Source: Pseudovirgaria hyperparasitica
Lineage: Eukaryota
Assembly (NCBI GenBank): GCA_010093815.1
Contig: ML996576.1
Length of the DNA stretch: 64,000 nt
Reading direction: 5' to 3' (one strand)
Positions 1 to 64,000 of the stretch are shown in pieces. Position 1 is the stretch's first letter. Each line of letters starts with the position of its first letter. Under the pieces are notes generated by a model. The model saw only the letters and a program-made list of their open reading frames with translations, was not told the DNA's origin and ran no database searches. Made by a program: the position numbers and the translations under genes.

Positions 1-1800
1 GAATCGGATGTGCAGCGTATCCTTGTTAGGATCTGAGTTTGTGCCGGTCGATGTGAGCCGCTTTGTCGTGCTACGCGCAATGCGAGCGCCGCGTATCGAG
101 GCGTAGGCCCATACCGCGTCCACTTCAAACAGGCCACCAAATGGCCAGATAGGGGTTGACAGGATATCGATAGCGAGAGTGACCGGTAGAAGACCTGTGG
201 CAAGGATCGAGTCACGCTGTGCCTTGCTCTGCGAACGTAACATGGTGTTGATAAATTCTGTACGTATCTGCTCTGGGTTCATAGGGATCGAGGCCGGGTA
301 GACAAGAACCATCTCCTCAAGTCCAACTGTCTTGCGTGTTGTGTCGGCCTCCTTGACACCGTCGTCGGTGTGGATATCATATTCCTTATCGTTCTCTCTG
401 TGAGCACTAGGTGAAGGTGAACGACCTCGGTTCATGCTGTCTGGATGCATGCGAGTCAGGAACTCGAGATTCGCGGAGACAGTCTTATCCATCCCCCATG
501 CTACTGCTTTCGTCGCATTCTTGCGCAGGCCAGCCCAAGATGCAGCCTTGGCTTCGCTGGTCTTGGCAGCTCGGACTTCTTCTTGCCATTTTCGTTGAAC
601 CTTGACTGAACGACTCTCCTTTTCGCCTTCAGCTGGCTTGGGAAATGGAGGCGGTGGAGGAGTGTAAATTAAAAATCGGTCTGGTATGTTTGTATCGTGA
701 CCTTTGGGTTTTGGAAACGGAATCAGATAAGCAATCAGTTTGTGAGGATCGCGGGTGTAATGAATGGGATTGTTATGATCGTCATCCATTCCAAAGGGAA
801 CAGGACTCCGACGCGGAGGGAGAGCTGGTGGTGTTTCTGGAATAGGTCGGTTCGGTGCTGACCCAGACGGCGATCCAACAAAACCTGCTTGTCCAGGTAG
901 AGGAGCCTTCTCGGGCTGGTAAAATCCGTAATCCTGTGGCACATATGGCTTTGCATCGACGGAAGGCGTGACCTTCTCACCCTCAGCAGTACCAGAAATG
1001 ACACTCGTTCCTTCAGGTTCATCATAAGCTGGTGGTGGAATCTCCGAAGGTCCTGCCTCGTCAAAGCGAGTCATCTTCTGAAGAATTTTCTCATCGTGCA
1101 CTGGTTCGTGTTCAAGACTGACTCCTTCCGGATGCTCGTACAATGGTAAGGCACCCGACATGGATTGGTCGTGACGTTTCGGACTCTTCTCTGGAACATG
1201 TGGTGGAGGTGAGCCAGTGGGAGGGGGAGGTATGTTCGCCGGCGCAGAATACATATCATCATCATCCTCGTGGGCTGGGGGCGCGACAGTTACAGAAGGA
1301 ACAGCATGGGGTGGCTCAGGCTCTGAGGGGAGCTCAGATACAGTGTTGATTGCATAGTCTTGTGTCCGTTCATGAGTCCTATCGGGCAATGTGTACGTCG
1401 GCGGAGCATGTTCTTGCTCGGGATGTACTTCAATAGGCTGTCCGCCCTGATTTTCTGCTACAGGAAAGCCATCAGGTCTGCGCCGAAGAGACGAGGATGG
1501 AGTGATAGGCGTCGGCTCTTCAATCGTTATTGTTGGAAGCTGGTTTGATTCTTGCGACGGCAGAGCACCCGACGCGTATGGCTTGTAGGGCTGATAGCCA
1601 GTCCTGGGCGGAGAAGACGCACTGTCCTCGGGATAGGGTACGGTGGCTTGATGTTGTGCAGGCTGAGATTCGTATCCCGTTGTGCTTGGGTGGCTACTTT
1701 CAGCTTGCTGTGGTGGCCTATATGGCTGATACTGTGAAGCTGGATCTGTCGATGGTGGATGCTGCTGGTAATAGCGCTCCGGTGGAGACTGATCTGACAT
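1..1800 (-). CDS. Fungal hypothetical protein, long Pro/Ser/Glu-rich N-terminus plus ordered C-terminal region; 3' end runs off the window
   Basis: ATG at 1800 (MSDQSPPERYYQQHP...). The frame read open at every point checked and continues to position 1 (...HYTRDPHKLIAYLIPFPKP...RFLIYTPPPPP...QRKWQEEVR...GGLFEVDAVWAYAS...). It is probably missing from the ORF track because no stop lies in the window. Confidence 0.8.
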   Translation of the reverse strand, partial: MSDQSPPERYYQQHPPSTDPASQYQPYRPPQQAESSHPSTTGYESQPAQHQATVPYPEDSASSPPRTGYQPYKPYASGALPSQESNQLPTITIEEPTPITPSSSLRRRPDGFPVAENQGGQPIEVHPEQEHAPPTYTLPDRTHERTQDYAINTVSELPSEPEPPHAVPSVTVAPPAHEDDDDMYSAPANIPPPPTGSPPPHVPEKSPKRHDQSMSGALPLYEHPEGVSLEHEPVHDEKILQKMTRFDEAGPSEIPPPAYDEPEGTSVISGTAEGEKVTPSVDAKPYVPQDYGFYQPEKAPLPGQAGFVGSPSGSAPNRPIPETPPALPPRRSPVPFGMDDDHNNPIHYTRDPHKLIAYLIPFPKPKGHDTNIPDRFLIYTPPPPPFPKPAEGEKESRSVKVQRKWQEEVRAAKTSEAKAASWAGLRKNATKAVAWGMDKTVSANLEFLTRMHPDSMNRGRSPSPSAHRENDKEYDIHTDDGVKEADTTRKTVGLEEMVLVYPASIPMNPEQIRTEFINTMLRSQSKAQRDSILATGLLPVTLAIDILSTPIWPFGGLFEVDAVWAYASIRGARIARSTTKRLTSTGTNSDPNKDTLHIRF

Positions 1801-3290
1801 GATGAACCCGACGCTTTCGCAAAGCCTCAAGAGGGTTTTGAGGTGCAGAATCTTTTGGTAAGTTCTTAGATGGGATATAACAACGCCGTCGTATCTTCTC
1901 TGGCGTGCTATTTGAGTTGTTGTGAAGAATGCCCTGCCTCATGCCATGACGTCGCTTTACGCGTCGCCGACGAATCTCAAGATGCACAGCCACACCAAGC
2001 CAAACCAAGTCACCTCACAGGATTCTAGATATGCCCTCAATTACTTCTTGCAGTCTTCCTCGTTCACGACCTGTGACTGGAAACATCACTTTTACTTTAC
2101 TTCTCGTATCTCGTTCATCGTAAACAAAGTATCGACTGCACCAACCACTGCCGCCGCCGCCAGTGCCTCTATTCGTGACGACGTCACCTTATTATCAACG
2201 CTCCACACAGCCATAAAGAATTACTGACATGGCTGCAATCAGAATAGTGCATTATACATGTAGTATTGTGCGGCGAATAGAGTAGAGTCTACTCTTATCG
2301 CAGACCACATCGTAGGACCCAGCACTGGCACAGGAAGTATGCTAGTATGATAGTATAATCTCATGCCTTCAGGCATCTTACTCCGCCGGCTTTTAAACAC
2401 AACGCACTTGTCAGACATTAGAGCATATGCTGGCATTTCTAGTACCATGGATGAGCAGCGACATGGCATATTATGGTGTACTACTAATTCTGCCAGAAAA
2501 CAGGGGTCGTCTGGGCACTCGGATTTTCGCACTCAAAACATCAAGTCCAACGTCCTCACATTGTAGACTCGTTTCACAGGCTACGAAGCACCTTTATTCT
2601 TGCCTAGCTACTCCCTAGGAATCGCGATTCCTACGAACCGATGTATCTTCGAGCCGCCTTAGTCCCAGCGCCATCTTGACATTCCAGCCCAGCCTGAACG
2701 TCAACCACGCATATGCAATTGTCTGTCACCCTCCAACGGAAACATCCCAATTTGTATCTCACTTACTTTCCGATCTTTTCGAGGCCGCTAGTCTTCCTGG
2801 TTGGTAATCACGACACATACTGGTCACATGATTGGTAGCTGTCTGTTCACATACCAGTACATGTTGGTTAGTGCTCAACACTGACATAATTCAGGGGCAC
2901 ATGCTACACAGACACCCACAATGGATAGATGGTTGTCGTTCAGTATGCGCAGAGACCCGCATCTCCACTTAGAAACAGCGTCCTATCCCCGCATTTCCAC
3001 GACTACTTGGAAGACATGAGCAGTTCATGTTGAGTATCTACACATGGAATTTAGAGCCCAACGAACGTCATCGTCAGCTCTACGTACATTGGAGCCTAGG
3101 AGTTGTCAACGTCAGCTTCCCACATATATCATATATTTTGATTTCATGACGACATTCCCAGTCCCTCCGCGAGTAATTGAGTCTCCACACCCATGATTTA
3201 CGAGACGAGGCAGGATGAAAATACGTATTAAACCCCTATCACGGAGACCATAATGGCTTTGTGATAGCACCTAACATTCAATCCGTTACA

Positions 3291-4987
3291 ATGCTTCTAT
3301 CGGCAAGATTTTCGGCTACTTCAGCCATACTGTTCCTACAACAGACCGTGTCAGCGGCGCTGTACAACCAGGTCGTCAGTACTGAGTACGGTCCAGTCCA
3401 AGGTTTCCAATACTTCAACAACTCCGCAAACTTATCAAATCCATCCGGAAACGTCGCTGCCTTCCTCGGCGTCCCCTATGCCGCAGATACGTCTTACGAG
3501 AATCGCTGGCGTGAAGCTCAACCCCGTGAGCCGTGGAATGACACTCTTCATGCAATCGCATTTGGCCCGGCTTGTCCAATCGCCTCGCAGGCCCAAGCAG
3601 GCTTTACATTGAGCGAGGATTGTCTGAGCGTCAACATTTGGACAAACGCAAAGTCGTCCGCCGATCGCCTGCCTGTCTTTCTGTGGAGCTATGGGTCTGG
3701 TGAGACGAGTGGCGAGGCGCTCTATGACGGAGGCGGACTCGCAACCCAGGATGTGGTTGTAGTCACATACAACTATCGCGACGCTGCATTCGGGTTTCTT
3801 GCACATCCAGACCTGAGTGCGGAGAGTGGCCGCAATACAAGTGGCAACTATGGAATCATGGACATGTTCACGGCGCTGCGTTGGATTAAGTCGAACATCG
3901 CGAACTTTGGCGGTGATCCGGATCACATCGTCATTGGTGGCCAATCATTTGGGTCTGCACAGGTATATCATGCAGTCAATAGCCCTCTTGCTAAAGGTCT
4001 CTTCAAAGGCATGATCGCAGAAAGTGGCATCCGCGATCCTTACGACTACATGCTCGCCGGTCTTGCAGACAGCTATTCCACCTTGGATGTAGCGTTGAAG
4101 AGAGGGGTCAACTACACAAAGAACCATAATGTTTCGAGCATCGCCGAACTCCGAGCACTGTCCATGGAGAGCCTGCTGTCCGGTAGTGATGACAGAGACT
4201 ATAGCTTATCGAATGTGACCGCACTATGGACCATGAACCCACCTCTCTACAAGACAGTACTCGACGGCTACGTCGTTCCGTCGACATATCTCAAGACCCT
4301 CGAGACCGGCCCAGCCTCCGATGTACCCATGATCACTGGTAACAACCGCGATGAATCTGGCGCTTCAACAGGGACATCCTACACGCTCAGCCAATACTAC
4401 CTCTACAACAGCCTCAAATACGGCAACCTCTCCTCCCGCTACTTCTCGCTCTACCCGGCCCATAACTCCTCGCAAGGCAACCGTGCATGGAACGCTGCGG
4501 CGCGCGACACATCACTCGTCTCTTCGTGGTTGTTCAGTCAGAAATGGTACAAGAAGGCGACAAGCCCGTTCTACACGTACTACTGGGATTATGCGCCGCC
4601 AGGCCAGAGCCAGGGCGCGTACCATATGGCAGAGATCAACTACGTGCTGAACAACCTGTACAAGACAGACAGACCATGGACGGCGTATGACTACTGGCTT
4701 GCAGATGTCATGTCAAGTGTAAGTCGTCTCCCCTTTCACTCCTTCTGAAACATCCCCACGCAGTCTTACTCACCACGCATAATATTTAGTATTGGGCAAA
4801 CTTCATTAAAACACTAGATCCGAACACTGGCGGCTCGTATCGCAATGGCAGCCTGCCAACGTGGGCGCCAACTGACGCAAGGCAGGAGGTCATGCATACA
4901 GGCACACAGTTTGGCAATGTCCCTATCGCGCAGCCGGCGCAGGTAGACTTGATCTCGGACTGGTTTGCGACGCAGCCGCCGTATTAG
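3291..4987 (+). CDS. Secreted carboxylesterase type B (alpha/beta hydrolase)
   Basis: Signal-peptide-like N-terminus. Motifs FLGVPYA, SEDCLSVNIWT, NYR..AFGFL, NFGGDP..I.IGGQSFG (Ser), NNRDES (Glu), GAYHMAE (His). Intron 4719-4789 (GTAAGT..TTTAG) restores YWANFIKTLDPN; stop TAG at 4985-4987. Confidence 0.92.
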
Positions 4988-6952
4988 TCAGTGATTATTC
5001 TTACCTGCTAGGTACTAGTAGTAGCCCTAGAAATTTATGAGGCAGACAACATGTCTCAGTCAGATCATGCGGTATAGAACTCGGTCTTTGCTCATATGCG
5101 TTTACAAGTCATAGCCTCACCGCCAGTGTCAGTCAGCCCACCACGATGTATAGATATTACGAATTATAAGACACCATAGACATACAATCTACAATGTACA
5201 ATATAGAACACACAGCAAAAAACCATCCCCAACCTCACTCTCGACCCCGCACACGTGCAGCTCAACATGTGCATGTGAATATAACCAACGAAGAATTCTC
5301 CCCAACCCGCTAATTACACGGCCCATTCATTCTATGTTTCCATCCCTCTCATCCATGCATCCATGTGACTGACATCCGCGCCGCGCGTATCGATACGTTC
5401 CCGGCGTGCCGCCCGTTTCGAAGCGAACGAATACCCGGTAGAAGGAAAGAATTCGAGTCCGAGTGAAGTAATAGACTAGTATCATTGTAAGTGTATGTGG
5501 GTGTGTGTGGGTGTAATGTGCTGTCGGGTGTTGCTGGTGCCGCTGCTTTCGGATGTACCTGCTTACCGCCGCCTGTCAGGATGGCGTTATTAGGATGTGT
5601 TTTCGAAGATCTCGCCTAGGAATGCTGTGCCTGTTGCCTTTTCGTTGTCGTTGTCGTCGTCGTCCAGGATCGTTCTCCGAGGGATGCCAGCCAGGAACCA
5701 ACTACTGGTCCGCGCTCTGCTGGTAATTAGGTTATTTCCATGGCATACGTATCGTGTTGTGATTTATCTATGTTATGTGCATTACATTATGTTATCCAAA
5801 CAACAGCTTCTGCCAATCTATCCAATACCATACATAACTCAACTCTCACAGTGGAATAACTTCATCCCTATCTCCCCCTCTTCCATGTTCCCCACAGTGA
5901 TTAATAAATGATGTCCTCATGCATGCTAACTTCTCCTTGCCTCGCCCCATCAAGCCCACCGCCAACCCTCCAGAAGAAAACCCCTCTACCCGCTTGCCAC
6001 ATCCCACTTCAACCTCTACCTCCTCCTATTCAAGTTTTGCCGCACATGTGCATTTTCCCTTTGACTTGGCCTAGATGCATCCAAGCGGGGCCCAGTGAAC
6101 GCGAACGCGCGGCATGTTCAGCGGGCGGCTAGTGCGACGACTAATTACTCCTTTTGACGGGGTCCCACATACATGGATTGATAAATGGGCGCTTGCCAAA
6201 CCTCACCCGAAGGACCCCAGCCCGGGTAGCCCAGCGACAAGCATACCATGCCATCCAGTGGCCCACTCGGTTTTCGGCTTCGGCAGTGACGCGTAGCGCA
6301 CTATATGAGAGCGTAGTACAGCGAGGAAAAAGAGGCTCAGTGCAAGACTGATTTAGTGTGATGTGTGAAACTATGGTTGTTGGACTGGTTCGGTTCGCTG
6401 TGGCGCGCGCCGGTGAAGACCGCGAGGAAATGAGAAATAATATTATTATAATAATAGTGTGGACTGAGGGAAAACTGTAAAATCGAGGAGTCGTAAGATT
6501 GTGGGCCGGATACGTGCGGCGGTGCACAAAATGCATTAGGGTGGGTTCGGCACAGTCAGGTCATTGAATAAACACAAATGATTTGTGGTAAAGATTTTTT
6601 GGGGTGGTAGAATAAGTAGTTAGGATACTGCAGAAGGATATGGTACTCCTGTTCATAACTCCCGAGTTTCCCATACCTCTATGCAAGACGCATGGAATAT
6701 CAAAGAATATCAATAACATCAAATAGTCCGTGCATCCCAAGCGCCATGGCTAAATCGTCCGTGCAGACTGTATTGCTCGTGATTGATGCATGAAAGTAAA
6801 GAGTCGCAGTACACAGTACGCAGCGTCGTAACGTCAACGAATCCCAGGGGTATTCCCAACCTGTTACATAAAGTATAAACATGAAATGAAGTAACTAGTA
6901 CTGTTAAGAAACGAGGGTGTTGAGGTCACTGCCTCATAGATGAGCTTCAGGC

Positions 6953-7836
6953 TTATTGCATAGGGGAGCTGCTGACGAGCTCCTTCAACAACGGCTTCCA
7001 GTCACCACTGCTGTTCATGAGTAGTGTGGTGGTAGGGATGAAGCCACCGTCGTTGGGCAGGACAGGCATGGCACCAAAGAAAGCATACTGGTGGACGATA
7101 TCGGCGCCGTCCATGTAGTTGGCCCAAGTCTTGGTCATGGAGTCAACGGTGCCCTGGTCGGTGCTGGTTGAAGCAATCTCTGAGAGAATGATGGGGAACG
7201 GGTGCTCGCCGTGGCGCGCTTCAAGCCAGCTTTGGAGATTGTCGGGAACCTTGTCGTAGAAATGAAGGCCAAGGAAGTCGGGCTGGCTGGTGATCTTGCC
7301 AAAGAACTCGTTGAGCCAGTCAACACTGGCCTGTGTGTTGGTGATACCGGGAGAGACAAGTTTGCAGCCAGTGGAAGCCCTCATGGGGGCAAGGATGGTG
7401 TTCCACGCATCGGCAGCGGCTTGAGGGCTTATGCCATTGAGTTCAGGTTCATTGAAAGTGTGAACGATAGCGCCTGGGTTGGCTTGTGCGAAGTTTTGGG
7501 CGAATTGAAAGTTTTGACCAGTGGTTTCTGCCATAGTGCGAATAGTAGGTTGGAAGTATTGAGTCTTCTCTAAAGCTGGTGGAGTCCTACGAGGTATTAG
7601 TGTCTAACCAGGATGTAAAATGCAAAAGCTCCAAATTACCATGTGTTCCAATTTAGAACGCCGACCATCTGGCTTTCTCCAAAGTGGGCATCGTTAATTT
7701 TGGTGTTTTGGTCTCCGTTGGTGTAATCCCAAAGGAGAAGTCTCTTTGGTGCTGCCGTGCGGGCGACGATAGGTGCTGCTACAGAGAGCGTAGAGCAAGC
7801 GAGAAGGAAGGACAGGGTTGAAGTGATTTGAACCAT
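6953..7836 (-). CDS. Secreted glycoside hydrolase family 128 (beta-1,3-glucanase-like)
   Basis: MVQITSTLSFLLACSTLSVAAP signal peptide. Intron 7639-7587 joins NWNTW to TPPALEK. GH128-type motifs FNEPE (acid/base), DFLGLHFY, ILSEIA (nucleophile), YAFFG. Confidence 0.85.
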
Positions 7837-10412
7837 CTTGAAGGATTGTGTGTTAACAGAGGAAGAAAAAAAATAATAAATTGAGAAGGATAGTGGTGCG
7901 AACTGCAATTGAACTTATGGATAGAGGCGGAACAATGTGCTGGGGACGCACAGTATTTATCTCACAATGCAGGCAGACTAGGCAAGCGCCGTTATTTCCC
8001 TTTCCCCCGGATAGGAACAGTGTCGGAGTGTCGATTACGCGGTACGATTTGCCAACAGGCCTTGTTGACAGTGTTCTGGTATGGCTTAAGCCTATTCCAT
8101 GGAATGGACCAACCAGGAACTAGCGCCATGCCATATTGTTTTTTTCAGACTCTTAAACAAGCCAGACTGCGGGCCGGTGGGGCGAGGGCGGAAGACTCCT
8201 GGTTTCGAGAGTCTGATCAATCAGCGTCTCCGTTGAAGCATCCCACGTAGCCTGATATTGTTGCCCCAAGCCCTCTGCAGAATAGTAGCAGGGATAATTT
8301 TGGAGACGGCTGATGGTTATGGTTGGCCTTATGCCGCACAGACGGCAGCCGGCGCCAGGAACCAGGAAGCCCAGGAACGCGTTCTCATTTAGTCACTTTG
8401 GCGCAAAGTACCCGCTGTTGCAAAGTCGCCCGAGGGGGCCGGTCGTCCACCAGCAACGTGTTAACTCATACGGTTGACAGGCTTCAGGCCTCGATCCGAT
8501 GTGCCCCTGGTTGCGCGTCTCCCGCCGGTTGCCTTTGCGGCATGATTTGGTATTAGTAAACGGGGGTAGATGCATCGCAACGGTCTGCTCAAGACTCGCG
8601 CCGAGGCTTCACATCGGTCTGTGAAGTTGCCATCGGTGTGCATATGCCCAGCGGTGACCGAGGCGTGAGGATATGCTCCGCCATGCTTTGCTGACGGGAG
8701 CCGGGAGCCCTATTTGTTGGCTACATCTGCAGTTGTCAGGTAAGCAGGAACAGGAAAGTTACTGCGCCGATCTGACACTTTGTTATCCCAGCGCTGGCAG
8801 AAATTGACGTGGCCGTGGCGATCGCTAGCCAGGTGGAGCACTCCTATCCTTCGCAGGACACGTTTCGATGTGGTGATCATCACTCATCTTACTCGCAGGG
8901 CAGTTATGCTTTGCCCGAATCAGAATGTTATGTCCACCCACTGTACCCAGCTTTAAACCACACGGCGAGAACCGTTCTCTGTTATGGTGCGCTTGTGTTG
9001 TCTGATATTGTAATATATGTGCACACTGGCGCTGTGCCTTTCGGTGGTTTCTATCACGTAATGTGGCTGACAGAGACTCCAATTCATGTAGGAGGCCGGA
9101 GTGCTGTGGAGACGAAGTCGTGGCTCTTGTGCAAAACACCTGGAGGACCTGCAAACCAAGAACCAAGGAGATCCGTTTTCTCAGGAGTCGAGCAACGGTT
9201 GGAGACCCAACATTGAAACCGTTTCTTGTTGTCCATCAGGGATTAGAAAAGAGCTGGTCTGCATACGTTAGGCAGATTGCTTGGGTTTACCGGCAATCAA
9301 AGCAGGACCACTATTTGCATATGTTTCAATTCGACAAGAGTAATTTCATGCCTGAGCTTGTACACTCAACAACTGTGTCCCTGCTCGCAAAGATACTTTC
9401 GTTGGGTGTCTTGGTGACCCACGGCCAGGAAGACTCTCAAATCTAAAGTTGAGCAGCATGAGGTCTCAATCAACATTACGTCGCTTCATTAGTACACAGA
9501 AGCCAGATCCTGTGCTGCATCAGGTCCGCTAGCGGTGAAGCCCCAAGAGCGACGTCGCTGCAACATGACCCAGTTCGCTTGAGATGTCGCGATTATTCCT
9601 TGCAGTGATTAGTAATTAGGTGAAGTAGCAATCCACCTCGTTAATGATGCCTAGTGGTGTTATGTGGCCCCAAATGGATATTGCCGACAACGATAATGCA
9701 AGAATGAGGCCGCATGTCGCCACAGAGGATGCCATGCAAACAGCAACAGCAAGACGACGTTGGCTATCGATTAACGTCTTCATCGAATCTCGAGCCGGTG
9801 CAAATCTCCCTTTCTATTCCCTGGCAAGCCTGCAATATGCCCTTGTGCTTGACATCTTGTCGTTGCCAACCGCCTCGCCAAAGCGATGACGACGAGAGCG
9901 GAATGTAAGGTGTTGGACCAACGCCAAGGCAGTTTGCAACCTCATGCTTCGACATTGCAGCTATGTTTCAGACCAGAGGTACTAGAGCAGGACGATTGTC
10001 CTGGGCTTAAAATAAACTAGGGGCCAGTTGAATGTATTTCTGTCCGCAGAGGCTCAGAGGATGAGGGTGAGATCCATGATCCATCGCGCCATTGACGTCG
10101 GGGCCATTGAGCATTCGCAGAGGTTTAGGCAGAGGGCAGTCTGACATAGGCGGTAATTCTTCCGCTCCATGATGGCGGTATGAAGTAAAGTTGCTACCAG
10201 AGACGAGTTACGATTGGAGGAGGTTGTGGAAGCAAAACGTCCGAGAGGTTGTTGTGTTGGCTCTCCGCTAGCTTTCGACCCCGCCATCAGATGCGGAAGC
10301 GTTACCCAATCCGGCAGCTTCAACAGTTGCAATAATCACTATTATTATCGTCTGGCCCCTCAGTGATCCTATAGGTATCTCTCACCTACGTCTGCGGTCG
10401 ATCAATGTCGTT

Positions 10413-12108
10413 ATGGAGTACGATACCAAAACCCGTCAGTCGATTATTCTACCTGCATTGATCATGTGCTGACAGCCTCTAGCTCAATGGCAAACCTCAG
10501 ACAAGCTATCCTTCGCGTATCCCTCTGCTCGCGACCGATGGCCTGTGATACTCGTACGCATGCTCACTAAATGGCATATGAAGACAATACAGCTGACCGA
10601 GATTAAGACCCAAGGCATCGACGACGTCCATCGCGCTGTCAGTGACGCCACCGATCCCGTAGCACAGAAAGAAGGCAAGGCAATTATCGAGCAATTGGCG
10701 AAGCTCAAGTATGAGCTCCAGCACAATAGGAATCTAACGTGGGTTGCTTCAACATCGAGGTTCAGGCCGACAGCTGATTCGATCGCAGCCCTCTTGAGGA
10801 AGACGGATATCCTGACATCGCAGAATATAACAAAGAGCTCGAGCAGCGCGGGAGTCCACAATGGTTCGACGTGACTTGGCTGTATTCCGAATGCTACATG
10901 TACAGGTGCGAGGGTCAAGAGTCTCATTACCATACGCATGCTGACGCGCACAAGGTAGACGTATGAGCAACTTCTTCAAACTTTCTACAAAGTGGAAGAA
11001 CTACGACCTCTTCGCCAAGCAGAAAATGTCTGGCTTCCATTCCTCTCGACGCGCCGTCATCGAATTGGCTACACGCTACAAGGACATTGTAACGCAGCTA
11101 GAGACCAAGCACACTTTGCAAGGTGCCAAATCGCCCGAAGAGCTGGAACAAGCCGAAAAGGTACTGTTCTCGGAGATGTGCGAGATCTGCCTATGGGGAA
11201 ATGCCACAGATCTTTCTTTGATGACCAACTTGTCATCAGTGGATTTCTCTAAGATTCAAGGAGCAGCAGCAAGGAAAGCGTCGGAGAAGAATGTACTTGC
11301 GAATGATCTTGGTGCTGCATTTGAAGCATTAAACAATGCGAAGAAAGCAAACATCCCCGACAGACGCGTGGACTTTGTTCTTGATAACGCAGGTTTTGAG
11401 CTCTTTGTCGATCTCATACTTGCTAGCTACCTTCTCGCCGCAGGTCTAGCTACCTCAGTCGTCCTCCACCCCAAGAACATCCCATGGTTCGTATCAGATG
11501 TAACACCCAAGGACTTTGGAGACCTGCTCAGTGTCCTCGCCGATCCACAAGCCTTCTATTCCTCGGAATCAGAGGACGATAAGCGCAACGGCACAAAGCC
11601 CGACCCTCTATCCGACAAAGAGATTGAGGAGATCCAATTCCTGTTCCAACACTGGGGACGTCTCCACGGCGAAGGCGGGCTCGTCATCCGTCCAAATCTG
11701 TTCTGGACCGGTCCAGGCAGCTTCTGGCGCCTGCCTAAGGTCGAACCAGAGCTCTACAATGACCTCAAGGCAAGCCAGCTGGTTATTTTTAAGGGTGACC
11801 TCAACTATCGTAAACTGACAGCCGACGTAAGTATATGTGACATGACCCCCCCAACGTAAAGGTTTTAATTGATTCATCAGGCCATGTGGGATCCCGCCAC
11901 ACCTTTCTCCGAAGCCATCGGTCCTCTGGGCCCAGGCTCGGGCCTCCGTGTGATGACACTGCGCACTTGTAAGGGCGACGTCATCTGTGGTCTGCCAAAA
12001 GGCAAGGACGAGGAGCTACGTGCCACTGATAACGATACCAGTGGTGCGAGAAAATGGGCGTGGACTGGTAAGTATGCCGTAATCCAATTCAATAATGGTA
12101 AAGCTTAA
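10413..12108 (+). CDS. Damage-control phosphatase, ARMT1/DUF89 family (yeast YMR027W-like)
   Basis: Multi-exon model MEYDTKTP / SFAYPSARDRWPVIL / ...WLYSECYMYR / CLWGNATDLSL, VLDNAGFELFVD, IFKGDLNYRKL, LRTCK; several GT-AG introns. Confidence 0.9.
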
Positions 12109-13979
12109 GTTTCAACTCCGTCTGAACGTCACCTGCATGAAACACGGATGATAGATTTTATATAGAGGCATAAACACTTAAGTGTCAGAATATGCATTTG
12201 TTTGTTGCCGTAAATTACCCAATTAGTATTAAATTGCGCCCTATTATGTGCGAACGTGGATGGATCTCAGGACGCCCGCTACAGAATAGCAAACACATAG
12301 TGATATATGTCCGAGGTAGACTCTCACGCTCAGGAGGCTTTCAGCACTCAAACCTCCCATTTCATACATGCAGCGAGCGAGACCAATTTGTCCGTGTTCT
12401 CATGAAACATATCCTACAACGCTCGCAAAAAAGGCACTAATTCAAGTCTAATCAAGAAACAGACATGCACATATGTGTATCTCTTCCACACGAATGTCTA
12501 TAATGCCACTCTGTAAAACACTCACGGGGCATCCGTAAAGCATATATATTCAGAGACCTTACCACTATCGCCAATAGTATGATCTGCTGGTCGCTACAAA
12601 AAAATAAGCAACGGAGGTTGTATACCGTAGTGGGGCATATGGTCTGAAACAATGGTATGTATTGCTGATTTCGCCTTGCTGTTCCACCCTTTGTGTAGAT
12701 AATGGTATGTCCCCATTGTTCCGCTCACCTATCTCACGTGTATGAAAATCTACTGTGAAGACAGTCCTCGATGTTAGTTGGACTTCACACTGACGTTTCA
12801 GGGGTCGTTGGGTATCATGGTTCATGCAGTCGTGTACGTGAAGTCCATGTGAAGACTTCACCAGAAGACCAGAGTAGTGGATATAGCTTCCGCGGCTGGA
12901 AGTTCGTTCGCCAACATCGTCTTCATGCAAAGCTAGTAATATTTTAAGGACACCGCAGATGCAGCTAGGGAGATGAACGGATAGATGTGCAGTCATAGTG
13001 TCGGTATCTGAAGGTCGTTAGTTAAAAGGTGTATCATAGCGCCCCTTACGTATTCAATGCTTTTACGATATGACTCTAGATCTAGATATTTGGACAAAAT
13101 AGATGCTTATGTGACACGACATGATGTGCCTTGAGGAGAATTGTCGTCGATTTTTGAAGGCTAGTGCTGTATTTGAGATCTTGAGACTGTAATTTGGAGC
13201 AGTTAGAACTCGTCTGAATCCTTTAGAGACGCTGATATTCTCCACAGTGAGCATTTACATCTTGACCCACGCCGTGGCGTTGCCCAGCAGGGGCGTAACA
13301 CTCACGACTGTGCAACTTTTGTCCTGGAAGAAGGACTGTGCAACGCGAGGCGATCATCATGCATCCTTGAAGTGTTCCTGGAAACACCGTGCATGCTGTT
13401 GTACTTTAGTGGTGCTGTCATACGTCGTTATTTCCAGTTGCAGGTAATGCGCCACTTAACTTACAGCTACAGACATGACACCTGCGATTGGGACAAGTGA
13501 TCTAAAGGAGGCTGACAGCGACCTAGTGAGATTGGAACCATATTTGATGCGCCTAACGCTGTCCTAGGGCTGGATATGTTACTGTCTACGCATGGAGAGC
13601 GCATGCTCGACAATCCACCCCTATGGTCATTTTGAGGCGCAAAGTGGTCGTAATCCAACCAAGGCTGGATGGGGAAATGGAGGTCATCCAGAATACGATA
13701 TTAACATTAACGGTGTACACGCTTCCTTATCACTCAGAGATCAATTACCAGATTCGTTGAGCCACATGCACTCTGCCGTCAACTGCAAGCAGAGAGCGTG
13801 GTGCCCGGCATCGCCGGGGTGAGGTATGATCGAGATACGAGCAATGCCTCGACGGCCCTTGTACGGTGATACTTCAAGATATTGTCACTAGGTGATAGTG
13901 AGACATTGAAGTGTAAGTGAATTTGATGAGTTCGGCGGCAAAGTGGGTCTGGGACAGATTAGTTGGCGGTGACATACAG

Positions 13980-13986
13980 ATATAAA
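13980..13986 (+). promoter_or_regulatory. Candidate TATA box of the HypX-like gene
   Basis: ATATAAA about 75 nt upstream of ATG 14058. Confidence 0.4.
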
Positions 13987-14057
13987 CATGTCTGCACTGG
14001 TAAGAGCGTTCGTCTTGTCCAAGCCCTACCTTCTTTCAGGACAAGTTTTCAGCGAAA

Positions 14058-16241
14058 ATGAGAATTCTCTTCCTCTGTACAGCTCACAACTCGCTCTCGC
14101 AGCGTCTTTACCTTGCCTTGTCACCGTCTCATGATGTTACCATCGAACTTGCCATATCCGAAGATGTCATGATCACTGCTGCTGAGCTTGCTCGACCTGA
14201 TGTCGTCATTTGTCCTTTCCTCACAGCGCGAGTACCGAAAGTCATCTATGACAATTACACTACGCTCATTGTGCATCCGGGGCCTCCTGGAGATGTTGGA
14301 CCCAGTGCATTGGATTGGGTTCTGTTGGGCGACGATGGTAGCATCGAAAACGCGACAGAGCTACTCAAAATACTCGATAATAGCCCACCTCGGCCGGGAC
14401 GCACACATTGGGGTGTCACGGTGTTGCAAGCTATCGAAGAGTTTGACGCTGGTCCTGTGTGGGCCTTCGAGCAATTTCCTCTTGACATCGATGAACGAGG
14501 CCTCACTAAGTCTAGCTTATACCGAGGACCAGTTTCTAGGGCGGCGATCTCCTCTGTTTTGGTGGCTGTTTCACGGATCCAGGAGACAGCACGAGTCTCA
14601 GCCGAAGGCCGTCCCTGTGTCTTTCACAAAGCTTCCCCAGATTTCAGGCATTTGTCAATCGAGAACCGTCTACCGTTTCAGGGTGGGAGGTTGTTCCACA
14701 GGCCACTGCTGAAGGCAGCACAGCGTAACTTCGATGTAACCAGGCACACAGCACAACAAATCTCACGACGTATCAGATGTGGCGACTCACAGCCTGGTGC
14801 TCTCAGTAACCTGTTCGGTCTTGGCTTGTACCTATACGGCGGTCTTGTCGATGAGACACCAGGTGGACCCAATTCAGGAGTTATGCCTGCCGCCTCACCT
14901 GGTACTATAGTTGGCATTCGCAACGACGCTCTATGCATCACTACATGCGATGGGAAGGGCGTGTGGATCTCACATATTCGCAGGGTCAAGAAGTCATCTG
15001 ATGTTGCCCTTTGGCCCAAAATTCCAGCAGTGTCTGGGCTCCTCGAGCTCGGACTCCTTGACATCTATGAGATCGAAAATTTATACTGGTCCGCACCGCC
15101 TGACTGGTCTAGATCGCCATTTGCTACGATGCAGGATGTCTGGGTAGAATTATCGACGTATAATGACTCGTGCTTGGTAGCATATCTGCACTGGGAGTTC
15201 TATAACGGAGCTATGTCGTCATCTCAGTGTTCGCGTCTCGTCGAAGCTATGGACTACATTCTGAGCACTTCTACACCAAAGAGGCCAATCCATGCTGTCG
15301 TGCTCATGGGTGGATCCTATTTCAGCAATGGTATAGATTTAAATGTCATAGAGGCTAGCCAAAGTCCTGCTGAGGAAAGCTGGATTAACATCAATCGTAT
15401 CGACGATGTTGTCCAGTACCTGCTACTGGAGTTCCCTCGACGGAATGTCTTGACCATCGGGGCTCTGCGAGGTAACGCCGCCGCCGGTGGTGTCGCCTTA
15501 GCTGCAGCTTGCGACGTGGTTATTGCCGGCTCCGAGATCGTGTTGAGCCCAGCATATCGAGGCGTTGGGCTGTATGGCTCAGAATACCATACGATTTCGT
15601 ACCCAGGGCGCTGTGGCGCACACAAAGCTAAAGAGATTCTGCAGTCTATGACTCCAATGAGCCCATTTGAAGCGCGTTGTGTTGGTCTTGTGGATCATGT
15701 TCTGATTGGCAGTGGCTTTGTCTTGGACGAGAAGATACGTACTCACGTACCATTCCTCTTGAAGTCTGTTTTGTCTGGACATGGGTTTTGGAAGTCTACG
15801 CAAGATCTCAGTGCAATGGCTCTTTCCAAAGCACGCACACTAGAGCTTTGCGAAATGTCCAAGGATTTCTTCAGCGCCCGATCCGTGCGTTACCATAGCC
15901 GCAGATTCAACTTCGTCAGGAAGGTGAAGAATCACCACACACCGCTTCGCTTTGCACGACATCGCCGCTTAAACAGCAGATGTCTCGACGAGGAGGAAAA
16001 GGACTCGTTCGACGATGTTCGGTACTATCAACGTCAAACCGAGTATGACTTGGTGACCAGGCTCGAGGCTGAATTGCAAAACCGGGAAGTGGATTCAAGC
16101 CAGAGCAAGGTAGAAATCTTGAAGAAGGCTGCCGAGCCACTCTTCTCATGCTACTACAAAGCGGTTGATGAAGTTTTCACTCCGCCACGATCGCCTTCAG
16201 CATCACACGAGGAGACGGCGAAGAATGAGGTGCCCATTTGA
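14058..16241 (+). CDS. hoxX: HypX/HoxX-like protein: N-terminal formyltransferase domain plus C-terminal enoyl-CoA hydratase/crotonase domain
   Basis: Intronless 727-aa ORF with MRILFLCTAHNSLSQRLY, IVHPGPPGDVGPSALDW, EEFDAGPVWA, TKSSLYR, GDSQPG, FYNGAMSSSQC, FSNGIDLNVIE, GNAAAGG..LA.A.D, LYGSEYHT. This is the HypX motif order. Confidence 0.9.
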   Translation: MRILFLCTAHNSLSQRLYLALSPSHDVTIELAISEDVMITAAELARPDVVICPFLTARVPKVIYDNYTTLIVHPGPPGDVGPSALDWVLLGDDGSIENATELLKILDNSPPRPGRTHWGVTVLQAIEEFDAGPVWAFEQFPLDIDERGLTKSSLYRGPVSRAAISSVLVAVSRIQETARVSAEGRPCVFHKASPDFRHLSIENRLPFQGGRLFHRPLLKAAQRNFDVTRHTAQQISRRIRCGDSQPGALSNLFGLGLYLYGGLVDETPGGPNSGVMPAASPGTIVGIRNDALCITTCDGKGVWISHIRRVKKSSDVALWPKIPAVSGLLELGLLDIYEIENLYWSAPPDWSRSPFATMQDVWVELSTYNDSCLVAYLHWEFYNGAMSSSQCSRLVEAMDYILSTSTPKRPIHAVVLMGGSYFSNGIDLNVIEASQSPAEESWININRIDDVVQYLLLEFPRRNVLTIGALRGNAAAGGVALAAACDVVIAGSEIVLSPAYRGVGLYGSEYHTISYPGRCGAHKAKEILQSMTPMSPFEARCVGLVDHVLIGSGFVLDEKIRTHVPFLLKSVLSGHGFWKSTQDLSAMALSKARTLELCEMSKDFFSARSVRYHSRRFNFVRKVKNHHTPLRFARHRRLNSRCLDEEEKDSFDDVRYYQRQTEYDLVTRLEAELQNREVDSSQSKVEILKKAAEPLFSCYYKAVDEVFTPPRSPSASHEETAKNEVPI

Positions 16242-16923
16242 GGACCGACTTCGCTGAAGCAGCATTTCTTTCCTGATTAATCGGCTCAGTGGTTAGATTC
16301 GGCATCCAAATTTGTCATTATGGAGTCCCTTTGGCGCTTTAGTCGATGGGAGAAGGGCTGTGGAGTCGTTTCAGAAATGTTGAGACCTGAGATGAACCGT
16401 GGAGGTTGGCATTTTTGTTCGCAGGCGTTTCACAACGGTTCATGGATTACGTCACGCACTTTACCTCATCTACGCATTTTCTACTTCGGCAAGCACAAAA
16501 CGCCTTTGTTTTACTCTAACATGTTCTTCGCCGGGATATAGATGACATGTCTCCAATCATGTGACTGGGGGTGGGTCAATTATCTGCATTTCACCAGACG
16601 ATCTCCAAGTCACAACTGCTCATAGTGTGCGACATCATGTGATATATTTAGTTGCCATAATAGTACAAAAATGATTGCCCTAAAGCGAAATCAAGGAACC
16701 TGCTAGTTTACCAAATACAATTTAATCATATCGTGAACATATTTGCTCAATAAAGCCATAAGACCAGACTCGATACACCGGTGGCTTTTGAGCTATCCGT
16801 TCTGACCGTCACATCTTTGATTCCAAATGTGCAAGCGCAACATCCTTTTTGTTGTGCAAATTCACCAAGACGGTATGTTCTAAGCAATAGCGTTAGTTCA
16901 TTTGTATCAAGGATCACCTGCAC

Positions 16924-17409
16924 CTAGCTACACACACCTCTCCCAGTCTTGGTGCTCTTCATTTTAAGGGCATATGTTGCCACTTTCTTCACTTTTCTAC
17001 AATGCTCTGGCTGAAGCTCGTTTGATAATGGACTACCTGTGGATGACCTATTCGGTCGGTCCCATTCTCGTCCGCACCAGTCCTTGCTCAGTTCCATTGC
17101 TGGTATCGACTCGGGTCTAGTTTTCGTTACTCTGGACACGCTCGTAGTATTGTAATCGGAATCCTCAACATGGACGTCATCGTCCGCGTACTGAGATACT
17201 GGAGAACCGGGCGAACTGTCAGTGCTGTCGGCCGACTCATCGGCGACAAGCTCAGGCGTAGAGTCACAAGCTGAAAATGGACTGAATCTTGAGTTTCGTG
17301 TGGCCTTTTGCTCGGTCGACGTTGTTGCGTAATATGATGTGTTTTGACGCCAACTGACCTCATCTGAGGAGCTCCAAGGGAGTGACATATTTGATTGTAA
17401 GGTAGCCAT
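16924..17409 (-). CDS. Orphan Ser/Asp-rich hypothetical protein
   Basis: 161-aa ORF with good start context (cgccATGG) and TATATA about 110 nt upstream; no recognisable domain. Confidence 0.4.
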   Translation of the reverse strand: MATLQSNMSLPWSSSDEVSWRQNTSYYATTSTEQKATRNSRFSPFSACDSTPELVADESADSTDSSPGSPVSQYADDDVHVEDSDYNTTSVSRVTKTRPESIPAMELSKDWCGREWDRPNRSSTGSPLSNELQPEHCRKVKKVATYALKMKSTKTGRGVCS

Positions 17410-18190
17410 GGCGTTTCGCGATGGATTTTGTCGGGAGGGGGCAAGACGTGATCAGTAGACTGGAAGATTCGAAGGCAAGCTTCAAGGTCGACGTAACACA
17501 TATATGAGGCCCGGCAGGTATATAAGTCTGTGTGGTTATTGTAGTTCATGCTGCTAAAGGCATCCAACTAGAACGGAGCAATCCTGTAGGCCACGAGTGA
17601 GGTACGATGAAACATAACACCTTACCTACCCGAATGAGCATAAGCCATGGGTCATATCATGCAGGAAGAGCACGATCCGTGCCACAGTTTAGTATGATAC
17701 AGCCGAACTACCAGTCTCTGAAGTGTGTGTACCTACACCATGAATGCCGATCAAACCATGGATGCACGTTGTGATCGACTGCTCGCCACGAAGCATGGAA
17801 TAGAATGATCGCCCAGGTTCGGTCCGCGGTTCCGCGGCGAATTATCTCTGCGATGGACGATTCTGGTTTCTTTTCTTACATTCCGCTGTGCTCGATGGAC
17901 GCACACAGAGTGCTGCCAATGAGCTCGTCGGAAGTTCTGTGCAAGTATAAGGCATGCATGATGTTGCCAAAGGACGTGACAAGATTTCCTTTCGAAGACG
18001 ATATTCTTGACTCACGTGATCTGCACAAATTGTACAATTTTGTGCCGAGGTTAGGATAATTTGCATAACATCATCGTCAACGAATTCCATGTATACCGTA
18101 TACCTATATATGATATTAATAATTCTACCAGGAAGACACTATGGGTAACTTCCTGACTCCAACTCGACGCTTTCAATCAAACATCGCATC

Positions 18191-19000
18191 ATGCCTTTGT
18201 GCACGCTGTATCTTGTTGAGCTTCAAGCATCATCTTCAATCAGATCCTTTGTCTCGTCACTAGAACAGAAACCGTTTCTAATTGCACGACCACTTCGATG
18301 GATCATTCGTCCTCACACTCAAACGGCTTCGCGTGACATCTTACTATCTCATGCATGGTCCGTTCTTGTCGTGATACCTGGCTCAGCGTCCAGTCTCTCA
18401 CAGGCGTCCAGTCAACACACAAAGACCTCATGGCACATCGTTGCTGGTATTCCGAGCGCTGTACTTAAATCGTTTGAGAGGGACAACTCTTCGCTCCTGA
18501 AACCAAATAAAGAAGATATTGCCCAACTTACGGGCTCACTTGACAAGCCAAAGATGGCGTCTGACTCTCAGAATTTGGAGCTGAGCGACGACGTCCTCAA
18601 ATGGATGAAAGAATACAGCAATGGGAAGCCAAGCGGAGGGGGTGCTGTCTCAATGCTAAATCTACTTGCCTTCAACCCCGGCAAAGACATGCTTGAATCG
18701 TATAGGCAGTATGGTCAGGCATTCGCGAAAAGTGCGGGCAGCAGGCGTGGCGGAAAAGCCAAGATCGTCGGAACTGTTGTTGCTGATGAAGGAGCTGTCA
18801 AAGATTGGGATGAGGTTGCTATAGCACACTACCCCTCTGCATGGCATTTCGCGGATATGGCAGCCAGTGAAGACTATCAGGAGGCGAATCATCGCTACAG
18901 ACTCCCTGCTTTGAGGGATACATGCATCCTCGCAACGACAGAGATCAGACTGGAGGAAGAAGGGATTGGTTTGAGTAAAGACGCAAGCGCAAAGCTCTAG
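18191..19000 (+). CDS. DUF1330-like protein with C-terminal PTS1 (-AKL)
   Basis: Intronless 269 aa. VSMLNLLAF...Y.QYG...GG.AKIVG...WDEVAIAHYPS..HFADM..SEDYQ..N..R pattern; ends SAKL. Confidence 0.75.
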   Translation: MPLCTLYLVELQASSSIRSFVSSLEQKPFLIARPLRWIIRPHTQTASRDILLSHAWSVLVVIPGSASSLSQASSQHTKTSWHIVAGIPSAVLKSFERDNSSLLKPNKEDIAQLTGSLDKPKMASDSQNLELSDDVLKWMKEYSNGKPSGGGAVSMLNLLAFNPGKDMLESYRQYGQAFAKSAGSRRGGKAKIVGTVVADEGAVKDWDEVAIAHYPSAWHFADMAASEDYQEANHRYRLPALRDTCILATTEIRLEEEGIGLSKDASAKL

Positions 19001-19762
19001 AGGGATAGTAAATCACGTTATTCACTGTATCTGATGCCGTCTATAAGCGCTAAATTGCGCTCGTAGGCTTTAGCTACATATACATAAGCTGATTGCATTA
19101 AATGAACGAATTCAGATAGAGTTCTTAAGTTTCTCCTAACTCCATCAATTCGAGCGTCGATGCAGTCTCTATAGATGATTCATTTCATGCATAGCAATTT
19201 TCTGCGTCGTATCCAGGATCTATGTCAAATGATCTCTGGAGTCAGCTCAGCTCCACTAACGGGTGCAGATCACTGATCTTGAGCATGTACTTGAGCGTAA
19301 CCTCTTCGTGGCCGCTATGCCACCTGCTTAATGCTCCTTCCACAAGGAATTGAGTTCCCACACACAACAAATATAACAAACACTCCTACGATTGAGATAC
19401 GAATCACAGCTGCAGCACTGGATTCCTACAACTTCTCTATGCAGTGCACTACTCACACCGAAATGGCACATCTCCACAATGAAGATACCGAACTGAGCCC
19501 TGAGTCTTGTTTCAGAAGCTCAGAGGAGTAACAAATTAGATATGCATATTGCTGAGACTCTTGTTTTGCCCGAGTATGATTTATACAGATAGGGTTAAGA
19601 TGTTCAGCTCAAGATCGCCATGAGAAAGGAGAGTCATCATAATGTCGCCCTAAATCGGACCACGCCATGATGATCAGAGCAAAACGACAATCCTCTGCTG
19701 CTCGATATACACTGCACCTAACTCACATACACACACCAGCTTGCAGCTCCTACCCAAACCCT

Positions 19763-20727
19763 CTAGACCGCCAACGTAACCTTCAACAAATCCCTTTCCA
19801 CAATCTCCCCGCTCCTCGCCTCCAACTCATCCATATCCCACGTAACATTCACATACCTTCCACCCACCCACGCCCTCTTCTCACTCGTCACCCAAACCAA
19901 CGTATGTGCCGCAATCTCCTCACTATCCACAAACACCCTCTCCAACACACCCCCACTCACACCCTCCTTCCCACCCACAATATCCGTCGGCACATTCCCC
20001 GGATGAATACAAAACGTCGTGAGCCCCTTCCCGCCATACTCAGCATCGATATGCATGCACAACTTCGCCAACGCCGCCTTCCCCGTCTGATACGCCGACA
20101 GTGTCGGACTGGCACACCACGCACCCACAGACGACACAAACGCCAGATATGCGCGCGGCGACGCCAGTAGCAGCGGTACAAATGCACGCGCCACGAGCAT
20201 GGGCGCCAGCACGTGCAGGCGCATCTCATCCCACCAGGTGTCCGGGTCGCTGTCCGCGAGCAGGCTGCGGTTAAGGATGGCGCCGGCGGAGTGCACAACA
20301 ATATCGATGCGGCCAAATTGTGAGGTGATGGCGTGGGCGGCGGCGTCGACGCTGGTACGCGAGGTGACGTCGACGGTTAAGGGAAGGAATTGCGGTGCTG
20401 GGTGGCCGGCCGATGTTGCTGCGGAGGCGATGAGGGGTGCGAGGTGGGAGAGCGAGGAGCGAGCGCCGGCGGCAATGTAGGATGCGCCTGCGGATGCGTA
20501 GGAGAGGGCCATGGAGCGGCCGAGGCCTTTGGATGCGCCGATTATGAAGACGGCGAGGCCGTTGTAGTTGAAGTTTGAGGGGGAGATGGCCGGGTAGGTG
20601 TCGCTGTGGATGGTTTGTGTTGTGGTGTAGTCCCCTGAAAGTCAGTAAGCGGGAACTGGAGGTTTTGAATAGGGGCATTAATACCTGGTCCTTCAAGAGG
20701 GTTGGGAGTTCCTTTTGGTGGTGGCAT
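19763..20727 (-). CDS. Short-chain dehydrogenase/reductase
   Basis: Exon 1 MPPPKGTPNPLEGPG, intron about 20684-20635, then HSDTYPAI..IIGASKGLGRS (Rossmann motif), VSSVGA, AYQTGK (YxxxK), IHPGNVPT. Confidence 0.9.
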
Positions 20728-21236
20728 GTCTGGCGTTTATTGCTATGCGTGATGGGTGAAAGATGCGATGCTCGTGAAGCCTTTACTTAATTCTATACAG
20801 AGCTTCTTGATTTTTATTGTCTGAAGGTCTATGCCAAGTGAAAAGTCCGGCTGTCCTTATAGCTTCGTGAAGTTTGCATGAATAAGGTCCCTATACTTTG
20901 ACATAGTTATTGATAGCGGTGATAGGGATTAGGAGAGTGTAACGCCGCTCTAGGAAGCGAAGCATTTTTAGTGTACATAGTCGTATGTGGCTACCGACTG
21001 AACTTTACCGGAGGCATACAGGGTCTGGAAACAAGCTCTCTTCGGCTGTAGTCTCACATAAGCAAGTCTAGATGGGCATCGTCGATCGGCGTTGGTAGAA
21101 TCGTGGGCAAGTATGATGAGATGACGACAGATTCAACCCATTTTTGACACATTGATTACAGGGGATTTCCAAACGCTGTTCTACGAAATGTCAACATATA
21201 CACAGCAAGTCGAGTTTTATTTACGTTTCAATATAT

Positions 21237-22754
21237 TTACAGTTTGGACTTGCCACCGGAGACGCGGTTAAGCTGCAAAACGTCCTTCTTCTCAAGACCA
21301 TACTGCTTTAGGAGTTCGTCACTCTTGGCCGCCTGAGCTTCGATTCTCGATTTGTGCGCTTTGCCCTTCTTGTTCTCGTTGCGGCCAAGCTGGAGTAGAT
21401 GCACCTCATCAGGCCCGTCAACAATACGCATCGTACGGCCAATAGAGTACATGTTGGCCAATGGTGTATCTTGGCATACACCAGCAGCACCGTAAGCCTG
21501 CATCGCCCAGTCGATGGTCTTCAGTAAAGTCTCTGGCACTTGGACCTTGACTTCGGCGATTTCCTTGAGCGCGCCCTTGGCATTGGTCTCATCGATCTTG
21601 ATCGCTGCGTTTAGCACAGCAAGACGTGCGGCATCAATGTCAATGCGGGAACGAGCAACACGGTCGAGCATCACACCGTGCTCAGACAGAAGCTTGCCGA
21701 AGGGCTTCTTCCTCTCGTCGCTCATGCGGGCGAGCATCCACTCGAGTGCCTTTTCCGCGGCGCCAACGCTGCGCATAGCGTGATGGATACGACCAGGTCC
21801 AAGACGTCCTTGGATAATCTCGAAGCCACGGCCGGGACCCATCACCATGTTGCTCACAGGTACGCGAACATTGTTGAAGACGATGTGACCGTGGCCGTGA
21901 GGAGCATCGTCAAAGCCCATGACAGAAAGCATACGCTTGATTGTGATACCGGGTGTGTCTGCGGGAACAAGGATGACGGATTGCTGTTTGTATGGCTTGG
22001 GGTTGTTTGGGTCTGACTTGCCCATGACGATATAGATCTGGCACCGAATATCACCAGCACCACTACTCCACCATTTCTTGTGCATAATTAGCTTTGATCT
22101 CACAAGGATAAGTAATGGAGAACTTACAGAGCCGTTCAATACCCACTCGTTGCCCTCCTGGCGCATACTCAAAGAAATGTTTGTCGCATCACTACTGGCA
22201 ATATCGGGCTCTGTCATCAAGAATGCACTCCTGATTTTGCCATCTAGCAGTGGCTCAAGCCACTTCTTCTTTTGCTCGGCAGTTCCGTACTTTGCCAAAA
22301 CCTCCATGTTACCAGTATCAGGAGCAGCGCAATTAGTCGCCTCGGGAGCTGTCCTACTTTTGCCGAGGTATTCCGCCATCAAACCATATTCCAGATTCGA
22401 GAAACCAGCTCCCTCACTGAAGTGTGCTTTGGGTAGGAACAAGTTCCACAGACCAAGTTTCTTCGCTTTAGCCTTAAGATCCTCTATGATCTGCGGATGA
22501 GAAGTGAAGCGTTCCTTAACACCAACGCCAATCTGCTGGTGGTATACAGTATCGGCCGGAATACATTCTTCCTCGACAAACTTCTCGACCTGATAGCGAT
22601 GTCAGTACACGAGCGCACGAACAAGATTGATGCTCGAGCATACCAGATCCAATGTCTTCTTAGCCCGTTCACTGACAAATGGACGAGCAATGACAGGAAT
22701 ACGTTCCGAGGCGGGGATGTAGCCCTTCTCGGAGTTGACCATCAGGGCAGACAT
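21237..22754 (-). CDS. Peroxisomal acyl-CoA dehydrogenase (ACAD10/11-like), PTS1 -SKL
   Basis: GLWNLFLP, NC.APDTGNMEVL, SAFLMTEP..ASSDATN, KWWSSGAG, QGRLGPGRIHHAMR, RIVDGPDEVH; two introns; ends SKL. Confidence 0.93.
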
Positions 22755-22938
22755 GATTGATAGAACGGGGCCGAATATATGGTGGAGAGGTTGGTAGGAA
22801 AATAGAATGGTAAGACAATGGCGAGGTCTGGAGGCTTAGATGTCCAGGGCAGCAGTATTTTTTACAGAAGGGGAGCGGTTAACGGTTGTTTCATAGAGCT
22901 CCCACTCCCCGCAGACTCCAGAAGCTGGAGACCGACAG

Positions 22939-22944
22939 CCGAGG
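22939..22944. promoter_or_regulatory. Candidate FarA/CTF1-type element CCGAGG upstream of the acyl-CoA dehydrogenase
   Basis: CCGAGG about 185 nt upstream of ATG 22754; SYGGRG (CreA-type) matches nearby. Confidence 0.45.
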
Positions 22945-23291
22945 CTCACGCTAGAAATAGAACGTTGTAATTAGTGTATACATAATTACATAGGTATGCC
23001 TCGCTTGTCCGCATACGGTTAGTTACCACACGGGCCGCCACATAAGTCTAGTCTGGAATGGTCATTGGGCGGATCATCGATAATATGCTTCGTTGGATAT
23101 GCGAGGCAGCTTGCGACCATTTGCGACTTTGTATCTACAGTATGCCCTCGGGAACGCCATGAATGCGACTCTGAATGCACTCTTCTTCGTTCCTTACCCA
23201 TGAGCAGAATAGCTTCACTGTACCTGTACACTTCGAATAGTAATACGAACTCCTGTCGCTCTCGGACAGTGCATAAAACCAGGCCTCTACA

Positions 23292-25303
23292 CTACTCGTC
23301 ATAAGTGGCCCTCTTCTTCTGTAGAGCACGCTTGTTGCCTTTGAAGTGCTTCTTGCTGTTCAGCCTGAGATCAGCTGGATCCACGTCACGTTCCAATGCA
23401 ATCATAGTCTTTTGTTTGCGACCTGTGAGCTGTTTCCCATTGGCCAAGTTCGATGGAACTGTGAAATGCCCGGCATTGCCTTGAGGCGCAAAGAACCTCT
23501 TGTCAATCCCCTTGGACTTCTCGCCCTGGACAGGAGGCAGTGGTTCTAGATCAGGACCATCAATCAACGAGGGATCTTCTGAGCCAGCCATCGAGCCATC
23601 TGCGTGAATCGCATACGCTGCCCTTCTCTTTTGTGGCAGATGTTCTTCATCGTAGAGGTCGCGATTGAAATGTCGTCCATCGATGGGAGGGTCACTTGGA
23701 GGCGGATGGCAGTAAAGCAACTTCCCTTTGACATAGTCCTTGAGGATGTAACGCGCAGCTCTTGATTCATCGGGTTGACCCAAACCTTGAGTTGAGAAGC
23801 CCCTAGCAGTTGCATAAGCTCTTAACATTTCCTCTGCTGTGGGTACCCCAGTACCGCCTTCTTCCAGTGGCCTTGTTTGAATCTTCATACCATATATGGC
23901 TTCAAGGAATGTCTGAGGGATGCGATGTGCCACCAGTCCTGCTGGACCGGTAAACTCTCGCAGCTGATCGATTGGCAATACACCGCTACAGACAAGCTCG
24001 GCTTTTATAGTGGCAAAGTTTGGAAACACCAGACCCGGACAATCGCATAGTATAACCTCATCGCTAAGATGAATGGTCTGGAAATGCTTTGTCTTTCCAG
24101 GCGTCGCGGACACCGACACTTTCTTCGCACCGATAAGTGCGTTGATAGTAGACGATTTGCCCACATTCGGATATCCGACAAGCCCGATTGAAGTCTTTCG
24201 TATCTGCCCATCTGGTCCAGTGTCCACATCCGGTGCGTGTTTCAGGAATAGTGCTTCCAGGTCATCAGTTGTCAATATCCGTGTCGGATCATCGTCCAAT
24301 TCCGGGCTGTCCACAATATCTTCTTCACGCAGCAATTCCTTATCCTCGCCTGCTTCATATTCTACGTCTAATTTCTTGGTTTGTTCTGCGAGTTCGTCGG
24401 CGTCTGCTTCTTGTTGTTCACCATACCCTGAGTAGTCACTCTCGTTTCCCTCTTCCATCTCCCGGGCCTCATTCAACTCTTTCGCTAATTCTGCGGAAAA
24501 GAACTTGTAATTTATTCCGGCAGACTGAAAGTAGTTGGCCCAGGCTTGTCGCTGTTCTAGCGTCATCATATCGGCTTTGTTGACCAGAAGCAAGTTGTTC
24601 TTCTTGGGATCCACCTCCTTTACATAGTTTTCTAAATCTTCCGATCGGAACAGTAAAGGATTGCGAGCATCTACAATCTGTACCACTAGATCCGAACGTT
24701 CGATGACTCTCCATAGCTGACGCCACACTTCGAGATTCCGCTCGAATGGCGTCATAAGAAGGTCGTTATTCTCCTGTAGCTCTGCAAGACCTCTTCGCCA
24801 ATCCATGAGGGATGCTTTTTCCATGGAGTCCAGCTCCTGTGGCGTGGTCTTCTCATCCCATGCCGGTCGCCTCGGCACAGTCAGGCGCTTCTTGTTCTCC
24901 TTGTGCTTTTTTATGGTGGCGTGTTCCTCTGTAGCTGATAACAGGTATGGGTTCTTCTGATCTTTGTGAATGATCTTAACGTTATTCATCTTTTGCGCCG
25001 TGAAATCTGTGCCGGCCAGATCCGCGGTGCTGAGAAATTCATCAAGGTCAGCTTGCTCGGTGACACTGCGCATTTTCACCCATGATGCCTCTTTCTTTGC
25101 AACGGAAACATACTAAACTTCTGATTAGTTGCCAGAAGGTCACAGTCATTAAGTACTCTTACAGTATCTCCGTTCTGATCTGTTCGTCGTATGCCTTCTT
25201 TGGGATTTCCTCTTCGCATATCCGATCCTTTGTTGTTCCCGAATCGGTCATTCATGAGGCTGTTTCCCAGCCCCACGGAGTTCTTGGACTTCGGAAGCAC
25301 CAT
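23292..25303 (-). CDS. LSG1: Large ribosomal subunit export GTPase Lsg1
   Basis: MVLPKSKNSVGLGNSLMNDRFG exon, one intron, then TPFERNLEVWRQLWRVIERSD, NKAD (G4), GYPNVGKSS (G1), DCPG (G3) in circularly permuted order. Confidence 0.95.
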
Positions 25304-25611
25304 ATTGTCTAATACTCAGACTGTCTAGATTTGTTTCGCAGTGTTGTAGAAGATTCGCGCTCGTGCATTGGCTACCTTTGGTGGGTGTGCCTAACTTTAT
25401 TTTGGCAGCGGGGCGGGCTATGGTGGGGACGTCATTTAGAATTTCATCTTGAGCCTTAGGCAGTCACAAAATACTTAGTAAGCAAAACATGCTCGAAATT
25501 GGCTGTACATCAAATTTATCTAGCAAATCAATGCCATCCAATGATGAGAGGCATAGGATCACAGCCCCTTGCTTCCCGTTGTATGAAACTCACAAGTATA
25601 AAACAGTCCTT

Positions 25612-27694
25612 TCAATCTACGCGTTCGCTGTCTACCTTAAGGTCCTCGTCGCCATCGAACACTCTGGTGGTAAGATAGGCAGCAAGGAGGGCACATGTGC
25701 CACCGAATCTCAGAACCCATTCTACGCTGTGATCATCCGGAGAACCTCTGGGTTTCTGTAGCGCTTTGAAGATACCACTACTGATCAAAGTTGCAAGTAC
25801 CTGCGGTGCTGAGATAGCGACGTTATGAATACCCAGTACCACACCGGCCTGGTCTGCGGTGTCGTCCTCGCCATGCGCCAGTAATTGTCCATCTCGCGTG
25901 GGTGGTGCACGAATAAGGCCGCGGCGTATTGCATCACGTTTTGAGACCTCTGCGCTGATCAGTGCAAAAGGAGCCCATTGTGTAAGAGCCCATGGGATTC
26001 CGATCAACGCAATCAGAACCGTCGCCGCCGTGACTGTCCGAACGAATATAGTAAGCCACATTGCTATTGCAAATAGGACATGCGAGAACATCCATGCTCG
26101 TCGGATTGTCAGAGATCTGATCCGCAAATGGCTAAGCAAGTCATGTACACGTTGGGCCATGGACTTTATTTTGGACTTTCGTTCAGTAGCAGCAAAATAG
26201 CTGCTGTTCTGCGAGTTTGAAAGACTGTTCGGCGTATTAGGCGTCAATGGTGTTGGGACTGTTCGCTCAGGTGGCTGAAAGGTCGGGGTGATAATGAACG
26301 GTAAGAAGACCGACGCAGCGAACGTTGTCAACGCAAAGATGAACAGCGCGAGTGTGGCAACACGAGTGGCTTTCTCCATCAGTCGATCGATTTCTTCCTC
26401 AGTCATATTGGGATTTTCTTTAAAGAAGGGGTCCGCATAGACCTCGCCGAGATATGTCGTTGTGTAAAAAAGAAAAGGGAACCAACCAATCCAGGCAGCG
26501 CATTGTACTTGACAAACGCGTACAACCTGTTTCGGAAGGCGACCAAAGGATTTGATCAGCGACCTAAAGAAGGCTGCGACGCTCTCATCTGCGTTCGATG
26601 AGCCTTCGGCACGAGCATCTCGCTCATGTACGGATGCACAGCTAATCGTTACACTAAGTGCAAGTGCGAAGCAAGTGATCGCGCTAAGGACCTTGAATTG
26701 GCTGTAGCCAAGCCATGGTAAATATTTGGGAAGGTTCACGAAGCCTGCGAGATAGCCAATGATGTTTCCCATGCCGCTACTTCTCGCGATCCATGCGTTG
26801 GCTTCTTCTTGCTGATGGGTAGGAGCGCAGTCCGCGACAAAAGCACGTATACCTGCTTGCACTGCAACGCAAGTCAATTTTGGGGGCATGAGTGAATAGC
26901 ATGACTTACTGGTATTAATGGCAAAGTCAAGCACGTATATCATGACAACGGCAAACATGATGATAGAGTTCTTGACACCTCCAGATTCAGGCTTCGCACC
27001 AAAGATGGCCAAGAAGCCACCCACAAGCTCTCTTGCCCACGACAATAGTAAGAGTGACACTAAGGTCGCGAAGGCGCCCCCAACAATGAAAGGTCTGCGT
27101 TTACCGAAGCGGCTGCGGCTTCGATCACTGACCATGCCAACGTATGGTTGTACTATGACGCCAGAAAGAGGTGCAGCTATCCAGACGAGTGCTAAGAATG
27201 ACTTGCTTACACCAAGAGACAATAAATAGGGCTTGTGGGTCTGTTAGATTGGCTATACTCTAGGACCAAGAATACTTACTGAACCGTAAGCCATCTCGAC
27301 TGACCAGGACATTTGAAGACTGTGAATCCTTGTCAGATCTCTGCAGGGCTATACAGCACCTTTCCTCCACTCACCCAACACCCGTCAGAGTCAACAGAAG
27401 CAAGTACCAGCTGCTTTTACTTTGTTCATACTGCCCTGTCTGCCAGTCGTCGTCTCTCAGCGGCGAGACAACTTTTAGACTTGACCCATCCTCCGATGAT
27501 CTTGCTACTAGCAGCGGAGATTGCTCATTTGTGACCTCAGTACTGGTCCGTACAGTACTGTGTGAGTCGCGTCGAAAGGCGACCGTCTTGATCGGGGGTT
27601 GTGCTCTGTCGGAAGACGAAGGGTTCGTAGTTGATGACGAAGGGCTGTCTACAGGATGGGGTTGATGTAACCGATCAGTCTTTGGAGGCGTCAT
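25612..27694 (-). CDS. Sucrose/alpha-glucoside:H+ symporter (GPH family, Sut1-like)
   Basis: Multi-exon. WSVEMAYG.PYLLSLG, WIAAPLSG..VQPYVG..SDR.RSRFGKRRPF, WIGWFPFLFYTT, AGVVLGIHNVAISAPQ. Confidence 0.9.
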
Positions 27695-28535
27695 GACGAG
27701 GTAGCTCAGAGCTGAGTCAAGGTCGAAGGGTTGAGCAAGGAGAGTGCTGTTCACACTCCAAGTCTTGACGATCTAGTGATGTTTATGAAGAAGACGATAT
27801 GGATTATAGGCGTTGTAGAGCTGTATTCAAATGAGACCGAATCTATAGGCCGCACAGCTGCCATGTCGTGGACGACCAGATGAGCGGAGGTTAGGGTGAG
27901 ACAACCGGAGGACAACAGCACGAGGTGCAGAAACGAGTCAGGAAGGTTTCATTGCTGACAAGTCAGGATACCAAGGTAATAGGAGTTATAACATGGGCAA
28001 GTAGATATGTTGATGGTAATGACACATAAAACAGCACAAGCGTAGCCAGACCTGTATTTATGGATAGCTGTTAGCTGTTCCTGCATGTGGACTGGGGCTG
28101 TAACGTTAGTCAGGTCTAGCCTCAGGCCCACAGATCTTAGTTAGGTGTGGGGGAAGTCGGAAGTCGGCCCGTCTCTTAGAAGCTTCCGGTCTGCTTCTGC
28201 GTCTGCGTCTGCGTGGTTTGCATTCGTGTTCTCTAATTATAACGTGTATGTCGAAGCCTATTGTCTGTCTTGTTGCTAGAAATATCAACACGGAAACACT
28301 ATCTCGATCTTGGAACACACTTTTTCCTTCAACACACGCTAACCCAGGACGTCGCTAATATCGATTCGCTCTTTGCGTGCTCTTTGCGCACAAGCGCGCC
28401 CGCCAAAACCAACGGGTACCTTGTTCGAAGTCTTATGTCAACCTAAGGCCAGGTCGTCCTGCGCTTGTCAATGAACCTCGCCTTGACGGCGCTTGTTGGA
28501 AGTTATCATATGGGCAGACGTCCGTCGTAACTATC

Positions 28536-30752
28536 ATGGCGTCGACTCTGGGGTGGGCAGCTATGGAGCTCCTGAGTACGTTGTCTATAGCGCGAGGAGC
28601 AGTGCATTGCTAATATGCGGTCATAGAACGTGAAGCAGAGGATCCCAACTCCGATGGTCAGTCCTTCGAATATACTCCTCGAAATCACTGTCTCCCGGTG
28701 CAATACTTAACATCTTTACAGAGGAACCCGAGGCTGGTCAGAAAGAGATATTCGCATCGTGGTCACTTCTCATCCTGATAACACTCCTCATAATTGCGCT
28801 GTTTACAAGCTATGTCTTACAGACTAGAAAGATACAGGCAGTACACGAGACAGTTGTATCCATATTTGCTGGTACGTTATGGTACAATGCCTTGATGAAA
28901 TAGTAGACTGAACACTACTAGGCATGATTATTGGTCTCATTCTCCGACTAACAGCTGTCAAATTCGTCCTCGGCGCTGTGAGCTTCGACTACCAGTTCTT
29001 CTTCAACCTTTTGCTTCCTCCTATCATCCTCGCCTCAGGATATGAGCTGCATCAGGTCAGTCGTGAACTCAAGATAGCAGCGAGAGCTACGGACTGACAA
29101 GTCGCAGGGTAATTTCTTCCGTAATATCGGCTCGATCCTGACTTTTGCTTTTGCTGGCACATTCATTTCTGCCCTTGTTCTGGGTGTGATACTTTGGCTT
29201 TGGACCCGGATACCTTTCGACGGATTCTCGATATCATTCGTTGAGGCCATGTCTGTTGGCGCCACCTTGTCTGCAACAGACCCGGTCACAATTCTAGCCA
29301 TCTTCAACACTTACAAAGTCGATCCGAAGCTTTATACAATCATCTTCGGGGAGTCGATACTGAACGACGCCATAGCAATTGTGCTTTTTGAAACGGCCCA
29401 GAAATACAAGTCTGGCGACAATGAAGGGAAGACGCTCAACATATTCACTGTGTTTGAAAGCATTGGAATCTTCTTGGTAGTATTCTTTGCTAGCCTCGTG
29501 ATTGGACTGTTGGTCGGTATCGCAACATCGCTCTTACTAAAGTTCACCCATGTGAGGCGATTCCCCAAGACTGAAAGCTGTCTTATCCTACTCATTGCAT
29601 ACGCGTGCTATTTCTTTTCCAATGCCATTCATATGTCAGGTAGGTAAAAAAATTCGCCATCAATGGACTTGCCTAACTTGGATAGGAATTGTGTCCTTGC
29701 TATTCTGCGGAATATGTTTAAAGCACTACGCGTATCACAACATGTCCAGGCGCACCCAGCTCACGACAAAATTCATATTCCAGATTATGGCGCAATTATC
29801 GGAGAACTTCATCTTCATCTACCTCGGTCTATCATTGTTCACCGAGGACACTCTCGAGTACAAACCTCTCTTCATATTGATCACAGTATTTGGAATTTGC
29901 GCTGCAAGGTGGTGTGCAGTCTTCCCTCTGTCCGCTTTGATCAATGCGGCCATCCGATATCGTGCCCGCCGCCGCAATCAACCAGCTGAGGAGATCCCTT
30001 GGTCCCATCAGGCCATGTTGTTTTGGGCTGGACTTCGTGGAGCTGTAGGCGTGGCTTTAGCTGCTGGACTCAGCGGTCCTAATGGCTCAGCTTTACGCGC
30101 CACAGTATTGGTTGTGGTTGTTCTGACCGTTATCATATTCGGTGGTACTACCGCTCGAATGCTCGAGATTCTAGGCATCCGGACGGGTATTGTAGAGGAG
30201 ATTGATTCGGACGATGAATTCGACATCGAGGTCGTCCAATCAGGCACGTACGTTCGGAAGGCTGGAAACGGTATTGGTAACGTTCCTCGGGGGTCAAATG
30301 GATTTGCGCTATCACAGGTTGGGTCCGGCGGCGACCGACACATCAGCAGCAGCGGCGCCCATCGTCCAAATGGCGCTTCTCGTCGTAATTCGAGCCGTAC
30401 TAGTCTTAGAGACGGCGCTGAACAGGGGCTGTTGCATCCAAGTGACAGCGGTAGCGGCAGCACCGACGACGACGACGCTGACTTGGACTTGCCGCCTTCT
30501 GTGCGAAGATCTCCAAATCGCATGGCATCGCCACTGCACGATGCCGAAAGCACACCATACCCAACGTCTGGTAAGACTACAGCCGCTACTAGCGAGCCCT
30601 CGAGACTTGCTACTGCATCTGGAGCCATTCGTGATCTTTTCCATGGTATCAGCGAAGATCCTGCGGCTGCTTTCAGACAAATCGATGAAGGTTTCATCAA
30701 ACCAAATTTGTTACTGGACCCGAACAATGGTAAAGGACCAGGGGCCGTCTAA
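28536..30752 (+). CDS. NHX1: Endosomal/prevacuolar Na+(K+)/H+ exchanger
   Basis: Multi-exon. FFNLLLPPIILASGY, SATDPVTILAIF, IFGESILNDA, ENFIFIYLG, WAGLRGAVGVAL. Confidence 0.93.
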
Positions 30753-32078
30753 CTTTTCCCGATTCTTGCACATTTACCATTCAATGTATTATGATTTCAC
30801 ACATTTTTGGTCTGGACGTATCGAGCATGAGTTCGATAAAACTATAGTCGCCTACCACTGGATAGAGTAGCGGCTGCACATATGGCGTTCGGATGACTAC
30901 AAAGTTACTCTAGGGACCAAAGTGGCACATTGTCCTCGAATGTCTCTCCTACCATAGGCAGTCTGGAAGTATTCTGATCATCTGGCAGTAGCAACACCTG
31001 TCAAACTATTGTATGTTTACATCTTCGAGCCGACGGTCTGCCCTGCGTGAGTGATATCCAGTGACTTCCGGCTTGTACCGCACCACATACGAATTCATCG
31101 TGAGCAGTTATCTGTGCTTATTTCATATCACCGGTTCGACGGAAAAATTTCACGTCGATCACATGAACAAATAGACACATTGCCTGGAGCTATACTCGAA
31201 TATCTGGGGCCAGCATTTAGGATAAATGGCTTTGCGGTGTGGCGACTTGGCGCAAGATGGATATTAATTAGCCCAACAACCTTGGTGCAACAACATTCCA
31301 TCAACACAGGTACATTACCGTCAACCTTCGCTTCTATCACATGGAGCCATCTATTCTCGCTTTCTATGGCTATGTGCTGTATAGTACCTTGAACTATAGC
31401 CATGGGGTCAGCCGGACCGACTGCAGCTTCTCATTGTCCTTTGATCAGAACCTAGTCTTTTCACTGGTCGAGGATGCATAGATAGAGCTGTGCATTCTTA
31501 CTGCTCCCGAGTCGTCGGAGAAGAAAGCCGCCGCAATATACCACAGCCATGACGGTCGACCACCATACTGGTGCCAGCATACGAGTGTCTAAAGCGTCAA
31601 TCAAGTTGAGCTTCGTTACAGGGCATAGAGTCGTTTAGATTGTATAATCGAAGGCATCAGATATGGAAGACTGGCATGCCATCTTTCTTCAACACATGGG
31701 ACCACGACGCTCCCATTACAGGCTGAGTGAATTTCTACAGGTCTGAATCATATGCATCGAGACCTTTGCTACACTCTACCGAACAGATGTGGCGTCACAA
31801 TCGTCATAGTCATGGGGCTCCGCATAAGCCTCATGTGGTCTCAGGTATATTGAGGAGCCTCAATTACCGCCAAATCTCATTTAACACTACTTTACCAATA
31901 CCATCTAGCTGATGCCTTCCTATCAATAGGATTCAACTACAACCATTCGGATGCTTCCAACAGGACGGGTCTGTCTGGACTACAGTGAGTGTAAGTAGTT
32001 AGCGATTGGTCAGTCACAGATATAGAGCATATTGCACTTGCGACTTTCGTTTACGGGCATGCCTCTTGTCCTGTAATG

Positions 32079-32271
32079 CCACATATGGTCGTCTATCATG
32101 GTAGGACGGTTCCTGGGACACGTCTCGCATGGAGATTAGCCAGTGCAGCTTAAATCATCGGTCATATTCCCTTGCTCATCCGGCCCTGATCCCGAATTAC
32201 AAATTGAATATTACGCAATAACGAAAGTAGTCGAGCCAGGGCACTGCAATCATTCACGGTACAGTTATAAA
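32079..32271 (+). promoter_or_regulatory. Cellulase-type promoter motifs: CArG-like 32079-32088, XlnR GGCTAA (minus) 32136-32141, CGGN8CCG 32181-32194, TATAAA 32266-32271
   Basis: All motifs read directly within about 270 nt upstream of the GH6 ATG. Confidence 0.55.
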
Positions 32272-32340
32272 GCATCGAGCTGCTCCCTTGAGCTCGAGTA
32301 TACCAGCACACATAGCATCTGATATCTTGCTACCGACATC

Positions 32341-33672
32341 ATGAAGTACATTCTCGGTGCCGTGGCTGCGTTTGCTACCGCTTCACTGGCTGCTCCAGCT
32401 CTTGAGGTCGCACCTCGTCAGGCTTCTGGCTGTGCTTCTCCGGTCACTCTCACTGGCAATCCATTTGCGTCAAAGACACTGCATCCAAACAACTTCTACC
32501 GCGCAGAAGTCACCGCTGCCGCAGCTGCAATTAGTGATGCAAGTCTGAAGGCTTCTGCCCTGAAGGTTGCCAACGTAGGATCCTTTCTGTGGATGTGGGT
32601 TCCCCTATCCTGTACAGTCAAGCAGAAACTGACTTTCTCGATAGCGACACCATTGCGAATATTGCCAGGATCGAGCCAGCGCTCAAAGACGTGCCATGCA
32701 ACAACATCTTGGGTCTTGTCATCTACGATCTGCCAGGACGTGATTGTGCTGCCAAGGCCTCCAATGGAGAGCTCCCAGTGGGATCAATCAACCGTTATAA
32801 GACCGAATACATTGACCGTGAGCTTCACATGACTTGAAGATGAATAACTTCCAGCTGACCAAACGAACAGCCATTGTCAAGCTGATCAAGGCACACCCCA
32901 ATACCGCCTTCGCCCTCGTCATCGAGCCCGACTCGCTTCCTAACCTGGTAACCAACGCCAACCTTGCTACCTGTCAGAGCTCTGCCTCTGGCTATCGTGA
33001 GGGCGTTGCCTATGCCTTGAAGAATTTGAACCTCCCGAACGTCATCATGTACCTCGACGCCGGACATGGCGGCTGGCTCGGCTGGGACGCAAACCTAAGT
33101 ACACACATCCCGGTCTAACATCTAAACCGTCTCCGCATACTAACCTTGCAACAGCTCCAGGCGCACAAGAACTCGCATCGGCATGGAAGAACGCCGGCTC
33201 ACCCGCCCAACTCCGTGGCGTCTCCTCCAACGTCGCCGGATGGAACGCATGGATCAAAACCCCCGGCGAATTCGAAAACACGCCAGACGGGAAGTACAAC
33301 AAGGCGCAAGACGAGAAGCGCTACGTGCAGTACTTTGGTGCGGCACTGGCAGCGGCCGGGATGCCGAACAAGTTCATCGTCGACACGGGCCGCAACGCCG
33401 TGCAGGGCCTGCGTCTGGAGTGGGGTGACTGGTGCAATGTCAACGGCGCGGGCTTCGGGGTGCGGCCGACGAGCAACACGGGCGATGCTGGCGTGGATGC
33501 GTTCGTGTGGGTGAAGCCGGGTGGTGAGAGTGATGGCACGAGCGATACGAGCGCGGTCAGGTATGATTCGTTCTGTGGCAAGAATGATGCGTACAAGCCG
33601 GCGCCTGAGGCTGGCACGTGGAATCAAGCTTACTTTGAGATGTTGCTCCGGAATGCGAAGCCGGCGTTTTGA
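32341..33672 (+). CDS. GH6 cellobiohydrolase (Cel6/CBHII type) without CBM1
   Basis: Signal peptide followed directly by the catalytic domain. VIYDLPGRDC, IEPDSLPNLVTN, YLDAGHGGWLGW, WGDWCN, WVKPGGESDGTSD, PEAGTWNQAYF; three introns. Confidence 0.95.
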
Positions 33673-34259
33673 GGATGGGGAGGACGGGGAGGATGGGGAG
33701 AATCGGAATGGCTGTGTTATGGGATAGAACCCCGGCGCGTCGCGGCTTTGTTTGTATATACTGTTTTGTTGGAGGGGATAGTTAGATTGTCAGTTTGAAA
33801 TATGGACATCACTCGTTGTATGCATGACTCCACGTTCCTTGTGTCAATGAGTGAAATTCTACAAGCAGTGTCCTTCCGATATCGTTAACGACCTGTGCCT
33901 GGTGAAGGAAGCTCAACAAGACCAATCCGCTACCCTGCCAGGTCTCAGACGCTGTGAATGATAGACTCCCTCTGCCTACCCGGCGGCAGTCTTTAGGAAT
34001 ATATATATTAAGCACCCCAGGCCCTCCCTCTCTCCCTCCTCCGCAAGAACAGAAAGAACAAGACTACACAGACACACACTTCTCCAATTCAGTCTTGGCG
34101 TACTACCACATGATGGACGTCTTCTTTCGGCCCTACACGACGTTCCTGGCAAGATATATAGTAACGAAGTCGATGGTGGGGTTCTCCGTTCGTCGAAGCG
34201 TACAAAAGTGGTAATGGAGAGCATCATTTTCTTGTATTGATGGTGGTGGTAGTAGTGCT

Positions 34260-34260
34260 T

Positions 34261-34303
<43 letters not shown>
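34260..34303. repeat. (ATC)14 microsatellite
   Basis: Perfect ATC run in intergenic DNA. Confidence 0.95.
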
Positions 34304-37300
34304 CGACATACCACACGAACCATAAGACCATCCAATGTCTCTGCTTTCCATTACACTTGATCTTCTGTTCGTTCCTTAGTTCTACACAGTCATTTGACGC
34401 AGAAAAGGTACGAAAAGAAAGAAATGGAAAGCATGGCACAAAGGCATCGGATGCATAATTTTTATTAATAAGTGTGCATGTAAGTCTGGCTGGATATCAC
34501 CGGGTAGATGGATGGTGCATGTGGTTTCAAGCAGTGTAGTGTAGTTTAGTATCCAAATCGAGAAGGAATGACTTATAAATAAGTAAATCGGATATGCAGG
34601 AATGGAAAGTGAGCGCCGGGTAGGCTCTGAGAGAGAGCTCTCAATGAATGGGCCTTTCACAAGCGCGAACTATTATATCACTATTCACGGTGTCCACGCC
34701 CAGCAACCCAGCACTTCGCGAACACCACAGACACATATAAAACATATAAACGCCGTCTCTAGCTTATCATATCCCATCTTATATTTCCACTCCACACTCT
34801 GTGCATTCCATGTCAAGCAAATGACATCCCACAGAAGTGCCAGCGATTCACAAAGCGATTTCCCGGCCCGCATGTGTGTGCTGTGTGTGTTAGTAACCAC
34901 CGCGACGAAGGGTAGTTCATGAAGTTTGGAGGGCGGTGATAGGGATCATCATCATGAAAGCCATCATCATCGTTGAGGGATGGTGATGTGAGATATTGCT
35001 GCCACGATGGTTCTTGCTCTTTTCGGAGGGCGTGATTGATACCTTGTAGTCAAGTATGCTTTTCATTTATCAGCCTAGAGCTAGAGACGCAGTGCGTTGT
35101 AAGGAGTCGTGCATGATGATGTTCGTGTTGCGTCGTGAGAGGAATGACGATTAACGTTGATTGATGAGCTGCTGCGGTGGTATGATTCGTCCACGGGGTA
35201 GTCAGTGTATTGCAACCTTCTTTTCACTGTCAGATCTGATTGATACGCAAACGAGCATGTGGATCACATTCCGTGCACGCGATTAGTACAGCACCATGAC
35301 CATAGTTTGTACAGATGGATAGATAATTGTAGTCGCACAGACCAAACCACAACAGCCCGATCGATCGAAACGCAAAGCCTCACAAAGACAATCTTCATCA
35401 GGCGTTCAGGACCAGGAAAGAGGTCTTCTAATTAGTCTTCTAGAACGCCAGAAAGGTAAGTAAGTAAGCACGAGCCCAAACTGCGCGCTAGAAACTGGGA
35501 GCTGGTGTCAAAGCACCTGGATTTTTGACATGTCTATATATAGTGTGTAAGAGGCGGTGAGATTCCAAGAGGAGACTAAAGTAGTAAACGTGCCTGCCAA
35601 ATCTCGGAATACATTGCTGTTCGTGCGCTATACAGGATTTATGGAGATGGGAGATGGCAATGGAGATACGACTAGATCAGGCAGAGCAAATGTATGCGTC
35701 ATCCAGAGATTGTGGCATTTCAACATCCATTCCTCGACATACATTCCAATCGACATCCATATCACAAACTCGGCCAGGGGCTCGTACCTTAATCACGGGG
35801 GTAAAAAAATGCCCCAAAGGGTTATTTATGTTCCAAGGAGGGGGGGTGAAGACACAATTACCGGGCGAACCCGTGCTCCGCTTAACTATATGTAGAGCGA
35901 AGGAATAAAGTCCGGAAGGGGGTCCGTTCGCTACGAGAGGAATTCTCCGAGATTAGGAGAGAGAGGGAGAACCGTGGGAATTTGTTCTTTGGCAGTAAGG
36001 GATGGATGACGGCTGACGGGTACCTGCAGCAGCTTGATTGAGCAATGCGAAAGCTGGGTGTCGTGGCTGAAGTCAAGCCGTCCCTCCTGTGGAGCGTTGG
36101 CAATGGTTGTTACTAATAAGGGGTGGTGCCTGACTGAGGTTCTTGTCGATGGGATCTGGATGTGATTGAATGCCAGCTAGTGACGATCACATGACCTCGC
36201 ATCAATCTCGTGATTTCTGCGAGATCCGAAATCAGAGAGAGAAAGAGAGAGGAGAGACGTTCTGAGCAGTGCGATGATCGTTCCGAGGGTGAAACAAGCC
36301 GAGCTGGCTACCGGAATCAAGAAATGGGATAGGCAGCGTGCGTGCTCGCAAAAAATCAGCCCGATCGCGAGACGTAGGGAAATGAGTAGATCGCAAAAGA
36401 AGACTACAGCCTAGAGAGAGCCCGATCACTTTGGGCAGGGATGACTAAAGCGCGAGCCCTAACCCACTAACTAACTAACTAATTAAGTATCAACCCTGTG
36501 CAATTGAAAAGGGAATTGGGAATGCCAATGCCAATGCCACGATGCAGGCAGTCGGATGGTGGAGCATTGTGGCAGCGGAGAGTTGGACGTTTGGCCGTGC
36601 GCCCTCACGCGAGCGCGCGCACGCCCATGCTCACACCCCAACATGACGTCGATGGTCTGCCCCACGGATCATCATGGCACTGAAGCCCCCTAATTAGGAA
36701 AGAAAAGAGTTTGACGAAGTGATGAAGAAGAGCAGAGTCTGAGAAGCACGCAAGAATGCCTCATGTCCTCCTAAGTGAGCATAACGGATCATGGTAACAC
36801 GGTCGACCAACGTGTAAGCAAGCAGGAGAACCGGCCAGGGAGGACGCGCCCCTCAATCAAGCCCATTCCGTGGTCGTAACTAGTACATAGTATTCTAATA
36901 TAGAAGTGCCGCGATCCGGCAGAGGCAGAACAGGGGTGTTCGTTTGGTTCTCAGGCAAAATGGCGATTGATCATGGACATGGTAATAGCACACCACACCA
37001 CCCTGTCTGCCTTATGGAGACGGCCGGTGCAGAGGAGAGTGAGAGAGTCAGTACTCATGAGTGTATGTGCTATGTAGAGGCAGCGTGTTACAAGATCCAT
37101 GTCTTGAGCACCAGCGTATCGGCCAAGACCGTGTCCGTGTTTTCACGAGATGCACTGGACGCGTTTCACTTTCGGTCGGGAGACACTGGGTATCTGGCAT
37201 TTCCTGGCACTTTCTGGCTTGACTGAGCTGAAGAAGAGAACGCGATCGAGATCGAGGTGACGGGCGCGACTTGTGAGCGACGCGTGCCCGACGGCAGCCA

Positions 37301-37658
37301 GTGAGAGGAGCAGGAAACATGTCCAGAACGAGGACGGGCTGAAGCTACGAGAGTAATTTTAGCCAATTGCATGGTAATAACGGGGATCTTTTGACGCCTT
37401 TCCTTGCTCTACCAGGCGGGTCGGTGCTTTTTGCTGCGTTGGCGCTGGTAGAAGGGCAGAAAAGGGAATAGAGGAGTCGAGAGTGGGTTGGACGCAAAAA
37501 AGCAAAAAAGAGCCTACACCCGCTACCATAACCGCCCAGTTTTCGCACCCTTTGCACCTTTTTTTTGTGACGCTCGACCTTCTCGCCGAAACCGCGCAGA
37601 CTCCCCCCCCCCCTCCAGCTCTCCAGCTCTCTTCTCCGCCCGCCCGCCAGCTGTTTCT

Positions 37659-37695
37659 CCCGCCCACCGCCCACCGCCCACCGTCTACCGCCCAC
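37659..37695. repeat. Short degenerate (CCGCCCA)n tandem repeat before a CT-rich tract
   Basis: ccgcccaccgcccaccgcccaccgtctaccgcccac; pyrimidine-rich tract follows at about 37740-37830. Confidence 0.7.
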
Positions 37696-38264
37696 TACAG
37701 CTCATCTGTGACATTGGGGAGCTTCCACCTTAATCCAATCACCACCACCATCACCTCATCCTTCTCTCCAATCTCTCCCACCTTCACCTCTGCCACGCTC
37801 TCCCTCACCTCTCTCACCTCTCTCACCACCACAACCTCGACAATCGCTTCAATCACCACATATTAACGCGTCATCTTACCTCGAGATAAGACTACTGTCC
37901 AAAAAAGAACACTATTACCGAACTGTCGGCCGTCGTAGTCCATCAACCGAAACCGAGCCCTCCACGTCTGGTTCACCTCAACCACCAAATTCGTCCCTCC
38001 AAGATCCGCGCACATTATCAGACGCATCGACGTCACGAATTCGGATTCTTACTCCTTTGCTTCCGCTGAGCACCGTCTGCGCAGTTCTATTAATGCAAGG
38101 CTCGCACCGCAGCTGAGCCTGTTCTTCTACCGCCACTTTATCGGTACGAGACGACAGCTGTCCGCACAGCCTCGTTCAAGGAAAAAGCCTCTGCCACGCG
38201 TTGTTACGCGTCTGGAACCGAACTCCCGTCCTTCCCGTCTCGCATCCACCGGAATCCGTTCAGA

Positions 38265-40553
38265 ATGAGTTGCAGCACAGGTCGGACTCGGAGTCCACTG
38301 TTCGACATTTACAAAGATGTAGATTTCGACCTCTGTCCTGGCCCTGAGGATTCTGCAATCTGCGAGCAGCTCGGTCCTCTCACTTCTCTCTCATACGAAC
38401 ATCAAAACATATTTGGATCGCCATGCAAGACCTTCAGAGCTGGCTCTCCTCACAAATCCTCGGATCATCCTTGGAGCTCGCCACGAGCGGAGAAGTTGAG
38501 CAGTGTCGACGTTAATGCTTTCCAGATAGCACCTCCAGATTACATCCGAGTAACAATGTCTCCAACAAAGAAGAACATGCCTCCTCCACGAAAGTGCTTG
38601 ACGCCCGTACGTCGAGCGAATACATTATCAGGTCATCAGGAGACTAGCCTTGCTGCCATATTTCCGCCTCTCCCCGGTCTGGTTGACCAAGAAAACGTCA
38701 GACCCACCTCGACCGACGCGATATTTAAATCAAAATTCGAAATTGTAATGGAGAAGAAGCCCATCGCACATAAAAGATCATTCACTGATGGCTCTGCCAA
38801 CCCGCGCAATGCTAAGAAGCAGAAGGTGCAAGAAGACGAAGGCCCAATCGAGGTTCCTGAGCCCGAAGACATGCCCGCCGTCAGTGATCCCGGTGGCAAG
38901 CCAGACTACAGCTATGCCAATTTGATCGGCATGTCTCTTCTTCGTGCCCCGGGTCGTCGCCTTACGCTCTCTCAGATCTACAAGTGGATTTCTGACAACT
39001 ACAGCTACTATTCTCCCACCGACTCTGGCTGGCAGAACAGCATCCGCCACAACCTCAGCCTCAACAAGAACTTCATCAAGCAGGACCGGCCAAAGGAAGA
39101 TCCTGGTAAAGGCCACTATTGGACTATCCAGCCAGGCCAGGAGCATGTTTTCCTCAAAGAAAAGCAGGTGAAACGCCCAGCTAGCATTTCGCTCCCAAGC
39201 AGCAATGCCCGGCCTTCAACTTCAAGCTCAGCGGTCGCTCCGCCGCCCGCCCCGCTTGCACTTCCGACAAAACACGTCGACGCAAGCAAGTTCCCAACCG
39301 AGCAAGATCTCTCGTCGGACGCCACCATCCCTTGTTCTGACCCCGCCATTCACGACGGTCACGACTTCCATGATACGATGCCTCCGCCATCGCGTGCACT
39401 TCAGTCATCACCGCCTCCTGCAGACATCCGATCCTCACCGCCAGCTCCGCCTTCGCGTCACTCAATCAGAGATGAATCGCCGCTCAGACTGCCGCCTCCC
39501 CTGTCCAGTCAAGGTCGCGTGGGCACGCAGAAGCGCAAATGTGGCACACTTGGTGACAGTGGCTACTATTCTTCAATTGAGTCGTCGGCTGCCAAACAAA
39601 GGCTTCCGCAATGGCCACTCACATCAGAAGGCGAATACGACCTGCCTCCTCGCTCGCTGAAGCAGGGCCGAGCCGAATTAGAGATTGCTCGCATTCGGAG
39701 CTCTTCTCACGACAGTCCTCGAAAGCCTGCACTACTCAAGAAATCTCTCACCTTTGACTGGTCTTCTCCATTCCGTCCGTTCGATAAACACATCAAGCGT
39801 GGTGCCCCACTCACTCCGCCCGTCATCTTCAAGCGGCCAGCAATCCCTCCAGCCTCTGCTTCTCCAAATACCAACCTCGCCAACCACCGACATCGCATTG
39901 CTGCAATGCAATGCTCACCGGAACACGTCAAGCTCTTTCAAGACATTGCTGTAGCGTCACCGTCCGAGAACTTTACACTTTACGAAGACCATGCCAGCTT
40001 TGATGCTGCGTTTGACGTCTTTAACCAGGATGACTTCTCTACCACTTTCGCTGCTCGAGGATCTCCCGAGAAGCGATCCGTAAAGCGACCCAGGCTCTTT
40101 GAACGCGCCACAACCTCAACCGGACCCCTCGCCACAATCACCGGATCCAAGGCCAATCTCCACTTGCTGTCCAGCCCAAACATAATGTCAAGCCCAAGCA
40201 AGTTTCTCCAAGATCCTGATGAGCTTGCCGATCCACACTTCTTTGACACACCAAAGGTACTCAAGCCAGCTCCACGTTTGACTTCGGCGTCAAAAGGGTC
40301 CATCTCATTTTCCCCTCTCTCTTCCAGCAAGGAAAACCTGTTCAGGAGTACCAAGAAGTACAACCGTGCCGCAGACCTCGGAGATGATCTCGCAATGTTC
40401 CCTGACCTCGCCAGTGACGGCTCCGAGGAAGGCTGCGATATCATGCAAGGCTTCCAGAAGATTGGCGCCCGTCCTATGTGTGTTGCTGCCAATGGCAGCC
40501 CTGTGAAGGGTCCAAGACCTACTTTTGGACGTTCCACTACCCCTATGTTCTAA
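38265..40553 (+). CDS. Forkhead transcription factor, Sep1/Hcm1 type
   Basis: Intronless 762 aa. Forkhead domain [10 protein letters not shown]...[10 protein letters not shown]...[18 protein letters not shown]...GKGHYW. No FHA domain; many S/T-P sites. Confidence 0.9.
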
Positions 40554-41718
40554 ATTCTCTACACACTTCCCCATTTTGCGGACAGAACGCAAACTCATCC
40601 TGAGCTCTTTCAAGCCGTACTTCACCGCAACGTTGGATGGCAGTCGTGTGGCCACCAGTGGCATGTAACCTGTTATTTTTCAGACTTACCCGCTGACTGT
40701 ATCTATCGACACCGTCCACATCGGAGGCCCTCTCCTATTTCCTTTACCAACAACCTCTTCTCATCACGACGTCACGAAGATGATACCCCGATCGATAGCT
40801 ACTGGAGCTTCTCGATCATCCATTGAGCGCATTGCGCCACACGCCTCCTACCTAGTCATTACTTGGACTGGGAGCTTGGCTAAGCAACCTAAATTGCTAT
40901 TTCAAAACCCAACACTGCACTTGATTTTACGGCCGTATGCAAACCCCGATTCACGTTTATACGTAATAATGATTTCTTTTGATTTCGTCCTCTGTCTGTT
41001 TGGCGTTTTAGTGTCTGGAAGCGAAGGCGCTTGGCGCTCAGTTGTGAGCTGGCCAGAGTAGAGGAATGCCTCGATATGGTACGGAGTTGGATGCAATACC
41101 TGGTCACTTTTTTTGTTTAGTCTCTGCAACACGTCCGTTTGCATACTGTTTGAGCTGTCTATGGGTACAGCGCTTGGTCATTCTGGTTTATGCAGTCAGT
41201 TACACGCATCTTGCTGATGCAGCGCGATGCGCAGAGTTGGTACTCACAACTACATGCCCTTTAGTGGGGTTTAATGAAACAACCACATTTACGAGCACAT
41301 ATTTTTTCTGCAATACAGTGATTATTCGCTCACAGATTCGTTTACTGATTCATCTCAGCTGTGATGCCCGACTGCTGCATAGCAGAGCCTGCACAACGGT
41401 TCAAAACTGGATATAAAAAGATTGACGCGTTCTGGTAAGCTCGCTCACTCACTCTCTTCTCATTGGCCCGCTCGCTGCTCAAAACAGCAATATCAAAACG
41501 CGCTATCGTGGCTCGTCTAGCCTGCCAACGTTGGGCGCTCGGACCCCTTGTTATTGGCATCGACACACTACGTATATATCAGCACAGCATACCCATACCC
41601 ACACCTCTACCTTTTTTTTCCCCAAATTCCCAAACCAAGAAAACCTCAACCCAAAATCAAAGGAAAGAAACATGACATGAATAAAATATAAAAATAAAAA
41701 ATAAAAATAAGATAAACC

Positions 41719-42276
41719 ATGGCGCCAACACCATCACAGAATCTCACCAAAGGAACAGCAGCAGCAGCGAAACCACAACTCCCAATACCCCAATCTCCAC
41801 TTGATATCCTGACCCAAACACACACCTACCTCCGTCGCTACACATTCCACTTCCGCAACGGCGACAGACACACCCTCTCCTTCCGCCACGCCCAAATGCT
41901 GCGCCGACAGCTTGCCCATCTACTTGCTGAGTGGACTGACGATGATTCTGTCGGTGCTGGTGGGCAGCAGCAGCAGCAGCAGCAGCAGCAGCGGGTATCA
42001 CGTGCAAATAGTGCAGCAGGGACCGGTGCCGGGGGACCAAAAGCCAGGGCGCGCATCCGGATGTGGCAGGAGCGTGGCCTGGTAGAGACGTGGTGGACGG
42101 CGTTTACGCAGTTGGCGCGGCATTCGAATGTGGCAAAGGGGGTGTTTCTGATTGCGGTTTTGGCGGAGGTGGGGGGTGTTGTTGGGTGGGAAGGGGGAGG
42201 AGGGGAGGTGGATGGACGGGAGGATTTGGGGGAAGGTGTGGGGGTGAGGGATGCAGGTGCGCGGTTGGGAATTTGA
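41719..42276 (+). CDS. Probable divergent RNase MRP subunit Rmp1-like protein
   Basis: 185 aa, good start context. Layout resembles fungal Rmp1: N-terminal helix with basic/His segment, LRRQLAHLL, then R..W....V..WW.AFTQL....AKGVFLIAVLAEV. Poly-Q linker. Confidence 0.55.
   Translation: MAPTPSQNLTKGTAAAAKPQLPIPQSPLDILTQTHTYLRRYTFHFRNGDRHTLSFRHAQMLRRQLAHLLAEWTDDDSVGAGGQQQQQQQQQRVSRANSAAGTGAGGPKARARIRMWQERGLVETWWTAFTQLARHSNVAKGVFLIAVLAEVGGVVGWEGGGGEVDGREDLGEGVGVRDAGARLGI
41965..41991 (+). repeat. (CAG)9 coding microsatellite (poly-Gln)
   Basis: Nine perfect CAG codons inside ORF 41719-42276. Confidence 0.95.
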
Positions 42277-42382
42277 AAGGGTGTGATGATTGAGAAAAGG
42301 GGGGTTAATGGATGGTTGGTTGGGAAGCAGGATAATGACGACGACGACGACGATGCACATACGGTTGCCATAGTCTACACGT

Positions 42383-45300
42383 CTATACACACCAGAACAA
42401 CCCGCCAAGACCGACATTGACAACCACCTGCCACACCGTGCCCCACGCCATCGCATACAGGTACTTTGGACTAAACACCGTCCAGACAAACAGATGCGTG
42501 CGCAGCACCGTACACGCCACCATGACAGCAGCCAGACTGGTTGCTGAAAACAGCGTCAGGCACGCCACATGCCCGAACCACCTCCCATCATCACCCACTT
42601 CTTCTTCCTTTGCCGCACCCGGCTTTACCGACGCAGCAAGACGCTTGCGTTCTCGCATCACCCATTCCTTTTCTGTCTGCGCGTCTTTCTGGGCATTTGA
42701 TTTCGCGGATTCGGGGGTGATGAGGCTTGTGGATGATGATGAAGTCTTGAGAAGTTGAACGCCGGCGGCGCACCACCAGATTGGCCCGGCCCAGTTTCCG
42801 GCAAAGACGAGGATGCCGACAGCGAGGATGTTGTAGCCAGACACGCCGTTGTAGGCGTTTGAGAGGTCGATGCTGGAGATTGCATTGGAGTTGCCGAGGG
42901 CGAAGAAGGAGACGTGTGTCATGAGTAGGGTTGTGAGTGTTGTTTGGAGCGGTGTTAGAGGGTGCGTTGCTGGGTGCTTGTTAGAGACTAATAGCGAAAT
43001 GAGAAGCACAGGGAGATCCGTACAAAGTGCGTGGTGCATGACGCGGAATAGCAGAAAGAGCGGGATGTTGGTTGTCTTTGTTTGCGTGAGGATGAAGACG
43101 TTGAGGAGTTCGAACAGCCCGGATGAGAGGCGCGAAACTGGTTTCATACGCGTTAGCTGGCACGACGCGCCCTTCAATCTCAAAATCAACGTACCCTCTG
43201 GTTCCTCCTCATCCCTCCCCTGGCTACGCCGTACTCGCGCCGCGACAACCATATAAAGCAAACCCAAACCAAGCGCACTAAAAACCAACCTCGCAAGAAG
43301 AACGATCGGCAACTGCTCGAGAAAGCCCCTCAAGTCACTGAACAGAAGCCCGTCTAGCGACTCGGGCGCATCGCGCGCCGTAAACGCGGCCTTGAATACA
43401 AACGCCAGAAACCCAATCGACACACTCGCACTGATCCCAAAGAACAGCTCTTCCGCCATCGGGCCATCCGCAGACGTCGACCGCGGCGCAAAGTGCGGCA
43501 TGAGCATCAGCGTAGCAAGCAAGTACGTCAGTCCCACAAGCGACCACAGCACAATCGGCATGGTCAGGAACGACGAATGCGCAATGTCTGGCGCGCCGGC
43601 ATGTTTCTGACCGGTCTGGTTATACCGTCTCGCAATTCTTAGGACGGCGAGAGCGAGTATCTCGGGGCTTGTGAAGGAAGACAAGAGGGAAGTGCCGGTG
43701 CGGAGGCTGCGGATCCAAAGATAGAGGAGGAAGAAGGATGCGGTCCAGTACCAGATGTGCTGTTCTTCCTCGACGAAGCTGGATGCGAACATCATGATGC
43801 CGTAGATGAGGAGGAGGATCGTGTAGAAGGCTCCGCTGGGGGATACTGAGCGGATGGGGAGGAGCGCTGCGAGGGCTAGGATTGCGGCGAGGGAGGAGAC
43901 GACGACGCCGATGATCAGTTTTGGGATGTCGTAGGCGCTTGCGGTACTGCTCATGGTTGATTGCGCTGCCGTGACGAACTGCAATAATCGTTAATATTAT
44001 ATATCCACCTGGTATCTTTGGCTGAGCATGCGCTTACGTCTGTGAGAGCGGGCATGATCTCGGATGCTCGAGGTCGAAAACTGCCTGCTGCATGGAATAT
44101 AGTGGTGCACGTCCTCCATTTACACGCGAGCTCCTCCGCGCCAGACGACGGGGAAGAGCAGTCAAGTGCAGAAAAGGGGTTGCTGAAAGCTTCATGTGGG
44201 AACGTCGCTTTGACGATGTCGAGAATCTGCATTGCGTTTCTCAGCAGCAGCTGAGCGCGATCGTTTTCTAGCTATGGAGTCAGCGCGAATCTCGTGTCTC
44301 GAAATTGCGTCATACCGTTCTCCCAGAACTCGAAGAACTCCGGGATGAAAACGCCGAGATTGTTCTGCGGTACTGGGAAGCCTAGAAGACCAGCCAAAGT
44401 TGGCGCTATATCGGATTGCTCCACTGTCCGGTAGTAATTATAGTCGTCTTTAGGGGTTGTCGGGCACTTGTAGCCTTTGGTTATCTTCTTCATCTTGGGT
44501 GAGATGAAGACAAGGGCTGGCGACGTCTCGCCTGGCGCAGATCCGCCGTGATTTCCCCCTTCATTCATGCCATGATCGCCCAAGAGAACAAACAGGGTTG
44601 ACTCGAGATGGGGTCTCTTGTCAATGGCATTGTATATCTTGTTCACGATGCCGTCCATCTCTTTTTGCTTGGGAATCATATTAGGTCTGGCAAAGTCAGT
44701 AGGAGCCAAAGTCATGTGTCAGTGGTATGCACCCAAGCGGACCAGTCTTATGCCCAATATGGTCCAATCCAAGATAATGCATGATCATTCCTGTCCAATC
44801 ACTCTGGTCAGACCTCAATTCTCCGGGCACATGTCTCGTCACATTATTGTCGACCTCCGTGAAATCCTAACTCTCATTTTCAGCTCCATAATCCTACGTA
44901 CATGGAAAGTATTGGATCCACTGACCGATACAAAGAAACTTGACGTTCCATCTTCTCTATCAAAGAAACCGGGGAACAGTCTCAGCCACGTATCGTCTCC
45001 GTACATAACGAGCTTGCCGTCTGGTTTTGCTTTCATTTGCGCCAACCATGTATCTTGGTTGGCCAGTGTGGATGAGTCGTCAGACTCTGCAAAGTTCATT
45101 ATTACATCGAGGAAAGAAGGAATTGACCCGGTGGTTATGGCCTTTACGCGGGGCATGGTAATCGTGGGAGAGCTGGCATGGGCTGTGAAGGGTATGGCAT
45201 TGCCAGAACGTATCAAGCTGGGAGTCGTTAGCATTCGAAGAGTAGGATAGGTCATTTAGATGTACCTCTGTGTAAATTTAAAGCCAGAGTTCTCAGAGTA

Positions 45301-45558
45301 TACAAAATCACTGCATTACTTAGCATTTTTTGCTCTCAACTTGACAATATCATCGGACCTTCGGAGTGCATCTACAACCATGAAGACGACCTTGTCAAAA
45401 GGCGCCTTGGGTGGATCCCCATATTCTAACTGCCTATATGTCGCCAGTCCTGGCAGAACAGCTTTGTAAGGGAAGAAGCCAACAGCGAATGTCAGGACGG
45501 CTGCGGGAATGAGTAAGTTTGCGATTATTAGAAGGGCTTTCTGCGTCTGGCATGCCAT
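42383..45558 (-). CDS. GPI7: GPI ethanolamine phosphate transferase 2 (PIG-G/Las21)
   Basis: Multi-exon. GFFPYK, FMVVDALR, PTITMPRVKAITTG, YGDDTW, HYLGLDHIGH, GDHGMNEGGNHGG, GNSNAISSIDLSNAYNG, RTHLFVWTVFSPKYLY. Confidence 0.93.
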
Positions 45559-45861
45559 CCTGGTGACAGTAGGGCCCGACGGGCAAATAAGCTCGCCAAA
45601 ACAGGAACTTATTATTTACAGTACAAGAAAGAGAAGATATGGAGCATCGCGTGAGTGCCAATTGATGTCTGAGTATTTGAGTTGAGAACACTGATCACCT
45701 CCGAGAGTAGCGGGCAGGAAAGCCAGCGCACGGACTTCAAGAAAGCGCGTCGGCGCGTCGGACTAACTTCAACTTGGACTTCTGGGCGCAAGTTAAGTGT
45801 ACTGAGAAAGCATATCACAAACACTCTTTGTCGACAGGAGATAGAGGCAGTGATTGCCAAC

Positions 45862-47562
45862 ATGAAAAGAAGGAGAACAGACGATCATGATGCAACGCCG
45901 AAATCCACCCCAAAGAAAGCACGCTCATCGCCTCCATCAGAATCCGAAGACGAGATTCAGGAAGCTGTTACACCCAGTCGCCGAAGTCAAGCGAAGCGGT
46001 CATTGGCAAAGGATATGCATATGAGGAGCAATGGAATCGCCAATGGTACCGAGCCCGTTGCGTCGACACCAAAATCGGCAAAGAAGGTCCTGTTCGCAAC
46101 TCCTACAAAAGCGTCAGAGCTCAAGCGGCTAAATGGAACACCGACAATAGAACGCAATGCAGACCGCTCAGCCCGACGAAAGAGCGCACGCCGTCTAATT
46201 GAACGCGAGTTGAACCCGGAAGACAGCGAAAAAGAGATTTCAGACGAGGAGGACCAACTCGCTGCCGAGATCTTGGGCGAAGAGGAGGACGATGAGGATG
46301 CAGATCCAGATGGTTCTCCGGCCCCTGAGACACCCTCCAAGACAGGACGTGGGAGGGCACGAAGCCAGAGAAAGAGAAAAGAACGATCGCCTACACCACC
46401 TCTGAACCTCCCTCCACATGAACAATACTTCTGGCAGAACAGACCTGGGGCGAACAAGACGTCTAGTAATACCCTTGTCGGGCAGAAGATTCTTGATCAC
46501 GAGGAATATTTCCATGCTTTGAAAGACTATCAGGACCATCATGAGCCAGAGAAAGAATTCCTCTTAGAACTACATGCCCGAGCATTTGATCAATGGATCT
46601 TTGAGCTTGCCGAGGGTTTTAATGTCTGTCTCTACGGCTATGGATCTAAAACCACGCTCGTCGACAACTTTGCATCACACCTCTACGACCATCTCGCAGC
46701 CACCTCCAAAGCTAAAACATCTCCCAAAATACTCATAGTAAACGGCAGCAACCCAACCCTATCCCTCCGCGAGATACTCTCCTCAATCGCAACGACATTC
46801 CTCCCCAAATCCGCCATCCAAAAACTCCCAACTCAGCCCCAAGCTCTTCTCTCCCACATCCTAACAACTCTCTCAATCAACCCTCCCTCAAAGCCAAAGC
46901 ATATCCTCCTGAACACTATCGACTCCCCCTCTCTCCGCCGTGCCCCGGCGCCAGCCCTCCTTGCCGCCCTTGCTGCATCGCCACACATATCCCTCCTCGC
47001 GACCGCTGACACGCCAAACTTTCCCATCCTCTGGGATACATCCCTGCGCGCCCAATACCGCTTCCTCTTCCACGACGCAACCACCTTCGCACCCTACACC
47101 TCCGAAATAAGCGTCGTTGACGATGTAAACATCCTCCTCGGCCGTACGGGCCGCAAAGTGCAAGGCAAAGACGGTGTATCTTGGGTGCTCCGCTCCCTAC
47201 CGCAAAACGCACGCGCATTGTTCCTGATCCTCATCTCTGAGCAACTCGCAGTCATGTTCGAGAATGGGGATGATGGGGACGAGGAGATGGAGGCTGTGGG
47301 ACAGGCGATTACGCCGCAGAAGAGAGAGCGGAAGGAGGTGAGGAGGGCAGACGAAGGAGTGGAGTATCGAGTGCTGTATCATAAAGCGGTGGAGGCATTT
47401 ATTTGTAGCAGTGAAGTCGCGTTCCGCACGCTGCTGAAGGAGTTTCACGATCATCAGATGGTGGAGAGCAGGAAGGACGGGGTGGGAACCGAGAGGTTGG
47501 TTGTACCGTTTAGGAGGGAGGAGCTGGAAGGTTTGGTAGAAGAGTTGGCTGCTGAGGAGTAA
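45862..47562 (+). CDS. ORC2: Origin recognition complex subunit 2
   Basis: True start is likely ATG 45862 (MKRRRTDD). QWIFELAEGFNVCLYGYGSK, HDATTFAPY, SLPQNAR.LF, FRTLLKEFHDHQM. Confidence 0.93.
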   Translation: MKRRRTDDHDATPKSTPKKARSSPPSESEDEIQEAVTPSRRSQAKRSLAKDMHMRSNGIANGTEPVASTPKSAKKVLFATPTKASELKRLNGTPTIERNADRSARRKSARRLIERELNPEDSEKEISDEEDQLAAEILGEEEDDEDADPDGSPAPETPSKTGRGRARSQRKRKERSPTPPLNLPPHEQYFWQNRPGANKTSSNTLVGQKILDHEEYFHALKDYQDHHEPEKEFLLELHARAFDQWIFELAEGFNVCLYGYGSKTTLVDNFASHLYDHLAATSKAKTSPKILIVNGSNPTLSLREILSSIATTFLPKSAIQKLPTQPQALLSHILTTLSINPPSKPKHILLNTIDSPSLRRAPAPALLAALAASPHISLLATADTPNFPILWDTSLRAQYRFLFHDATTFAPYTSEISVVDDVNILLGRTGRKVQGKDGVSWVLRSLPQNARALFLILISEQLAVMFENGDDGDEEMEAVGQAITPQKRERKEVRRADEGVEYRVLYHKAVEAFICSSEVAFRTLLKEFHDHQMVESRKDGVGTERLVVPFRREELEGLVEELAAEE

Positions 47563-47581
47563 GAGTTGGCTGCTGAGGAGT
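47540..47581 (+). repeat. Perfect 21-nt tandem duplication spanning the ORC2 stop codon
   Basis: AAGAGTTGGCTGCTGAGGAGT twice (47540-47560 and 47561-47581). Confidence 0.9.
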
Positions 47582-47744
47582 GAGAGGACTTCTGGTAAGG
47601 TGTTGAATACCCGGATCTATGATTTTTGTTTTTGCTACTGTTGCATCTGTAGGCGCTTTTTTTCACTGCATCCATAAACGATACCAAAATGCATCACGTC
47701 GCGCCGGACGCCTCAACCGTGGAATATGCGTTTCACCCACCCTC

Positions 47745-48821
47745 CTACCATCCACGCTTAGCATACTTGTCCTCTTCTTTCATGCTTGCGCAATTGATTC
47801 CCACCATCGCCTCTCCTAGGTTCTCACTGACCTCCGCCAGCTTCAGCGGGTCGTTGTAATGCGTCACTGCCTGTACAATCGCCTTCGCTCTCTTGCGCGC
47901 ATCCCCACTCTTGAAGATGCCACTCCCAACAAACACCCCGTCGCATCCAAGCTGCATCATCAACGCCGCATCTGCGGGCGTCGCCACTCCGCCCGCCGCG
48001 AAGTTCACCACAGGCAATCTCTTCAGCCGCGCGGTCTCCTTTAGCAGTTCGTACGGGGCCTGAATGTCCTTAGCCAGCACGCGTAATTCCATGTCGGACA
48101 GGTTGGCGGCCTTTGCGATCTCGCTGTTGACGGTGCGCATGTGTTTGACGGCCTCGACGACGTCGCCGGTGCCGGCCTCGCCTTTAGTGCGGATCATGGC
48201 AGCACCCTCGCTGATGCGGCGCAGAGCTTCGCCAAGGTTGCGGCAGCCGCAAACGAAGGGGACTTTGAAGGGGTGTTTCTCAACGTGGTGGATGTGGTCG
48301 GCAGGGGTGAGGACTTCGGATTCGTCAATGTAATCGACGCCGATTGCTTCGAGGATCTTGATGTATGGTCAATTGTGGTTTTCTGCGTATTGCAATAGGG
48401 AATTGTGGTCGTCGGATGGGTAGAGTGGGAGGATCTGGTACCTGGCACTCGACAAAGTGTCCTATCCGTGCCTTCGCCATCACGGGAATGGTGACTGCCT
48501 CCATGATCTCCTTGATCATCTGCGGGTCCGACATGCGTGCTACGCCGCCGTTGGCGCGGATGTCTGCTGGGACGCGCTCGAGGGCCATGACGGCTGATGC
48601 ACCGGCTTCCTCTGCGATGCGGGCCTGTAGAAGCAGATAGATGTCAGTAACATGTGCCGAAAGAGTTGAGAAGATGTAAGAGAACGACTGACCTGCTCAG
48701 CATTCACGACATCCATGATAACACCACCCTTCAACATGCGTGCCAGCCCCGCCTTGACGGCGAAATTGGACTCGCCATCGTGAGCACCGTTGCCATTGGA
48801 GGTGGGGAGTTCAGTAGCCAT
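47745..48821 (-). CDS. PDX1: Pyridoxal 5'-phosphate synthase subunit Pdx1/Snz1 (PyroA)
   Basis: [68 protein letters not shown]; two introns. Confidence 0.97.
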
Positions 48822-48886
48822 TCTGTATAGATCAATAGGATTGAATAGTTGCAATGTAAGGTATGTACAGAGAAACGGAGAGGAAT

Positions 48887-49251
48887 TGAGTCAAGTGGAC
48901 GAGGTGTCAGAGCACAGGGCACGATTCGCAGATGGACGAGTCATCATTTACGGTCGGCTTGTATCGGGCTTGTTAATCATATTTTTTTTCTTTTTAGACT
49001 GCTCAGACTGCCCACCTGTACTGGCGAATGGGTGTGCGAGACCGGAAGAGGGGCTGGAACCTCAGGCACTCTGCCGCTGCCCCTCCCCCGCATTCGGGCC
49101 GGAGTTTGCGCGCGTTGTACTGATACTGCAGGGAGATGCACGTAAAGAGGCTCTGCTGCAACACCAACACGCCCATACATACATTCCACCAGTCTATCGC
49201 CATTAGCTGAGCTTGATGATCCTTCGCTCATCGGCATGACAAAATGACTCA
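48887..49251. promoter_or_regulatory. Three Gcn4/CpcA-type TGACTC(A) sites upstream of PDX1
   Basis: TGAGTCA 48887-48893, GAGTCAT 48938-48944, TGACTCA 49245-49251. Confidence 0.55.
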
Positions 49252-49515
49252 GCGTCATGCAGCTCCCATATGAAGCTTCGATTGGCTACGAAGTGACACC
49301 TTGGCACGTATTTTAGACCAGGGAACGAAAGGCATCACTTCGAAGATATCACAGAGAGGATTATATCGTTGCCATTGATCCGATCTGTTTTCTGGTCGAT
49401 ATACGTGCTAACTGTATATCAGTACTGTTACCAGACCAACTGCTATTTAATCCTCTGAACGCCTGCATCCTAGACAGCTCGACTTTACTTCAGATCTCAG
49501 ACCAAATCCCAACAA

Positions 49516-51279
49516 TTAGCCTCCAACAGACACATCCCATTCTTTCCAGGTGGCCGCCATAAATATACCACTGACGAGACAAAGCGCGGCAAGAAAAATA
49601 CACAGAGCCAACCATCCTATCGTGTCAAGAAATGCAAGCGAGAGCAACGGTCCAAGCACCATCCCTGATGCCCAAGCAATCTGGAGCCAGCCAAACGATT
49701 GACCAGTCGAACTGTTTTGTTTACCTGACCGTTTCAATCTCTCCTCACGACGTTTGGCAACAACCGAAAAGGAGATCAGATTGGAGCTCGTCAGAACCGC
49801 GATAGAAATGCCTAGAATGGAAACGATGACCACATACAATGCCTTGAAGCCTTTGCTTGCCTCGACGAAGTATCTAGCATGTATAAGCCAGCCCAGAATG
49901 ATCAATACCACTGTGTCAACGCAGAAGAAGATGACGCTGAGCCAGCGTGGCCCATGTCTTTCGACGTAGGGTGCTATCATGGGCGAGAGAAGAGTCGGAG
50001 CGAGCAGAGCGAAAATGACACCACCACTTGCTGTACTACCCCAGCCGAAATACCTCTGAACGAAAATAGCGAGTACCTGGTCTCATTAGCAACCGACAAA
50101 CATAGCTTGTAGTCTGTCATATTGCCGAAAATACTACTTACAGACTCCAAGGTGAACTGAACAATGGCGTTGACAGCGTATGCGTAGAAGCTAGTAGCCA
50201 GCATACGGAAGTCAGGGTCCGCGAAGAAGTCCAAGAATTTCCCAGAACTGTCTAGTCTCGCTTGGCCGGCTTTAAAACTCTTGTGCACGGCGTTCGAAGA
50301 AATGTCTGAGGACATCGAGGTGCTTCCGAGGAAGCCAGGCTCATCTGTGCCCGGCGTCATTGATCGTCCCGCTGATGTGCTATTTTCACCAGTGGCTTCT
50401 ATATCAGAGAGCGATGCATGAGTGGAACCGATATTTCCTCTACCGACTTGCGGATGCTTGTCTCGAAGAAAGAATCTTAGAGCAATGTCAAAGCCTAGTA
50501 TACCCAGTACGAGCCCCATTACCGAGTAATACCCTGTATATTCGTACAGGATACCACCGATCAATGGTCCAGCAATCTCACCTGCGGCCATACCGGCAGA
50601 GACAAATCCCATACATCGACCTACATTTGAACTGTCGAGATAAGAAGTCAAGAATGCAAATCCAGATACCCAGACAAAGCCGGCTGCTATGCCTTGGATA
50701 GCTCGAGCAGCTACCGTGAGTGCAATATGCTGCCCGAGAAAAAACATGAGCACAGCCGCGATCATGAATATTATTCCCCAGAAAAATATGGCCTTCTTCG
50801 AGCGAACTTTGTCTGTGGCATAGCCCACCACATCTATTCACTACAGTGAGTATGAATGATAGATTGGGACGTAAAGTCTTACAATTGGATAGTAGGAACG
50901 CAGCACCATAAGTTGCTAGTAAAATCGATGTCCACTGTTGAGCTGCACAGCTTGAGTATTAGCCAGCGGCACCACTTGTGTTCCAATGAGTATTGGATTT
51001 TGCGTCACTCACTCTTATCTGCTGTAATCCTCAGCCTGGTTTTCAGCATTTGTGGCAAAAATGGAATGACCTGATTCAAGTCAGGCTACGCCAACAATGG
51101 CAGATCGTCGATGACCTACCAGATCATACACAAAGTTGTCCTGCAGGAGCGTCAATAATGAGCGATTTTATACTCGAAGATCAGGGGTCAGGACATACCG
51201 TAAATACTGCACTTGCAACCACCAGGGTCGCAAACGCATCTGAAGAGAACCAGCGCTGATATCGAGATACGGTCACCAT
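49516..51279 (-). CDS. MFS transporter (vesicular amine transporter/DHA1-like)
   Basis: Exons MVTVSRY...AVFT / 21-nt micro-exon DNFVYDL (51140-51120) / VIPFLP / WTSILLATYG / GYATDKVRSKK...ARAIQG...GPLIGG; multiple hydrophobic segments. Confidence 0.82.
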
Positions 51280-52341
51280 GGTTCTGCGGCATATCTTTGT
51301 CTCGATGCAGGTGTAGTGTAATAGGAGTCCTAGGCTTTCAGTCTACCAAAAGTGGCGACCCTTTGGTCTTTGTTCCATCAAGGCCCATCTGGCATCATCT
51401 GCTTTGCCTAGCATTTTGGCTATCCCACCCTCTGATCTACATGAAAATGAAAAGCTAGATGCTACTGTGACTAAGAGAATCTTTTGCCCCGGCGACGCCA
51501 GTCGTCGTCGAAGACGTGATACAACGCGGCTCCGCTAGTCTTCAGACGATATACGCAACTACTTGACCAGCTGAGGCACCTAAGTGATCGGAGCTAGGAT
51601 AAAGGCCAATGAGTCTCAGGTCATTGCCCACCATCTTTGGCTTCCAAGACAAGTCGACCAATCGCTTCGATTCCTTCAAGCGAGTGTGAGTCTAGTAGCT
51701 AAATGGTCACTGTGTCTAACACCAGGAGCCGCAATGAAGATCCTTACGAACAATGGTTCGGCTCAGGACAAGCTTCAATGGTGTAGGGCGCTACAGCTGG
51801 CGAACCGTTGCCAAGCGTATATTGGCACGTAACAGTGAACGACCTCGGCTATGCATTCCCAATACAGTAATAGATTATGATGAAGTAGATACAGAATTCT
51901 ATCGCGCCTGGTTTCATGGACCCTGCCTTCGGACATTGCCTTGTGTTGATTAGGTCTGTCTCGGTGACAAGATCACCATTTGATGGTGATGAATCTTTTC
52001 ATTTTTTCAGATAGTCGATAGAGACTATACTCAAACACAGTGGCCGTAGGAAAGCTACACTAGGTACGAGCTCTGGTCTTTACGACTTCGCGACTCTCAC
52101 ACGTGAAACTGGAGATTCCCAAACCTATCTTCGTAAGAGTACGCGTACCATAGCACATGAGCACTCTTCCCCGCGTTTGATTACATTGATGCGCTGCTTT
52201 TGTCGGACCGGATGTACAGGGCCGGTCTAGGAGCTTGCCGATTCCCGAGATGGTGTGATTCGTGGATTTCTACAGTTTCCATAAGCATCCAAGCTTTGCG
52301 ACTTGAGTGCGTTGTTGTTGTGGCTATCTTACTTTGTCCGA

Positions 52342-53547
52342 TCAACCATGTCTCATCACGCTTAGTGTAACTACTCCTACGAGCAGACTGGCACATCCTA
52401 CGCCAACTTCCCAGGAACTGAATATCCATCTCGCAAACAGGAATGCTGCGAGAGAAGCCGAGCTAGTCAGTGCAATGAATGGTAGGAATTGAAGAGTTTC
52501 TTCGAAATAGATTCCATTCATGTCTTGTGTGAACGAAACTACGCTGGCAAAGTCTGTCGCCGGCGAAGAGAGCGACTTTGCACAGGTGCTGAATCCTGGT
52601 CAGCCTCTATCATGTATGTTGCGGGGCGCTGATGTCTCACAGGTAGTTCAGAGGCCCAAATCTAAGCACTGGAGAACATTTGCTGTGTGCACGGAATATG
52701 CCCTGCCCTTCTGCTAAGACTGGATTGTGCCACGCAGATCTAAGCAGCTTAGGAAAGATCTCGATCTGGCTAAGCTCTTCCTCTACCTGTCTGAGCGTAG
52801 CACAACAAGTCTCATACTCATCAACATCAAATTCGAACTCCAAGAGAAACTCGCGATCCAAGAGAAGGTTCGTATATTCATTCTTCTGACTTTCTATATG
52901 ATGATCAAGATCCATCGTGACTTTGTTGCGTAGCAACACCGGATACGTACTGTCCGGTCGAGGTTGGCCAAGGAGACGCATCTGTACGGTGAGACGTTGC
53001 ATTGTGTCACGACTACGAACTGTTGACTGACCTTACTGCCCACTGGCTCAGCCCCGTACAAGATTGATCTCATCATCCCTCTAGCAGATCTAAGTCTCAT
53101 TTTCAAGTGTCGGATTAGCTCTACGTCGTTCTCTATGATAGTTTTCGGGATAGGGATATCTGTGGCGATAGCGACCCCATTCTCGTCTGCTGCCCATAGC
53201 AGGAAGATAAAATTGAAAGCATTTTCTTGCTTTACTTCATCTGCTCTAGAGACTAGGTAGTTGATCCACGCGCATTTTTGAGGACCTAGACCGTCGCTCC
53301 ATTCATTCCTGTCGAAACTGACGTCTTTTTGCGGGCATGGCTGAGTATATGCAGGTAATTCTGACCGTTCCCGGTGTCTTTTCTTGATACCTTTCGAAGC
53401 ATTTCTAGATCTAGACCTAGACTCCGTGGCTGGAGGGAACCGGGATGCAGCTACTATCGCCGGGATTGTTGACACCGCAGAGCGTGCTTGTACGTGCGCT
53501 GCTTCGGGTGATTGTATCACCATATCCGTCCATGATCTTGAATCCAT
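52342..53547 (-). CDS. Orphan hypothetical protein with two predicted C-terminal TM segments; 5' end uncertain
   Basis: ORFs 52894-53547 and 52637-53002 can be joined by a GT..CAG intron. A further exon reads ...GIYFEETLQFLPFIALTSSASLAAFLFARWIFSSWEVGVGCASLLVGVVTLSVMRHG stop; its junction is not firmly resolved. Confidence 0.5.
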
Positions 53548-55205
53548 TGAGTCTTCCGAAAATTGTATGATGCTATGAGGATGTGATTATACTCGAAATC
53601 TGGGGTTGACACGAGACTTTTATGCTGCGCGGCTGCAAGTTTGTGAGTCAGCCTTGCGCTCTGGCAGCCGGTCGACAGGCCAGTAACCCAGCCTTGCATC
53701 CTTTGCTGTACAGCCTTGCTCATTACAAGCTCGGATCGGCAGCAGCGACGCTTTTCATAATACAAAAGGATTTCTTCATGGAGCGCTTGTTGATACTATG
53801 GGTGTCTGATCGCTTCCACCTGGACATACAGCGGAATTGAGGTCAAGATTTGAATACATCATGAATATATTATATCGGACTTTGCCCGACATTCACAATC
53901 GCTACTTGCCGTGCGTGGGCTAGCGTCAACGCTCCGCTGCCAGCTAGGACCCCTCCGAATGGATAACACGTAACACAGCCAATCCTAGCAATTAGATCCA
54001 TATCTAAGATATAAACAGCCTCGAAACACTATCCCGTCTACGCCGTCGCAATTATCACCATCGACACCGACATCAATTCCCCGGTCGCCACCCCCACCAC
54101 CTCGACCCACTGCTTCTCCGGCTCCCCGCAAGCGCGCCCGTGATGTCCGCCTTCGCAATGTCGGCACCGATGTCCGAGCGAAATCTCACGATGGTATGAG
54201 AGACTTCCGTTTTGGAGTCCGTGGTAGCCAATTATGCTTGCTTCCGGTGCTGCATGGTCGGCGAGACTGTGTTGTTGCTTGCCGGCTTGTTGGTGGGTGG
54301 GTTGGTGGTCGGTGGAGGGGGTGTCCGATGGCCGAGGAGGGGGCTAGGGTCTAAGTTGTTATGTGGGAGATGATTGATCGATGCATTCAGACAGTTTCGT
54401 GATATGAGAGTACGAGAGATACATCATATGACTTGACTATGGTAGACAGATCCATCAAAATATCCAAACCATCACCGTCCCGTCAGACTTCAGTAATCCA
54501 GAGCAAGCGTATCAATACCTCCTCGAGCACACTCGCAAACTCCGTCCAATTTAACCACATAGCGAGACTCTCTTGTGACTCACAGTGCATTTCATTCAAC
54601 TTCGACAGGCGCCTCGCCGCTTTAAGTGATTCACAGCGTAGCCTTGGGCATCAAGGACGCCGTCCCACTGCAACTGAATCCTCACCACGTCACTGCGCTA
54701 CAGTCCACCAACCACAAGACGAGACGAAATAAACCTTCTTTCCCATGCCATACGCATCCTAAGTATCATGTAGTGCTCCATGAGAAGTTGAAGATGTGAA
54801 GAAAAGACCTCTCCTCATGCTATTTCGAGGATGTGAGTGCTGGCAAAGTAATCCCAAGACGCGTCTGCAAGCTTCGTATTCGCACAGAAATCCACCCTAG
54901 AGATTGATGTACAGTCAGAATAGTCTCCCGACAAGATCTACCTCCTGTGTTATGAGATCAAACCGCCAGCTGCCTTCCCCGTACGCCGTGCATTCGCTCT
55001 TGGATTTGGATATCACCAGAGAGCAATAGCTGCGCTACGAGTATCATTTGCCTCCCTTGATATGCCCTCAAGTCATCGTGTTTTAGTCTGAATGGGAGTT
55101 GCTAGTCTTCTCCGGCTTGTATAGGCGTGGACAGTGCAGAGCACCGCAGCCCACCCCCTGAGTCCACCTTCCCCTTTCCCCCTAAAACAACAGCCAGCCA
55201 GCTAC

Positions 55206-56243
55206 TTAATCATCATCCTCGACCCCAACCAACCCAAAACTAATGCGCCACAACCTTTCCTCCCCCTCTTCATCAAAAGCATGCTGCGCAAACCCAGTAT
55301 ACGGCGTATTCCCACTCGCCCTCTCTGCAACCCCACACTCCTCCAAGTATCTACCTCCATCACCTTTCCACACACGTCCCACCGCCGCCCAAACCGTCGT
55401 TGCGGCACCCTGCTCTACACTCAACATACTCCTCCGCACTCCCTCATCGCCCGCAAACCGCTCCAGTGTCTCACGGGGCATATGCTTCTGCAAGCCCGTC
55501 GAGATACCGCCCGGATTCAGACTGTTCGCCGTCAATCCGTGCTTGGCGTACCGCCGCTGGATGCTATTCGCCATCCAGATCAGCGCGGTCTTGATCTGAC
55601 CGTATGCGCCAAAGGGAGTGTATTGCCCATTTGTGAACGCGAGATCAGCGAATTGCAGCGTGCTGGCGCGATGGCCGAGCGAGGAAACGTTGATGACGCG
55701 CGAGTCGAAAGCTGGGGATGCGGCAGCGGCAGCGAGTAAGGCGGGTCGGAGAAGGGCGAAAAGCAGGAAGTGGCCGAGGTAGTTTGTTGCGAATTGGAGC
55801 TCGTGGGCGTCGGTCGTGATGGTGCGTGTGGGCACGGCCATGATGCCGGCGTTGTTGACGAGGATGTTAAGGGTGGAATTCTGGGCGAGGAAAGCGTGGG
55901 CGCAGGCACGGACGGAGGATAGTGAGGAGAGGTCGCAGGGGAGGACTTTGATGATGGCGCTTTGGTCGCTGCTGGAGCGGAGGACGTCATCGGCGACTTG
56001 TTCGCCCTTTGCGACGTCGCGGACAGCGAGGTAGAGCGTGGCGCCTGTGGCGTGGAGGGCGCGAGCTGTTTCGATGCCAATTCCGGATGCGGCGCCGGTG
56101 ATGAGGATTACGTGGCCGGTCAGTTTGCCGTGCAGATCTTCGTCGGCAATGATGTCCATGGCGGTAGGACGAGCATCACCCGGGCCTTGGGGGTTGGTAA
56201 AGCGATCTTTATAAGGGTGGTAGGGATCTGATTTGCTAGCCAT
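55206..56243 (-). CDS. Short-chain dehydrogenase/reductase (retinol dehydrogenase/WWOX-like)
   Basis: Likely start MASKSDPY at 56243. GPGDARPTA, ITGAASGIG, NNAGIMA, TNYLGHF, VSSLGH, AYGQIK, LNPGGI.T.L, QGAATTVWAA. Confidence 0.92.
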   Translation of the reverse strand: MASKSDPYHPYKDRFTNPQGPGDARPTAMDIIADEDLHGKLTGHVILITGAASGIGIETARALHATGATLYLAVRDVAKGEQVADDVLRSSSDQSAIIKVLPCDLSSLSSVRACAHAFLAQNSTLNILVNNAGIMAVPTRTITTDAHELQFATNYLGHFLLFALLRPALLAAAAASPAFDSRVINVSSLGHRASTLQFADLAFTNGQYTPFGAYGQIKTALIWMANSIQRRYAKHGLTANSLNPGGISTGLQKHMPRETLERFAGDEGVRRSMLSVEQGAATTVWAAVGRVWKGDGGRYLEECGVAERASGNTPYTGFAQHAFDEEGEERLWRISFGLVGVEDDD

Positions 56244-56721
56244 GCTTCCGGATCTTCGGGGTGAGTTATGCTGAGCCGGAAGTTGAAATTGGCTGTAGAT
56301 GTTCTGAAATGAGTAGAAAGGGACACGTAAATGATGCCTTGTGATAGCTCGCATGTATATTACGGACTTGTCGGAGTATCCTGTGCCCAGGTGAACGTTG
56401 TCGTCGTCTATATATATGTATCTTGCGTATACGGATGGTACTCCGACGGAGTTCCGAGAAACACTAGACATAATAGGATATTAGCGCTACACAGGCTGAT
56501 GGTTGGTAACAATGACAGCGCTATGAACCGAAATCGTAGACGTCATTAGCTTGTTTCCTCTCTATCTCAGCCACGTGAGTTTAATTACTTCAGAGGTCAG
56601 AAATGTTCTTGGACCTGTAGTAATAAAGAGGTGCAATCGTTACTGATACAACATATGGTTTTTGTTATATACATATGCACAGAAGGTACCACACATGAAA
56701 TTCTTATACAGTTAAGTATCT

Positions 56722-59294
56722 TCAGACGTCCGTAATCCCTCCACCATATCTGAATGTCTCGACCGCTTTTGTAAACAGTGCACGGCAAGGTACTTGACTA
56801 CCCAGTCTCGAGCAAAGCAAAAACGCACCACTCAACTTCCGATGAAGACTGTAAGTTTCTTCCGGAGGCGGTGCCAGCCTCTCTCGTACCATGATTGGAA
56901 TCAATGACCTGACGCGATCTGTGATTGTCTGGTCCCTGAAATCATACACTTCTGGGCCTGACTCTGAGAACGGTTCGGCAAGCGTCAGCACTGAGTCAAT
57001 ATGTGCGTCAAGCATCGTTTTGCTTTCGTGACCTGTGAGATATCCCAGCTCTATGGAGAGATCACGAACGCCTTTGCGGTTATTTTTCGATGCATTAATG
57101 AGGATGTTTATATACGGGTCTGTAAACTTCCGAGGATAGTCGCGGGAGGCACCAAAGTCCAGGAGTTCGAGTTTCTCGGACTCTGCATTGTAAAGAAAAT
57201 TAGTCCAGTTGGGATCAGTCTGCATGACGCGGAACTCGACGATTTCACGCAAACAAAGACGAAGTATTTGTGTACCAATCCAGTTGCGTTGAGATTGGCT
57301 GAGGTTAGGTTGTTTTGTCACGGCTGTTCCGCTCATGAGGTCTGCAGTCAGGACTTGAGCGCCCGACGCCTCTTTGTAAACCGTAGGGACTCTGAAGCTC
57401 TCAGTGTCGTCGGCAAGGAGAGCTTTGAAACGCATCTGATAGTCAGCTTCACGCACGTAGTCTGTCTCCCAAGCGAGCTCGGTTCGAGCATTTGCTATGG
57501 TTTTATCTAGGTACAGGCCTTTCGGTAAGAGTCTCGAGGCTGTCAATAGTATAGAAAGGTTGTTCAAGTCGGAGTCGATTGAGTTGGCGACGCCAGGATA
57601 TTGAACTTTCACGGCAACTTCTTTGCCGTTAGATGCAAGCGTTGCACGATGTACCTGTCCGATCGATGCAGCAGCAATGGGGACATCATCAAAGCTCCTG
57701 AAGAGCGCTTCCCAGTCAGCGCCCAGATTTTCAGCCAGTACTTTGTTGCGTTGCGAAGCAGGCATGTAATCGGCGCTGTCCTGTACTCTTTGCAGCACTT
57801 CGTGGATAGGAGCTGGTAGCATCTTGAGATCCTGGAAACTGATCATCTGGCCAAGTTTGAGAGCTGCACCACGCATTCGAGAAAGCTTTGTTACAAGACG
57901 CTCCATGTTCGCTGGGCTAAGCATTAAAGAACCACCGTCAGTTCCGCTTCCTGTGATACGGCGAAGGCTCTCACCAACAGCACCAAAAGCCATGCTTGTC
58001 GCAAGACCTCCATACTGCCAAAGGCGGCCGAACCTAGTTGAGGGGACTGTAGACTCCCTCAGGTGATATCGTTTGTTGGCTTGAAGGTGCTCCTAAGGGC
58101 ATGTCAGCTGCTGGCAATGCGCTTTAAAAGTTTATTCTATACCTCAGGCGCAGAGTCTTGTGCATCATGCGAATCTTGAGCGAGATCTGAAGCGAAAGCT
58201 CTCATTTCATCTTCATCAACGACTGGCCGACGTTGCCTCTCTGACGTAGTGCTTGCTCTCGAACGGTTCTCGACCTCTTTGGCTCTGTACGGGTTACTTT
58301 GATACGGCGAACTTTTGTCATGTGTTTTTCCACCAAGCATCTCTGCCACTTTAGACGTCCGGAACACAGCCGTATCTACACCCTCTGGCAGCTCCTCCTT
58401 CGCTGACGAACCTGTCGGCCGATGAAAGACGTCCGAGTTGATGTCTCTACTAGCAATTTCATCCGATGGAGAAGGGCCTTGTTCGAAGCTCTTAGGTATC
58501 TTTAATCTTGGCAGTGACGAGTAGTCTTGCTCTATCGTAGTCGATCTGGAGTAAAAGACGTCTTTGTCGTGGTCCTGTGACAGCTCATGGTCTGCCTGTG
58601 ATGGTGCTTGGGTCTCTGCTGAGAGAGCAGGTATCTGGTTCTCTGATTGCCTCTGCGCTGTCCTGGCATGATCAGGCTCCAACGGCGAGCTTCGCAGTGG
58701 GGTAGGAATCGTGGACGTCCCAGATGACACCGGCTGTAGCTCTTCGTTTTGACGTGCAGATTCTTCTGCTAATGGGTCTTTATATGGCTCAGGCGTTGGC
58801 CGTTTGTTGAATATGTCTTTTCCGAAAGGTCGTCCCGGAAGGTCTGCACCCGCTGGAGGTATTGTGCCGTCTGGGAGGGGATACCGCTTAGCCTGCTCTT
58901 GGGTCACGTTGAGCTCCTCCCGGGGCTGCTCATTATCTGTTGCGTTCTCCTGTGATCTTTCCCAGTGATGGTCTTGTGCAAGACCTTCTCTGGGCTTTCC
59001 AAACTCTTTCTCGCCCTGAATCGTACCCTTATTGGGTATGCCATCATCTTCCTTGATGTCCGAGGTGCTGCAAGCCGTGTAGTTCGGAGGGGCTTCATTC
59101 ATACGGCGAGCCAGAGCTGCATAAGCCTCCAACGTGAGAGTAATTCGATCTGTCTGATCTTTGACAACCTTTGCGAGGGTTGAAGTTTTGGTGTATGCAT
59201 CGTACTGCTCTGACCGGAGCTTGAGGTGCTGTCGTGCTACACCTTTCGAGGCATTGAATAGCTTCGCAGCGTCGAGAAGCCTTCTGCCAGCCAT
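56722..59294 (-). CDS. COQ8: Mitochondrial UbiB/ABC1 atypical kinase Coq8
   Basis: MRGAALKLGQM (KxGQ), AAASIGQVH, VAVKVQYPGV, MQTDPNWTNF, LLDFGA, PPPEETYSLHRKLSG; intron about 58141-58093. Confidence 0.95.
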
Positions 59295-59737
59295 ATGTGC
59301 AATAAATCACTATGACATGGTGGACGCAGTCGTAAGGCTTGAAGAGTTGAAGGCCGATAAAGTCGTGCGTCATGACATTTGCTCAAACGAAGCTTGCCCT
59401 CGTGGTCGCTACAGGCCTAGCCCTAGTCTGATTGGCTGTTGATCTGCTCCACAGCGACCTTTCCATCCTCGAATGAATACGTTCAGTTAACATTCGTACA
59501 CGCTGATGCTGTTAAGATGAGGGAGCGATACTAAAGACGTCTAGTTTGATATAACCTCGTGTCCCAATGTACGTTGTCGACAGAGCATCCCAACGCTCTA
59601 CTATTAGGGTGCGTTAGCTTTCCTCTGTTTTGCGGAACGAGGATCTTACTGTCTAGCATATAAACTATACCTATATACAGAGACAGCATATGATACATAC
59701 AGCCAGTTGCCCTGCTGTCTAGAAAGAGCTGGTTGCA

Positions 59738-60763
59738 ATGAAAGTCGCCATTCTTCAATTCGCTCCGAGTGTAGGCCAGCGAGAGGACAACATTCAACGC
59801 GCAGAGAGCCTGATCGTAGAAGCAATGCCAGCAAATGGAGCACCAGGCTGGGACTGGCTGATACTACCAGAAATGGCGTTCAGTGGTAAGTGTGTCGAGT
59901 CTCACATCCTGTTCTGGTTCGCTCATACAAATACACTCAACATGCATATCACGTGCATACGACATATGGTACATTGACCTTCGCAGGCTACAACTTCCAT
60001 TCTCTCGAAGAAATAACTCCTTACCTCGAGCCCACCGCCGCCGGCCGCACCACCGAATGGGCACGCACCGTGGCCTCACGCCTCGGCTGCCACGTCACCA
60101 TTGGTTACCCAGAAGTCAACACCACTGACCCGCCCAAGAACTATAACTCAACAATCACAGTCTCGCCCCTCGGCGAAGTTCTCCTCAACTATCGCAAGAC
60201 ACACCTATACTATACCGACGAGACATGGGCCTCCGAAGGCCCGGGCTTCTACTCTGGGACGTTAGGTACTTTGGGCGCCGTCACGCATGGCATATGCATG
60301 GATATCAACAGCTATAGATTTGAAGCAGAGTGGAGCAAGTACGAGTTTGCATCCGCGGCGCTGGCGGCGAAGAGTCCCATTGTAGTTGTGAGCACGGCGT
60401 TCATTACGCATCTGACAACGGAGGCTCTGGCAGAGGAGCCGAAATTGCCGGATGATGGGACGTTGAGCTACTGGCTTGCGCGCATGGACCCAATTCGAAC
60501 AGCAACGCAGAACGACAGGGTCACGTTGGTGTTTGCGAACAGGTGTGGGAGTGAGGGGGGCACAAATTATGCTGGGTCGAGTGCGGTGATTCGAATTGAG
60601 GGTGGGAAGGTCAGCATTTTGGATATGTTGGGAAGAAATGAGGAGAAGCTGATGGTGGTTGACACGGATGGTGTAAGTAAACATCGTTTATGCGGCTTGG
60701 GAAAAACAGTTGCTGACATGCTTATAGCCACCCAAATTCGCAATGGAGTTGCGACATGAATGA
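59738..60763 (+). CDS. NTA1: Protein N-terminal Asn/Gln amidase (nitrilase superfamily)
   Basis: MKVAILQFAP, LPEMAFSG/YNF (Glu), YRKTHLYYTDETWA (Lys), GICMDIN.Y.F (Cys), FANRCG.E; two introns; final exon PPKFAMELRHE stop. Confidence 0.9.
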
Positions 60764-61142
60764 TGACCATAGACGTGAAGTTTTAGAATTCCCAAAGATG
60801 TCGATTCCCGTATGGCTGAACAGAGTGTCGTGAGTCGGATAGCTGTGTGCTGTACATTAGCTGTGATGGTATATACGAGTGGGCAAATTGCATTTCCAAT
60901 ATAGAAGTAACAACACTCGGCAGCAGTTCACTGTAATGTTCGTTTGATCTTTCCATTGGCTAGCTGTGATGTAGTGCTGCCTTTTAGCCCTATCTCGCGC
61001 CAATATCAGTCATGATTCCCATCCTATGCATCTTTGCATCTATTCCATCAGACCTCCTCGTACATGTTCAAATCCATATCCAGCGTTGTAATTCTCCGAT
61101 TGCTGGATTGCCGCACAGAAAGGAAAGAGCAGGGCGAGTTGA

Positions 61143-61452
61143 TCAGATACCGATGCGAGTCTTGCGCCAGTGACGTCTCTTAGCGTTGTAACTAATGGAG
61201 AAAATGTTAGACAGAAGTCCCACAGATCTCAGACTTTTCGACAGCAAATCCCATTGCAGGTTGGATAACAAGAGAGTCTCACCGGATGGTGTTGCCTGTT
61301 CGGAGACGAATCCATTGAGGAATGGGACGGTTCTGCTTTTGCGCTTTGGCAAGCTTCTGCTTGGTACGGAACGACTTGTGGCTCTGTGGTAGAATGTCAA
61401 ATTAGTATTAGATGGCTTTATTGGATGGGCTGAGGGTATTGCATACCGGCAT
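61143..61452 (-). CDS. RPL39: 60S ribosomal protein eL39
   Basis: Exons 61452-61447 (MP), 61383-61283 and 61191-61143 give [51 protein letters not shown]. Confidence 0.97.
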
Positions 61453-61974
61453 TGTGAGGTGTCGAGTGCTGTAGTAGAGTTAGTTGTCTTGACAGAATGC
61501 GGCGGGCATCAACACCAGCGAGGTTTTCGTTGGCAAAGTGCGGGAAGACACAAGCGAGACACTAAGCCCGTTAGCGATGTAGCGCCAAGCCTCACGGTTT
61601 CCCACTGCCAAGCCGAGCTCCAAATTGACGATGCTGAACTCTCCTGTAGAATCAACATCCCATTTGCCATCGGAGAGAGTAGACTTTGAAACAGTCAGTC
61701 TGACATCAGTCTGGTGATGCTGCAGTGTCGAAAAATCCGTTAAAGTGTTGCCGGACTAATGTATTGTCACTGTTACCTACGCACTTCGGCATCATAAACG
61801 CATCATCACTATCGCTATTCATATATTCTCGTTCATCGCATTCCATTCGGAACTACGAGTGCTACAATCTGATCCGCCACTCACATCCAGACTGCCATCC
61901 TCGACAACCGCTTTCACAAGCCAAGGCATCCGTGCTGCATCATCCATTCGGTCATCAACCATTCTCCCTCCAAT

Positions 61975-62980
61975 TTAGCGTCGTCCACTCCCATCAGTAG
62001 TAGCATCCTCCTCCACAACATCGATAAATCCTGCATCTCTCTCTTTGCAGATGCGACCCGGCGTGTGGTTCCCCGGGTAGATGGGAAGGTCTTGCCAGTG
62101 CTGATATCCTCCATGGTGCGCCCAGCCTCTCGCCGCCTCGAGCTCTCGGACAATGTCCATCATTCTGTCGCTGATCTGACCCTGCATATGTCAGCTTTCT
62201 TCTTCACGGCACATAGTAGGTACTTACGCTAGGATTTGGATACCGATATAGCGGTCCGTCGGGAAACGGTGTGAACAATCCGTTCCCAACATCGTTCCCT
62301 ATGAAATTATACTTGATGTTAACCGCTGGATACATATCGATCACTTCCAGCTCTGACCGCGCCGGCAAGTTGGGGCGAACTGAACGATTCGCGTGGATTG
62401 TTAGTTTATGAAGAGAAGCTCGACAGTCCCAGATCTTCTGGCTCACTGAGCGTTGCACTCTTTCGTCTTCGGCCACGCTGTCCATGTCGGGTCTGCGATA
62501 CATGCGATCACAGATATCTGTCGGCTCAATGCGCCAATCTAGATCTTGCAACGCGACCAGGACCCAGTCAGCCTCATCTGTTTTGATCTGTCGAGGGAGC
62601 CAGACCTGGCGGAGTAGACGTCCCCCGCGACCCTTTATTGCTTCTCCTGAGCTGTTCTCTATCGGAGGAGGTGGCTGTTGTTGACCGGCTGGCAAAAGTG
62701 TCTCAATCTGGTAAAGCTGGTAAGGAACTTGAACAGTATGGTCGATCAGCCAGGTCAACCATTTCTCTGTGGATAAAGTCAGCCTAGACTTCTTTCATTT
62801 GAGACTGTATTTTCATATATTACCAGGGTATGTTTCATTGAATGCATCAAGGTCTCTGGATGCTACTGCGGTGTAATTGCGATGGTTAACGGCATTAGGG
62901 GATCTCAAGAACTCTTGCGTACGATGTGTCTTAGCGGCGGATCCCGCCTCTAATACAGACAGTCGATCACGATGTGCCAT
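61975..62980 (-). CDS. Orphan three-exon hypothetical protein
   Basis: ORF pieces 62813-62980, 62204-62758 and 61975-62187 are separated by plausible GTAATA..CAG and GTAAGT..CAG introns with CTGAC branch sites. Confidence 0.5.
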
Positions 62981-63589
62981 TCTTGTGTTAATGTATAATG
63001 TGCGCGAGGTTGGAATTGAGATTATCACTCCCGCGGAGACACCACTGTTTGACGGGCTGCGCTGGCGGCCGCTATTATGAGGACCTGTTATGACCACTAC
63101 ACCGGGTCTCTCCTAAGTGAACCTCGATACCTTGATCACTTTCATGGGCTCGTGATCCGATTAGACGACTACTTCCCGTGCCCCAGTCCTGCGGAAGTGA
63201 ATCCAAAGCCTCACTCCAACACGCACTCAGTCTTCTACGATTTAGGAACTATTGTCCAACAAGATCCTTATTTACTTCCACTAATACAATCGCCCGAGTA
63301 AAGACCAATCTAACAGGACTAGCGCTACAGGAGAACAATAGGCCTCGTTCGGCGATGAGCATTGTTGGCAGAAGACCGAGTCAACGCGCCTTCTGCGGTC
63401 GATAGCCTTCCACCCCGGCTTGCTGTAAGTGAGATCGGCCCCATTACCATATCTACATGTTGTGCATACGTTTAACACGCTTGATAAACAAATGGGAACC
63501 TTTGTATTCCTGTCTCAATAACAACAGATTAACCGGCGAGACAGTAGCTACTTGTGTTCTGCGGATCATCTCAGGAGTACATCCTATAC

Positions 63590-64000
63590 GATACCCCTAG
63601 CAATTGGAGCTCAAAAGATCCAAGGCTGGCTTGTATCTGCCGGGTCTGGTAGCCGTCTAGGGACTTGTATCGACGTGTATCGGTTTTTGCAAGACGTACT
63701 CCGGACTTCTGGCAACACGCTTCTTCCTGGGTCTGGCAGAAGCTGGCTTGCTAGGTGTTACGGTAGTCTATCTCGCTATGTTCTACCGTCGTCATCAGCT
63801 AATGCTCCGGATCGGCCTCTTCTACTCAGCAGCTTTTCTAGCTGGGGCATTCGGTGGCCTTCTAGCCACAGGTCTTGCTCAAATCGAAACATCGAAATAT
63901 CGAGGATGGCCTTCCATTTTCTTCATTGAAGGTGCGATAGCTGTCTTGGTAGGAGCTGGCGCTATATGTTTTCTGCTACATACACCCACCTAGGCAAAGT
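63590..64000 (+). pseudogene. Decayed MFS transporter of the Dal5/Tna1 (anion:cation symporter) family
   Basis: PSNW-(frameshift about 63607)-LKRSKAGLYLPGLVAV*GLVSTCIGF...RFFLGLAEAGL...FYRRHQL..RIGLFYS...GAFGGLLA...W..IFFIEG...HTPT*AK. In-frame TAG at 63658-63660 and 63991-63993. No intact N-terminus seen. Confidence 0.8.

What the first reader, a model, noticed from the sequence alone, without database searches (positions are those of the whole stretch)
14058..16241. Apparently intact HypX (CO-generating enzyme) homologue in a filamentous fungus
Seen: an intronless formyltransferase + crotonase fusion with His73 (HPG), Asp79, the Asp of DAGP and the Tyr/Glu of AYRGVGLYGSEY. Established: bacterial HypX converts N10-formyl-THF via formyl-CoA to carbon monoxide for the [NiFe]-hydrogenase active site. 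From memory the key Aquifex residues are His74/Asp80/Asp109/Tyr416/Glu426, which these positions appear to match. Ascomycetes are not known to have [NiFe]-hydrogenases and no hyp gene is in this window. Inference: a bacterially derived enzyme kept for another job, such as haem-independent CO production (signalling, antagonism), formyl-CoA supply or one-carbon overflow. Fungal 'HoxX' annotations exist, but I know of no assigned function.
Basis: partly seen in the sequence, partly recalled or inferred. Interest (0 to 1): 0.8.

Follow-up and report, generated by a model that had tools for sequence, protein, structure and literature searches.

The report
Fungal HypX carbon-monoxide enzyme, no hydrogenase
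This fungus has an intact copy of HypX, the enzyme bacteria use to make carbon monoxide from a folate-bound formyl group, but no hydrogenase was found for it to serve; relatives occur in many fungi, animals, mosses and algae, so it may be an unstudied haem-independent source of carbon monoxide in eukaryotes.

Summary
Observation confirmed. Window 14058-16241 (+) is a single-copy, intronless 727-aa ORF matching Aquifex HypX along its length (E 2e-99; model pLDDT 93.5, Z 44, rmsd 1.9 A over 549 residues). All five catalytic residues (H73, D79, D130, Y500, E509) and most CoA contacts are kept; the five are present in 100 of 100 aligned fungal-clade proteins. Orthologue pairs give dN/dS mostly 0.04-0.12. 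No NiFe large subunit or HypA/C/D/E/F was found in the genome. The 'bacterial import' part is not shown: the family spans Ascomycota and Basidiomycota, and intact relatives occur in cnidarians, placozoans, amphioxus, tardigrades, rotifers, mosses, Chara and a brown alga, often fused to FolD. In unrooted trees fungi nest in no sampled bacterial group, and a fungi+animal clade is not rejected (p-AU 0.147). Best reading: a cytosolic formyl-THF decarbonylase that releases free CO (chemistry about 0.65); signal versus one-carbon overflow is unresolved; nothing was assayed. Fungal copies add a docked C-terminal FSCYY motif. Databases already label the family 'HoxX-like'; ten literature searches found no study of it in eukaryotes. 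This scan noted the same family before in two other fungal genomes.

The parts
14058..16241 (+). HypX-family gene, 727 aa, intronless, single copy
14058..14996 (+). N-terminal formyltransferase domain (residues 1-313) with triad His73 (14274-14276), Asp79 (14292-14294), Asp130 (14445-14447) and CoA-phosphate contacts Ser12, Gln15, Arg156, Ser244, Gln245
   Evidence: alignment to 6J0P, residue roles from PMC6802093, conservation
15135..15893 (+). C-terminal crotonase-fold domain (about residues 360-612) with Tyr500 (15555-15557), Glu509 (15582-15584), Asn383, Ala476, Val503; His511 stands where Aquifex has Trp
15894..15977 (+). HypX C-terminal tail (residues 613-640), with Lys622 at the place of Aquifex Arg542; in Aquifex this tail sits at the domain interface and limits the CoA swing
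15987..16013 (+). Fungal-clade acidic motif DEEExxxFD (residues 644-652)
   Evidence: 124 of 139 full-length fungal-clade proteins, 0 of 258 others
16143..16157 (+). Fungal-clade FSCYY motif (residues 696-700) on a variable linker; predicted ordered between disordered flanks, so probably docked on the core
   Evidence: 127 of 139 fungal-clade, 0 of 258 others by the pattern used; Cys in 99 of 100 aligned rows; pLDDT 87 for 691-700 against 64 and 54 either side
14030..16398 (.). Stretch covered by one 2369-nt contig of run X1, spanning the whole ORF without a gap; strand unknown
13949..14029 (-). Minus-strand intron (GTAGGG...CTAAT...CAG) of a spliced antisense RNA whose upstream exon overlaps the 5' end of the gene
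   Evidence: joint in both runs, splice signals
13415..13464 (-). Second minus-strand intron of the same antisense RNA; no ATG-started ORF over 63 aa in the spliced form
   Evidence: joint in run X1

Best explanation
The protein is a working N10-formyl-THF decarbonylase of the HypX type. [quoted passage not shown] Shown: fold, residues, selection, no hydrogenase client found. Inferred: the same chemistry as bacterial HypX; cytosolic location (no N-terminal extension); release of free CO because there is no HypCD acceptor; a gating role for the fungal C-terminal extension. On purpose I lean slightly to CO as a regulated effector tied to the formyl-THF pool (about 0.3 overall) over plain one-carbon disposal (about 0.25).
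For: Full-length match and 1.8-1.9 A superposition on HypX. Both active sites are kept together: all five residues in 100 of 100 fungal-clade rows and in all 40 named or selected proteins checked; Cupriavidus mutants at the Tyr or Glu behave as hypX-minus (PMC6802093) and CO release in vitro is described in a review (PMC12134894). CoA-phosphate contacts are better kept in the fungal clade than in other homologues (S244 99/100, Q245 100/100, N383 100/100, R156 96/100). dN/dS 0.04-0.12 in 25 of 26 orthologue pairs. FolD, which makes the substrate, is fused to HypX in 12 of 37 long homologues scanned and in rotifer, brown-alga and dinoflagellate proteins, and lies next to hypX in bacterial loci without hyp genes. 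Bacteria also keep hypX without HypD: 6 of 8 hypX-bearing Lysobacteraceae genomes. The genome has a C1-THF-synthase-like gene that could already release formate (established pathway, recalled), which weakens a pure-overflow need.
Against: No activity was measured for any eukaryotic member. Identity to Aquifex HypX is only 38-39%. His511 replaces Trp two residues after the catalytic Glu in 100 of 100 fungal rows, and Arg9 is Ala, so the C-terminal pocket is not identical; His at this place also occurs in some bacterial and cnidarian members. The genome has a haem-oxygenase-family gene, so another CO source exists. No conserved neighbours point to a CO sensor or pathway. The Aquifex paper states its mechanism as a proposal without direct assay.
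Confidence: 0.62

Rival explanations
1. Same chemistry, but the purpose is one-carbon overflow: it regenerates THF when demethylation or glycine cleavage overloads the folate pool, and CO is waste.
For: HypX-FolD fusions and operons; formate-THF ligase near hypX in L028; DJ-1/AraC regulators beside hypX-folD in L020 and L120 (their link to methylated-amine breakdown is recalled); an MTD1-like gene beside hypX in one fungal locus, L093 (the name is recalled); no PurU found in G000.
Against: A C1-THF-synthase-like gene is present and gives a formate exit; CO is toxic and loses the carbon; the fungal folD link is 1 locus only among the 38 fungal-type loci searched; the PurU search is insensitive (it also missed the Ade8-like gene found).
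Confidence: 0.25
2. Changed chemistry: the N-terminal half still makes formyl-CoA, but the crotonase half hydrolyses it to formate or passes the formyl group to an acceptor; no CO.
For: Fixed Trp-to-His change near Glu509 and a fungal-specific docked motif with a near-invariant Cys; no hydrogenase client; no PurU found.
Against: Tyr500 and Glu509 and the cavity-neck residues Ala476 and Val/Ile503 are kept; no recurring acceptor gene nearby; simpler one-domain deformylases exist (recalled).
Confidence: 0.2
3. CO is made as a ligand for an unknown fungal metal-carbonyl cofactor, or for a hydrogenase the searches missed.
For: This is the only proven role of HypX; 61 of 80 bacterial loci carry hyp-type motifs nearby; genome searches are exon-wise and can miss genes.
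Against: Six separate families were not found while bacterial controls rang; no eukaryotic metal-carbonyl enzyme outside [FeFe]-hydrogenases is known to me (recalled).
Confidence: 0.05
4. A contaminant, a recent bacterial insertion or a decaying relic.
For: Intronless; closest characterised relatives are bacterial.
Against: Eukaryotic neighbours; GC 0.51 and GC3 0.52 within the range of ten neighbours; 51-64% identical orthologues across Pezizomycotina; fungal subgroups recovered in trees; low dN/dS.
Confidence: 0.02

Closest known systems
HypX/HoxX of Aquifex aeolicus (PDB 6J0P) and Cupriavidus necator
   Same: Two-domain architecture, fold (Z 44, rmsd 1.8-1.9 A, about 549 residues), five catalytic residues, most CoA contacts, C-terminal tail.
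   Different: No hyp or hydrogenase genes found in the genome; about 90 extra C-terminal residues with DEEE..FD and FSCYY motifs; several insertions; Arg9 to Ala, Trp428 to His; activity untested.
Fungal proteins auto-annotated 'hydrogenase maturation factor HoxX' or 'ClpP/crotonase' (e.g. Rhizodiscina, Zymoseptoria, Colletotrichum, Ceraceosorus)
   Same: Direct orthologues, 51-64% identical among the 119 best hits, one clade with SH-aLRT 100.
   Different: None of substance; no function found in print by the searches run.
'HoxX-like' proteins of Nematostella, Hydra, Trichoplax, Branchiostoma, Hypsibius, Ceratodon, Chara, Ascophyllum
   Same: All five catalytic residues in those checked (Hydra), 35-40% identity over the core.
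   Different: Separate clade (97-99); many have 43-110-residue N-terminal extensions that look like organelle presequences (by eye, no predictor run); some are FolD fusions; they lack the fungal tail motifs.
10-formyl-THF dehydrogenase (ALDH1L1) and PurU
   Same: Use N10-formyl-THF; the ALDH1L1 hydrolase domain is the structural relative of the N-terminal half and also loads a pantetheine thiol.
   Different: They end in CO2 or formate and have no crotonase domain.
Haem oxygenase
   Same: The recognised eukaryotic CO source; a family member is in this genome.
   Different: Unrelated fold; needs haem and O2.

Membership tests
HypX/HoxX | Formyltransferase domain fused to a crotonase-fold domain, matching over the full length | tested here: met
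HypX/HoxX | N-terminal triad His74/Asp80/Asp109 | tested here: met
   H73/D79/D130
HypX/HoxX | C-terminal Tyr416/Glu426 | tested here: met
   Y500/E509
HypX/HoxX | CoA-tethering residues (R9, S12, Q15, R131, S194, Q195, N306, R542) | tested here: met
   Six identical, R542 as Lys622, R9 as Ala9; the R9A-containing Aquifex variant still binds CoA
HypX/HoxX | Bound CoA and CO formation from N10-formyl-THF | not testable with these tools
   needs purified protein
[NiFe]-hydrogenase maturation system | HypA, C, D, E, F and a NiFe large subunit in the same genome | tested here: not met
   0 matches each, controls rang in 4-5 of 14 bacteria/archaea over cut-off; exon-wise search, genome may be incomplete; HypB not searched
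Bacteria-to-fungi horizontal transfer | Fungal clade nested inside a bacterial lineage with support | tested here: inconclusive
   Not nested in any of 30-37 bacterial rows; eukaryote|bacteria split 96-97; trees unrooted, fungal branch long, Aquificota and Cupriavidus not included
Functional gene | Purifying selection and transcription | tested here: met
   dN/dS in orthologue pairs (not estimable on this gene's own branch); ORF covered by contigs of two runs of one sample that show canonical spliced joints (strand unknown)

The most novel reading that the evidence does not exclude
Eukaryotes have an old, haem- and oxygen-independent CO synthase fed by folate one-carbon units, kept in many fungi, early-branching animals, bryophytes and algae and overlooked because it is labelled a hydrogenase factor. 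In fungi it is a gated cytosolic CO source; in other groups a presequence-bearing or FolD-fused form would make CO inside organelles next to respiratory haem proteins. The same family would be the missing enzyme for the serine- and folate-linked CO of siphonophore floats, now credited to haem oxygenase, and possibly for kelp-float CO.
Probability: 0.3. Interest if true: 0.9.

Novelty: new variant of a known kind. Interest (0 to 1): 0.63.

Why it matters
Endogenous CO in eukaryotes is normally credited to haem oxygenase. A conserved second route from formyl-THF would link one-carbon metabolism to gas signalling, respiration control or microbial antagonism, and would add a biological term to soil and marine CO budgets. 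[quoted passage not shown] The locus itself is an ordinary member of a wide family; the value lies in the family.

Tried and rejected
Direct search of prokaryote genomes with the fungal protein found no relative by pattern. Synteny: no tblastx match between window 1-32000 (gene masked) and 38 fungal-type loci, and matches among 14 loci only between close relatives; neighbours of 6 loci show no shared theme. CO-sensor link: Peribacillus hypX lies 59 bp before an MHYT-PAS-GGDEF-EAL gene but hypX was in only 1 of 47 and 1 of 67 related genomes, so it stays a single case; neighbours of 5 Lysobacteraceae loci were MFS or EamA transporters and secreted proteins, convergent or unlinked. Long fungal homologues (775-1184 aa) carry low-complexity tails, no extra Pfam domain. 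NCBIfam showed only below-cut-off crotonase families in the 25 rows shown of 59. No RNA holder was listed by the run search. PurU not found, but the search is insensitive. The careful IQ-TREE search did not finish in two runs, so supports are SH-aLRT only. The first structure model from 26 sequences was weak (pLDDT 77) and was replaced. The Magnaporthe paper cites hoxX only for a cloning method; 'hypX' in PMC5343134 is a different gene; PMC11879842 and PMC2216082 mention it only in a list or reference. Buerstel 2016 is not held, so its list of homologues, which may include eukaryotes, was not seen. Complex prediction was not used: there is no candidate partner.

Full report
THE GENE. Window 14058-16241 (+) is one open frame of 727 codons, the only match in the 35.4-Mb, 122-contig genome G000. 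Of 24 long window ORFs scanned, hits include ORC2, Forkhead, PIG-O and ABC1 and none is a hyp family. GC 0.51 and GC3 0.52 lie within the range of ten neighbours (GC3 0.49-0.68). It is a resident fungal gene.

IDENTITY WITH HypX. phmmer against the PDB gives Aquifex HypX at E 2.4e-99 over residues 1-639. An AlphaFold2 model from a 140-sequence alignment has pLDDT 93.5 and pTM 0.91 and superposes on HypX with Z 43-44, rmsd 1.8-2.0 A over 528-549 residues, 38-39% identity; the next entry scores 26.8. I read the abstract and parts 1-4 of 7 of the main text of PMC6802093. It names His74/Asp80/Asp109 for formyl transfer to CoA and Tyr416/Glu426 for decarbonylation, reports that Cupriavidus mutants at the Tyr or Glu are hypX-minus, lists CoA contacts, and calls its mechanism a proposal. 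Passages of the review PMC12134894 state that CO release was later shown in vitro. Mapping by eye: H73, D79, D130, Y500, E509 match; S12, Q15, R156, S244, Q245, N383, A476 are identical; R542 is K622, I419 is V503, Y108 is F129, R9 is A9, W428 is H511.

CONSERVATION AND SELECTION. Among 146 fungal-clade proteins of 480 aa or more, the five residues stand in 141-143 rows, the rest mostly gaps. In 100 fungal-clade rows that I chose for alignment A4, all five are in 100 of 100. From 50 metagenome loci I took the 17 that begin at the start codon and looked complete; all 17 give uninterrupted frames of 707-786 aa. Of their pairs, 26 have dS between 0.02 and 1.5: dN/dS is 0.04-0.12 in 25 and 0.29 in one (Nei-Gojobori; pairs not independent). 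Against the query, synonymous sites are saturated (pS 0.78-0.86) while pN is 0.22-0.35, so its own branch cannot be estimated.

EXPRESSION. Two runs of one sample hold the stretch; neither is on record as RNA. Their contigs skip five short stretches with GT..AG or CT..AC ends; four of these read as clean canonical introns in my check, and my cut for the fifth was off by one. I infer spliced RNA. One 2369-nt contig covers 14030-16398, the whole ORF plus 157 nt beyond the stop. Strand and level cannot be read. Two minus-strand introns (13949-14029, 13415-13464) define an antisense RNA overlapping the 5' end, with no ORF over 63 aa, so part of the 5' coverage may be antisense.

NO CLIENT. NiFe large subunit, HypD, HypC, HypF, HypE and HypA gave no match in G000 while bacterial controls rang. 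The same search did find a haem-oxygenase-family gene, Ade8- and Fmt1-like formyltransferases and two FolD-family genes (gene names are my reading), but the PurU model missed the Ade8-like gene, so distant or intron-split genes can be lost.

RANGE AND ORIGIN. The 119 best hits are 51-64% identical; the named ones are Dothideomycetes, Orbiliomycetes and Sordariomycetes, several labelled 'hydrogenase maturation factor HoxX'. Eight longer representatives are Basidiomycota: Tilletia, Ceraceosorus, Testicularia, Violaceomyces, Phakopsora, Cutaneotrichosporon, Kwoniella, Tremella. A second eukaryotic group holds Nematostella, Oculina, Hydra, Trichoplax, Branchiostoma, Hypsibius, Bradysia, rotifers, Ceratodon, Calypogeia, Chara, Ascophyllum, Plasmodiophora and Togula, several on multi-megabase contigs; all 40 proteins checked keep the five residues. 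Trees: FastTree, 190 rows; IQ-TREE quick with a mixture model, 63 rows; LG+G4, 84 rows. Fungi form one group (100) with the expected subgroups, other eukaryotes another (97-99), and sampled bacteria a third (96-97); in the 190-row tree the deep splits are weak (0.55-0.78). The trees are unrooted, the fungal branch is long, and Aquifex and Cupriavidus are absent. Holding fungi with four animals as one clade is not rejected (p-AU 0.147, 32 rows). So no bacterial donor is shown; one old eukaryotic origin and two separate acquisitions both remain open.

CLUES TO THE OTHER JOB. Of 80 bacterial loci, 61 have a hyp-type motif nearby (recalled regex motifs). Of the 19 others, 13 genomes have HypD elsewhere and 6 do not, several being incomplete. 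In Lysobacteraceae hypX is in 8 of 120 genomes scored and HypD in 2 of those 8. The recurring partner outside hyp clusters is FolD: fused in 12 of 37 homologues picked for length and 8 of 120 hits, adjacent in L020 and in one metagenomic lineage (L120, L121, L123-L126, L130). This ties hydrogenase-free HypX to formyl-THF supply but does not say whether CO is the aim or the waste. Fungal synteny is not conserved.

FUNGAL ADDITIONS. After the HypX tail come a DEEE..FD motif (124 of 139 full-length fungal-clade proteins), a helix and, after a linker of 45-457 residues, an FSCYY-type motif (127 of 139); neither pattern is in 258 other homologues, though unnamed P0171, sister to fungi, ends in FPCLI. 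The motif block has pLDDT 87 between flanks of 64 and 54, which suggests docking. In Aquifex the tail restrains the CoA swing and borders the proposed CO exit, so a gate is a reasonable but untested inference.

LITERATURE. Ten searches showed no study of HypX in fungi or other eukaryotes; the library lacks most subscription papers and I read no supplements, where expression or transfer tables could list the gene. PMC2974642 (passages and supporting-information legends) treats hydrogenase-linked HypX as one group in a tree that also lists Pseudomonas, Xanthomonas and Stenotrophomonas proteins. [quoted passage not shown] I did not test siphonophores; Hydra has the gene. Kelp-float CO is recalled. 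Two earlier notes of this scan report the same family in other fungi; I saw them after reaching the range result myself, and they are not independent support.

VERDICT. [quoted passage not shown] Most likely a formyl-THF decarbonylase releasing free CO (0.62). The locus is one member of a wide, auto-annotated, unstudied family, so: new variant of a known kind, interest 0.63.

Noticed in passing
window 13045-14259 (-): Spliced antisense RNA with two canonical introns overlapping the 5' end of the hypX gene head to head; no long ORF.
   Followed up: partly
window 16573-17951 (-): Convergent spliced gene (intron 16880-16937) giving a 180-aa acidic, Ser/Thr-rich ORF; its unspliced 161-aa part has no Pfam match.
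   Followed up: partly
window 10963-12210 (+): ARMT1-like damage-control phosphatase; its contig has about 100 times the word depth of the hypX contig in the same runs, a poor measure of level.
   Followed up: no
proteins P0197, P0173, P0352, P0369, P0428, P0188, P0315: Intact HypX-like proteins in cnidarians, placozoan, amphioxus, tardigrade, moss and brown alga, many with presequence-like N-termini or FolD fusions; candidate for serine-derived float CO in siphonophores.
   Followed up: partly
L060:8001-12156: Peribacillus hypX sits 59 bp upstream of an MHYT-PAS-GGDEF-EAL gene in a genome where HypD was not found; single case.
   Followed up: yes
proteins P0158, P0227: HypX fused to a hemerythrin domain, and to a response-regulator receiver domain.
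   Followed up: no
L120:3117-8483, L020:5119-9812: hypX-folD operons beside DJ-1/AraC regulators with no hyp motif in the locus.
   Followed up: partly
L093:13582-14385: Fungal MTD1-like methylene-THF dehydrogenase directly downstream of a fungal hypX orthologue; not seen in other fungal loci.
   Followed up: yes
protein P0171: Unnamed Asn/Ile/Lys-rich HypX, sister to the fungal clade, ending in a variant of the fungal Cys motif; may be an early-diverging lineage.
   Followed up: partly
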